This document shows positions 1 through 32,825 of a stretch of 32,825 nt of DNA, one piece after another; position 1 is the stretch's first letter, and each line of letters begins with the position of its first letter. Source of the stretch: Candidatus Parcubacteria bacterium (GTDB taxonomy: Bacteria > Patescibacteriota > Minisyncoccia > Phycocordibacterales > CAYZPE01). The stretch is from positions 1 to 32,825 of the forward strand of contig JBJOQC010000006.1 of NCBI GenBank assembly GCA_046050145.1, written 5' to 3'. The notes under the pieces were generated by a model. It was not told where the DNA came from and did not search any database. It saw only the letters and a list, made by a program, of their open reading frames with translations. The translations under genes were made by a program, and so were the position numbers.

Positions 1-433
1 AATCACACGAAGACCCCATAGTTTTAATTTGCGAAACTATAGTATCGTGACTTGCTTGTGCAAAGCTCTCTACTCGTTTCAAAAACTCCTCTCTTCCAAG
101 ATCGTGACGACTTTTCTTTTCTTGTTTGTATATTTCTTTTTCAACTTTAGATTGTGTTGCGATGGCAGCATGGTCGGTTCCTGGAAGCCAGAGCGTTTTA
201 AATCCTTGCATACGTTTGTAGCGAACCATAATGTCTTCTAAGGTAAGCATAAGTGCGTGACCCATATGAAGTATGCCTGTTACGTTTGGCGGTGGCATGA
301 CGATTGTGAAAGGAGTTTTGTGGCGGGCAGGTAAGTTGTCAGGATTAAAAAAACCACTGTCTTCCCAGAGTTTGTATATACGCTTTTCTGTTTCTTGTGG
401 GTTATATGGGTTTAGGAATTTCTCTGGAATCAT
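1..433 (-). CDS. valS: valyl-tRNA synthetase, N-terminal part (gene runs off the window start)
   Basis: Minus-strand translation from ATG at 433-431 reads MIPEKFLNPYNPQETEKRIYKLWEDSGFFNPDNLPARHKTPFTIVMPPPNVTGILHMGHALMLTLEDIMVRYKRMQGFKTLWLPGTDHAAIATQ. The PPPNVTG-x-LHMGH block (class I HIGH motif) and the WLPGTDHA-IATQ block are ValRS signatures. It is missing from the ORF track because it is open at the window edge. Confidence 0.85.
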   Translation of the reverse strand, partial: MIPEKFLNPYNPQETEKRIYKLWEDSGFFNPDNLPARHKTPFTIVMPPPNVTGILHMGHALMLTLEDIMVRYKRMQGFKTLWLPGTDHAAIATQSKVEKEIYKQEKKSRHDLGREEFLKRVESFAQASHDTIVSQIKTMGSSCD

Positions 434-440
434 GAAATGT

Positions 441-449
441 ATCATACCA
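441..449 (-). promoter_or_regulatory. candidate extended -10 promoter of valS (leaderless geometry)
   Basis: The minus strand reads TGGTATGAT (TGnTATGAT). Only 7 nt (ACATTTC) separate the hexamer from the valS ATG at 433-431. There is no convincing -35 and no SD. Confidence 0.35.
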
Positions 450-565
450 TAAATATGAGTTTTTTCTCTGAGGTGTATTGACTTATTAAATAAAATGTTG
501 TTTATATTTTTATACACACAGGCTTCTTTTCTTAAGCTAGATAATCTGTCCCTCAGAATTTATTT

Positions 566-628
566 TTGTCCTTTATAAAAACCCTTATGAGCTGTCTTTT
601 ATAAAGGACAAATTGTCCTTTATAAAAG
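566..628. repeat. direct plus inverted 15-mer cluster containing a 33-bp perfect palindrome (candidate operator)
   Basis: TTGTCCTTTATAAAA occurs at 566-580 and 613-627, and its reverse complement TTTTATAAAGGACAA at 597-611. Positions 596-628 pair perfectly (16-bp arms, single central nt at 612). It lies in the divergent intergenic region between valS and the 795 ORF. Confidence 0.6.
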
Positions 629-697
629 ACATGTAAAATAGATGAAGAAAAGTCTAATTATACGGCTTTACATAATGTTTTTTTGATTACAATAGCA

Positions 698-726
698 TTG
701 ACCTGTGTAGGGTGACATGCTAATTT
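698..726 (+). promoter_or_regulatory. candidate sigma70-type promoter for the 795 ORF
   Basis: TTGACC (698-703), then a 17-nt spacer, then TAATTT (721-726) with TG at 718-719 (extended -10). It sits 68 nt upstream of the ATG at 795. Confidence 0.45.
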
Positions 727-794
727 CTTACCAGATGTTTTGATCTTTCTCCAGTTCTTTATTGAGGTTTCGTTTGTTTGACGAGTATTAGTTT

Positions 795-2168
795 ATGAAT
801 AAAAGCATACAATTTCTCACGTCACATATTTTCAAAAAAACAGGGCATATTATTGCTTTGGGTTTTTTGCTTTTTGTGTCATGGGCTACGGTTGAAGCGT
901 CAACTGTTCAAGTTGTTGTTTTTAATGAACGTATAAGTCGTGTTGAAGAGGGTGCAGTCGTGTCTTGGAATACAAATGTTCCAGCAACTTCTCGTGTGGT
1001 ATATGGCGGTGAGTCAGTGCCTACAGCAGGAAGTTCATTGCAGTTTGAAGGGTACCAGGGAGGTACTCCACGAACTCATGGTCCACTTGTAACAACACAT
1101 GCTGTGACAGTATTCAATACGTCGGGCGATATACGTTTTTTTAGACCAATTTCAAAGGCGGGTGCGCAGATTGGATTTGGTCAAGAACTTACTCTTGGTG
1201 GATCTGTTGCTTCAAATATTCCACAAGCTCAAAATCAAGTGAGTGTTGTGGGACAGGTTGCGGTACAAGCAGGATGTCCATACATCACATCATATTTAAA
1301 ATATGGTGCAGAGAATGACCAAGAAAATGTTCGACGATTGCAAGAATTTCTCAAAACGCGAGAAGGAGAAAATGTAGTAGTTACAGGTGTGTTTGATGCA
1401 GATACGTTTAGCGCGGTTAAACGTTTCCAATTGAAACATGCTGATGAGGTGTTGAAACCTTGGGGGTATAGTGATGCCACAGGGTATGTATACATGCTTA
1501 CTACAAAAAAGATAAATGAATTGCATTGCAATACAAATATCCCTCTTTCAGACGCTCAATTTGAAGAAATACGAGCATTTATATCTCGAGGTAGCGATAT
1601 AGGAGTAGTCACAGAGGTTGTTACACCAACACAGACAGTTATTGTTCCTGTGGAAGAAATCCTTCCATTAGCAACAACAACAGTTGATGTGCCGGTAACA
1701 AAACCAGTTATTGCCCCTATTTCTACTACAACTTCTTTTAATATAAACGAGACTGTGTCTGATAGACCAACAGTAACTCCTGTAGCAAATGTTCTCGATG
1801 CTACAGTGCGCGAGTCTGCAGGGGATGCAGTGTCGCTTCTCTTTACTCTTCCTCAAAACAGTAAAGATCTTGTAGTTTCTTTCTTAAGCTTTCTCTCAAT
1901 GATCGGGCTTATATATGTTGGCGGAAATGTGGTTGCTCATATTGGAAGTGAAAGTCTCTCTCGTACACTTTTACGTATTAAAAAGCTTAAGCTTTATGCT
2001 TTGGGTGTTTGTATAGCTATTCCACTTTCTCTTATTCTTGGCTTTAGTTATTTTGTTGTCCCATTCGCTATTATTCTTGTAGCTTTGATGATCAGTCTCT
2101 TTTTCTACAGAAATAAACTACGAAAGGAACTCGACTCTGTAATAGCGCTTACTCAAAAGCCTCTCTAG
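795..2168 (+). CDS. membrane-anchored secreted protein with a peptidoglycan-binding (PG_binding_1-like) domain
   Basis: 457-aa ORF with an N-terminal hydrophobic signal/anchor (IIALGFLLFVSWATVEA). The segment VRRLQEFLKTREGENVVVTGVFDADTFSAVKRFQLKH matches the PG_binding_1 pattern. A T/V/P-rich linker and C-terminal TM helices follow. Confidence 0.6.
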   Translation: MNKSIQFLTSHIFKKTGHIIALGFLLFVSWATVEASTVQVVVFNERISRVEEGAVVSWNTNVPATSRVVYGGESVPTAGSSLQFEGYQGGTPRTHGPLVTTHAVTVFNTSGDIRFFRPISKAGAQIGFGQELTLGGSVASNIPQAQNQVSVVGQVAVQAGCPYITSYLKYGAENDQENVRRLQEFLKTREGENVVVTGVFDADTFSAVKRFQLKHADEVLKPWGYSDATGYVYMLTTKKINELHCNTNIPLSDAQFEEIRAFISRGSDIGVVTEVVTPTQTVIVPVEEILPLATTTVDVPVTKPVIAPISTTTSFNINETVSDRPTVTPVANVLDATVRESAGDAVSLLFTLPQNSKDLVVSFLSFLSMIGLIYVGGNVVAHIGSESLSRTLLRIKKLKLYALGVCIAIPLSLILGFSYFVVPFAIILVALMISLFFYRNKLRKELDSVIALTQKPL

Positions 2169-2170
2169 GT

Positions 2171-3346
2171 TTAGAGGGATAGATTCCCTGAAGCTTTAAA
2201 TTCTTGAGAAAACTCTGTTTTTAGGGATTTTTTAATAAATCCTGCAACGGCAATCATGAGTGCATTGTCGGTTGAAAGTGAAAAGTCTGGGATAAGGGTA
2301 TTGATTGAAAGTTCTTTTCCAAGATCTTCAAAAGCAGAGCGAAGCATTTTGTTTGCACTTACTCCTCCTGCGACAATAAAAGTTTGAGCTCCTGTTTCAA
2401 TAAGAGCCTCTTTTGTTTTTGATATTAAAACATCACGTACTGCATCTTCAAATTCTCGAGCAATTTCTTCTTTTATGGCTTCAGTTAGTGTTGGGATTTT
2501 TTCTACCATGTAGAGTACTGCAGTTTTGAGTCCTGAAAATGAAAAAGAGAGATCTTTTGAATGGATCATTGGTCGTGGAAGCACGTATGTTTTCGAAGCT
2601 ATTGGTTTTTCTTTTCTAGCTTTTTCGGCCAAGCGAGATATTTCTGGTCCTCCAGGATATGGAAGTCCAAGGATGCGCGCAACCTTGTCAAAGGCTTCAC
2701 CGACCGCATCGTCACGTGTTTCGCCGATTTTGCTATACTCGCCCCATTGTTTTATAGAAATAAGCTCTGTATGTCCTCCAGATATAAGGAGGGCGAGTGC
2801 TGGGAATTCTACTTTTTTTGTAATTTCACTTTGGTTCTGTTGTGGCAACAGAACTGAAGCAATGTGTCCTTCCATGTGATTTACAGGCATTACAGGTATA
2901 TCCCAGAGTACTCCAAGGGCCTGTGCGAAGCTTATACCCACCCAGAGTGCTGGTTCGAGTCCTGGCCCTTGAGTTACTGCAATAATGTCGATTGGAGGTT
3001 TATTAAGCTTCATGATCTCTCTCAGAAAATCCTTAAGCATTTCAGGTTCTCGTTCGAGAATAGCTTCTAATTTTTGGCTTTTAGCTTTTAGATCTTCTTT
3101 TGAAATCTGTTCTGTGTTACTGAAACCTGTTTCAGTTAATAATTTTTTAAATAAAGGAATCAGATTTTTGGCGTGTTCTCTCTTTGCGAGCATTGGAAAA
3201 ACACCACCGTATTGTTCATGGAGCTTTGCTTGAGAAAGGAGTATATTTCCAAGCACTTCAAAAGAAGGGGACTCGAGACCTCCTTCTGCCTTTAATATAC
3301 TCAAGGCTGTTTCGTCACAGCTCGTCTCAATACTGAGGATTATCAT
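2171..3346 (-). CDS. tsaD: tRNA N6-adenosine threonylcarbamoyltransferase TsaD (Kae1/YgjD family)
   Basis: MIILSIETSCDETALSIL start, HMEGHI metal motif, LLISGGHTEL, and GVSANKMLR near the C-terminus. I place the start at the ATG at 3346-3344. The 26 extra residues of the track ORF (to 3424) overlap an upstream terminator and the neighbouring gene. Confidence 0.9.
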   Translation of the reverse strand: MIILSIETSCDETALSILKAEGGLESPSFEVLGNILLSQAKLHEQYGGVFPMLAKREHAKNLIPLFKKLLTETGFSNTEQISKEDLKAKSQKLEAILEREPEMLKDFLREIMKLNKPPIDIIAVTQGPGLEPALWVGISFAQALGVLWDIPVMPVNHMEGHIASVLLPQQNQSEITKKVEFPALALLISGGHTELISIKQWGEYSKIGETRDDAVGEAFDKVARILGLPYPGGPEISRLAEKARKEKPIASKTYVLPRPMIHSKDLSFSFSGLKTAVLYMVEKIPTLTEAIKEEIAREFEDAVRDVLISKTKEALIETGAQTFIVAGGVSANKMLRSAFEDLGKELSINTLIPDFSLSTDNALMIAVAGFIKKSLKTEFSQEFKASGNLSL

Positions 3347-3373
3347 GTAGCGATAGTAGCAGATTTTAAGTAA

Positions 3374-3405
3374 TAAAAAAGCCCTGGCGCATATGCCAGG
3401 GCTTT
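3374..3405 (-). terminator. rho-independent terminator after the 3421-3864 gene
   Basis: GCCCTGGC (3381-3388) pairs with GCCAGGGC (3395-3402) around a 6-nt loop. The A-run at 3374-3380 gives a U-tract on the minus strand. Confidence 0.65.
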
Positions 3406-3420
3406 CGAGTGTTCGGATCT

Positions 3421-3864
3421 TCACCGAGGTTTACCTTTAGGTACGAGACTGATTCGCCTGGGCGGATCATCAAAATAGAGACGCACACCTTCTTTGGTTT
3501 TGTTTTTCTTAGCATTCGGGTCTATGAACTTGCTCAGGGGCCATTCACAAAATGTAATGGTCCCATTTGGAAGTTTGAATTTAGCAAAAAGAATAGTGAT
3601 TTTTTCTTTGCCAACTTCAACTTCTTTGATTTCAGCGGACTCTGCTGTACCAAGAGCTGTACTGTAAATCAGGATTATGTCAGTGCAGTTACGGTAGTGA
3701 ATAATGTCCCAATTGTCACGAGTTTCGGTAGTTGTGTATTTAACACTCAGTGCATAATCCTCAAACACGAATTCCACAGCTTTTTTCTCCTCGGCTCGGG
3801 CATGTGATGAGCCGGAGAGAAAAAAGAGAAGACAAAACACAATTCCAACAAAGAACATTTTCAT
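3421..3864 (-). CDS. small secreted hypothetical protein
   Basis: 147-aa ORF with a clear signal peptide (MKMFFVGIVFCLLFFLSGSSHARA). I recognise no family. Confidence 0.5.
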   Translation of the reverse strand: MKMFFVGIVFCLLFFLSGSSHARAEEKKAVEFVFEDYALSVKYTTTETRDNWDIIHYRNCTDIILIYSTALGTAESAEIKEVEVGKEKITILFAKFKLPNGTITFCEWPLSKFIDPNAKKNKTKEGVRLYFDDPPRRISLVPKGKPR

Positions 3865-3954
3865 AGCAATACCTTTCGGAAAAAGGGTGGGGGAGGAGAA
3901 ACTTCTATATTTATAATAGGAAATTAATACTTTTTGTGAATAAGGTGGTGGGGA

Positions 3955-4317
3955 TTATTTGTTAGTTTCGTTTACGCGAAATGTAACGATTGTACCTATT
4001 AAATCGTACGGTATAGGTTTGCTGAAAGGGAATTGAACAGAGCCTTTCGCTGTCTCGTACACTGCAAGCTCCTTCTTAAAATGTGTAATGCCTGATGGAG
4101 CTGGATAAAACCCTATATGTTTTTCAAACGCTCCGAAATGAACAAGGTTTTTCTTATTTAAAACAAAGGTTGGAATACCATACTTGATTGTCTCTTCAGC
4201 TAAAGGAGCTGATTTTTGTATTGTATTCCTAACTTTATTTAAAATGCTCTGCACCTCTTTAGAAAAAAGAGCTATGTATTCATCAATTGTGGTTATGGCT
4301 GAGGTGTCTTTTTTCAT
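3955..4317 (-). CDS. DUF1801 (YdhG-like) domain protein
   Basis: TIDEYIALFSKEVQSILNKVRNTIQKSAP...IKYGIPTFVLNKKNLVHFGAFEKHIGFYP fits the DUF1801 pattern. The start is set at the ATG at 4317-4315, because the longer track ORF (to 4389) runs into tRNA-Val. Confidence 0.7.
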   Translation of the reverse strand: MKKDTSAITTIDEYIALFSKEVQSILNKVRNTIQKSAPLAEETIKYGIPTFVLNKKNLVHFGAFEKHIGFYPAPSGITHFKKELAVYETAKGSVQFPFSKPIPYDLIGTIVTFRVNETNK

Positions 4318-4347
4318 TGGTTTAATTGTATCTAAATTAGAATGTTG

Positions 4348-4420
4348 TGCGCGATAGAGGATTCGAACCTCTGACATCGTCAACGTCAATGACGCGCTCT
4401 ACCAACTGAGCTAACCGCGC
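4348..4420 (-). tRNA. tRNA-Val (anticodon GAC)
   Basis: The minus strand reads GCGCGGT-TA-GCTC-AGTTGGTA-GAGC-G-CGTCA-TTGACGT-TGACG-ATGTC-AGAGG-TTCGAAT-CCTCT-ATCGCGC-A. This is a full cloverleaf with a 7-bp acceptor stem and GAC in the anticodon loop. CCA is not encoded. Confidence 0.9.
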
Positions 4421-4453
4421 TTATAATAAAGCCTAGCAAATCCTAGCAATTTT

Positions 4454-4481
4454 TTGCCTTTTTTACAAAAAATGCTATAGT
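4454..4481 (+). promoter_or_regulatory. candidate promoter for tRNA-Glu
   Basis: TTGCCT (4454-4459), then 16 nt, then TATAGT (4476-4481) preceded by TGc (4473-4475, extended -10). It lies 53 nt upstream of the tRNA 5' end. Confidence 0.35.
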
Positions 4482-4533
4482 TTGCCTTGTTAAATCCTCT
4501 TATTTTTAAGTTTGGATTTTAACAATATCTTCT

Positions 4534-4605
4534 GGCCCCATCGTCTAACGGTTAGGACACGGCCTTTTCAAGGCTGGAATCGGAGTTCGATTCTCCGTGG
4601 GGTCA
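4534..4605 (+). tRNA. tRNA-Glu (anticodon UUC)
   Basis: GGCCCCA-TC-GTCT-AACGGTTA-GGAC-A-CGGCC-TTTTCAA-GGCTG-GAAT-CGGAG-TTCGATT-CTCCG-TGGGGTC-A. This is a full cloverleaf with TTC at positions 34-36. CCA is not encoded. Confidence 0.9.
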
Positions 4606-4617
4606 CAGCTGCTTAAA

Positions 4618-4644
4618 GCCAGATACAAAAGTATCTGGCTTTTT
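4618..4644 (+). terminator. rho-independent terminator of tRNA-Glu
   Basis: GCCAGATAC (4618-4626), loop AAAA, GTATCTGGC (4631-4639), then TTTTT. Confidence 0.75.
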
Positions 4645-4645
4645 G

Positions 4646-4947
4646 CATGCTGCCGGGTCCCTATGGAGAATCGAAAGACGGAGGCGCGAAGCCAACCGAC
4701 CGGCAGGAGGTTGTAGCCGAGTCGGGGTCGCGAGAAAATTCTGAAAGAATTTTATTTGTGACCGATTCGCTTCATTTTCTGCGGGGTCGCGAACACTTAG
4801 TAGAATTGAGTATTTTATACGAAAATTATACTTAGTGATTCGTGACACAAAAAGCAAAATAAAATCGCCCCAGCTTGTCTGGGGTGGTTTTATTTTAAGC
4901 CTAGTTTCCGTCAGGAAATTTATTTGTGACACAAAAAATCTAATATT
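4646..4947. other. repeat-rich, partly GC-rich non-coding stretch (candidate small RNA(s) and/or att-site scars)
   Basis: There is no credible ORF. CTGCCGG (4650-4656) pairs with CCGGCAG (4700-4706) around a GGC-GCGAA-GCC hairpin. Several direct repeats and tRNA-Glu 3'-end-like fragments are present, plus an internal terminator at 4865-4896 (see findings). Confidence 0.4.
4865..4896 (+). terminator. rho-independent terminator inside the non-coding stretch
   Basis: TCGCCCCAG (4865-4873), loop CTTGT, CTGGGGTGG (4879-4887; two G-U pairs), followed by TTTTATTTT. This implies a plus-strand transcript ends here although no CDS precedes it. Confidence 0.55.
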
Positions 4948-4985
4948 AAATAAAAACCATCTTGCACTTAAAGTGCAAGATGGTT
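4948..4985 (-). terminator. rho-independent terminator of the HExxH ORF
   Basis: AACCATCTTGCAC (4955-4967), loop TTAAA, GTGCAAGATGGTT (4973-4985): a 13-bp perfect stem. The minus strand continues TTTTTATTT. It lies 12 nt after the stop of ORF 4997-5578. Confidence 0.75.
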
Positions 4986-4996
4986 GAAATGTTCTG

Positions 4997-5578
4997 TTAT
5001 TTCTGTCTTTCGCGATTCAGGAATTCCCCAGGGGTCATGAGGAGTATTTTCCGTACAGCCTCATCGCTCGCGAGTCGACCTTGACGGAATTCGTAGGCTC
5101 CGTAGTGACTAATAAACAAGGCATCAAACTCCTGTGCTCCTCCAGGAACGTTTCGATAGTGCTCTTCTTGGACCTTCCCCCAAAAATTGCATCGAAAAAT
5201 CTGTTTTGTGTGAATGGGGCTGATTATCTCGATCTTGTTGTGGTACTGCACACGGTGGCGCACCTCATGAAGTGCTAAGGTGAGAAGAGTTTCCTTTTTT
5301 GTAAAAGGAACCATCTTTTTTTCGAGTGCGGGATCTGCTTGTTCCAGCATTACATGAATGTGGTAAGGCAGACTTGCTTCGATATATGTGTCGATGTTTC
5401 CGACACATATTCGGTACTCATCTCGAGAGATATCTCCCGGACAGTGAGCGAGTGCTATTTGAGGTTCTCCATAAAAAGGAGGCCGGTCTCGTAGTACAAC
5501 AGGAAGATTCCTTTCAGGGAAACAAAGCGTGTCCAGGTTTTCAATTCTTAATTTTAGTTCTAGGGCGATTTCTCTCAC
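4997..5578 (-). CDS. hypothetical protein with an HExxH zinc-metallopeptidase-like motif
   Basis: 193-aa ORF containing LALHEVRHRVQ (HExxH). It has its own strong terminator. A spot count of one 60-nt line gives about 48% GC, above neighbouring genes. I recognise no family. Confidence 0.5.
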   Translation of the reverse strand: MREIALELKLRIENLDTLCFPERNLPVVLRDRPPFYGEPQIALAHCPGDISRDEYRICVGNIDTYIEASLPYHIHVMLEQADPALEKKMVPFTKKETLLTLALHEVRHRVQYHNKIEIISPIHTKQIFRCNFWGKVQEEHYRNVPGGAQEFDALFISHYGAYEFRQGRLASDEAVRKILLMTPGEFLNRERQK

Positions 5579-5671
5579 AAAAAGCTCCTGTGGAGGGTGG
5601 GTGTAAAGGACTGAAGAACTTTTATTATAATAACATGTTTATTTAAATTTGTAAACTAAAATAAAAAACTA

Positions 5672-5707
5672 AAACCCCCTCGCCCGTATCCCAGGGCGAG
5701 GGGGTTT
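5672..5707. terminator. strong orphan hairpin (bidirectional terminator-like)
   Basis: AAACCCCCTCGCCC (5672-5685), 8-nt loop, GGGCGAGGGGGTTT (5694-5707): a 14-bp perfect stem. It is flanked by an A-run upstream and TTTGTT downstream. It sits between the divergent starts at 5578 and 5783, so it terminates no annotated gene. Confidence 0.5.
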
Positions 5708-5782
5708 TTGTTAAAAAATTAAAAAAATCTCATCTGGAAATAGGTCTTTAAATATGGTTTAATTGACTGTAATTCATAATTT

Positions 5783-8700
5783 ATGGCAATAACAAACATT
5801 GGTGACAATACACTTTCGTCAAACTTAAAGAGCATTTTACCTAATTGTAATAAGGTGGACGCGTTAGTTGGCTACTTCTACTTTTCTGGGTTTAGAGATC
5901 TTCATGAAGAGCTTAAAGATAAGGAAATAAGGATTTTGGTTGGAATGGACATCGATAAGAAGATTATCGAAAAAGTTTCGTCTCTAAAAGACCTTAATTT
6001 TGATTTACATACTACTGAGACAAAGGTAACTTCTCGATCAGGAGCCAAAGAAGACTATATAGAAAACTTTTCTCGTATCTTCAACGATACTGATTATTTT
6101 GATAACAACGAATCACAAAAAGCATTTGAGATCTTTTTAAATAAGATTAAAGATGGGAGTTTGCAGATTAAGAAAACAGCACAAGCGAATCACTCAAAGT
6201 TTTATATCCTCCACAACAAGCCAGAATTTTCTACTAATGGAATTACGCCAGGAATCGTTATCGAAGGTTCAAGTAATTTGACGTTCTCAGGGCTCAAAGG
6301 GCAAGGAGAACACAATCGAATTCTCCAGGAGAAGCATTATTACGAAGATGATGTTAAGCGTTTTGAGGAATGCTGGTCAGACTCAGAAAATATCGTCATT
6401 ACTGACTTAGATTCTGCTGAAAATTTCATTAAGGAAATTAAAAGTAAGATTTGGCTCTACTCTTTGCCTAATCCGCTTTTGATGTACTACAAAGTCCTTA
6501 GTGAGTACTTTTCAATATCAGAGATAGAAAATATGAAGACACCTTACAGTATTACTGGAGGTAAATATTCGGATCTTAAGTATCAAAAAGACGCTATAAA
6601 TCTAGGTATTGATCGCATCAAGAAATTCGGAGGAGTAATTATTGCCGATGTGGTAGGTCTAGGAAAAAGTATTATTGCTTCTGCTATCGCACATAATCTT
6701 GGATACAAGACGATTATTATTGCACCACCCCACCTTGAGAATCAGTGGAAAGACTATATGTCCGAATTCGATTTTAAAGGATTCGTATATTCAACTGGAA
6801 AAATCGAAGAAGCCCTCCAAAGACATGAGAATGATGACGGCAAGCTTCTGATTGTTCTTGATGAAGCGCACAAACATCGAAATGAAGATACTGATAATTA
6901 CAAACTACTACATAGACTCTGTGCAGGTCATTATGTAATGGCTCTTTCTGCAACTCCATTCAACAATGATCCAAAAGATATTTACGCACTGATTAAATTG
7001 TTCAGTACGCCTGGACAGTCAACTATCAGAACTGTAGAAAACTTAAGTATGTCTTTCCATATGCTTTTCAAGCGATATAAGGCGGTACGAAGAGATCTAC
7101 GAAAGAATCTTAAAGATCAGGGTGAAAATGTAGAGATAAAAACTGAACTACATTCTATTGCTGATGAATTACGACAGATGATTGAGCCTTTGATCATTCG
7201 CAGATCACGTCTTGATCTAGAAGAAATTGAAGAATATAGAGACGACCTTAAAAAACAAGGTGTTGCCTTCGCTAAAGTTAAAGACCCAGAACTACTTGAA
7301 TATGACTTGGGAGATATGTTTGATTTGTATGTAAATACACTTGAAAAGATTGCCCCTGAAGACAGAAGTACGAGTTTTATTGGTGCACGATATAAGCCAG
7401 CTTCATATATCAATCAAGGATCAAAATTCCTTGAGAAGATTGTTGAGCAAGATGACGAAGATGGTATGTCAGCAGAAGAAAAGCTTCAGCGTATTCAGCA
7501 GGGACAAAGTAACCTTGCTCGCTTTATGCGAAGACTCCTTGTTCGTCGCTTTGAAAGTTCTGTGGGTGCATTTAGGTTGTCACTTAAGAATATGATTACA
7601 TCGTCTGAGACGATGCTTGATTGGTATGAAAATCGCCAGGAAGTACCCATATTTAAAAAAGGTGTATTGCCTGAAGTTGAGTACTTAAATGAGTTAGATG
7701 AAAAAGATGTCGAGGAATTATTTAACAAACTCGAAGATAAAGGATTGATACGAATTCCACTTAGTGAATTGCAGCCACAATTTGGTGATCATCTAAGACA
7801 CGACATAGCACTACTTAAATCAATTGATTTAGAATGGTCTGGAAATGACAATGATCCTAAATACGAATTCTTTAAAAAGAAGATTACCGACTCATTGAAA
7901 GAAAATGGAGCTAGAAAGATTGTAATATTTACGGAATTCTCTGATACGGCAAACTATGTCTTTCAAAAGTTACAGAAAGATGGTTTTAATCGTGTCTACA
8001 AATACAGCTCTGAAGATGCTTCTGAGGAAAATAAGAAGATAATTAGAACAAACTTTGATGCAGGACTTGAGGAATCAAAGCAGTCTAATGATTTCGATAT
8101 TATTATCGCTACTGATGCAATTTCTGAAGGATTCAACCTGCACCGAGCAGGAGCAATCATTAACTATGATATTCCTTACAACCCAACACGAGTAATCCAG
8201 CGTGTAGGACGTATTAACCGTATAAACAGAAAAGTTTTTGAAGAACTATATATTTATAACTTCTTTCCAACACTCACTGGAGAGCTAGAAACTCGTACTC
8301 GTGCAATTTCTACATTGAAGATGGATTTGATACACACACTTCTTGGAGAAGATACTAAAACACTAACATCTGAGGAAGATCTTAAGAACTATTTTGCAAA
8401 GCAGTACAAAGAAGAAGATAGTAAAAACGAAAGCTTGTCATGGGACGCTCCATATAGAAATGCGTGGCTGAAAATCAAAGATGATAAGCAGATAATGTCG
8501 CAAGTTGCACAGATTCCACATCGCTCAAGAATTGCACGAAGGACTAAGGGTGCTAGTGGTGTTGTCGCTTTTGCTAAGAAAAGCGGAAACTATGTATTCG
8601 CGTTTGGAGCTACTCCAGAAACAGTTGAGATAGTTTCTCCTCAAGTTGCACTCCCTTTGTTTAACGAGGTAATTGATTCTGAGCAATCTATCCAAACAAG

Positions 8701-9070
8701 TGTGAACTTTGATCCTATCTATAAAATAGCAAAGGAACATATTTTTAAAGACAATACAAAAGCTAGTGTAGACGGTGGACGAAAACAAGACGCACTCAAT
8801 CGAATCAAACTCCTGAGTGAGCTATATCCACAAGCAAAAGACCTCTGTATCGACATCATTCGTGCAATCAAGGATTTGGATGCACTGCCAAACGGAGTTC
8901 TAAAGGAGATTGTTGAACTAAGAATCGATAAGACAAATCCTGACACTGCTTTTCAGGAACTACGAGTACTTATACCTCATAAATACATCGAGAGTATCTT
9001 TAAAACAGCTGATAGGGCAAATGACGATGGTCAATTGATTGTATTGTCTGAGGAATTAATAGCACTATGA
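5783..9070 (+). CDS. PLD(HKD)-family nuclease domain fused to an SNF2-type SF2 ATPase/helicase, with a C-terminal domain of unknown function
   Basis: 1095 aa. HKD-type motif HSKFYIL (nt 6191-6211) followed by GSSNLT. SF2 motifs: I GLGKS (6656-6670), II DEAH (6860-6871), III LSATPFNN, IV KIVIFTEF, V-VI ATDAISEGFNL...YNPTRVIQRVGRINR. The last ~270 aa have no motif I recognise. The TGA overlaps the next ATG. Confidence 0.9.
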   Translation: MAITNIGDNTLSSNLKSILPNCNKVDALVGYFYFSGFRDLHEELKDKEIRILVGMDIDKKIIEKVSSLKDLNFDLHTTETKVTSRSGAKEDYIENFSRIFNDTDYFDNNESQKAFEIFLNKIKDGSLQIKKTAQANHSKFYILHNKPEFSTNGITPGIVIEGSSNLTFSGLKGQGEHNRILQEKHYYEDDVKRFEECWSDSENIVITDLDSAENFIKEIKSKIWLYSLPNPLLMYYKVLSEYFSISEIENMKTPYSITGGKYSDLKYQKDAINLGIDRIKKFGGVIIADVVGLGKSIIASAIAHNLGYKTIIIAPPHLENQWKDYMSEFDFKGFVYSTGKIEEALQRHENDDGKLLIVLDEAHKHRNEDTDNYKLLHRLCAGHYVMALSATPFNNDPKDIYALIKLFSTPGQSTIRTVENLSMSFHMLFKRYKAVRRDLRKNLKDQGENVEIKTELHSIADELRQMIEPLIIRRSRLDLEEIEEYRDDLKKQGVAFAKVKDPELLEYDLGDMFDLYVNTLEKIAPEDRSTSFIGARYKPASYINQGSKFLEKIVEQDDEDGMSAEEKLQRIQQGQSNLARFMRRLLVRRFESSVGAFRLSLKNMITSSETMLDWYENRQEVPIFKKGVLPEVEYLNELDEKDVEELFNKLEDKGLIRIPLSELQPQFGDHLRHDIALLKSIDLEWSGNDNDPKYEFFKKKITDSLKENGARKIVIFTEFSDTANYVFQKLQKDGFNRVYKYSSEDASEENKKIIRTNFDAGLEESKQSNDFDIIIATDAISEGFNLHRAGAIINYDIPYNPTRVIQRVGRINRINRKVFEELYIYNFFPTLTGELETRTRAISTLKMDLIHTLLGEDTKTLTSEEDLKNYFAKQYKEEDSKNESLSWDAPYRNAWLKIKDDKQIMSQVAQIPHRSRIARRTKGASGVVAFAKKSGNYVFAFGATPETVEIVSPQVALPLFNEVIDSEQSIQTSVNFDPIYKIAKEHIFKDNTKASVDGGRKQDALNRIKLLSELYPQAKDLCIDIIRAIKDLDALPNGVLKEIVELRIDKTNPDTAFQELRVLIPHKYIESIFKTADRANDDGQLIVLSEELIAL

Positions 9071-12000
9071 AATTAAACGAAAAGTACAACAAAAATTCCT
9101 TTATTGATTTTATAGATACTTTCTTACCTGAAGACTTTCAGTCGAAAGAGGAAGATATAATCATCAAGAAAGACAGATACAAAGAGATAACCAAAGCAAA
9201 AATTTTGGGTTTTTGCGAGTCCTTGGATTTGCATGTACTGGAGATGGATCATACCCACGATAAAGATCCAAGAGTAGCTATTGCGACCGATGCCTTTAAA
9301 ATTTTGGCAGATCATTGGATTCATCGAGCTTTGGTTATATTCAAAAACAACGACTCTGAAAATTATCGTTTTTCATGCCTCACCATCACTCTTGATCTCA
9401 ATGATAAAAACAAGGTAACTAAGAAGTACTCTAATGCACGTCGGTACTCGTTTTATCTGGGTGCTAATGCAAAGGTTAAAACTCCTGAGCAACAACTCAT
9501 TAAGAAAGGAAAGGTAAAAGATATAGATGATCTGCTCAGTCGTTTCTCTGTTGAGGTTGTTAATAAGCAATTTTACTTAGAGGTTGCTAAATTCTTTGAT
9601 GAGCTGGTATCTATCGAGGATCAAAACCTTATTCTTCCTGGTGTATCAGAAAAAGACATAAATACTCGCAAGAGCTTTGCTGTGCGACTCATCGGCCGTA
9701 CGATGTTCTGTTGGTTCTTAAAACAAAAGAAGTCTGATAACGGACAATTGATTCCCGACGAACTTTTGTCTTCAAAAATCGTATCTGATAACTATTATCA
9801 CAATACACTTGAGCCGTTATTTTTTGGTGTGCTAAATACAAGTATTGATTCTCGTGATATTCGCAGTGATTTGTTTGATAAAGTGCCATATCTCAACGGA
9901 GGACTTTTTAATCCTCAATCAGACGATTATTATGAGCTAGATAGAGGAACTTTTGCCTCAAGGCACATAAACACTCTTAAAATCAGTGATTCTTGGTTCA
10001 AGGACTTTTTTGAGCTTCTAGAAACTTATAACTTTACTATTGATGAAAATACAGTTTTTGATCAAGAGCTTTCTGTTGATCCGGAAATGCTTGGTAGGAT
10101 TTTTGAAAATCTTCTTGCAGAAATAAATCCGGAAACTGGAAGCAGTGAGCGTAAGCGAACAGGAAGTTTTTATACTCCACGCCAAATCGTTGAATACATG
10201 GTTGATCAATCATTGATTGAATATCTAAAAACTAAAACAAAAATTGATGAGAAAAAATTATCTGCTCTTGTTAGTTATGACTTAACAGATGATACAGAAC
10301 ATCCACTAGATGATGAGGAAAAACAAGAAGTAGTAAATGCAATAGAATCTCTTAAAATTCTTGACCCCGCTTGCGGTTCCGGTGCATACCCAATCGGCGC
10401 GCTTCAAAAAATTGTTTATATTCTTCAGCAAATTGATCCGGATTGTAAAATGTGGCTAGAGCAGAAACTAAAAAATGTTCCGGAGTTATATAAGAAAAAA
10501 ATAATTGACGAAGTTAAATCTAACCCTTTTGACTACACACGGAAACTTGATGTTATCAAGAACTCAATCTTTGGTGTAGATATTCAGCCGATTGCGGTGG
10601 ATGTTTCCCGCTTGAGATGTTTTTTGACGCTTGTCGTTGAATCAGAAGTAAATGATACAAAACCAAACAGAGGGATAGAACCTTTACCGAACTTGGACTT
10701 TAAATTTGTCTGTGCGAATACTTTGATTGGCTTGCCAAAATCTCAATCCAGCAATCTTTTTGAAGATCATTCCGGCATCATTGAACTTTCAACGATAATG
10801 TCAGAGTATTTTACTGCTAATCGTTCCGAAAAAGAATCAATAAAGACTAGATTCTTTAATAAGCAAAAAGATTTACTCAATCGAATGATTGGACTCAAAG
10901 CTACTGGAGAATTAACCCTTAAACTAACTCTTTGGAATCCATTTAGTAATACTTCAAATTCTTGGTTTGACCAAGAGTGGATGTTTGGGTTAGAGGAAAA
11001 ATTTGATTTTATCATTGGAAATCCACCATGGGGAGCAGATTTATCAAAAGAACAAAAGGTTGATTTAGCAGAGTTATATCCTGAGATTGATTCATCTACC
11101 CCAAATTCCTTCGCTTATTTTATAGGTCTAGCATTGAGAATATCAAAAAGTAATGTATCTTTCATATTGCCGGATAGCATTTTGGTAAAAGATTATCCCA
11201 AAACTCGTGAACTTTTTAAGAATTTGTTATATGAGGTATCTTGGTTTCAAAATTCCGGAGTACCTGATGAGCATAAGTTATTTACATATGTTTCGCATGA
11301 TGTTTGCGTCTTGTTTATGGGTAAAAAGGACACTCTAAAAGTTAAATGTAATAAATGGGAATATGATAACGGAAAATACTCTAAAAAACATTGGGAGGAA
11401 ACAAACGAGATATTAATGCCGAGAGATTTTGAATATAGGATAAACTTGTTGGCAACTGATGATGATTATAATCTTCTAAAAAAAGTTACAGCGAATAGTT
11501 ACCCATTGAATAGCAAATATCAATGTCACGAAGGTGTTCATACTGGTAATGCCAGAGAAATCTTATTTAAGAAAGAAAAAGAAAATGAATTTTGTAAGCC
11601 ACTTTTTATTGGCGGAAAGAACGGTGATGTTATTCAAAACTACTATTCAAAACCCTCCGGTTGGTATGTTGATTATAGGAAAGAAATTGTGGACGAAGAT
11701 AAGGGATATTACGCTTCTTTAAGAAAAGAAGATATATTTAAACTACCGAAAATATACATAACTAGAACTGGAAATCCAATTAAGTCTTTTTATGATGAGA
11801 ATACTTATGCATCAAATAACTTCTTTTCTTTACAAGCAAAAGATTATTCAAGTAATACGCCAGAAAATCTAAAATTTATTTTAGCATGTCTTGTTTCTAA
11901 ATTTTCAAACTATTTCATCAGAACATTTGCGTGTCCTCGTTTGGGAAATACATTTATTGAAACAAAAATTACTCACTTACTAAATTTGCCAATACCAAGT

Positions 12001-12171
12001 GTTTCTGAAGAAAAAAGGATGTCCATCATTGAGCTAGTCGATTTAGTTATCAAAGAAAAAAAGAAGGACATTGAAGCAGATATTTCAAAGATTGAATCAC
12101 AAATTGATGAATTAGTTATTGACTTGTACGGACTAAACGAAGAAGAGAAAGAAATAATTAGAAATTCTTAA
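9067..12171 (+). CDS. gamma-class N6-adenine DNA methyltransferase with a TaqI_C-like target-recognition domain (Eco57I/PglX-like, no recognisable nuclease)
   Basis: 1034 aa. FYTPRQIVEYMV, motif I ILDPACGSGAYP (about nt 10360-10395), FGVDIQPIAVDVSRLRCFL, and motif IV IIGNPPWGA (about nt 11011-11037). The C-terminal region matches the TaqI_C pattern (CHEGVHTGNA ... KIYITRTG ... GNTFIETKITHLLNLPIP) and ends in an IDLYGLNEEEKEII tail. ATG 9067-9069 overlaps TGA 9068-9070 of the upstream gene. Confidence 0.9.
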   Translation: MKLNEKYNKNSFIDFIDTFLPEDFQSKEEDIIIKKDRYKEITKAKILGFCESLDLHVLEMDHTHDKDPRVAIATDAFKILADHWIHRALVIFKNNDSENYRFSCLTITLDLNDKNKVTKKYSNARRYSFYLGANAKVKTPEQQLIKKGKVKDIDDLLSRFSVEVVNKQFYLEVAKFFDELVSIEDQNLILPGVSEKDINTRKSFAVRLIGRTMFCWFLKQKKSDNGQLIPDELLSSKIVSDNYYHNTLEPLFFGVLNTSIDSRDIRSDLFDKVPYLNGGLFNPQSDDYYELDRGTFASRHINTLKISDSWFKDFFELLETYNFTIDENTVFDQELSVDPEMLGRIFENLLAEINPETGSSERKRTGSFYTPRQIVEYMVDQSLIEYLKTKTKIDEKKLSALVSYDLTDDTEHPLDDEEKQEVVNAIESLKILDPACGSGAYPIGALQKIVYILQQIDPDCKMWLEQKLKNVPELYKKKIIDEVKSNPFDYTRKLDVIKNSIFGVDIQPIAVDVSRLRCFLTLVVESEVNDTKPNRGIEPLPNLDFKFVCANTLIGLPKSQSSNLFEDHSGIIELSTIMSEYFTANRSEKESIKTRFFNKQKDLLNRMIGLKATGELTLKLTLWNPFSNTSNSWFDQEWMFGLEEKFDFIIGNPPWGADLSKEQKVDLAELYPEIDSSTPNSFAYFIGLALRISKSNVSFILPDSILVKDYPKTRELFKNLLYEVSWFQNSGVPDEHKLFTYVSHDVCVLFMGKKDTLKVKCNKWEYDNGKYSKKHWEETNEILMPRDFEYRINLLATDDDYNLLKKVTANSYPLNSKYQCHEGVHTGNAREILFKKEKENEFCKPLFIGGKNGDVIQNYYSKPSGWYVDYRKEIVDEDKGYYASLRKEDIFKLPKIYITRTGNPIKSFYDENTYASNNFFSLQAKDYSSNTPENLKFILACLVSKFSNYFIRTFACPRLGNTFIETKITHLLNLPIPSVSEEKRMSIIELVDLVIKEKKKDIEADISKIESQIDELVIDLYGLNEEEKEIIRNS

Positions 12172-12172
12172 A

Positions 12173-12205
12173 AGAAAAGAATGAGTTGCGGTCTCATTCT
12201 TTTCT
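12173..12205. terminator. bidirectional terminator between the convergent methyltransferase and DUF2188 genes
   Basis: AGAAAAGAATGAG (12173-12185), loop TTGCGGT, CTCATTCTTTTCT (12193-12205): a 13-bp stem rich in A/T runs on both sides. Confidence 0.6.
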
Positions 12206-12210
12206 ACCGT

Positions 12211-12432
12211 CTATCCTTTTATGTTTCTTGGATCGTTTCCGTACGAGTTTCTCCACCCGATAGTTCCGTCAAGGTTCTGAACAAGAAGTTCTAGATGTTG
12301 GTTTTGGGCGATCTCTCTCGCTTTTTCAACTGCCTCTGCTTTTGTGTCACAAATAGCAGATGCTTTTTGATTACCGACAACTTTGACCTTCCAGTCTTCG
12401 CCATTCGGACTAACGAAAATTTGGTTAGCCAT
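12211..12432 (-). CDS. DUF2188 family small protein
   Basis: 73 aa. The segments GEDWKVKVVGNQKASAICDTKAEAVEKAREIAQNQHLELLVQNLDGTIGWRNSYGNDP match the DUF2188 pattern. Confidence 0.7.
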   Translation of the reverse strand: MANQIFVSPNGEDWKVKVVGNQKASAICDTKAEAVEKAREIAQNQHLELLVQNLDGTIGWRNSYGNDPRNIKG

Positions 12433-12662
12433 CTTTGGTTTAGTAGTTAGTACCCTTGTTTGTTAAGTGATCTAAATCTGGTAAGATAAAAATGTTAAGA
12501 TTTTACTTCTAGGTTTAGCCGAAACACCCCAAAGGGCAAAAAAAGATATTTCCGATTTTGGTGGAGGAGGATTACCGCAAATGATCACTTCTCCTTTTTC
12601 ACTTTATACCCCTTAATATGATTGTCAATATTCTGACCAAAATTGCTTGACTTTTTAACTTG

Positions 12663-12702
12663 TTTTGTATAAACTTGTTCGTACGAACATGTTTATACAA
12701 AA
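12663..12702. promoter_or_regulatory. 40-bp near-perfect palindrome over the start of the HTH-Panacea gene (candidate auto-operator)
   Basis: Positions 12663-12682 pair with 12683-12702, with one mismatch (12675/12690). The core is TTGTATAAAC-t-TGTTCGTACGAACA-t-GTTTATACAA. It contains a TATAAA -10-like box (12668-12673) and the ATG at 12689-12691. A possible -35, TTGACT, lies at 12647-12652 (15-nt spacing). Confidence 0.5.
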
Positions 12703-13384
12703 AATAAAAGAGTTACGTATTAAAAAAGGATTAAGTCAAGAGAAAGTTGCGCAAGCAATGGGTGTATCTCGTCCTACTTATACCAGTTTTGAGTCTGGAA
12801 AAAAACAACATATTGATGTTGAGGAAGCGCAGAAGCTCGCTGTCTTTTTTGGTATGACGTTAAATGAACTAATCTCCGGGACAATGGAGGATATGGAAAA
12901 ATATAAACAGATGATTGTTGCTTATTTGAGAATGAATATCTCAACCTCTCGAAATGGAAGGGTTACCAAGACTAAGCTTGCCAAACTTTTGTATCTTGCT
13001 GATTTCGCTTGGTTTTATGAGAGATTAGAAAGTATGAGCGGTATGCAATATAAAAAATTTCCTTATGGGCCAGTACCAGATGCTTTTTTTCGTGCTCTAT
13101 CTGAACTAGAGGAAAGTGGAAAAATTAAAATTGACAAAGAGAGAGAGGGTGAAAAAGAGATGTATTTAATTAGTGAGACTGAAAGCAATAAGAACGAAAA
13201 GATTGCTAACGTTTCTGTTGAAGAGCAAAAACTAATGGAAAAAATTGCAGATAAGTGGAAAGACAAGAATACTCAGGCGATTGTAAATTTTACACACAAT
13301 CAGTTACCATACACTGTTTGTCGTGATAACGAAGTTATACCTTATGAACTTATAACCCAAGAAGACGCCGACAAGGTTTATTAA
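12689..13384 (+). CDS. XRE-family HTH fused to a Panacea/DUF4065 (SocA/GepA-like) antitoxin domain
   Basis: N-terminus IKELRIKKGLSQEKVAQAMGVSRPTYTSFESGKK...LAVFFGMTLNELI is an HTH_3-type domain. KTKLAKLLYLADFAWFYERLESMSGMQYKKFPYGPVPDAF is the DUF4065 signature. ATG 12689 is preferred, but the TTG at 12665 from the track is possible. Confidence 0.8.
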   Translation: MFIQKIKELRIKKGLSQEKVAQAMGVSRPTYTSFESGKKQHIDVEEAQKLAVFFGMTLNELISGTMEDMEKYKQMIVAYLRMNISTSRNGRVTKTKLAKLLYLADFAWFYERLESMSGMQYKKFPYGPVPDAFFRALSELEESGKIKIDKEREGEKEMYLISETESNKNEKIANVSVEEQKLMEKIADKWKDKNTQAIVNFTHNQLPYTVCRDNEVIPYELITQEDADKVY

Positions 13385-13391
13385 GACCGTT

Positions 13392-13784
13392 ATGCAAGGT
13401 ATTTATTCAGTACAAATAGAGAAGTATGCAGAAGGACATTTTATTAAAAGTTTTGCAAAAAAATACAATAATCATTGGGACGTTACTTTAAAAGCCGTCG
13501 TCTTGCTCCTTGAGCGCATTGATCTATTACTTCAAACCACTAAAGCTGAAATTATTTCAGACAAAGAGGGTGTGAAAATAATTAAAGTAGAATTTACCAT
13601 TGCAAAAAGCAGGGAATCAGCAAAATCTTCAGGTAATAGATGTGTTGTTGCTTGGCATAAGCAGGATCAATCCATATTCGTCTTGCTGGTATACGGAAAA
13701 ACAGATGTAAAAGGAGGACACGAAACTGTCTGGTGGAAATCATTGGTTAAAGAAAATTATCCCAAATATAAAGATATTGTTTAA
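13392..13784 (+). CDS. putative toxin partner, RelE/ParE-superfamily-like
   Basis: 130 aa, starting 7 nt after the antitoxin stop. KVEFTIAKSRESAKSSGNRCVVAWHKQDQSIFVLLVYGKTDV resembles the K-x-R...GKSGGyRvIy...vlLl-iY-K block of RelE/HigB/Gp49-like toxins. The assignment is by pattern only. Confidence 0.5.
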   Translation: MQGIYSVQIEKYAEGHFIKSFAKKYNNHWDVTLKAVVLLLERIDLLLQTTKAEIISDKEGVKIIKVEFTIAKSRESAKSSGNRCVVAWHKQDQSIFVLLVYGKTDVKGGHETVWWKSLVKENYPKYKDIV

Positions 13785-13787
13785 ATT

Positions 13788-14537
13788 ATGTCCCAATATT
13801 ACAAATCAAACAGGGGGGCGGGGTGGAATTATGGCGGTGATAATTGGAAGCTGAGTCGATCTAAGATTGATTTGTTTTTGGAGTGTCCAAGGTGTTTTTA
13901 TATTGATAATAAGCTGGGTGTGAAGCGTGTGCCTGGGTTTCCATTTTCAATAAATAGTGCGGTTGATCATTTGCTCAAACAAGAATTTGACGGTCATAGA
14001 GTAAAAAATGAACAACATCCTTTGCAGAAAGAGTACGGAATTGATGCGAGGCCTGCAGCGCACGATGAGCTCGATGAGTGGCGAAGAAATTTTGGTGGGG
14101 TTCGCTTTTTTCATGAGTCTACGGGGATGCTCGTTACGGGAGCTATTGATGATCTGTGGGTGAATGGTAAGGGTGAATATATTGTTGTTGATTATAAAGC
14201 GACAGCAAAAGAAGAGGCTGTAAAGGTGCTTGATCAGGAGTGGCAGGATGGATACAAGAGGCAGATGGAAGTGTATCAGTGGCTTTTGAGGCAGAACGGA
14301 CTCAAGGTTTCAGATACCGGGTACTTTGTGTACTGTACGGGAAAGATGGATAGACAGGCTTTTGATAAAAGAATTGAGTTTGATATTAATCTCATTCCAT
14401 ACACCGGAAGTGATGCGTGGGTGGAAAAGACTTTAGAGAAGATAAAGAAGTGTTTGGAAAGTGAAAAAATTCCAAAATCTGGTGAGGATTGCGATCATTG
14501 CTTGTATTTTAACGCGAGACAAGAGGTTGAGGAATAA
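13788..14537 (+). CDS. Cas4-like PD-(D/E)XK nuclease with four cysteines (RecB/Cas4 family)
   Basis: 249 aa. GAIDDLW ... IVVDYKAT gives the D...(D/E)xK motif. RQMEVYQWLL gives the QxxxY motif. Cys pairs occur at ECPRCF (C33, C36) and CDHC near the C-terminus. The gene starts 3 nt after the upstream stop. Confidence 0.75.
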   Translation: MSQYYKSNRGAGWNYGGDNWKLSRSKIDLFLECPRCFYIDNKLGVKRVPGFPFSINSAVDHLLKQEFDGHRVKNEQHPLQKEYGIDARPAAHDELDEWRRNFGGVRFFHESTGMLVTGAIDDLWVNGKGEYIVVDYKATAKEEAVKVLDQEWQDGYKRQMEVYQWLLRQNGLKVSDTGYFVYCTGKMDRQAFDKRIEFDINLIPYTGSDAWVEKTLEKIKKCLESEKIPKSGEDCDHCLYFNARQEVEE

Positions 14538-14563
14538 ACTGAATAGCTTGGTACTATATAGAT

Positions 14564-15361
14564 ATGAATAAGAAACTTATTTTTATACTTCTATTTTTTG
14601 TGATCATTTTTGGTTTAGGTTTTTATTTTTTAGAGGAAGATTCGTATGGTGACGTTGCTTCAAGTGGTGAAATAAGTGAGACATGTAATGCGGTAGGTAT
14701 AGAGCTTCGTGGAACGTTGCTAACATACGTTTCTTCTTCAGGGCACCAGTCTTTTCAAGACGATGTTGTTTCGAGTGAGGAAGTTGTCGGTTATTTATGG
14801 GAAGCTGAAAATGATGATGACATCAAAGCTGTAATTGTGGAAGTTGATTCTGCGGGCGGTGCGCCCGTAGCAGGTGAAGAGATCGCAAATATGATAAAAG
14901 AGATGACGAAGCCAGTCATTGCTGTTATTCGCCAACAGGGCTTGTCGGCATCGTACTGGGCGATTAGTAGTGCAGACAGAATCTTTGCCTCAAGAAATTC
15001 TGATGTGGGGAGTATCGGTGTGACTTCTTCGTACTCAGAAAATATTCTGACAGATAAGCGTTACGTTGAACTGTCGAGTGGAAAATTTAAAGATGCAGGA
15101 GATCCTGACAAAAGACTGACTGAAGAAGAAAAGAGTATTTTTCTTCGAGATATAAAGATTGTTCACGAAAATTTTATTCAAGACGTTGCAAACAATAGAA
15201 ATATTCCTATTGAATCTGTGCGAGTTTTTGCGGATGGATCATCGGTGCTTGGAGAGACTGCAAAGTCGCTTGGTCTTATTGATGAAATTGGAAGTTTGAT
15301 TGATGTTAAAAGATATATAGGTGACTTGATAGGGGAAAAAGCTGATGTGTGTTGGTATTAA
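14564..15361 (+). CDS. sppA: signal peptide peptidase SppA (S49 family, 36K type)
   Basis: N-terminal TM helix. IKAVIVEVDSAGGAPVAGEEIANMIKEMTKPVIAVIRQQGLSASYWAISSADRIFASRNSDVGSIGV is typical of S49 peptidases. Confidence 0.85.
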   Translation: MNKKLIFILLFFVIIFGLGFYFLEEDSYGDVASSGEISETCNAVGIELRGTLLTYVSSSGHQSFQDDVVSSEEVVGYLWEAENDDDIKAVIVEVDSAGGAPVAGEEIANMIKEMTKPVIAVIRQQGLSASYWAISSADRIFASRNSDVGSIGVTSSYSENILTDKRYVELSSGKFKDAGDPDKRLTEEEKSIFLRDIKIVHENFIQDVANNRNIPIESVRVFADGSSVLGETAKSLGLIDEIGSLIDVKRYIGDLIGEKADVCWY

Positions 15362-15366
15362 TTAAT

Positions 15367-15495
15367 ATGAAAGAAGAAACAAAAAGATTAATGGATGATC
15401 ATGATATTGACGAAGATACTGCTGAGCAAGCTCAGGAATTTATCGACGAAGGACTGGATGAAGATGAAGCAATTGAGATTGCTGAGAATTTGTAA
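15367..15495 (+). CDS. possible 42-aa highly acidic small protein
   Basis: ATG 15367 to TAA 15493-15495 reads MKEETKRLMDDHDIDEDTAEQAQEFIDEGLDEDEAIEIAENL. It starts 5 nt after the sppA stop and lies before the terminator at 15534. It is too short for the ORF track, and the only support is position. Confidence 0.3.
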   Translation: MKEETKRLMDDHDIDEDTAEQAQEFIDEGLDEDEAIEIAENL

Positions 15496-15533
15496 AAAAG
15501 GCAGAGGGGTAGTCTACAGACTAAAATAAAACA

Positions 15534-15562
15534 ATACGCCACACCTGTGGCGTATTTATTTT
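15534..15562 (+). terminator. rho-independent terminator
   Basis: ATACGCCAC (15534-15542), loop ACCT, GTGGCGTAT (15547-15555), then TTATTTT. Confidence 0.75.
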
Positions 15563-15603
15563 GGCTTTACCACTTCACTATTTTTGATAGCTAGAGGATT
15601 AGA

Positions 15604-16083
15604 GTGACTTTAGATGAAAATATGCGAATATATAGATATATGGAATCAGATGGGGTAGAGAATAATAAAAATTTGCTGGATGAAATTGAAAGACGCTTTC
15701 AGTTTACGATTATTGTTAGTTTATTTTTAGATTCTGCATGGAGTCTTTTTTTGAATAAATTTACTATTTTTGTCGGCACGTTTAAAAATACTTCTTTTGT
15801 TGTTTTGGTAGCCTCATATGTTTTTTTAAGTTATCTTATTTTTGAGGTCTTTAAAAAGAAGTTAAGAAATAAGATATTAAATTTTATTAGTAGTATTTTA
15901 CTTGTATTTTCTTTTTGTTTAATTGTTGTTATCGGATTTTCTCCAAATCAAAATATGGTTGAAGCTTTTAATTGGTATTACTTTACTTCATCTTTCGCAC
16001 TTTTAGGAATCATGTTTCTTCCACTGTCTGTTATTTTTCTAACTGTGGGTGGAAACTTATATGCTTGGCTCAAGCGTTCCTAA
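15604..16083 (+). CDS. hypothetical multi-pass membrane protein
   Basis: 159-aa ORF (GTG start in the track; an in-frame ATG at 15622 is an alternative) with 4-5 hydrophobic helices. I recognise no family. Confidence 0.45.
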   Translation: MTLDENMRIYRYMESDGVENNKNLLDEIERRFQFTIIVSLFLDSAWSLFLNKFTIFVGTFKNTSFVVLVASYVFLSYLIFEVFKKKLRNKILNFISSILLVFSFCLIVVIGFSPNQNMVEAFNWYYFTSSFALLGIMFLPLSVIFLTVGGNLYAWLKRS

Positions 16084-16100
16084 TAATAAATTCTGTTTTT

Positions 16101-16109
16101 TGCTATAAT
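16101..16109 (+). promoter_or_regulatory. candidate extended -10 promoter
   Basis: TGCTATAAT sits 27 nt upstream of the ATG at 16137. Confidence 0.4.
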
Positions 16110-16136
16110 AACCTTGTTATTAAATAACTAAAAAAT

Positions 16137-16496
16137 ATGTCAGCAGATATATCACAACAGATTAAGGAGTTCAATCAGAATCTTCAAAGACATCAACAGG
16201 AAGCAAAACAAAAACTTGATAGAGCAGAAGTTTTAAAAGGGGACATACAAAAATTAGATGAACTGAAGAAAAATGCGTCAAAATTAGATATCGATATTTC
16301 TGCAAAGAAACAAGAAATAAAAAAATTAGAGGAATTAAAGAAAGATGCTTCGAAATTGGACTCGGAGATTTCTACAAAGAAAAGAGAAGAAGATAAACTT
16401 GTTGGTGAGGTTAAAGAGATCATGCGGGACGAAGATAAGATTAAAAATGAGCTTAGAGAATTAGAACAGACATTAAAATCAATGCAGAAGAAGTAG
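16137..16496 (+). CDS. coiled-coil protein with an internal tandem repeat
   Basis: 119 aa, K/E-rich. The unit L(D/E)ELKK(N/D)ASKLD(I/S)(D/E)IS(A/T)KK(Q/R)E occurs twice in tandem. Confidence 0.5.
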   Translation: MSADISQQIKEFNQNLQRHQQEAKQKLDRAEVLKGDIQKLDELKKNASKLDIDISAKKQEIKKLEELKKDASKLDSEISTKKREEDKLVGEVKEIMRDEDKIKNELRELEQTLKSMQKK

Positions 16497-16503
16497 AGAA
16501 AAT

Positions 16504-16544
16504 AAAAAAACAGCCCGCACACGGTGTGTGCAGGCTGTTTTTTT
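16504..16544. terminator. bidirectional terminator between the convergent 16137 ORF and trxB
   Basis: A-run 16504-16510, CAGCCCGCACAC (16511-16522), loop GGT, GTGTGCAGGCTG (16526-16537; one mismatch), then T-run 16538-16544. Confidence 0.75.
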
Positions 16545-16552
16545 GTGTGTAT

Positions 16553-17473
16553 TTATCGAGCGTGGAGATGGACGTATATATCTTCGAGGGCTTTTACCGC
16601 ATCTCCTGCGGCGATATTATTTTGGTGATAGAGTCCATCGGTACAATCTCCAGCTGCCCATATGCCAGTAGTTTTTGTTTGCTGATTACGTGGATCAACC
16701 TTGATTTGTCCAATTTCATTTTGCTCTACAATGCTTTTAACAAAAGAAGTTGTAGGAATGAGTCCAACCTCAACAAAGATTGCAGGTGCAATAATTTCTT
16801 TCTCTTCCCCAGTTTTTGCATCTTTATAAAAAATACCTGTGACGAATTTTTCACCCACCACTTTAGTTGGGACAGCATTTTTAAGTGCCTTTATGTTTGG
16901 GTGTGAGAGTACCTTTTCTACAGTTACAGGATCTGCTCTGAAAGTATCACTTCGATTAAGAAGGGTAACGCTCTTTGCATAGGCAAGAAGTTGAGCTGCA
17001 GTTTCAAATGCAGCATTGCCTCCACCGACTACTACCATATCAAGCCCCACAAAGAGTGGGCCGTCGCACGAAGCGCAGTAGGTGAGTCCTTTGTGTTCAT
17101 ATTCTTTTGCGCCTGGTATATCTAGTGTGCGACGAGTGCTTCCAGTCGTTACAAGTACTGTTTTTGCTGCATATGAGTTTTTGTCGGTTTTGATAGTAAA
17201 ATTACCTTCAGTCCCTGAAACTTCTTTTACATATTCACCCTTTTTAATATCTACAATATCACTTGCATATGCTTTGAGATGATTCTCAAGGGAGCTTGCA
17301 AGATCATTTCCTTTTATTGAAATAGTACCAATCCAGTTTTGTATGTCTTCGGATACGATGCTCTGACCTCCAAAGTCAGGGGTTATAAAAACAGTCTTAA
17401 GTTTTTTTCGAGAAGCGTAGACTCCCGCTGCTACTCCTCCGGGGCCACCGCCGATAATTGCTAGGTCGTACAT
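16553..17473 (-). CDS. trxB: thioredoxin-disulfide reductase
   Basis: MYDLAIIGGGPGGVAAGVYASR (FAD GxGxxG), redox-active CASCDG, VVVGGGNAAFETA (NADPH site), and GIWAAGDCTD. Confidence 0.9.
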   Translation of the reverse strand: MYDLAIIGGGPGGVAAGVYASRKKLKTVFITPDFGGQSIVSEDIQNWIGTISIKGNDLASSLENHLKAYASDIVDIKKGEYVKEVSGTEGNFTIKTDKNSYAAKTVLVTTGSTRRTLDIPGAKEYEHKGLTYCASCDGPLFVGLDMVVVGGGNAAFETAAQLLAYAKSVTLLNRSDTFRADPVTVEKVLSHPNIKALKNAVPTKVVGEKFVTGIFYKDAKTGEEKEIIAPAIFVEVGLIPTTSFVKSIVEQNEIGQIKVDPRNQQTKTTGIWAAGDCTDGLYHQNNIAAGDAVKALEDIYVHLHAR

Positions 17474-17588
17474 GATTTTTAGGTTTTAGCTATTAGCTGT
17501 TAGCTTCTAATATAAGAATACAATACATAATAACAGAAACTGTTTTTCTTTAAAATTTTCCTAAAAGCAAACAGCTGTAAGCTAAAAG

Positions 17589-18740
17589 CTATTTGAGTTT
17601 TGATCTTCGGAGAAAGGCTGGTACGGCGCCCCAGTCATCATCACTATCTTCGATTATAGGTTTCTTTTCCGCCTCTACTTTTTCTCGTTGAATAGATGGT
17701 TGTGCTGGTACTGAGTTGTAGATTTTTCCAGCAGGTTCAGGGCGTTGTATTTCTCCCACACCCATTACTTTTCTTTCTGACTGACCTTCAGGAAAACCAG
17801 ATGCGATAACTGTAATTTTAATTTCTCCTTTTTTAAGACGGTCACTTCGAACAGTACCAAAAATAATTTTGGCATTTGGATCAACAGATTCAGTGATAAC
17901 CTTTGCAGCATCCTGTATTTCAAACATGGTGATATCGTCACCTCCAGCAATAGAGAAGAGTACTCCTTTTGCTCCAGCGATAGAGACTTCGAGAAGGGGA
18001 GAGTTGATCGCTTGTTTCGCAGCTTCGATAGCTCTATTTTCACCTGTAGCAGAACCAATACCCATCAAAGCTGAACCTGCATTTTCCATAACAGCTCGGA
18101 TGTCGGCGAAGTCGATGTTGATAATACCTGGAGTAGTAATGAGGTCTGAAATACCCTCAACAGCATTTTTCAAAACATCGTCACAAATAGCAAATGCGTT
18201 TTTTGCAGTAGTTCCCTTATCAATATTTGCGAGAAGTCTATCGTTTGGTACTACGATGATTGCATCAACTGATTTACGAAGCTCTTCGAGCGCTTGTTCA
18301 GCAATACGAAGACGTTGCTGTCCTTCAAAGAAGAACGGTTTAGTTGTTACGGCAACAGTAAGTGAGCCAAGTTCCTTTGCGATCTGAGCAATTTTTGGAG
18401 CGGCTCCTGAGAATGTTCCACCTCCACAACCTCCAGCAATAAAAACCATATCAGAACCTTTGATTGCCTCTTGGATTTCTTCTTGTGTTTCTTCCACGGC
18501 ACGGCGGCCCATATCAGGGTTCATTCCTGTACCAAGTCCTCGAGTGAGGTTTTTACCAATATGAATTTTTTTCTTAGCGAGAGAGTGGTGAAGGTCCTGA
18601 GCGTCAGTATTGATCGCAATAAAATCAACACCCTTCACTTTTGAGTTGATCATGTGGTTGATCGCATTCTTACCTGATCCGCCGATTCCGGTGACCTTGA
18701 TTCGTGCAAATGCTTCTACTTCTGGTTTGATTTGGGGCAT
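17589..18740 (-). CDS. ftsZ: cell division GTPase FtsZ
   Basis: IKVTGIGGSGKNAINHM, GLGTGMNP, the tubulin signature region FIAGGCGGGTFSGAAPKIAQIAKE, and NIDFADI. The C-terminal tail ends in PAFLRR. Confidence 0.95.
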   Translation of the reverse strand: MPQIKPEVEAFARIKVTGIGGSGKNAINHMINSKVKGVDFIAINTDAQDLHHSLAKKKIHIGKNLTRGLGTGMNPDMGRRAVEETQEEIQEAIKGSDMVFIAGGCGGGTFSGAAPKIAQIAKELGSLTVAVTTKPFFFEGQQRLRIAEQALEELRKSVDAIIVVPNDRLLANIDKGTTAKNAFAICDDVLKNAVEGISDLITTPGIINIDFADIRAVMENAGSALMGIGSATGENRAIEAAKQAINSPLLEVSIAGAKGVLFSIAGGDDITMFEIQDAAKVITESVDPNAKIIFGTVRSDRLKKGEIKITVIASGFPEGQSERKVMGVGEIQRPEPAGKIYNSVPAQPSIQREKVEAEKKPIIEDSDDDWGAVPAFLRRSKLK

Positions 18741-18855
18741 ACGGGTTTTTCTATCTATTCTTAGGTTTGAACAATCATATCAGAAAAGAATTTAAAAAAG
18801 AAACACCTTGTTTAAGGCGTTTTTTTGTAGTCTATTTATTTTTAAGAATGGAGTA

Positions 18856-20040
18856 CTAAGGTAAGAATTTTTTTATGAATCCCCAGATTTTTTCTCCAAA
18901 ACCTCGGGCAAAATGTTTAATTCCAAGACTTGTTTGATCTTTTGAGCTAATGCCAAGTATGCAAAGACCATAGGCTACTGACCATGTTGAATCTTTGATT
19001 TGATTTTTAGAACTGTCTCGTACTTGAATACTTGCAATTCGAGAGGGGAGTTTAAGGTATGTTTTTGCTATATCTTCAATACTTCCAATACCAGATCCTC
19101 CTCCAGTAATGACGATACCAGCAGGGAGGAGTCCACTTCGTCCTATTTTTTTGAGATGTGCTTCGATAAGTTCAAACATATCACGTAAACGTCCACCGAT
19201 TATTTCTTCTAGTTTTTTACGCGAATAAGAAGTGCCCGAAAGAGATCCTGTTTTTATTCCCTCTGCTTCGTCTAGTGGAATTTTAAAACCAAGCGCAATA
19301 TCGTTTGTGATGTCAGTTGAACCCATAGGGAATACTTCAAGTGAAATTGGGATATTGTTTTCAAATACAACGATTGAGATTGTTTCCGCACCAATATTTG
19401 CAAGGACACAACCTGCAATTTTTTGAGTTTTAGAGAGGGTAACAAAGCTTGCAGCAATAGGAGAAGCAATAACATCAGCAACTTCAACACCCACATCTTC
19501 TACGGCTTGAATAAGATCGTTTACATGATGTTCGAGGGCACTTATAAATAAGGCTTGAACTTCAAGTTTTGTACCTCGCATACCAATAGGTTTACCTCCA
19601 AGTATTGGCTTTCCGTCTATTTTATAAGAGATCGGTATCGCGTGAATTGTTTTGCGGTTGAGTGAAAGTGCAGGAGGAACTTCGTGTTCACACATTTCCA
19701 TCACTTTCTCCATATCAAGCTCTGAGACTTGAGAATCCGCACGAGAAATAATAACTGAACCTTGAGAAGTGTTGCCCGAAAGTCCAATACCTCCAACAGA
19801 AATAAAAGCACGTTTTATTTTTACACCACTTGATTTTTCAGCTTGTGAAATAGCGCTCGAAAGACTCTTTAATGCATCAGATGGATTGATGATGTATCCA
19901 TGACGAAGGCCTTTTGACTCAGCGAAACCGGAGCCTATAATGCGTGGCAAAAAACGATCATTTTCTTTGACGCTTTCTGCGACAAGAACTTTGATCTGGT
20001 ATGTTCCAATATCTATACCTACAGTGATGTTTCGTGCCAT
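18856..20040 (-). CDS. ftsA: cell division protein FtsA
   Basis: Actin-fold motifs VGIDIGTYQIKVLVAE, ANIGAETISIVVFEN and IVITGGGSGIGSIEDIAK. It lies directly upstream of ftsZ. The start is set at the ATG at 20040; the track ORF extension to 20133 runs into the ybeY terminator. Confidence 0.9.
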   Translation of the reverse strand: MARNITVGIDIGTYQIKVLVAESVKENDRFLPRIIGSGFAESKGLRHGYIINPSDALKSLSSAISQAEKSSGVKIKRAFISVGGIGLSGNTSQGSVIISRADSQVSELDMEKVMEMCEHEVPPALSLNRKTIHAIPISYKIDGKPILGGKPIGMRGTKLEVQALFISALEHHVNDLIQAVEDVGVEVADVIASPIAASFVTLSKTQKIAGCVLANIGAETISIVVFENNIPISLEVFPMGSTDITNDIALGFKIPLDEAEGIKTGSLSGTSYSRKKLEEIIGGRLRDMFELIEAHLKKIGRSGLLPAGIVITGGGSGIGSIEDIAKTYLKLPSRIASIQVRDSSKNQIKDSTWSVAYGLCILGISSKDQTSLGIKHFARGFGEKIWGFIKKFLP

Positions 20041-20120
20041 GAGAAATAAAAAGCAAATGCAATGCTTGATGCAATCTATTGTACTACAACAGTACTCTTT
20101 TTTCTGTGCACAGTTTTGTA

Positions 20121-20153
20121 AAAAATAAACCACCCTCTTTTGAGGGTGGTTTA
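20121..20153 (-). terminator. rho-independent terminator after ybeY
   Basis: TAAACCACCCTC (20126-20137), loop TTTT, GAGGGTGGTTTA (20142-20153). The A-run at 20121-20125 gives the U-tract on the minus strand. Confidence 0.7.
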
Positions 20154-20166
20154 TTTGAGAAAAGTA

Positions 20167-20553
20167 TTAGAGATTAAACTTTTTTCGAGTTTCTTCTTCA
20201 AGTCTATCCATTTCATCACTGTGATCGTGACCTTTGAGGTGGTAGAGTCCGTGCACATAGAGTAGTCCTATAAAATCTTCGAAAGTCTTGTCCCATTCCT
20301 TGGCTTCTTCAAGTGCTTTTTTTGGATTTATAAAAATTTCTCCAGAATGTTCGTCCAAAGGGAAGGAAAGTACATTTGTTGGTTTATTTTTTCCTCGATA
20401 AGAAAAGTTTAGTTTTTTAGAAGTGGTGTCTCCTACAAAAACAAGACTCAGTTCATAGTCAGCACCAAGAACTTCATTTTTTATATCGACAAAAGGCAAG
20501 CTTGGGAGCTTGCCTTTTGTTTTATTTGTTATTTCTAGATTCCCTTCATTCAT
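20167..20553 (-). CDS. ybeY: rRNA maturation endoribonuclease YbeY
   Basis: 128 aa with the HGLYHLKGHDH zinc motif (HGxLHLxGxDH). Confidence 0.9.
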   Translation of the reverse strand: MNEGNLEITNKTKGKLPSLPFVDIKNEVLGADYELSLVFVGDTTSKKLNFSYRGKNKPTNVLSFPLDEHSGEIFINPKKALEEAKEWDKTFEDFIGLLYVHGLYHLKGHDHSDEMDRLEEETRKKFNL

Positions 20554-20556
20554 GTG

Positions 20557-20817
20557 CTATTTCTTTCTCTTTCCTTTTGCTTCAAGAGCAGGATCAGCCA
20601 TTTTTCCGAGTTTGATAAGGTCATCAATACGTGCCTTTTCTGTAAGTCGAGCAAGTTTCTTATTTCGACGAACATTTTCAGACTTGATTCGAGTGTGATA
20701 ACGAATACCACGTACTCGAGGGAGAACTCCTGAGCCTTGAACACGCTTTGTAAAGCGTCTCAAAATACTGAGACTTGTTTCGTTGTTATTTCTGTTTATT
20801 TCTACATTTACTGACAT
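20557..20817 (-). CDS. rpsU: 30S ribosomal protein S21
   Basis: 86 aa and basic. NETSLSILRRFTKRVQGSGVLPRVRGIRYHTRIKSENVRRNKK fits the S21 pattern (ALRRFKR...G...E.R.R.fYekPs..rkr). It sits 3 nt upstream of ybeY. Confidence 0.7.
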   Translation of the reverse strand: MSVNVEINRNNNETSLSILRRFTKRVQGSGVLPRVRGIRYHTRIKSENVRRNKKLARLTEKARIDDLIKLGKMADPALEAKGKRKK

Positions 20818-20874
20818 AGTGGCTAATATACTAACATAAGGGTTTTATATCTGCAATACAGGGCTTTTTGAGCC

Positions 20875-22047
20875 TTACATACTGCTTTTTTCGTGTATTC
20901 TGATGAGGTAATGAGGTAAATCCTCTAGAGTGACAGTTTCTTGCGCACGAGTCTCTGCGTCTCGTACCACAACACTATTTTCCATAGCTTCTTTCTGTCC
21001 CATAATAATCACAAAAGGGAGGTTCATGTGTTCGGCTGAAGATATTTGACCGGTTATTTTGTCTCGCGCAAGAGCATGAAGTATTGGTATGCCCCACTTA
21101 CGTAGATTTTCTATAACAGTAAGACTTTTTAGTTTTGCTTCGAAACCAAGTTGTATAAAGTAGAACTGTGCAGGTTTTGGTTTTTTTAATTTAATTTTAC
21201 TCTTAAGTCGTTTATAGGCGCATGAAAGTCCAACTGCAGGAACGTCTTTTTTGTATCCAAGACGGCGAGATAAAGGGTTGTATCGAAAACCAAAACCACA
21301 GACAAAATCTTTTTCGTCACCAGGTTCCTTTGTTTTAAGTTCAAAGAGTGTTTGAGCAAAACATTCTTTGTGTCCAAAGAGTGTTTGGTCAATGGTGTAA
21401 GGAATATTGATTGTTTCTATAAACTCAAGTACTTCTTTGAAGTGATTTCGAGCATGTTCAGAGAGAAAACCAAGAGAGCGTGGCGCATCGTGTTGTATTG
21501 CTTGGCAGACTTCATCATTACAGGTGTGGGTGATTGGATTTTTCCTGATATGGTCTTTGCACGCGTGGGGAAGTTCGGCTATTTTCTTTTTATAATAATT
21601 CCAAATGTCTCGCTCGAATCGTTGTGCAGAGTCACGGTCTCCAATACTGTTGAGTGTTACTGAAAAATCAAGATATCCTTCTTCTTCAAGAATAGCTCGG
21701 CTTGTTTTTATGAGGAGCGCTTCAGCAATGCTTCGTGTGGTGCCTATAATATCCAGAGAAAATTCAATAGTCTCTTTTTTCTGAGCTATTCGAGACAAAA
21801 CCATTGTTGGTTGTGACATGATCACTGACTCTTTTCCAAAGGCACGGAGGAGTGCAATTTTTTCATCTACTTTAAAAAGTGGAGCGTGGCTTGTAGTGTG
21901 CGACTTTCGTTCAAAAGGATTCTGTTTGAGTACATTTTTTACATGAAGAGCGTCATCTTTTGAGAGTGGTGGTATGTCAACAAACTTAAATCCGTAATAG
22001 GAGGCGATTTGAGCCACATGATCCCATTCGTGAACAGTTTTTTTCAT
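20875..22047 (-). CDS. hisS: histidyl-tRNA synthetase-like class II protein (divergent catalytic motifs)
   Basis: 390 aa. The C-terminal HGTP anticodon-binding pattern is clear (FYFIQLGFEAKLKSLTVIENLRKWGIPIL ... LPFVIIMGQKEAMENSVVVRD). The catalytic core aligns to HisRS, but motif 2 and motif 3 look degenerate (GFGFRYNPL in place of GGGRYDxL). Confidence 0.6.
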   Translation of the reverse strand: MKKTVHEWDHVAQIASYYGFKFVDIPPLSKDDALHVKNVLKQNPFERKSHTTSHAPLFKVDEKIALLRAFGKESVIMSQPTMVLSRIAQKKETIEFSLDIIGTTRSIAEALLIKTSRAILEEEGYLDFSVTLNSIGDRDSAQRFERDIWNYYKKKIAELPHACKDHIRKNPITHTCNDEVCQAIQHDAPRSLGFLSEHARNHFKEVLEFIETINIPYTIDQTLFGHKECFAQTLFELKTKEPGDEKDFVCGFGFRYNPLSRRLGYKKDVPAVGLSCAYKRLKSKIKLKKPKPAQFYFIQLGFEAKLKSLTVIENLRKWGIPILHALARDKITGQISSAEHMNLPFVIIMGQKEAMENSVVVRDAETRAQETVTLEDLPHYLIRIHEKSSM

Positions 22048-22061
22048 GATTATGTGTGAAA

Positions 22062-22643
22062 TTAAAACTTAATATCGCCTGGCCAGAATCCTATATCTTG
22101 AATAGGGAGTAGTCGCACAAGAGGTCTGCCGATTATGTATTTTTCTTGTAGATTTCCCCAGTATCGTGAGTCGAGACTTCCTGCGCGATTATCTCCCATC
22201 ACAAAATATTCATTTTCTCCCACAGTTTTTGTAAATGTATCTTTTTTTGTAAGGGTTATATGGTCTTCCTTAAGCTTAAAACCCTCTGGATATTCGGTGT
22301 TTATGATAGTGACAACACCTTGCTCTATTTGTACAGTGTCTCCAGGGAGTCCGATGACACGTTTGATGAAATATTTCTTAGGGTCAACAGGGTATTTGAA
22401 GATAAGTACTGATCCTCTCTCTGGAGTTTTGAAACGATAACTTACTTGGTCTACGATGAGGTAGTGACCATCTTCAAATGTAGGTTCCATTGAACCACCG
22501 TTGACGAGAAATGGTTGGGCAATAAAGATTCGGAAGGGAACAACAATGAGGAGGGCGATAAGAGTGAAACGAAGTGTGTCCTTAAAAAAACCAGGTTCTT
22601 TTTTTTCAACTATCACATCATTTTTAATCTCGTTTTGTTCCAT
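22062..22643 (-). CDS. lepB: signal peptidase I
   Basis: N-terminal TM helix, catalytic GGSMEPTF, IKRVIGLPGD, and GDNRAGSLDSRYWG. Confidence 0.9.
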   Translation of the reverse strand: MEQNEIKNDVIVEKKEPGFFKDTLRFTLIALLIVVPFRIFIAQPFLVNGGSMEPTFEDGHYLIVDQVSYRFKTPERGSVLIFKYPVDPKKYFIKRVIGLPGDTVQIEQGVVTIINTEYPEGFKLKEDHITLTKKDTFTKTVGENEYFVMGDNRAGSLDSRYWGNLQEKYIIGRPLVRLLPIQDIGFWPGDIKF

Positions 22644-22702
22644 TGAAAATGTTCTAGAATATTTTTTCTTTAATTGAGACTATTGTATTACAAAAGAAAC
22701 GT

Positions 22703-22732
22703 TTGACACAAGAGATTTCGATGATGCACAAT
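22703..22732 (+). promoter_or_regulatory. candidate sigma70-type promoter of pth
   Basis: TTGACA (22703-22708), then 18 nt, then CACAAT (22727-22732). It lies 60 nt upstream of the ATG at 22792. Confidence 0.35.
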
Positions 22733-22791
22733 GGTCTTATGTTATTTTTTTAGGTTTTTAATATTTTATTTTTACTTTTTAATCTTTTGTT

Positions 22792-23388
22792 ATGGCGTAC
22801 ATCATCGCAGGGCTCGGAAATCCAGGAGAAGAATATAAAAATACGCGGCACAATGCTGGACGAATGGTTTTAGAAGCTTTTCATGTAAAAAATGAACTCG
22901 AAGACTGGAAGGAAAATAAAAAATCTCTCGCTCTCATCTCAAAAGGGATGGTGGGAAAGCAAAAGGTGACACTTGTGATGCCAGAAACGTTTATGAACAA
23001 GTCCGGTGAGAGTGTTAAGACACTTGTGAAGAGTGTAAAGGTGGCAGAAAAACTTATTGTGGTACATGATGATCTGGATTTGCCAGTCGGAACGCTCAAA
23101 GTTTCTTTTAATCGAAGTTCTGGAGGACATAAAGGTGTTGAGTCTATTATCAAAGCAATCAAGACAGAGAAATTTGCACGTATCCGTATTGGAATTTCAC
23201 AAGAAAGTGCAAAAGGTGGTGTGAAAAAACCAAGTCATGAAAATATAATAGAAAATTTTATTGTTAATGATTTTAAACCAGCTGAACTTGCTGAAGTAAA
23301 GAAGGTTGTAAAGAGAGCTTCAGAAGCAGTGGAGATGATTGTGAATGAGGGAATAGAAAAAGCGATGGGGGAGTTTAATAGAAGATAA
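22792..23388 (+). CDS. pth: peptidyl-tRNA hydrolase
   Basis: IIAGLGNPGEEYKNTRHNAG, MNKSGESV, and VVHDDLDLPVGTLKV. Confidence 0.9.
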   Translation: MAYIIAGLGNPGEEYKNTRHNAGRMVLEAFHVKNELEDWKENKKSLALISKGMVGKQKVTLVMPETFMNKSGESVKTLVKSVKVAEKLIVVHDDLDLPVGTLKVSFNRSSGGHKGVESIIKAIKTEKFARIRIGISQESAKGGVKKPSHENIIENFIVNDFKPAELAEVKKVVKRASEAVEMIVNEGIEKAMGEFNRR

Positions 23389-23410
23389 AAAATAAAAAAG
23401 AAAAGATTAA

Positions 23411-23446
23411 AAGCAGGGTTCGCGAAGCGAACCCTGCTTTTAATTT
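23411..23446 (+). terminator. rho-independent terminator of pth
   Basis: AAGCAGGGTTCGC (23411-23423), loop GAA, GCGAACCCTGCTT (23427-23439): a 13-bp stem, then TTAATTTT. Confidence 0.75.
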
Positions 23447-23451
23447 TAATT

Positions 23452-23492
23452 TAAAACAAAAACCCCGCGAATGCCGTGGGGCTTTCGCGGGG
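23452..23492 (-). terminator. rho-independent terminator of the 23503-23856 gene
   Basis: CCCCGCGAA (23463-23471) pairs with TTCGCGGGG (23484-23492), with an inner GCC/GGC helix. The minus strand continues TTTTTGTTTT. Confidence 0.7.
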
Positions 23493-23502
23493 ATGGGTAA
23501 CT

Positions 23503-23856
23503 TTACTGTTGCTTCAATTTGTTGATCTGAATTTCAAGACTATCCACTCGTGCGTTGATACGACGCATCTGAGGTTCTATGATGAGCATCAGACGCACAG
23601 CCTCCACCTTTTCGAGTAGGGCAATTTTTGAGTTTCGAACTTCCGTTTGTTGAGAGTCTTGTTTTTCAAGACACTCAACTTGTCGAAGGACTTCTTCCTT
23701 GAAGTTCGTCACCAGCTTCACGTCAACCTTACCAGTCGTTTGAAGCTCGTTTTGAATTTTCAAAGTGATACAGTCGAGTGGATTCTTCTCCACCTTCTCT
23801 TGACGGCCACAAGCAGTCAGGAGAAGGCTCGCTACGATAACAAGGAACATTTTCAT
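23503..23856 (-). CDS. putative lipoprotein, coiled-coil
   Basis: 117 aa. MKMFLVIVASLLLTAC is a signal peptide with a lipobox (LTAC). The remainder is helical and Q/E/K-rich. Confidence 0.55.
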   Translation of the reverse strand: MKMFLVIVASLLLTACGRQEKVEKNPLDCITLKIQNELQTTGKVDVKLVTNFKEEVLRQVECLEKQDSQQTEVRNSKIALLEKVEAVRLMLIIEPQMRRINARVDSLEIQINKLKQQ

Positions 23857-23999
23857 GGCGGGTCCTTTCCAGGATAAGCCAGTTGTTTTTTGGTAGGTGT
23901 GACATTCACAACCTTAACCTTTGTTTATATTATATCATATTAATCGTAAAAATGCAAGCCTAAAATAGGCCTTTGCGTAGGCTCAGTTTAAAACAAAAA

Positions 24000-24021
24000 A
24001 TCTCCGTAAGGGGATTTTTTG
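24000..24021 (-). terminator. terminator after rpsA
   Basis: ATCTCC-GTAA-GGGGAT (24000-24015) is flanked by an A-run (23994-23999) and a T-run (24016-24021). It lies 3 nt beyond the rpsA stop. Confidence 0.55.
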
Positions 24022-24024
24022 TTG

Positions 24025-25206
24025 CTATTTCTTTTTACTTCCTGCGAAAGTAAGTGCCATCTTTTGCTCCTTTGGATCAAAGAGAGTGATTTTGAATGGA
24101 TATGTCTTACCAAGTTCAAGGTGTTCTCGAAGCTTTTCTTCGGTACCAAACTCAGATACATGCACAAGTCCTGCAATACCTTCTTCAATAGAAGCGAGAG
24201 CTCCATGCTTATTGAATCGGATAATAACACCCTGTACAGTGCTATCTTTCTTATATTTCTTACTTGCTTCAACCCAAGGGTTTGGCTTAAGAGCTTTAAT
24301 AGAAAGTGAAATCTTTCCATCTTTTATTTCAATCACTTTAACCTTAACCTTATCGTTTACAGAGTAAAGACTCTTTGGATTTTCTACGAGTGCCCAGTCG
24401 ATTTCAGAAATATGCACAAGTCCCTCAAGTCCTTCTTCAAGTTTTATAAATACACCAAAATCAACAATGCCAGTGATTGTTCCTTCTACCTCGTCACCTA
24501 CTTGGTATCTGTCAATTATCTTTTCTTTATTTTTCTGTTCAGGACTCTTTTCAGAGAAGATGAGTTTTCCTTCTTTTGGAATCGCTCCAATAATAGAAAC
24601 AGAGATTTTTGTTCCAACAAGTTTCTTTAGCTCCTCAAGGATTTTATCTTTGTCTCCGTCTGAAACTCGAGGATAGTGTTCAGTTTTAAGCTGTGAAGCT
24701 GGGAGAAATCCTTGGATACCTTGCCATGAAATGATGAGACCTCCTTTATTTGCTTCTATAATAGGAAGATCAAATACAGTTTTACTTCGAATAGCCTCTT
24801 CTGCTTCACTCCAGATAAGTGCCTGGCGAGCTTCCTTGAGAGAAATTTCGATGTAACCGTCTTTATTTTCAACACTGATAACCTTACCTGCAACTCGGTC
24901 ACCAATACTTGTCTTCTTTATAATGTCGCGAGCAGCAATAAATTCTCGTCCGTATATAATACCTGTTCCAAATGGGTGTAGGTCTACGAAAATAGCACCT
25001 GAGTCAATGCCCATAACAGCACCTTCCACAAGGTCTCCTATGCCTGGTGGGTTTGCAATAGAAACAAGCACCTTATCCATAAGGGTTTCTTCTTTTGGAG
25101 CTTCCTCTGAAGCTTCAACAGCTTTTTTACTCGCTTTCTTTGTTTTAACCTCTTCTACTTTTTCTTCTTTTACTGCCTCCTTTCTTTTAAATATGTTTTT
25201 TAACAT
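24025..25206 (-). CDS. rpsA: 30S ribosomal protein S1 (four S1 domains)
   Basis: Four S1/OB repeats, e.g. GDLVEGAVMGIDSGAIFVDL, GGLIISWQGIQGFLPASQL, GDEVEGTITGIVDFGVFIKLEEGLEGLVHISEI and VQGVIIRFNKHGALASIEEGIAGLVHVSEF. The start is set at the ATG at 25206 (MLKNIFKRKE). Confidence 0.85.
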   Translation of the reverse strand: MLKNIFKRKEAVKEEKVEEVKTKKASKKAVEASEEAPKEETLMDKVLVSIANPPGIGDLVEGAVMGIDSGAIFVDLHPFGTGIIYGREFIAARDIIKKTSIGDRVAGKVISVENKDGYIEISLKEARQALIWSEAEEAIRSKTVFDLPIIEANKGGLIISWQGIQGFLPASQLKTEHYPRVSDGDKDKILEELKKLVGTKISVSIIGAIPKEGKLIFSEKSPEQKNKEKIIDRYQVGDEVEGTITGIVDFGVFIKLEEGLEGLVHISEIDWALVENPKSLYSVNDKVKVKVIEIKDGKISLSIKALKPNPWVEASKKYKKDSTVQGVIIRFNKHGALASIEEGIAGLVHVSEFGTEEKLREHLELGKTYPFKITLFDPKEQKMALTFAGSKKK

Positions 25207-25347
25207 TGTATATATTGAGCAGGCTTGTTTTTTGCTTCTTCCGACATTCTCCAAAACAAGGATACTGCAAACTAATAAAGGTTCCTCTCTAAATAGAGGA
25301 AGACACATACTACTATACAAATACTATTTTTTCAATAGCTTTTCTTA

Positions 25348-25356
25348 TGTTATAAT
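25348..25356 (+). promoter_or_regulatory. candidate extended -10 promoter (leaderless geometry)
   Basis: TGTTATAAT is followed by a 7-nt spacer (CGTCGGC) and then the ATG at 25364. Confidence 0.4.
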
Positions 25357-25363
25357 CGTCGGC

Positions 25364-25987
25364 ATGATTATTACATACCACGGTATTTCATGTTTCAAAG
25401 TGCAGTTTGGCGATACTGTTATTGCAGTTAATCCTGTTTCAAAAGACTCAAAGGAAAAAGCTCCAAAATTTGGTGCGGATATTGCTTTGGTGAGTCTCCA
25501 AGATCCTGATCATAATGGTATTTCAAACGCAGCTCATGGTGAACGTAATCCTTTTGTGATATCTGGTCCTGGTGAGTATGAAATAAAAGGTGTTTTTATA
25601 AAAGGATTTCCATCAACTTCTTCGTATGGAAATGTTCCCCATATCAATACTATTTATTATGTGACTCTCGAAGGTATGAATCTTTGTTTCTTGGGGGCGC
25701 TTGATGGTTCTGAGTTAAAATCTGAAACCACAGAAGCTCTTGATAATATAGATATTCTATTTGTACCCATTGGAGGAGATGGTGTATTGTCTGCAGCTCA
25801 AGCATATAAACTAGCAGTAAATTTTGAACCAAAGATAATTATTCCAACACATACAAATGATGCTGCGCTCAAGGCATTTCTCAAAGAAGCAGGTTCGGGT
25901 GTGGATGCTATTGATAAACTGACGCTTAAGAAAAAAGATCTTGAAGGAAAAGAAGGGGAGGTTGTTGTATTGGCTCCACAAAACTAA
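25364..25987 (+). CDS. MBL-fold (Lactamase_B_3 / UPF0173-like) hydrolase
   Basis: MIITYHGISCFKVQFGDTVIAVNP...ADIALVSLQDPDHNG...ILFVPIGGDGVLSAAQAYKLAVNFEPKIIIPTH. The real start is the ATG at 25364. The 5' part of track ORF 24923-25987 is antisense to rpsA. Confidence 0.7.
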   Translation: MIITYHGISCFKVQFGDTVIAVNPVSKDSKEKAPKFGADIALVSLQDPDHNGISNAAHGERNPFVISGPGEYEIKGVFIKGFPSTSSYGNVPHINTIYYVTLEGMNLCFLGALDGSELKSETTEALDNIDILFVPIGGDGVLSAAQAYKLAVNFEPKIIIPTHTNDAALKAFLKEAGSGVDAIDKLTLKKKDLEGKEGEVVVLAPQN

Positions 25988-26023
25988 TAAGGGTGGGGAA
26001 TCGTGGTAGAGTTATACGTATAT

Positions 26024-26362
26024 ATGGGATTTTTCGAATATATTGAATATCTTCGATCTAAACCCGAGCGCACCCGTACTCGTATAGCTTTCTCTATTTC
26101 TTTTGTTATAACCGCCCTTATCTTTACGGGATGGATGATGTCTTTATATGGTACTGAAAAAGAAGAAGATACGTTTATTGCCGAGTCTCCCGCAGTAGAG
26201 CCTCTTTCTTCATTGTCAGGAACAGCTTTGAATGCATTCAATACTGTAAAAGGGGGATTGGCTGATCTAAAAGATGCTTTTTTAGGCCTCTTTAATGAGA
26301 CATATAAAGCACCTCAAACAAAGTCTTTTGACAGACAAGAGAGTCAATTGTTTGAGTACTAA
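26024..26362 (+). CDS. hypothetical small membrane protein
   Basis: ORF with one TM helix (IAFSISFVITALIFTGWMM). ATG 26024 is preferred over the GTG at 26003. I recognise no family. Confidence 0.4.
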   Translation: MGFFEYIEYLRSKPERTRTRIAFSISFVITALIFTGWMMSLYGTEKEEDTFIAESPAVEPLSSLSGTALNAFNTVKGGLADLKDAFLGLFNETYKAPQTKSFDRQESQLFEY

Positions 26363-26376
26363 AGTCTTGTTTTATA

Positions 26377-26385
26377 TGCTATAAT
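26377..26385 (+). promoter_or_regulatory. candidate extended -10 promoter of gyrA
   Basis: TGCTATAAT sits 36 nt upstream of the ATG at 26422. Confidence 0.4.
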
Positions 26386-26421
26386 AGTGTTATCAATTCG
26401 GCATACGATTACTGTTAAGTA

Positions 26422-28893
26422 ATGGCAAAAGATATAGAAAAAAAAGAAGAAAATGAATCTCCACGACCTCTTTCACAAGGTATTGTGAGTCGTGAGATTA
26501 CAACAGAAATGAAAGATGCGTATCTCGACTACGCTATGTCTGTTATCACATCTCGAGCTCTTCCTGATGTGCGAGATGGCTTAAAGCCGGTACACCGAAG
26601 AATTCTTTTTGCGATGCATGAGAAGGGTCTTGTTGCAGGAGGTAAGTTTCGAAAATCTGCGGTGGTGGTGGGAGATGTGCTCGGTAACTATCATCCTCAC
26701 GGCGATGCTTCTGTATATGATGCTCTGGTGAAAATGGCACAAGATTTTTCAATGCGATATCCGCTTGTCTGGGGACAAGGTAACTTTGGTAACGTTGACG
26801 GAGATAATGCAGCTGCTATGCGTTATACCGAGGCAAAAATGTCTCGTGTTGCCTCAGAGCTTTTGGGTGATATAGAAAAGGATACGGTTGATTTTAGAGC
26901 AAACTATGACGGTACTCGAAAAGAGCCTATAGTTTTGCCTGCTGCTGTTCCAAACCTGCTTTTAAATGGAACTCTCGGTATTGCTGTGGGTATGGCGACT
27001 AATATTCCTCCTCACAATCTTCGTGAAATAGTCGACGCGACTTCGTTTCTTATTGATAATACTGACGCTACGAGTGAAGATCTTTTACAGTTTGTAAAAG
27101 GTCCTGATTTTCCAACAGGAGGTTTGATTTTTAATGAAAAAGATATTGCTCATGCATATGCTACCGGCCGTGGCGGTGTGGTGACTCGTGGTGTTGCAGA
27201 AATTGTTGAAAATAAAGCGGGAAATTTTCAAATTATTGTTACCTCAATTCCATATCGAGTAAATAAGTCTGATCTGCTTTTGAAGATTGCCGAACTTGTT
27301 CGCGACAAGAAGCTCGAGGGTATAAAAGGGCTTCGAGATGAGTCTGCAAAAGATATTCGTATTGCAATTGATTTGAAGAGTGGTGCACATCCTCAAAAAG
27401 TATTAAATTTTCTCTATAAACACACTCAACTTGAAGAAACATTTCACTTTAACGTTGTGTGTCTTGTGAATGGTGTGCCCCAAACCCTCTCTCTTAAGGG
27501 AATTCTCCAGGAGTTTGTTTCTCACCGAGTGATTGTGATTCGTCGTCGTACTGAGTACGATCTTCGTAAGGCAGAGGACAGAGAACATATTCTTATAGGT
27601 CTTAAAAAAGCTCTCGATCATATTGATCAGATTATTAAACTTATTCGAGCTTCAAAAGATACTGTTGAGGCACATGCGGAGCTTCGAAAACAATTTAAAT
27701 TTTCAGATCGTCAGGCAACTGCAATTCTTGAAATGAAACTTTCACGTCTCGCTGGTCTTGAGCGAAAGAAAATTGAGGATGAACTGAAGGCTGTGCAAGA
27801 GCTTATTGAAGAGTTGAAGTCTATCCTCGCATCTTCAAAGAAAATTTTGACTATTATCAAAAAAGAGCTTGCTTATATAAGTGAAAAATACGGTGATGAT
27901 AGAAAAACAAAGGTTATTAAGCATGGTGTTCAATCAATCTCTGATGAAGATCTAATTCCAGATGAAGAAAATGCTCTTGTGCTTACTTCGGGAGGTTATA
28001 TTAAACGTACAAGTCCTGATGAATTTAGAAAGCAAAAGCGTGGTGGTGTAGGTGTGGTTGATCTCGATACAAAAGAGGAGGATTTTGTCACTACACTTCT
28101 CACTGCAAGCACCCATAGTGACATGCTCTTCTTTACTGATAGAGGTAAGGCATACCAAATCAAAATGTACGAGCTTCCAGAAGGTAAGCGTGCTACTCGT
28201 GGCAAATCAATCATGAACTTCCTCTCTCTTGATGCTGGAGAAAAGGTGACATCAGTTTTGCCAATGCCAAAGGATACAAAAAATAAGAGCCTCTCTTTGC
28301 TTATGGTTACAAAGCAGGGTAATGCAAAGAAGGTAAAGGCAGAAAGCTTCCATGATGTGCGTCGTAGTGGAATTATTGCAATTAGACTTGATAAAGGTGA
28401 TGAGCTTATCTCTGTATCGTTTGCTGATAAAAAAGATGACGGCATAATCGTTACTTCACGAGGTCAGTCTATTCGTTTTAAGGAGTCTGATATTCGAGAA
28501 ATGGGTCGCGGTGCAGGAGGGGTGCGCGGAATTCGTCTTGGAAAGAATGACTTTGTTGTTGGGGCTCAAATTATAAAATCAGACCTTAAAAACCCTTCAC
28601 TTCTTGTGATTACTGCAAATGGATATGGTAAGCGTACTGATCTTTCTGAATATAAAGTTCAAAAGCGAGGAGGTTCTGGTATTAAGACAGCAAATATAAC
28701 ATCAAAGACTGCTGAGCTTATTTCTGCTCAGGTGGTAAGTGATGAAGAAGCGGAGATTGTGGCAATGTCACAAAAGAGTCAGGTGATACGAACAGGTCTC
28801 AATGAAATTCCTCGACTCGGTAGACAGACTCAGGGTGTGCGGATTATGAAATTGCGTGAAGGAGATAGGATTGCGTCTCTGATTTGCCTCTAA
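26422..28893 (+). CDS. gyrA: DNA gyrase subunit A
   Basis: [42 protein letters not shown], the [10 protein letters not shown] active-site Tyr region, and C-terminal beta-pinwheel repeats. Confidence 0.95.
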
Positions 28894-29013
28894 AACCCTC
28901 AAAATAAGCCGACCCGCTTCGTTATACATAAAAGTTATTCCTGCAGTGTAGTTTTCTACACCTTAGTCATAACTTTTATATACGCCTCGCATCTCAATTT
29001 ATTTTGAGGGTTT
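28893..29013. repeat. 121-nt nested inverted repeat (long imperfect hairpin) downstream of gyrA
   Basis: Outer arms AAACCCTCAAAATAA (28893-28907) and TTATTTTGAGGGTTT (28999-29013) form 15 bp. Middle arms 28925-28938 and 28969-28982 form 14 bp with 1 mismatch. The apical hairpin is GTGTAG-TTTT-CTACAC (28946-28961). Confidence 0.65.
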
Positions 29014-29101
29014 AAAATTTTTAAGACTCTGTTGAAAAGCTCTTATGGTAGAAGGCTTTTCTTTGTTATACTCTAAGTACAAAAGATCTTTAATTTCTTT
29101 T

Positions 29102-29632
29102 ATGTTTAGTGATCCTCAAAAAAACATCGAGCAATTCAATCCATCTCTTGGAGCGCGTATCGCTGACCTTGGTTCTGGATCTGGTTTTTATACTCTTGCA
29201 GCCGCAAGAGCTGTGGGTGCGGAAGGTAAGGTGTACGCGGTTGATGTTCAAAAGGATCTTTTGTCCAAACTTAAGAATGAAGCAAATAAGCAGGGGATGT
29301 CTAATATTGAAATTGTGTGGGGTGATCTTGAAAAACTTGGAGGTACAAGACTTGCACCTCAAACTTTGAATGGGGTGATTGTGTCGAATATTTTTTTTCA
29401 AGTAAAAAATAAAGATATTTTTATACAAGAGGTAGATAGGATACTTATGTCAAAAGGCAAAGTTCTCTTTGTTGACTGGGCAGAGTCTTTTGGAGGTTTA
29501 GGTCCTCAATCAGGAGATGTCTTTCCTGAGAAAAAAGCCGAAGAGATGTGGACAAAAGCAGGTTTTATAAAAGAGGCTAGTATTTCTGCGGGAGCGCACC
29601 ATTACGGTATAATATTTACTAAGAGTTTGTAA
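29102..29632 (+). CDS. class I SAM-dependent methyltransferase
   Basis: Motif I IADLGSGSGFYTLAAA, YAVDVQ, and VIVSNIFFQ. ATG 29102 is preferred; the track start at 29045 is possible. Confidence 0.7.
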   Translation: MFSDPQKNIEQFNPSLGARIADLGSGSGFYTLAAARAVGAEGKVYAVDVQKDLLSKLKNEANKQGMSNIEIVWGDLEKLGGTRLAPQTLNGVIVSNIFFQVKNKDIFIQEVDRILMSKGKVLFVDWAESFGGLGPQSGDVFPEKKAEEMWTKAGFIKEASISAGAHHYGIIFTKSL

Positions 29633-29660
29633 TCTCTTTATATCCTAAATTCTAATCATC

Positions 29661-30962
29661 ATGGGCGGAATTAAAAACATGTCGAAGTTCCAACTTATAT
29701 TTACCGGTGTTTTTGCCGCGTTTATTATAGTTGGGGTACTTGTTTTTTCTCTTTCTCGTAACGATAACGCTTCAAATGAATCCCCTGTAACTGTATGGGG
29801 ATTTTTACCTGCAAGTCAGTTTAATCAGATTCTCAAGGTGACAGGTTTAGACAAGGATGAAATTTTAAAAATAACCTATGTTGAAAAGCGCTCTGATAGT
29901 TTTGATTCTGAGTTTATAACAGCTCTTGCTGATGGAAAAGGTCCAGACCTGTTTTTTGTTTCTCAGGCATCACTCCTCGCTCAGGAGTCGCGTATTTTTC
30001 CAGTACCATTCAAGACTTTTCCTGAGCGAGACTACAAAGATGCCTTTATAGAAGGTTCTGAGGTCTTTTTGTCTCCCCAAGGAGTTCTTGCAATGCCATT
30101 TATTGTCGATCCTCTGGTTATGTATTGGAACAGAACACTTTTTACAAATGCTGGCCTTGCGAGGGAGCCCCATTTTTGGGAGGAGCTTTATTCTTTGACA
30201 AGCAGGCTTACCAAGAAGGACGAGGCTTTAAATATTACCCAAACAACAGTTCCTTTTGGTGAATTCAGAAATATTTCAAATGCAAAAGCAGTTATCTCAC
30301 TTCTTACTCTTCAGGCGGGAAATCCTATAAGTCAGAGGACGAGTGGAGGTCTCAGTATTGTACTTAGTGAGAAATTCAACTTTTCTTTGGCTCCAGCACC
30401 AGAAGCTCTTCGTTTCTTTACTGATTTTTCAAACCCAGCAACAATATATTATTCATGGAACAGGTCACTACCTCTCTCTCAAAACTTTTTTACAGCAGGG
30501 GATAGTGCTCTCTATTTTGGCTTTGCGTCAGAGCTGCCTTTGATTCAACAAAAAAATCCAAATCTCAACTTCGACGTAGCTTCAGTCCCACAGTCTCGCC
30601 AGGCAAAACAAGAGGTTGTGTACGCAAATTTTTATGGTCTCGCCATCTCAAAGAGTGCAAAAAACATTCCAGGCGCTTTTGCAGTTGCAGGGAGACTTAC
30701 TGATACGGCTGGGATAAAAGCGACTGTGAATACTTTAAAGCTTCCTCCTGTTCGAAGGGATTTGATTAGTCAGAGTCCTGTAGATCCTTTCATGACAGTT
30801 TTTTATGACAGTGCTCTCCGTTCAAAGACATGGATCGAGCCAGGGTCAGTAAGTACCTCGCAAGTTTTTCAAAATATGGTTGAGTCCATCACATCGGGAA
30901 GATCGAGTATTATAGAAGCAGTGTCTCGTGCCGACGGGGAACTTGAGGCATTAACCAACTAA
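29661..30962 (+). CDS. membrane-anchored extracellular solute-binding protein-like (SBP_bac_1/8-like)
   Basis: N-terminal TM anchor. GKGPDLFFVSQASL, DPLVMYWNRTLFTNAGL and PHFWEEL resemble ABC substrate-binding proteins. No permease or ATPase gene is adjacent. Confidence 0.55.
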   Translation: MGGIKNMSKFQLIFTGVFAAFIIVGVLVFSLSRNDNASNESPVTVWGFLPASQFNQILKVTGLDKDEILKITYVEKRSDSFDSEFITALADGKGPDLFFVSQASLLAQESRIFPVPFKTFPERDYKDAFIEGSEVFLSPQGVLAMPFIVDPLVMYWNRTLFTNAGLAREPHFWEELYSLTSRLTKKDEALNITQTTVPFGEFRNISNAKAVISLLTLQAGNPISQRTSGGLSIVLSEKFNFSLAPAPEALRFFTDFSNPATIYYSWNRSLPLSQNFFTAGDSALYFGFASELPLIQQKNPNLNFDVASVPQSRQAKQEVVYANFYGLAISKSAKNIPGAFAVAGRLTDTAGIKATVNTLKLPPVRRDLISQSPVDPFMTVFYDSALRSKTWIEPGSVSTSQVFQNMVESITSGRSSIIEAVSRADGELEALTN

Positions 30963-30963
30963 T

Positions 30964-31377
30964 ATGAACTTTAGAAAAATACTCATTACAATATGTACAC
31001 TTATTCTTATCATTACTCCTTTTCTGGTGAGTGCAGAACCTCTCTTTGATCCAAATAAGGGTCTTGTAGGGGGTGTGTGTAACAATGGCCAGTGTGGTTT
31101 TAATGATATTGTAGGTCTCATAAACCGCCTGGTTAAGTTTGTGTTCTATGTTTCTGTTCCTATTGCTGCCCTTCTTTTTGCTTATGCAGGCTTTCTTTTT
31201 CTTACCGCAGGACCAAATGCAGGTCAGGCTGATCGAGCAAAAGGTATTTTTACCAACGTTGCTGTGGGTTTTATTATTATTCTTTCTGCATACCTCATCG
31301 TGTATACTGTAACAAATGCAATTATAGAAGATGGTTTTCTTAACAGTTTACCAGTTCTGGGTGATTTAAAACCTTAA
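30964..31377 (+). CDS. TrbC/VirB2-type (T4SS_pilin-like) small membrane protein, paralog 1
   Basis: Signal peptide, then two TM helices flanking AYAGFLFLTAGPNAGQADRAKG. It starts 1 nt after the upstream stop. Confidence 0.6.
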   Translation: MNFRKILITICTLILIITPFLVSAEPLFDPNKGLVGGVCNNGQCGFNDIVGLINRLVKFVFYVSVPIAALLFAYAGFLFLTAGPNAGQADRAKGIFTNVAVGFIIILSAYLIVYTVTNAIIEDGFLNSLPVLGDLKP

Positions 31378-31378
31378 T

Positions 31379-31768
31379 ATGAAATATTCTTTGTTAAAAA
31401 AAATAATAAGTTTTCTATTTTTGTTTTTTGTATTAATAATTCCTTTGTTTTTTATTTTTGCTGCTGATGGTGCGAGCGATCTTCCTTCAGGTGCAAGTAT
31501 AGAAAATCCTCTCAAGGGTGGTATTAATAGTGTTTACGATCTTGTTGAGTTTATTGTAAACAATATTATTCTTCCTTTTGGATCGGTTATTATGGTTCTT
31601 ATGATTATTTTTGCCGGTTTTCAGTTTGTTGTTGCTCAAGGTAATCCTAAAAAGATTGAAGATGCCAAAACGACACTCCTATACGCGGTCATCGGCTCAG
31701 CGATTCTTCTTGGTTCATGGGCCATTGCAGAAATTATTCAAAATACAGTTACATCAATAACAGGATAA
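31379..31768 (+). CDS. T4SS_pilin-like small membrane protein, paralog 2
   Basis: Signal peptide. MVLMIIFAGFQFVVAQGNPKKIEDAKTTLLYAVIGSAILLGSWAI fits the pilin-like hairpin pattern. Confidence 0.6.
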   Translation: MKYSLLKKIISFLFLFFVLIIPLFFIFAADGASDLPSGASIENPLKGGINSVYDLVEFIVNNIILPFGSVIMVLMIIFAGFQFVVAQGNPKKIEDAKTTLLYAVIGSAILLGSWAIAEIIQNTVTSITG

Positions 31769-31770
31769 AT

Positions 31771-32133
31771 ATGATTCGTCTTTATTTTTTACTTACACTA
31801 GGTCTTGTTCCCTCACTTGTTTTTGCCGCTACCACGCCCTCAACTTTTGATGAATTAGTATATTTTATTATTGGATATGTACAGTTGTTGGTCCCTATAG
31901 TTCTACTTCTTTCTGTTACAGTATTTATATTCGGTTTAGTAAAATTTATCGCTCGAGTGGGAGGTAGTGAGACAGAAATAGCAAATGGAAAAAATCTCAT
32001 GATTTATGGGATTTTAGGTTTGTTTGTTATGACAACACTTTGGGCTATTGTCGGTTTTATTGCTGGAGAGTTTAATATTGGAAGTCTTTTTATCCCTCAA
32101 TTGCCAGAAGATCAATTTCAAGGAACTGATTAA
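31771..32133 (+). CDS. T4SS_pilin-like small membrane protein, paralog 3
   Basis: MIRLYFLLTLGLVPSLVFA signal peptide, then FIFGLVKFIARVGGSETEIANGKNLMIYGILGLFVM. The ATG at 31771 lies 2 nt after the previous stop; the track start at 31717 overlaps paralog 2. Confidence 0.6.
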   Translation: MIRLYFLLTLGLVPSLVFAATTPSTFDELVYFIIGYVQLLVPIVLLLSVTVFIFGLVKFIARVGGSETEIANGKNLMIYGILGLFVMTTLWAIVGFIAGEFNIGSLFIPQLPEDQFQGTD

Positions 32134-32142
32134 TAAAAATAT

Positions 32143-32475
32143 ATGAAATCATATTTATTATTTTTAATTTCTACTATACCCAGTGTTGTTTCTGCCCAAG
32201 GTTTACGTGAACTTATTATTGATTTTGGGGATATTATAGATATTCTTTTTCTTCTTGGTCCTGCTGTTGCTTTCATGGTTTTCTTCTGGGGTCTTGCTCA
32301 GTTTATTGCAAAATCAGGAGATGTGAGCTCTCATGAAAGTGGGCTCAGACTTATGAAATGGGGCATAATTGCACTCTTTGTAATTCTTTCAATCATGGGT
32401 ATTATTAGTTTTATACGAGGAGAGCTTGATCTTGAAAAAGATAGAGACTTATTACCAATGCTTCAAAGTCAATAA
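32143..32475 (+). CDS. T4SS_pilin-like small membrane protein, paralog 4
   Basis: Signal peptide (LISTIPSVVSA), then FFWGLAQFIAKSGDVSSHESGLRLMKWGIIALFVIL. Confidence 0.6.
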   Translation: MKSYLLFLISTIPSVVSAQGLRELIIDFGDIIDILFLLGPAVAFMVFFWGLAQFIAKSGDVSSHESGLRLMKWGIIALFVILSIMGIISFIRGELDLEKDRDLLPMLQSQ

Positions 32476-32478
32476 AAT

Positions 32479-32825
32479 ATGAAAAATAATATTATAGTAC
32501 TATGTGTTGGGTTATTGGCTGTTCCGTTTATCACAAACGCAGCTTTTTTTGGAAGTATTAAGACAATGTTGGGTGAAATTTCTGGTATTGTAAGAACTCT
32601 TTCATTACTTGCCGCTGCTTCTGCTCTTCTTTTTTTCTTCTGGGGTCTTGCTCAGTTTATTGCAAAATCAGGAGATCCAAGTTCACATGAAGAAGGTAAA
32701 AATAAAATGGTTTGGGGTGTCATAGCACTTTTCGTTCTACTTGGTGTTAATGGTATCCTTGCTTTTATTGATTCAGAACTTGGAGGTGGGTTTATTAATA
32801 CTTCAGCTCCAGCCCCGGTAAACCA
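32479..32825 (+). CDS. T4SS_pilin-like small membrane protein, paralog 5 (3' end beyond the window)
   Basis: ATG 32479; MKNNIIVLCVGLLAVPFITNA signal peptide; FFFWGLAQFIAKSGDPSSHEEGKNKMVWGVIALFVLL. The ORF is open to the window end and is not in the ORF track. Confidence 0.6.
   Translation, partial: MKNNIIVLCVGLLAVPFITNAAFFGSIKTMLGEISGIVRTLSLLAAASALLFFFWGLAQFIAKSGDPSSHEEGKNKMVWGVIALFVLLGVNGILAFIDSELGGGFINTSAPAPVN

Follow-up and report, generated by a model that had tools for sequence, protein, structure and literature searches.

The two adjacent genes here termed ORF A and ORF B, from a Candidatus Parcubacteria bacterium (contig JBJOQC010000006.1 of assembly GCA_046050145.1; the window, i.e., the whole stretch of DNA analyzed, is 32,825 nt long), probably encode a two-subunit ATP-dependent restriction-modification (R-M) enzyme, in which B would recognize and mark DNA, and A would translocate along it and cut it. 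Such a two-polypeptide system had been proposed in the initial annotation, and it is supported by the obligate character of the pair, by a hypervariable specificity region that is shuffled, and by the invariance of the nuclease and ATPase motifs. The system is unnamed; it follows the familiar logic of restriction enzymes and comes closest in it to Type ISP and MANTIS.

The gene pair and its products

The features of the locus are collected in Table 1. The coordinates of both ORFs, the positions of all the motifs and the ATGA overlap, as initially annotated, were each confirmed by the sequence. The hairpin parts the pair from divergent upstream genes, so the operon begins 3′ of it. At the junction of A and B, gcactATGAaatt, the ATG at 9067–9069 overlaps the TGA at 9068–9070, which indicates translational coupling. 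Homology searches gave thousands of homologues, and an alignment of 43 sequences shows no variation in any of the catalytic motifs of A, so these are not chance ORFs.

Table 1. Features of the A/B locus (positions in the window).
Feature	Position	Strand	Evidence or remark
Terminator-like hairpin, GC-rich, 15-bp stem, T/A runs on both flanks	5671..5708	.	Terminator-like scan and sequence reading
ORF A, 1095 aa: PLD(HKD) nuclease-SNF2/SF2 ATPase fusion plus C-terminal region; proposed R subunit	5783..9070	+	
PLD-like nuclease domain of A, aa 46–198, single HKD	5918..6376	+	Pfam PLDc_2
SF2/SNF2 ATPase N-lobe of A, aa 265–480: motifs I, II, III	6575..7222	+	Pfam ResIII, SNF2-rel_dom
SF2 ATPase C-lobe of A, aa 701–815, motif VI QRVGRINR	7883..8227	+	Pfam Helicase_C 9.8e-16
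C-terminal region of A, aa ~830–1095	8270..9067	+	62–83% conserved
ATGA stop/start overlap, A/B	9067..9070	+	Junction sequence
ORF B, 1034 aa: N-terminal module-gamma-class N6-adenine MTase-variable TaqI-like specificity region-conserved tail; proposed M.S subunit	9067..12171	+	
N-terminal module of B, aa 1–330: alpha/beta domain (aa ~1–135), then helical region	9067..10056	+	
Conserved MTase part of B: motif X, motif I, motif IV NPPW	10057..11034	+	Pfam Eco57I, N6_Mtase, MmeI_Mtase
Hypervariable region of B, aa ~670–1000: remaining MTase fold plus TaqI_C-type target-recognition domain (TRD)	11074..12066	+	Pfam TaqI_C
Conserved C-terminal tail of B, ending LVIDLYGLNEEEKEIIRNS	12067..12168	+	Identity regains 55% over aa 1001–1034

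The Pfam domains anticipated for both proteins were found above gathering scores: PLDc_2 (30.8 bits versus a gathering score of 27), SNF2-rel_dom, ResIII and Helicase_C in ORF A, and Eco57I (73.8), N6_Mtase and TaqI_C in ORF B, where MmeI_Mtase gave a weak match. The HKD element of A is HSKFYIL (aa 137–143, nt 6191–6211), which contains H137 and K139, and GSSNLT occupies aa 162–167 (GSSN at nt 6266–6283). The ATPase motifs are GLGKS (motif I, aa 292–296), DEAH (II, aa 360–363), SATP (III, aa 389–392) and QRVGRINR (aa 806–813), and the PDB sequences matched by the C-lobe were the C-lobes of Hef, Chd1, ISWI and RapA. In the alignment of 43 ORF A homologues (67–93% identity), H137, K139, G162, S163, S164 and N165 are invariant, and so are the residues of HKD, Walker A/B and motifs III and VI. 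The final ~270 residues had been described as having no recognizable motif, and Pfam likewise assigned nothing to aa ~830–1095; PADLOC gave no match there, neither a family nor a fold could be attributed to the region, and its AlphaFold2 (AF2) model was poor (pLDDT 56). A sequence-recognition domain was not detected in ORF A; these C-terminal 270 aa could contain a DNA-recognition domain of their own.

In ORF B, FYTPRQIV (motif X, aa 368–375), DPACGSGAYP (motif I, aa 433–442) and GNPPWG (motif IV, aa 651–656) appear in the order of the gamma class, and LYGLNEEE corresponds to aa 1020–1027. The hypervariable region gave profile matches to CamA, M.BseCI, PglX and M.TaqI. The N-terminal module always occupies the N-terminus, in proteins of ~1000–1350 aa. 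Its AF2 model (pLDDT 77.7) had no significant Foldseek match in PDB or BFVD, and aa 1–330 gave no Pfam family, no PDB sequence or profile match and no nuclease motif, in line with the earlier failure to find a PD-(D/E)XK triad in this part of the protein. Describing B as apparently nuclease-less is a reading of negative evidence; given the strand order and conserved residues described below, the module may harbor a cryptic nuclease.

Linkage and co-variation of A and B

The conservation of the two genes as neighbors, a check suggested by the initial annotation, was evident in both search directions: A and B form an obligate, usually translationally coupled pair. The search from A covered species-representative genomes and found a relative in 278 of them. 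A set of 84 loci was examined (80 kept from the scan, three from earlier look-ups, and the window), and in 76 of them the gene directly after A, in the same orientation, was B. Of the remaining eight A loci, six are contig ends; in another (L062) a different gene follows A before the contig end, and the last (L065) has decayed, its B being a pseudogene. Of these 76 loci, 40 share the 4-nt ATGA overlap, and ~63 have a gap of ≤5 nt. When the N-terminal module of B was used as the query against metagenome contigs, A was upstream in every locus having upstream sequence (66/66), down to ~30–40% identity. The pairing spans many phyla, and the system is widespread and common in uncultured bacteria. 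None of the 150 best relatives of the N-terminal module of B was an A-B fusion protein.

Clustering of the ORFs of the 84 loci yielded no third conserved gene, and thus no DrmA/DrmB and no DUF499 ATPase. The lack of DrmA/DrmB pointed out earlier holds in the window and in ~150 related loci, where the MANTIS DUF499/DUF3780 partners are absent as well.

The conservation of B is very uneven along the chain. Compared with 119 homologues, identity was 63–94% for aa 1–650, up to NPPW, and 8–28% for aa 651–1000. The divergence of A correlated with that of the N-terminal module of B with a Pearson r = 0.86, versus 0.61 for the MTase core and 0.16 for the TRD. There were 47 locus pairs with A >85% identical and TRD <30%, and 17 with A <60% identical and TRD >50%. 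The specificity region of B is swapped independently of A, as in R-M systems. The correlation between A and the N-terminus of B could stem from shared descent and tight linkage, and not from contact.

Proposed mechanism

The exchangeable TaqI/CamA-like domain of B would read a short DNA target, probably asymmetric, and the gamma-class core would methylate adenine at N6, marking the host DNA as self. On an unmethylated site, B would recruit or license A, the coupling being most likely through the conserved 330-aa N-terminal module of B and perhaps also through the C-terminus of A. The SNF2-type motor of A would then drive ATP-powered movement along double-stranded DNA. The single HKD motif of A implies that a dimer is required to form one active site, a need deduced by analogy with Nuc, BfiI, SauUSI and MtsD; two A protomers would join their HKDs in one metal-independent PLD site, and the DNA would be cut. 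If only one strand is methylated, as with MmeI, Type ISP, Type III, BREX and MANTIS, two unmethylated sites in inverted orientation should be required for cleavage.

Comparison with known systems and alternative interpretations

The A/B pair had been judged to fit no named type well, and indeed no curated NCBIfam model reached its cut-off and the pair corresponds to no PADLOC model. MANTIS is the same as Gao_RL, and is called "BREX-related type 2" in a preprint (bioRxiv 10.64898/2026.09.23.753747); BREX-related systems are classified in PMC12839542. Its effector MtsD resembles A in having an N-terminal single-HKD PLD followed by an SF2 helicase-like ATPase, and in a comparison by domain order and catalytic residues, His122 and the Walker A Lys260 are comparable to H137 and K295 of A. 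The H122A and Walker A mutants of MtsD abolish restriction (bioRxiv 10.64898/2026.09.23.753747). MtsD forms a dimer that has a single PLD site, and it comes into play once a partner N6-adenine MTase has recognized the sequence; self-marking consists of adenine methylation of short asymmetric sites. Unlike A/B, MANTIS also needs MtsA (a DUF499 AAA+ ATPase) and MtsB (written as DUF3870 by the preprint but as DUF3780 by PMC12839542), neither of which is present here or in any of the related loci. In addition, MtsC belongs to the alpha group of MTases and has its TRD in the middle, whereas B is of the gamma group, its TRD being TaqI-like and C-terminal and its N-terminal module specific to the family. 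As in vitro reconstitution of MANTIS cleavage failed and MtsD was not co-purified with its partners (bioRxiv 10.64898/2026.09.23.753747), the recruitment step is unproven even in the closest model. HmaA, a PADLOC helicase model from the related Hma (helicase-methylase-ATPase) systems, matches only the C-lobe of A (1.7e-23).

Type ISP enzymes (LlaGI, LlaBIII) share with A/B the order of parts, i.e., nuclease, SF2 motor, gamma-class N6A MTase and C-terminal TRD, and a single specificity element in the MTase half; by this likeness, ATP- and site-orientation-dependent cleavage would be expected (PMC3874165). They are, however, single polypeptides that combine a PD-QXK nuclease of the Mrr type with a GTGKT-type motor, while A/B has two polypeptides, a PLD and an SNF2-like GLGKS motor. 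Owing to these differences in nuclease fold and motor family, the earlier term "split Type ISP-like" expresses an analogy, not homology.

Type IIG enzymes (Eco57I/MmeI/Cj0031) share with B the helical linker, gamma MTase core and TaqI_C-type TRD, and annotation tools built on their models would probably tag B as a solitary Type IIG. They are ATP-independent and carry their own N-terminal PD-(D/E)XK nuclease; in B, by contrast, the first ~86–157 aa lie outside the Type IIG profiles, whose alignments start at aa 87 or 158, no triad is conserved, and A is always present alongside. In an unlikely alternative, B would be a Type IIG enzyme sufficient in itself, its N-terminal nuclease having diverged, and A would be an accessory motor-nuclease that processes or degrades DNA once B has made the first cut, or would serve as a second barrier. 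REase_MTase_IIG models are the best PADLOC models for B (4e-66), one of them aligning from aa 87, within the N-terminal alpha/beta domain; the beta-beta-beta-alpha-beta order of the AF2 model fits a PD-(D/E)XK core; E59 is near-invariant, H62 and D67 are conserved in many members, and Foldseek gave weak, sub-threshold matches to the PD-(D/E)XK-fold proteins 9y1l and 4ic1. Moreover, Cj0031, a distant relative, restricts phage alone. Yet a D...(D/E)XK triad is not kept across the B family, the strand aligned with Type IIG (ALVIFK/ALVVFN/ALILFI/ALIAYY) has no conserved acid or lysine, no nuclease family was recovered for the N-terminus by Pfam, PDB profiles or significant Foldseek matches, and linkage with A as strict as this, in both directions, would be needless for an autonomous enzyme.

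Class 1 DISARM has a PLD (DrmC), an SNF2 helicase (DrmD) and a large N6A MTase (DrmMI) in common with A/B, and DrmD is the top PADLOC and NCBIfam match of A (141.5 bits versus a cut-off of 610); it differs in its DrmA/DrmB core, missing here, and in encoding PLD and SNF2 in separate genes, while they are fused in A. The helicase models BrxHI/BrxHII, like DrmD, give scores with A, and the C-terminal half of B matches PglX/BrxX (1e-19, 1e-13). These matches would suit a BREX-like exclusion in which B marks self and A, as a remodeler or translocase, keeps unmethylated DNA from replicating, with a PLD that is non-nucleolytic or regulatory; BREX type 1 indeed restricts without detectable cleavage (review PMC12707154). 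This is rather improbable: the invariant His and Lys of HKD and the GSSN point to a catalytic PLD, MANTIS restriction requires the PLD histidine, and the BREX core genes BrxA, BrxB, BrxC and PglZ are all absent.

SauUSI, a modification-dependent Type IV enzyme, resembles A in having PLD, SF2 ATPase and C-terminal domain in one chain, and it cuts as an ATP-dependent dimer, as proposed for A; it differs from A/B in having no partner MTase and in targeting methylated cytosine by an SRA-type C-terminal domain. That A is an autonomous enzyme of this kind, cutting foreign modified DNA with its C-terminus as the reader, and B a co-transferred MTase with a separate role (e.g., orphan/epigenetic, or protection from another system), would agree with the shared domain order and with the C-terminus of A having no assigned family, but is very improbable given the strict adjacency, coupling and co-divergence with the N-terminal module of B across ~140 loci, the conserved C-terminus of A with the variable specificity element placed in B, and the lack of sequence matches of A to SauUSI or SRA domains in PDB searches.

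The literature searched contained no data on the methylome, cleavage or phage protection of this A/B family. The pair is not wholly unnoticed, as the same two genes already appear in a table of Milman et al. 2023 (PMC9881135).

The A-B gene pair and its conservation

The window carries two long ORFs on the same strand, A (1095 aa) and B (1034 aa), joined at an ATGA in which the start codon of B overlaps the stop codon of A. The motifs located in ORF A were HSKFYIL (aa 137-143, nt 6191-6211), GSSNLT, GLGKS, DEAH, SATP and QRVGRINR, and those located in ORF B were FYTPRQIV, DPACGSGAYP, GNPPWG and LYGLNEEE, with the gamma-class order X, I, IV followed by TaqI_C. In a check of ORF and motif coordinates, all these elements were found as the initial annotation had placed them. 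The Pfam domains that it had predicted were also obtained above gathering scores: PLDc_2, ResIII/SNF2-rel_dom and Helicase_C in one chain for A, the nuclease of which is of the PLDc_2/HKD type, and Eco57I (73.8 bits), N6_Mtase and TaqI_C for B. In an alignment of homologues of A, the residues of HKD, Walker A and B, motif III and motif VI were all invariant, which indicates that both activities, nuclease and motor, are under selection. Concerning the C-terminus of A, described initially as about 270 residues without recognisable motif, aa ~830-1095 were likewise empty of Pfam families (SRA included) and of PADLOC matches, and the AlphaFold2 model of this part was poor (pLDDT 56). With PADLOC, A matched generic helicase models only, and the top models for B were those of Type IIG restriction enzyme-methyltransferases (REase_MTase_IIG, 4e-66). 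A PADLOC model named 'HKD+Snf2' (C3a139) exists, which stems from a survey that covered accessory genes of type III CRISPR systems.

Features of the window at the A-B pair and around it
Feature	Positions	Strand	Remarks
tRNA-Val	4347-4420	minus	divergent from tRNA-Glu, just upstream of island
tRNA-Glu	4534-4606	plus	just upstream of island
Short direct repeats	4747-4937		spacing 84 and 168 nt; inside minus-strand ORF without assignment
Strong hairpin	5671-5708		upstream of pair, after tRNA-Val and tRNA-Glu
ORF A	5783-9070	plus	PLD-SNF2 protein
ORF B	9067-12171	plus	N6-adenine MTase with TRD
73-aa ORF	12211-12432	minus	antisense, in spacer between ORF B and HTH gene
Perfect 40-bp palindrome	12663-12682 and 12683-12702 (arms)		overlaps start of HTH_3 + SocA/Panacea gene
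HTH_3 + SocA/Panacea (antitoxin-type) gene	12665-13384		3′ of pair
130-aa ORF	13392-13784		no family match; 3′ of HTH_3 + SocA/Panacea gene
Cas4/RecB-like PD-(D/E)XK nuclease	13788-14537		downstream of pair
S49 peptidase	14564-15361		matches phage head-maturation proteases; downstream of pair

The linkage of A and B was studied from both sides. In the search from A, one genome per GTDB species was scanned, relatives were found in 278 genomes, and 84 loci were inspected (the window, three loci looked up beforehand and 80 kept from the species scan). In 76 of the 84, a homologue of B came directly 3′ of A on that strand; 40 of these 76 loci had the 4-nt overlap, and the gap did not exceed 5 nt in about 63. 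Among the eight exceptions, six were contig ends. The other two were L062, where a different gene lies 3′ of A and is followed by the contig end, and L065, a locus of a Nitrospirota MAG which holds at 9237-12146 a decayed copy of the A-B system, with the order: intact A, Fic/DOC-like gene, frame-broken remnant of the N-terminus of B (a B pseudogene) and m5C-MTase-like ORF. In the search from B, the N-terminal module (aa 1-330, as an alignment of closer relatives) was run against metagenome contigs and the loci with 300 nt or more of sequence 5′ of B were counted: A lay upstream of B, on the same strand, in 66 out of 66, down to 30-40% identity. The initial annotation had asked whether both genes are neighbours in other genomes, and this was borne out in either direction.

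An insert of 0.4-1.5 kb separates A from B in eight loci; that of L049 (9890-11266) codes for a 458-aa protein recurrent in six loci. This protein of about 460 aa (cluster 20) adjoins A and B in L049, L062 (3317-4759), L015, L052, L055 and L077. Clustering of the ORFs of the 84 loci yielded no third conserved gene, the only recurrent neighbours of the pair being mobile-element genes (serine recombinase in 18 loci, terminase-like in 9). No A-B fusion of the 'Rosetta stone' kind was found among the best 150 of 2073 relatives of the N-terminal module of B.

The two halves of ORF B

The initial annotation considered B to be devoid of a nuclease of its own. Pfam gave no nuclease family for aa 1-330, and the REase_MTase_IIG models of PADLOC align to B only from aa 87 or 158 on. 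The AlphaFold2 model of the module (pLDDT 77.7) displays an alpha/beta domain at aa ~1-135, followed by helices, and had no Foldseek match at E ≤ 0.001 in PDB and BFVD. A profile of 20 diverse B N-termini had no match among PDB sequences, and Pfam scans of each of the 20 revealed no family in common. Among the residues invariant in diverse members, basic or small ones predominate (R69, R101, S103, S122, R126, S128, G132, K136, T139 and R159), with E59 near-invariant, and a D...(D/E)XK triad is not conserved among them; the strand of B aligned with the Type IIG profiles reads ALVIFK, ALVVFN, ALILFI or ALIAYY. There was thus no triad and no Pfam, PDB-profile or significant Foldseek match for a nuclease, but this is negative evidence; the order of the fold fits a (degenerate) PD-(D/E)XK core, and a Type IIG profile does align from aa 87. 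From the sequences and the model, it seems reasonable to interpret that B probably has no own nuclease, none being detectable. The module gave 409 clusters at E ≤ 1e-30 and, in the best 150 of its 2073 relatives, where its position was checked, it was always N-terminal, in proteins of about 1000-1350 aa.

The C-terminal half of B behaved very differently. Among 119 homologues, identity was 63-94% in aa 1-650 (up to NPPW) and only 8-28% in aa 651-1000, with conservation returning in the last 34 residues, while A was evenly conserved (62-91%). When divergence was compared over 2415 locus pairs, the identity of A correlated with that of the N-terminal module of B (Pearson 0.86) and less with that of the MTase core (0.61); with that of the specificity region there was almost no correlation (0.16). 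In 47 locus pairs A was more than 85% identical and the TRD less than 30%, and in 17 A was less than 60% identical and the TRD more than 50%. The A of L004, for example, is 93% identical to that of the window, against 17% for the TRD. These discordant pairs, together with the coefficient of 0.16, indicate that, as in the methyltransferases of Type I, Type IIG and BREX systems, specificity domains have been swapped freely while the chassis stayed conserved. When PDB sequences were searched with a profile, the variable half of B matched CamA, M.BseCI, PglX/BrxX and M.TaqI. Beside B there is no shufflon or inverted TRD cassettes like those of Milman et al. 2023, the palindrome at 12663-12702 being the sole inverted repeat.

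Comparison with named systems and proposed mechanism

The conserved pairing, the invariant motifs of A and the exchanged specificity region support the initial reading of a two-polypeptide ATP-dependent R-M system. On this comparative evidence, the pair can be described as a real, very widespread, unnamed and uncharacterised two-subunit system. In the literature searched for a name, nothing turned up but one line of a table by Milman et al. 2023 (PMC9881135), where the pair was noted in passing, and a 2025 review of R-M biology describes no such type.

The pair was compared with Type ISP, DISARM, MANTIS/BREX-related/Hma, BREX, SauUSI and autonomous Type IIG systems, and none of them fits; the initial opinion that the domain combination does not map cleanly to a named type was sustained. 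Like the Type IIG enzymes, B is a gamma MTase plus TRD of the Eco57I/MmeI kind according to its Eco57I, TaqI_C and REase_MTase_IIG matches. However, Type IIG enzymes act without an ATPase partner, and an autonomous Type IIG reading is disfavoured because B is always paired with A. The initial annotation had proposed a split system, either Type ISP-like or DrmC+DrmD+DrmMI-like. The first likeness holds for B, where as in Type ISP the TRD lies C-terminal to a gamma-class N6A MTase, but two features differ: in Type ISP the nuclease, motor, MTase and TRD form one polypeptide, whereas here they are divided between two ORFs that overlap at their stop and start codons, and the Type ISP nuclease is of the Mrr-type PD-(D/E/Q)XK class instead of PLDc_2/HKD. 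Type ISP enzymes are further characterised by ATP-driven translocation and by cutting between head-to-head sites.

MANTIS (also Gao_RL, and named BREX-related type 2 in the preprint, bioRxiv 10.64898/2026.09.23.753747) resembles the pair in that A, like MtsD, is a PLD plus SF2 helicase-nuclease, a comparison made by domain content. On the other hand, MtsC belongs to the alpha group of MTases and has its TRD in the centre, while B is gamma-group with a C-terminal one; in the window neighbours there is no domain of the DUF499 AAA+ ATPase (MtsA) or of the small DUF3780/DUF3870 protein (MtsB), and related loci have no conserved third gene. Membership in MANTIS, Hma or BREX-related systems was ruled out by the lack of a DUF499 or DUF3780 gene and by the different MTase class. 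SauUSI (Type IV) combines PLD and SF2 with an SRA-like reader of modified DNA and has no MTase, whereas A always has an MTase partner; moreover, A had no sequence match to SauUSI in a PDB search. As to BREX, the BrxC/PglY ATPase, PglZ, BrxA and BrxB are absent from the window and related loci, and B reached at most 45.8 bits with NCBIfam PglX models, the cut-offs of which are at least 400. A remnant of Class 1 DISARM was also ruled out: DrmA (helicase) and DrmB (DUF1998) are absent from the window and the 84 loci, as the initial annotation had seen for the window, and A scored 141.5 bits with the DrmD equivalog NF038317 (cut-off 610).

In the mechanism proposed for the two-subunit system, B would recognise and methylate the target DNA, and A, which has no detectable specificity element, would for this reason depend on B for its recruitment or licensing at unmethylated sites. 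The likely A-B interface would be the N-terminal module of B, because it co-diverges with A. Using ATP, A would move on DNA, and a dimer of A would form one PLD site and cut without metal, which PLD nucleases do not require. The best precedent is MANTIS: MtsD, its PLD-SF2 protein, dimerises to give a single active site, restriction requires MtsD His122, the Walker A lysine and DNA recognition by the partner MTase, and, since only one strand is methylated, inverted pairs of sites are favoured (bioRxiv 10.64898/2026.09.23.753747).

A more speculative and rather doubtful extension is that the pair could be a minimal motor-nuclease R-M system, in which a Type IIG-like MTase lost its nuclease and the remnant N-terminal domain docks and licenses the PLD-SNF2 protein in trans, a bridge between Type IIG, Type ISP and BREX-related systems. 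MANTIS and BREX use an AAA+ loader, whereas this minimal form would need none. If true, it would be a two-protein model for reconstituting how an MTase on DNA recruits a PLD-helicase effector, a step so far not reconstituted for MANTIS (bioRxiv 10.64898/2026.09.23.753747).

If the two-subunit reading is true, tools built on PADLOC-like models probably mislabel the system (B as 'Type IIG', A as a generic helicase), a very common defence of CPR bacteria would be misclassified, and Type IIG counts would be inflated by proteins unable to cut alone. The pair would also be a tractable two-protein system, with a specificity domain already swapped many times in nature, and could reveal how a PLD-helicase nuclease is licensed by an MTase sitting on an unmethylated site. 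No new principle of restriction biology comes with it, and a specialist would not be greatly surprised; its value lies in the annotation correction and in a minimal tractable model of effector licensing.

Surroundings and carriers

The rest of the contig is ordinary cellular chromosome, with TsaD, FtsZ, FtsA, GyrA, peptidyl-tRNA hydrolase (Pth), an S1 protein and a thioredoxin-reductase-like gene. The pair and the accessory genes downstream look like a small accessory island. A search for att-like direct repeats that would bound it, copied from the tRNA genes nearby or from their ends, gave none that was convincing. The 40-bp palindrome looks, from its sequence, like an operator; the HTH_3 + SocA/Panacea gene and the 130-aa ORF (12663-13784) may constitute a Panacea-type toxin-antitoxin pair, and 13788-16083 may be a mobile-element remnant beside the R-M pair. 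GC skew is unusually strong (0.24-0.36) between 13 and 16 kb of the window, the stretch that holds the Cas4/RecB-like nuclease and the S49 peptidase.

The nearest homologues are almost all from Patescibacteria/CPR genomes, and the pair is present in Patescibacteria, Planctomycetota, Elusimicrobiota, Ignavibacteriota, Actinomycetota, Spirochaetota and Bacteroidota, including gut Bacteroidales. Cultured carriers, which make the system testable, include Parabacteroides distasonis (WP_009274870/WP_009274871), Acidithrix ferrooxidans PY-F3 and Rosettibacter primus. A phage origin was ruled out, as the remaining window is cellular and only 12 IMG/VR viral contigs carry A. In spite of this low number, the genes that often adjoin the pair in CPR genomes suggest that it is carried there on prophages or integrative elements.

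Concerning the neighbourhoods, the genes often found beside the pair in CPR genomes code for a large serine recombinase (18 loci), for a terminase-large-subunit-like protein (9 loci) and for ParB-N6_N4 MTases, loci L001-L003, L006, L008, L010, L011, L013 and L036 being among them. In the P. distasonis locus (L084), A is immediately preceded by genes for an HTH regulator and an 'RNA-binding domain-containing protein', and TIR and AAA genes lie downstream. PLD-SNF2 'helicase-related proteins' that are more distant (24-32% identity) are paired with other partners: on Enterococcus faecium plasmid pQL50 (L086) with DUF4391, a site-specific MTase and a DEAD/DEAH helicase, and on plasmids of Allomeiothermus silvanus (L085) and Thermus oshimai (L087) with a different, 2.3-kb DNA methyltransferase and a hypothetical gene. 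The occurrence of these proteins with several kinds of MTase indicates that 'PLD-motor plus MTase' is a recurring theme.
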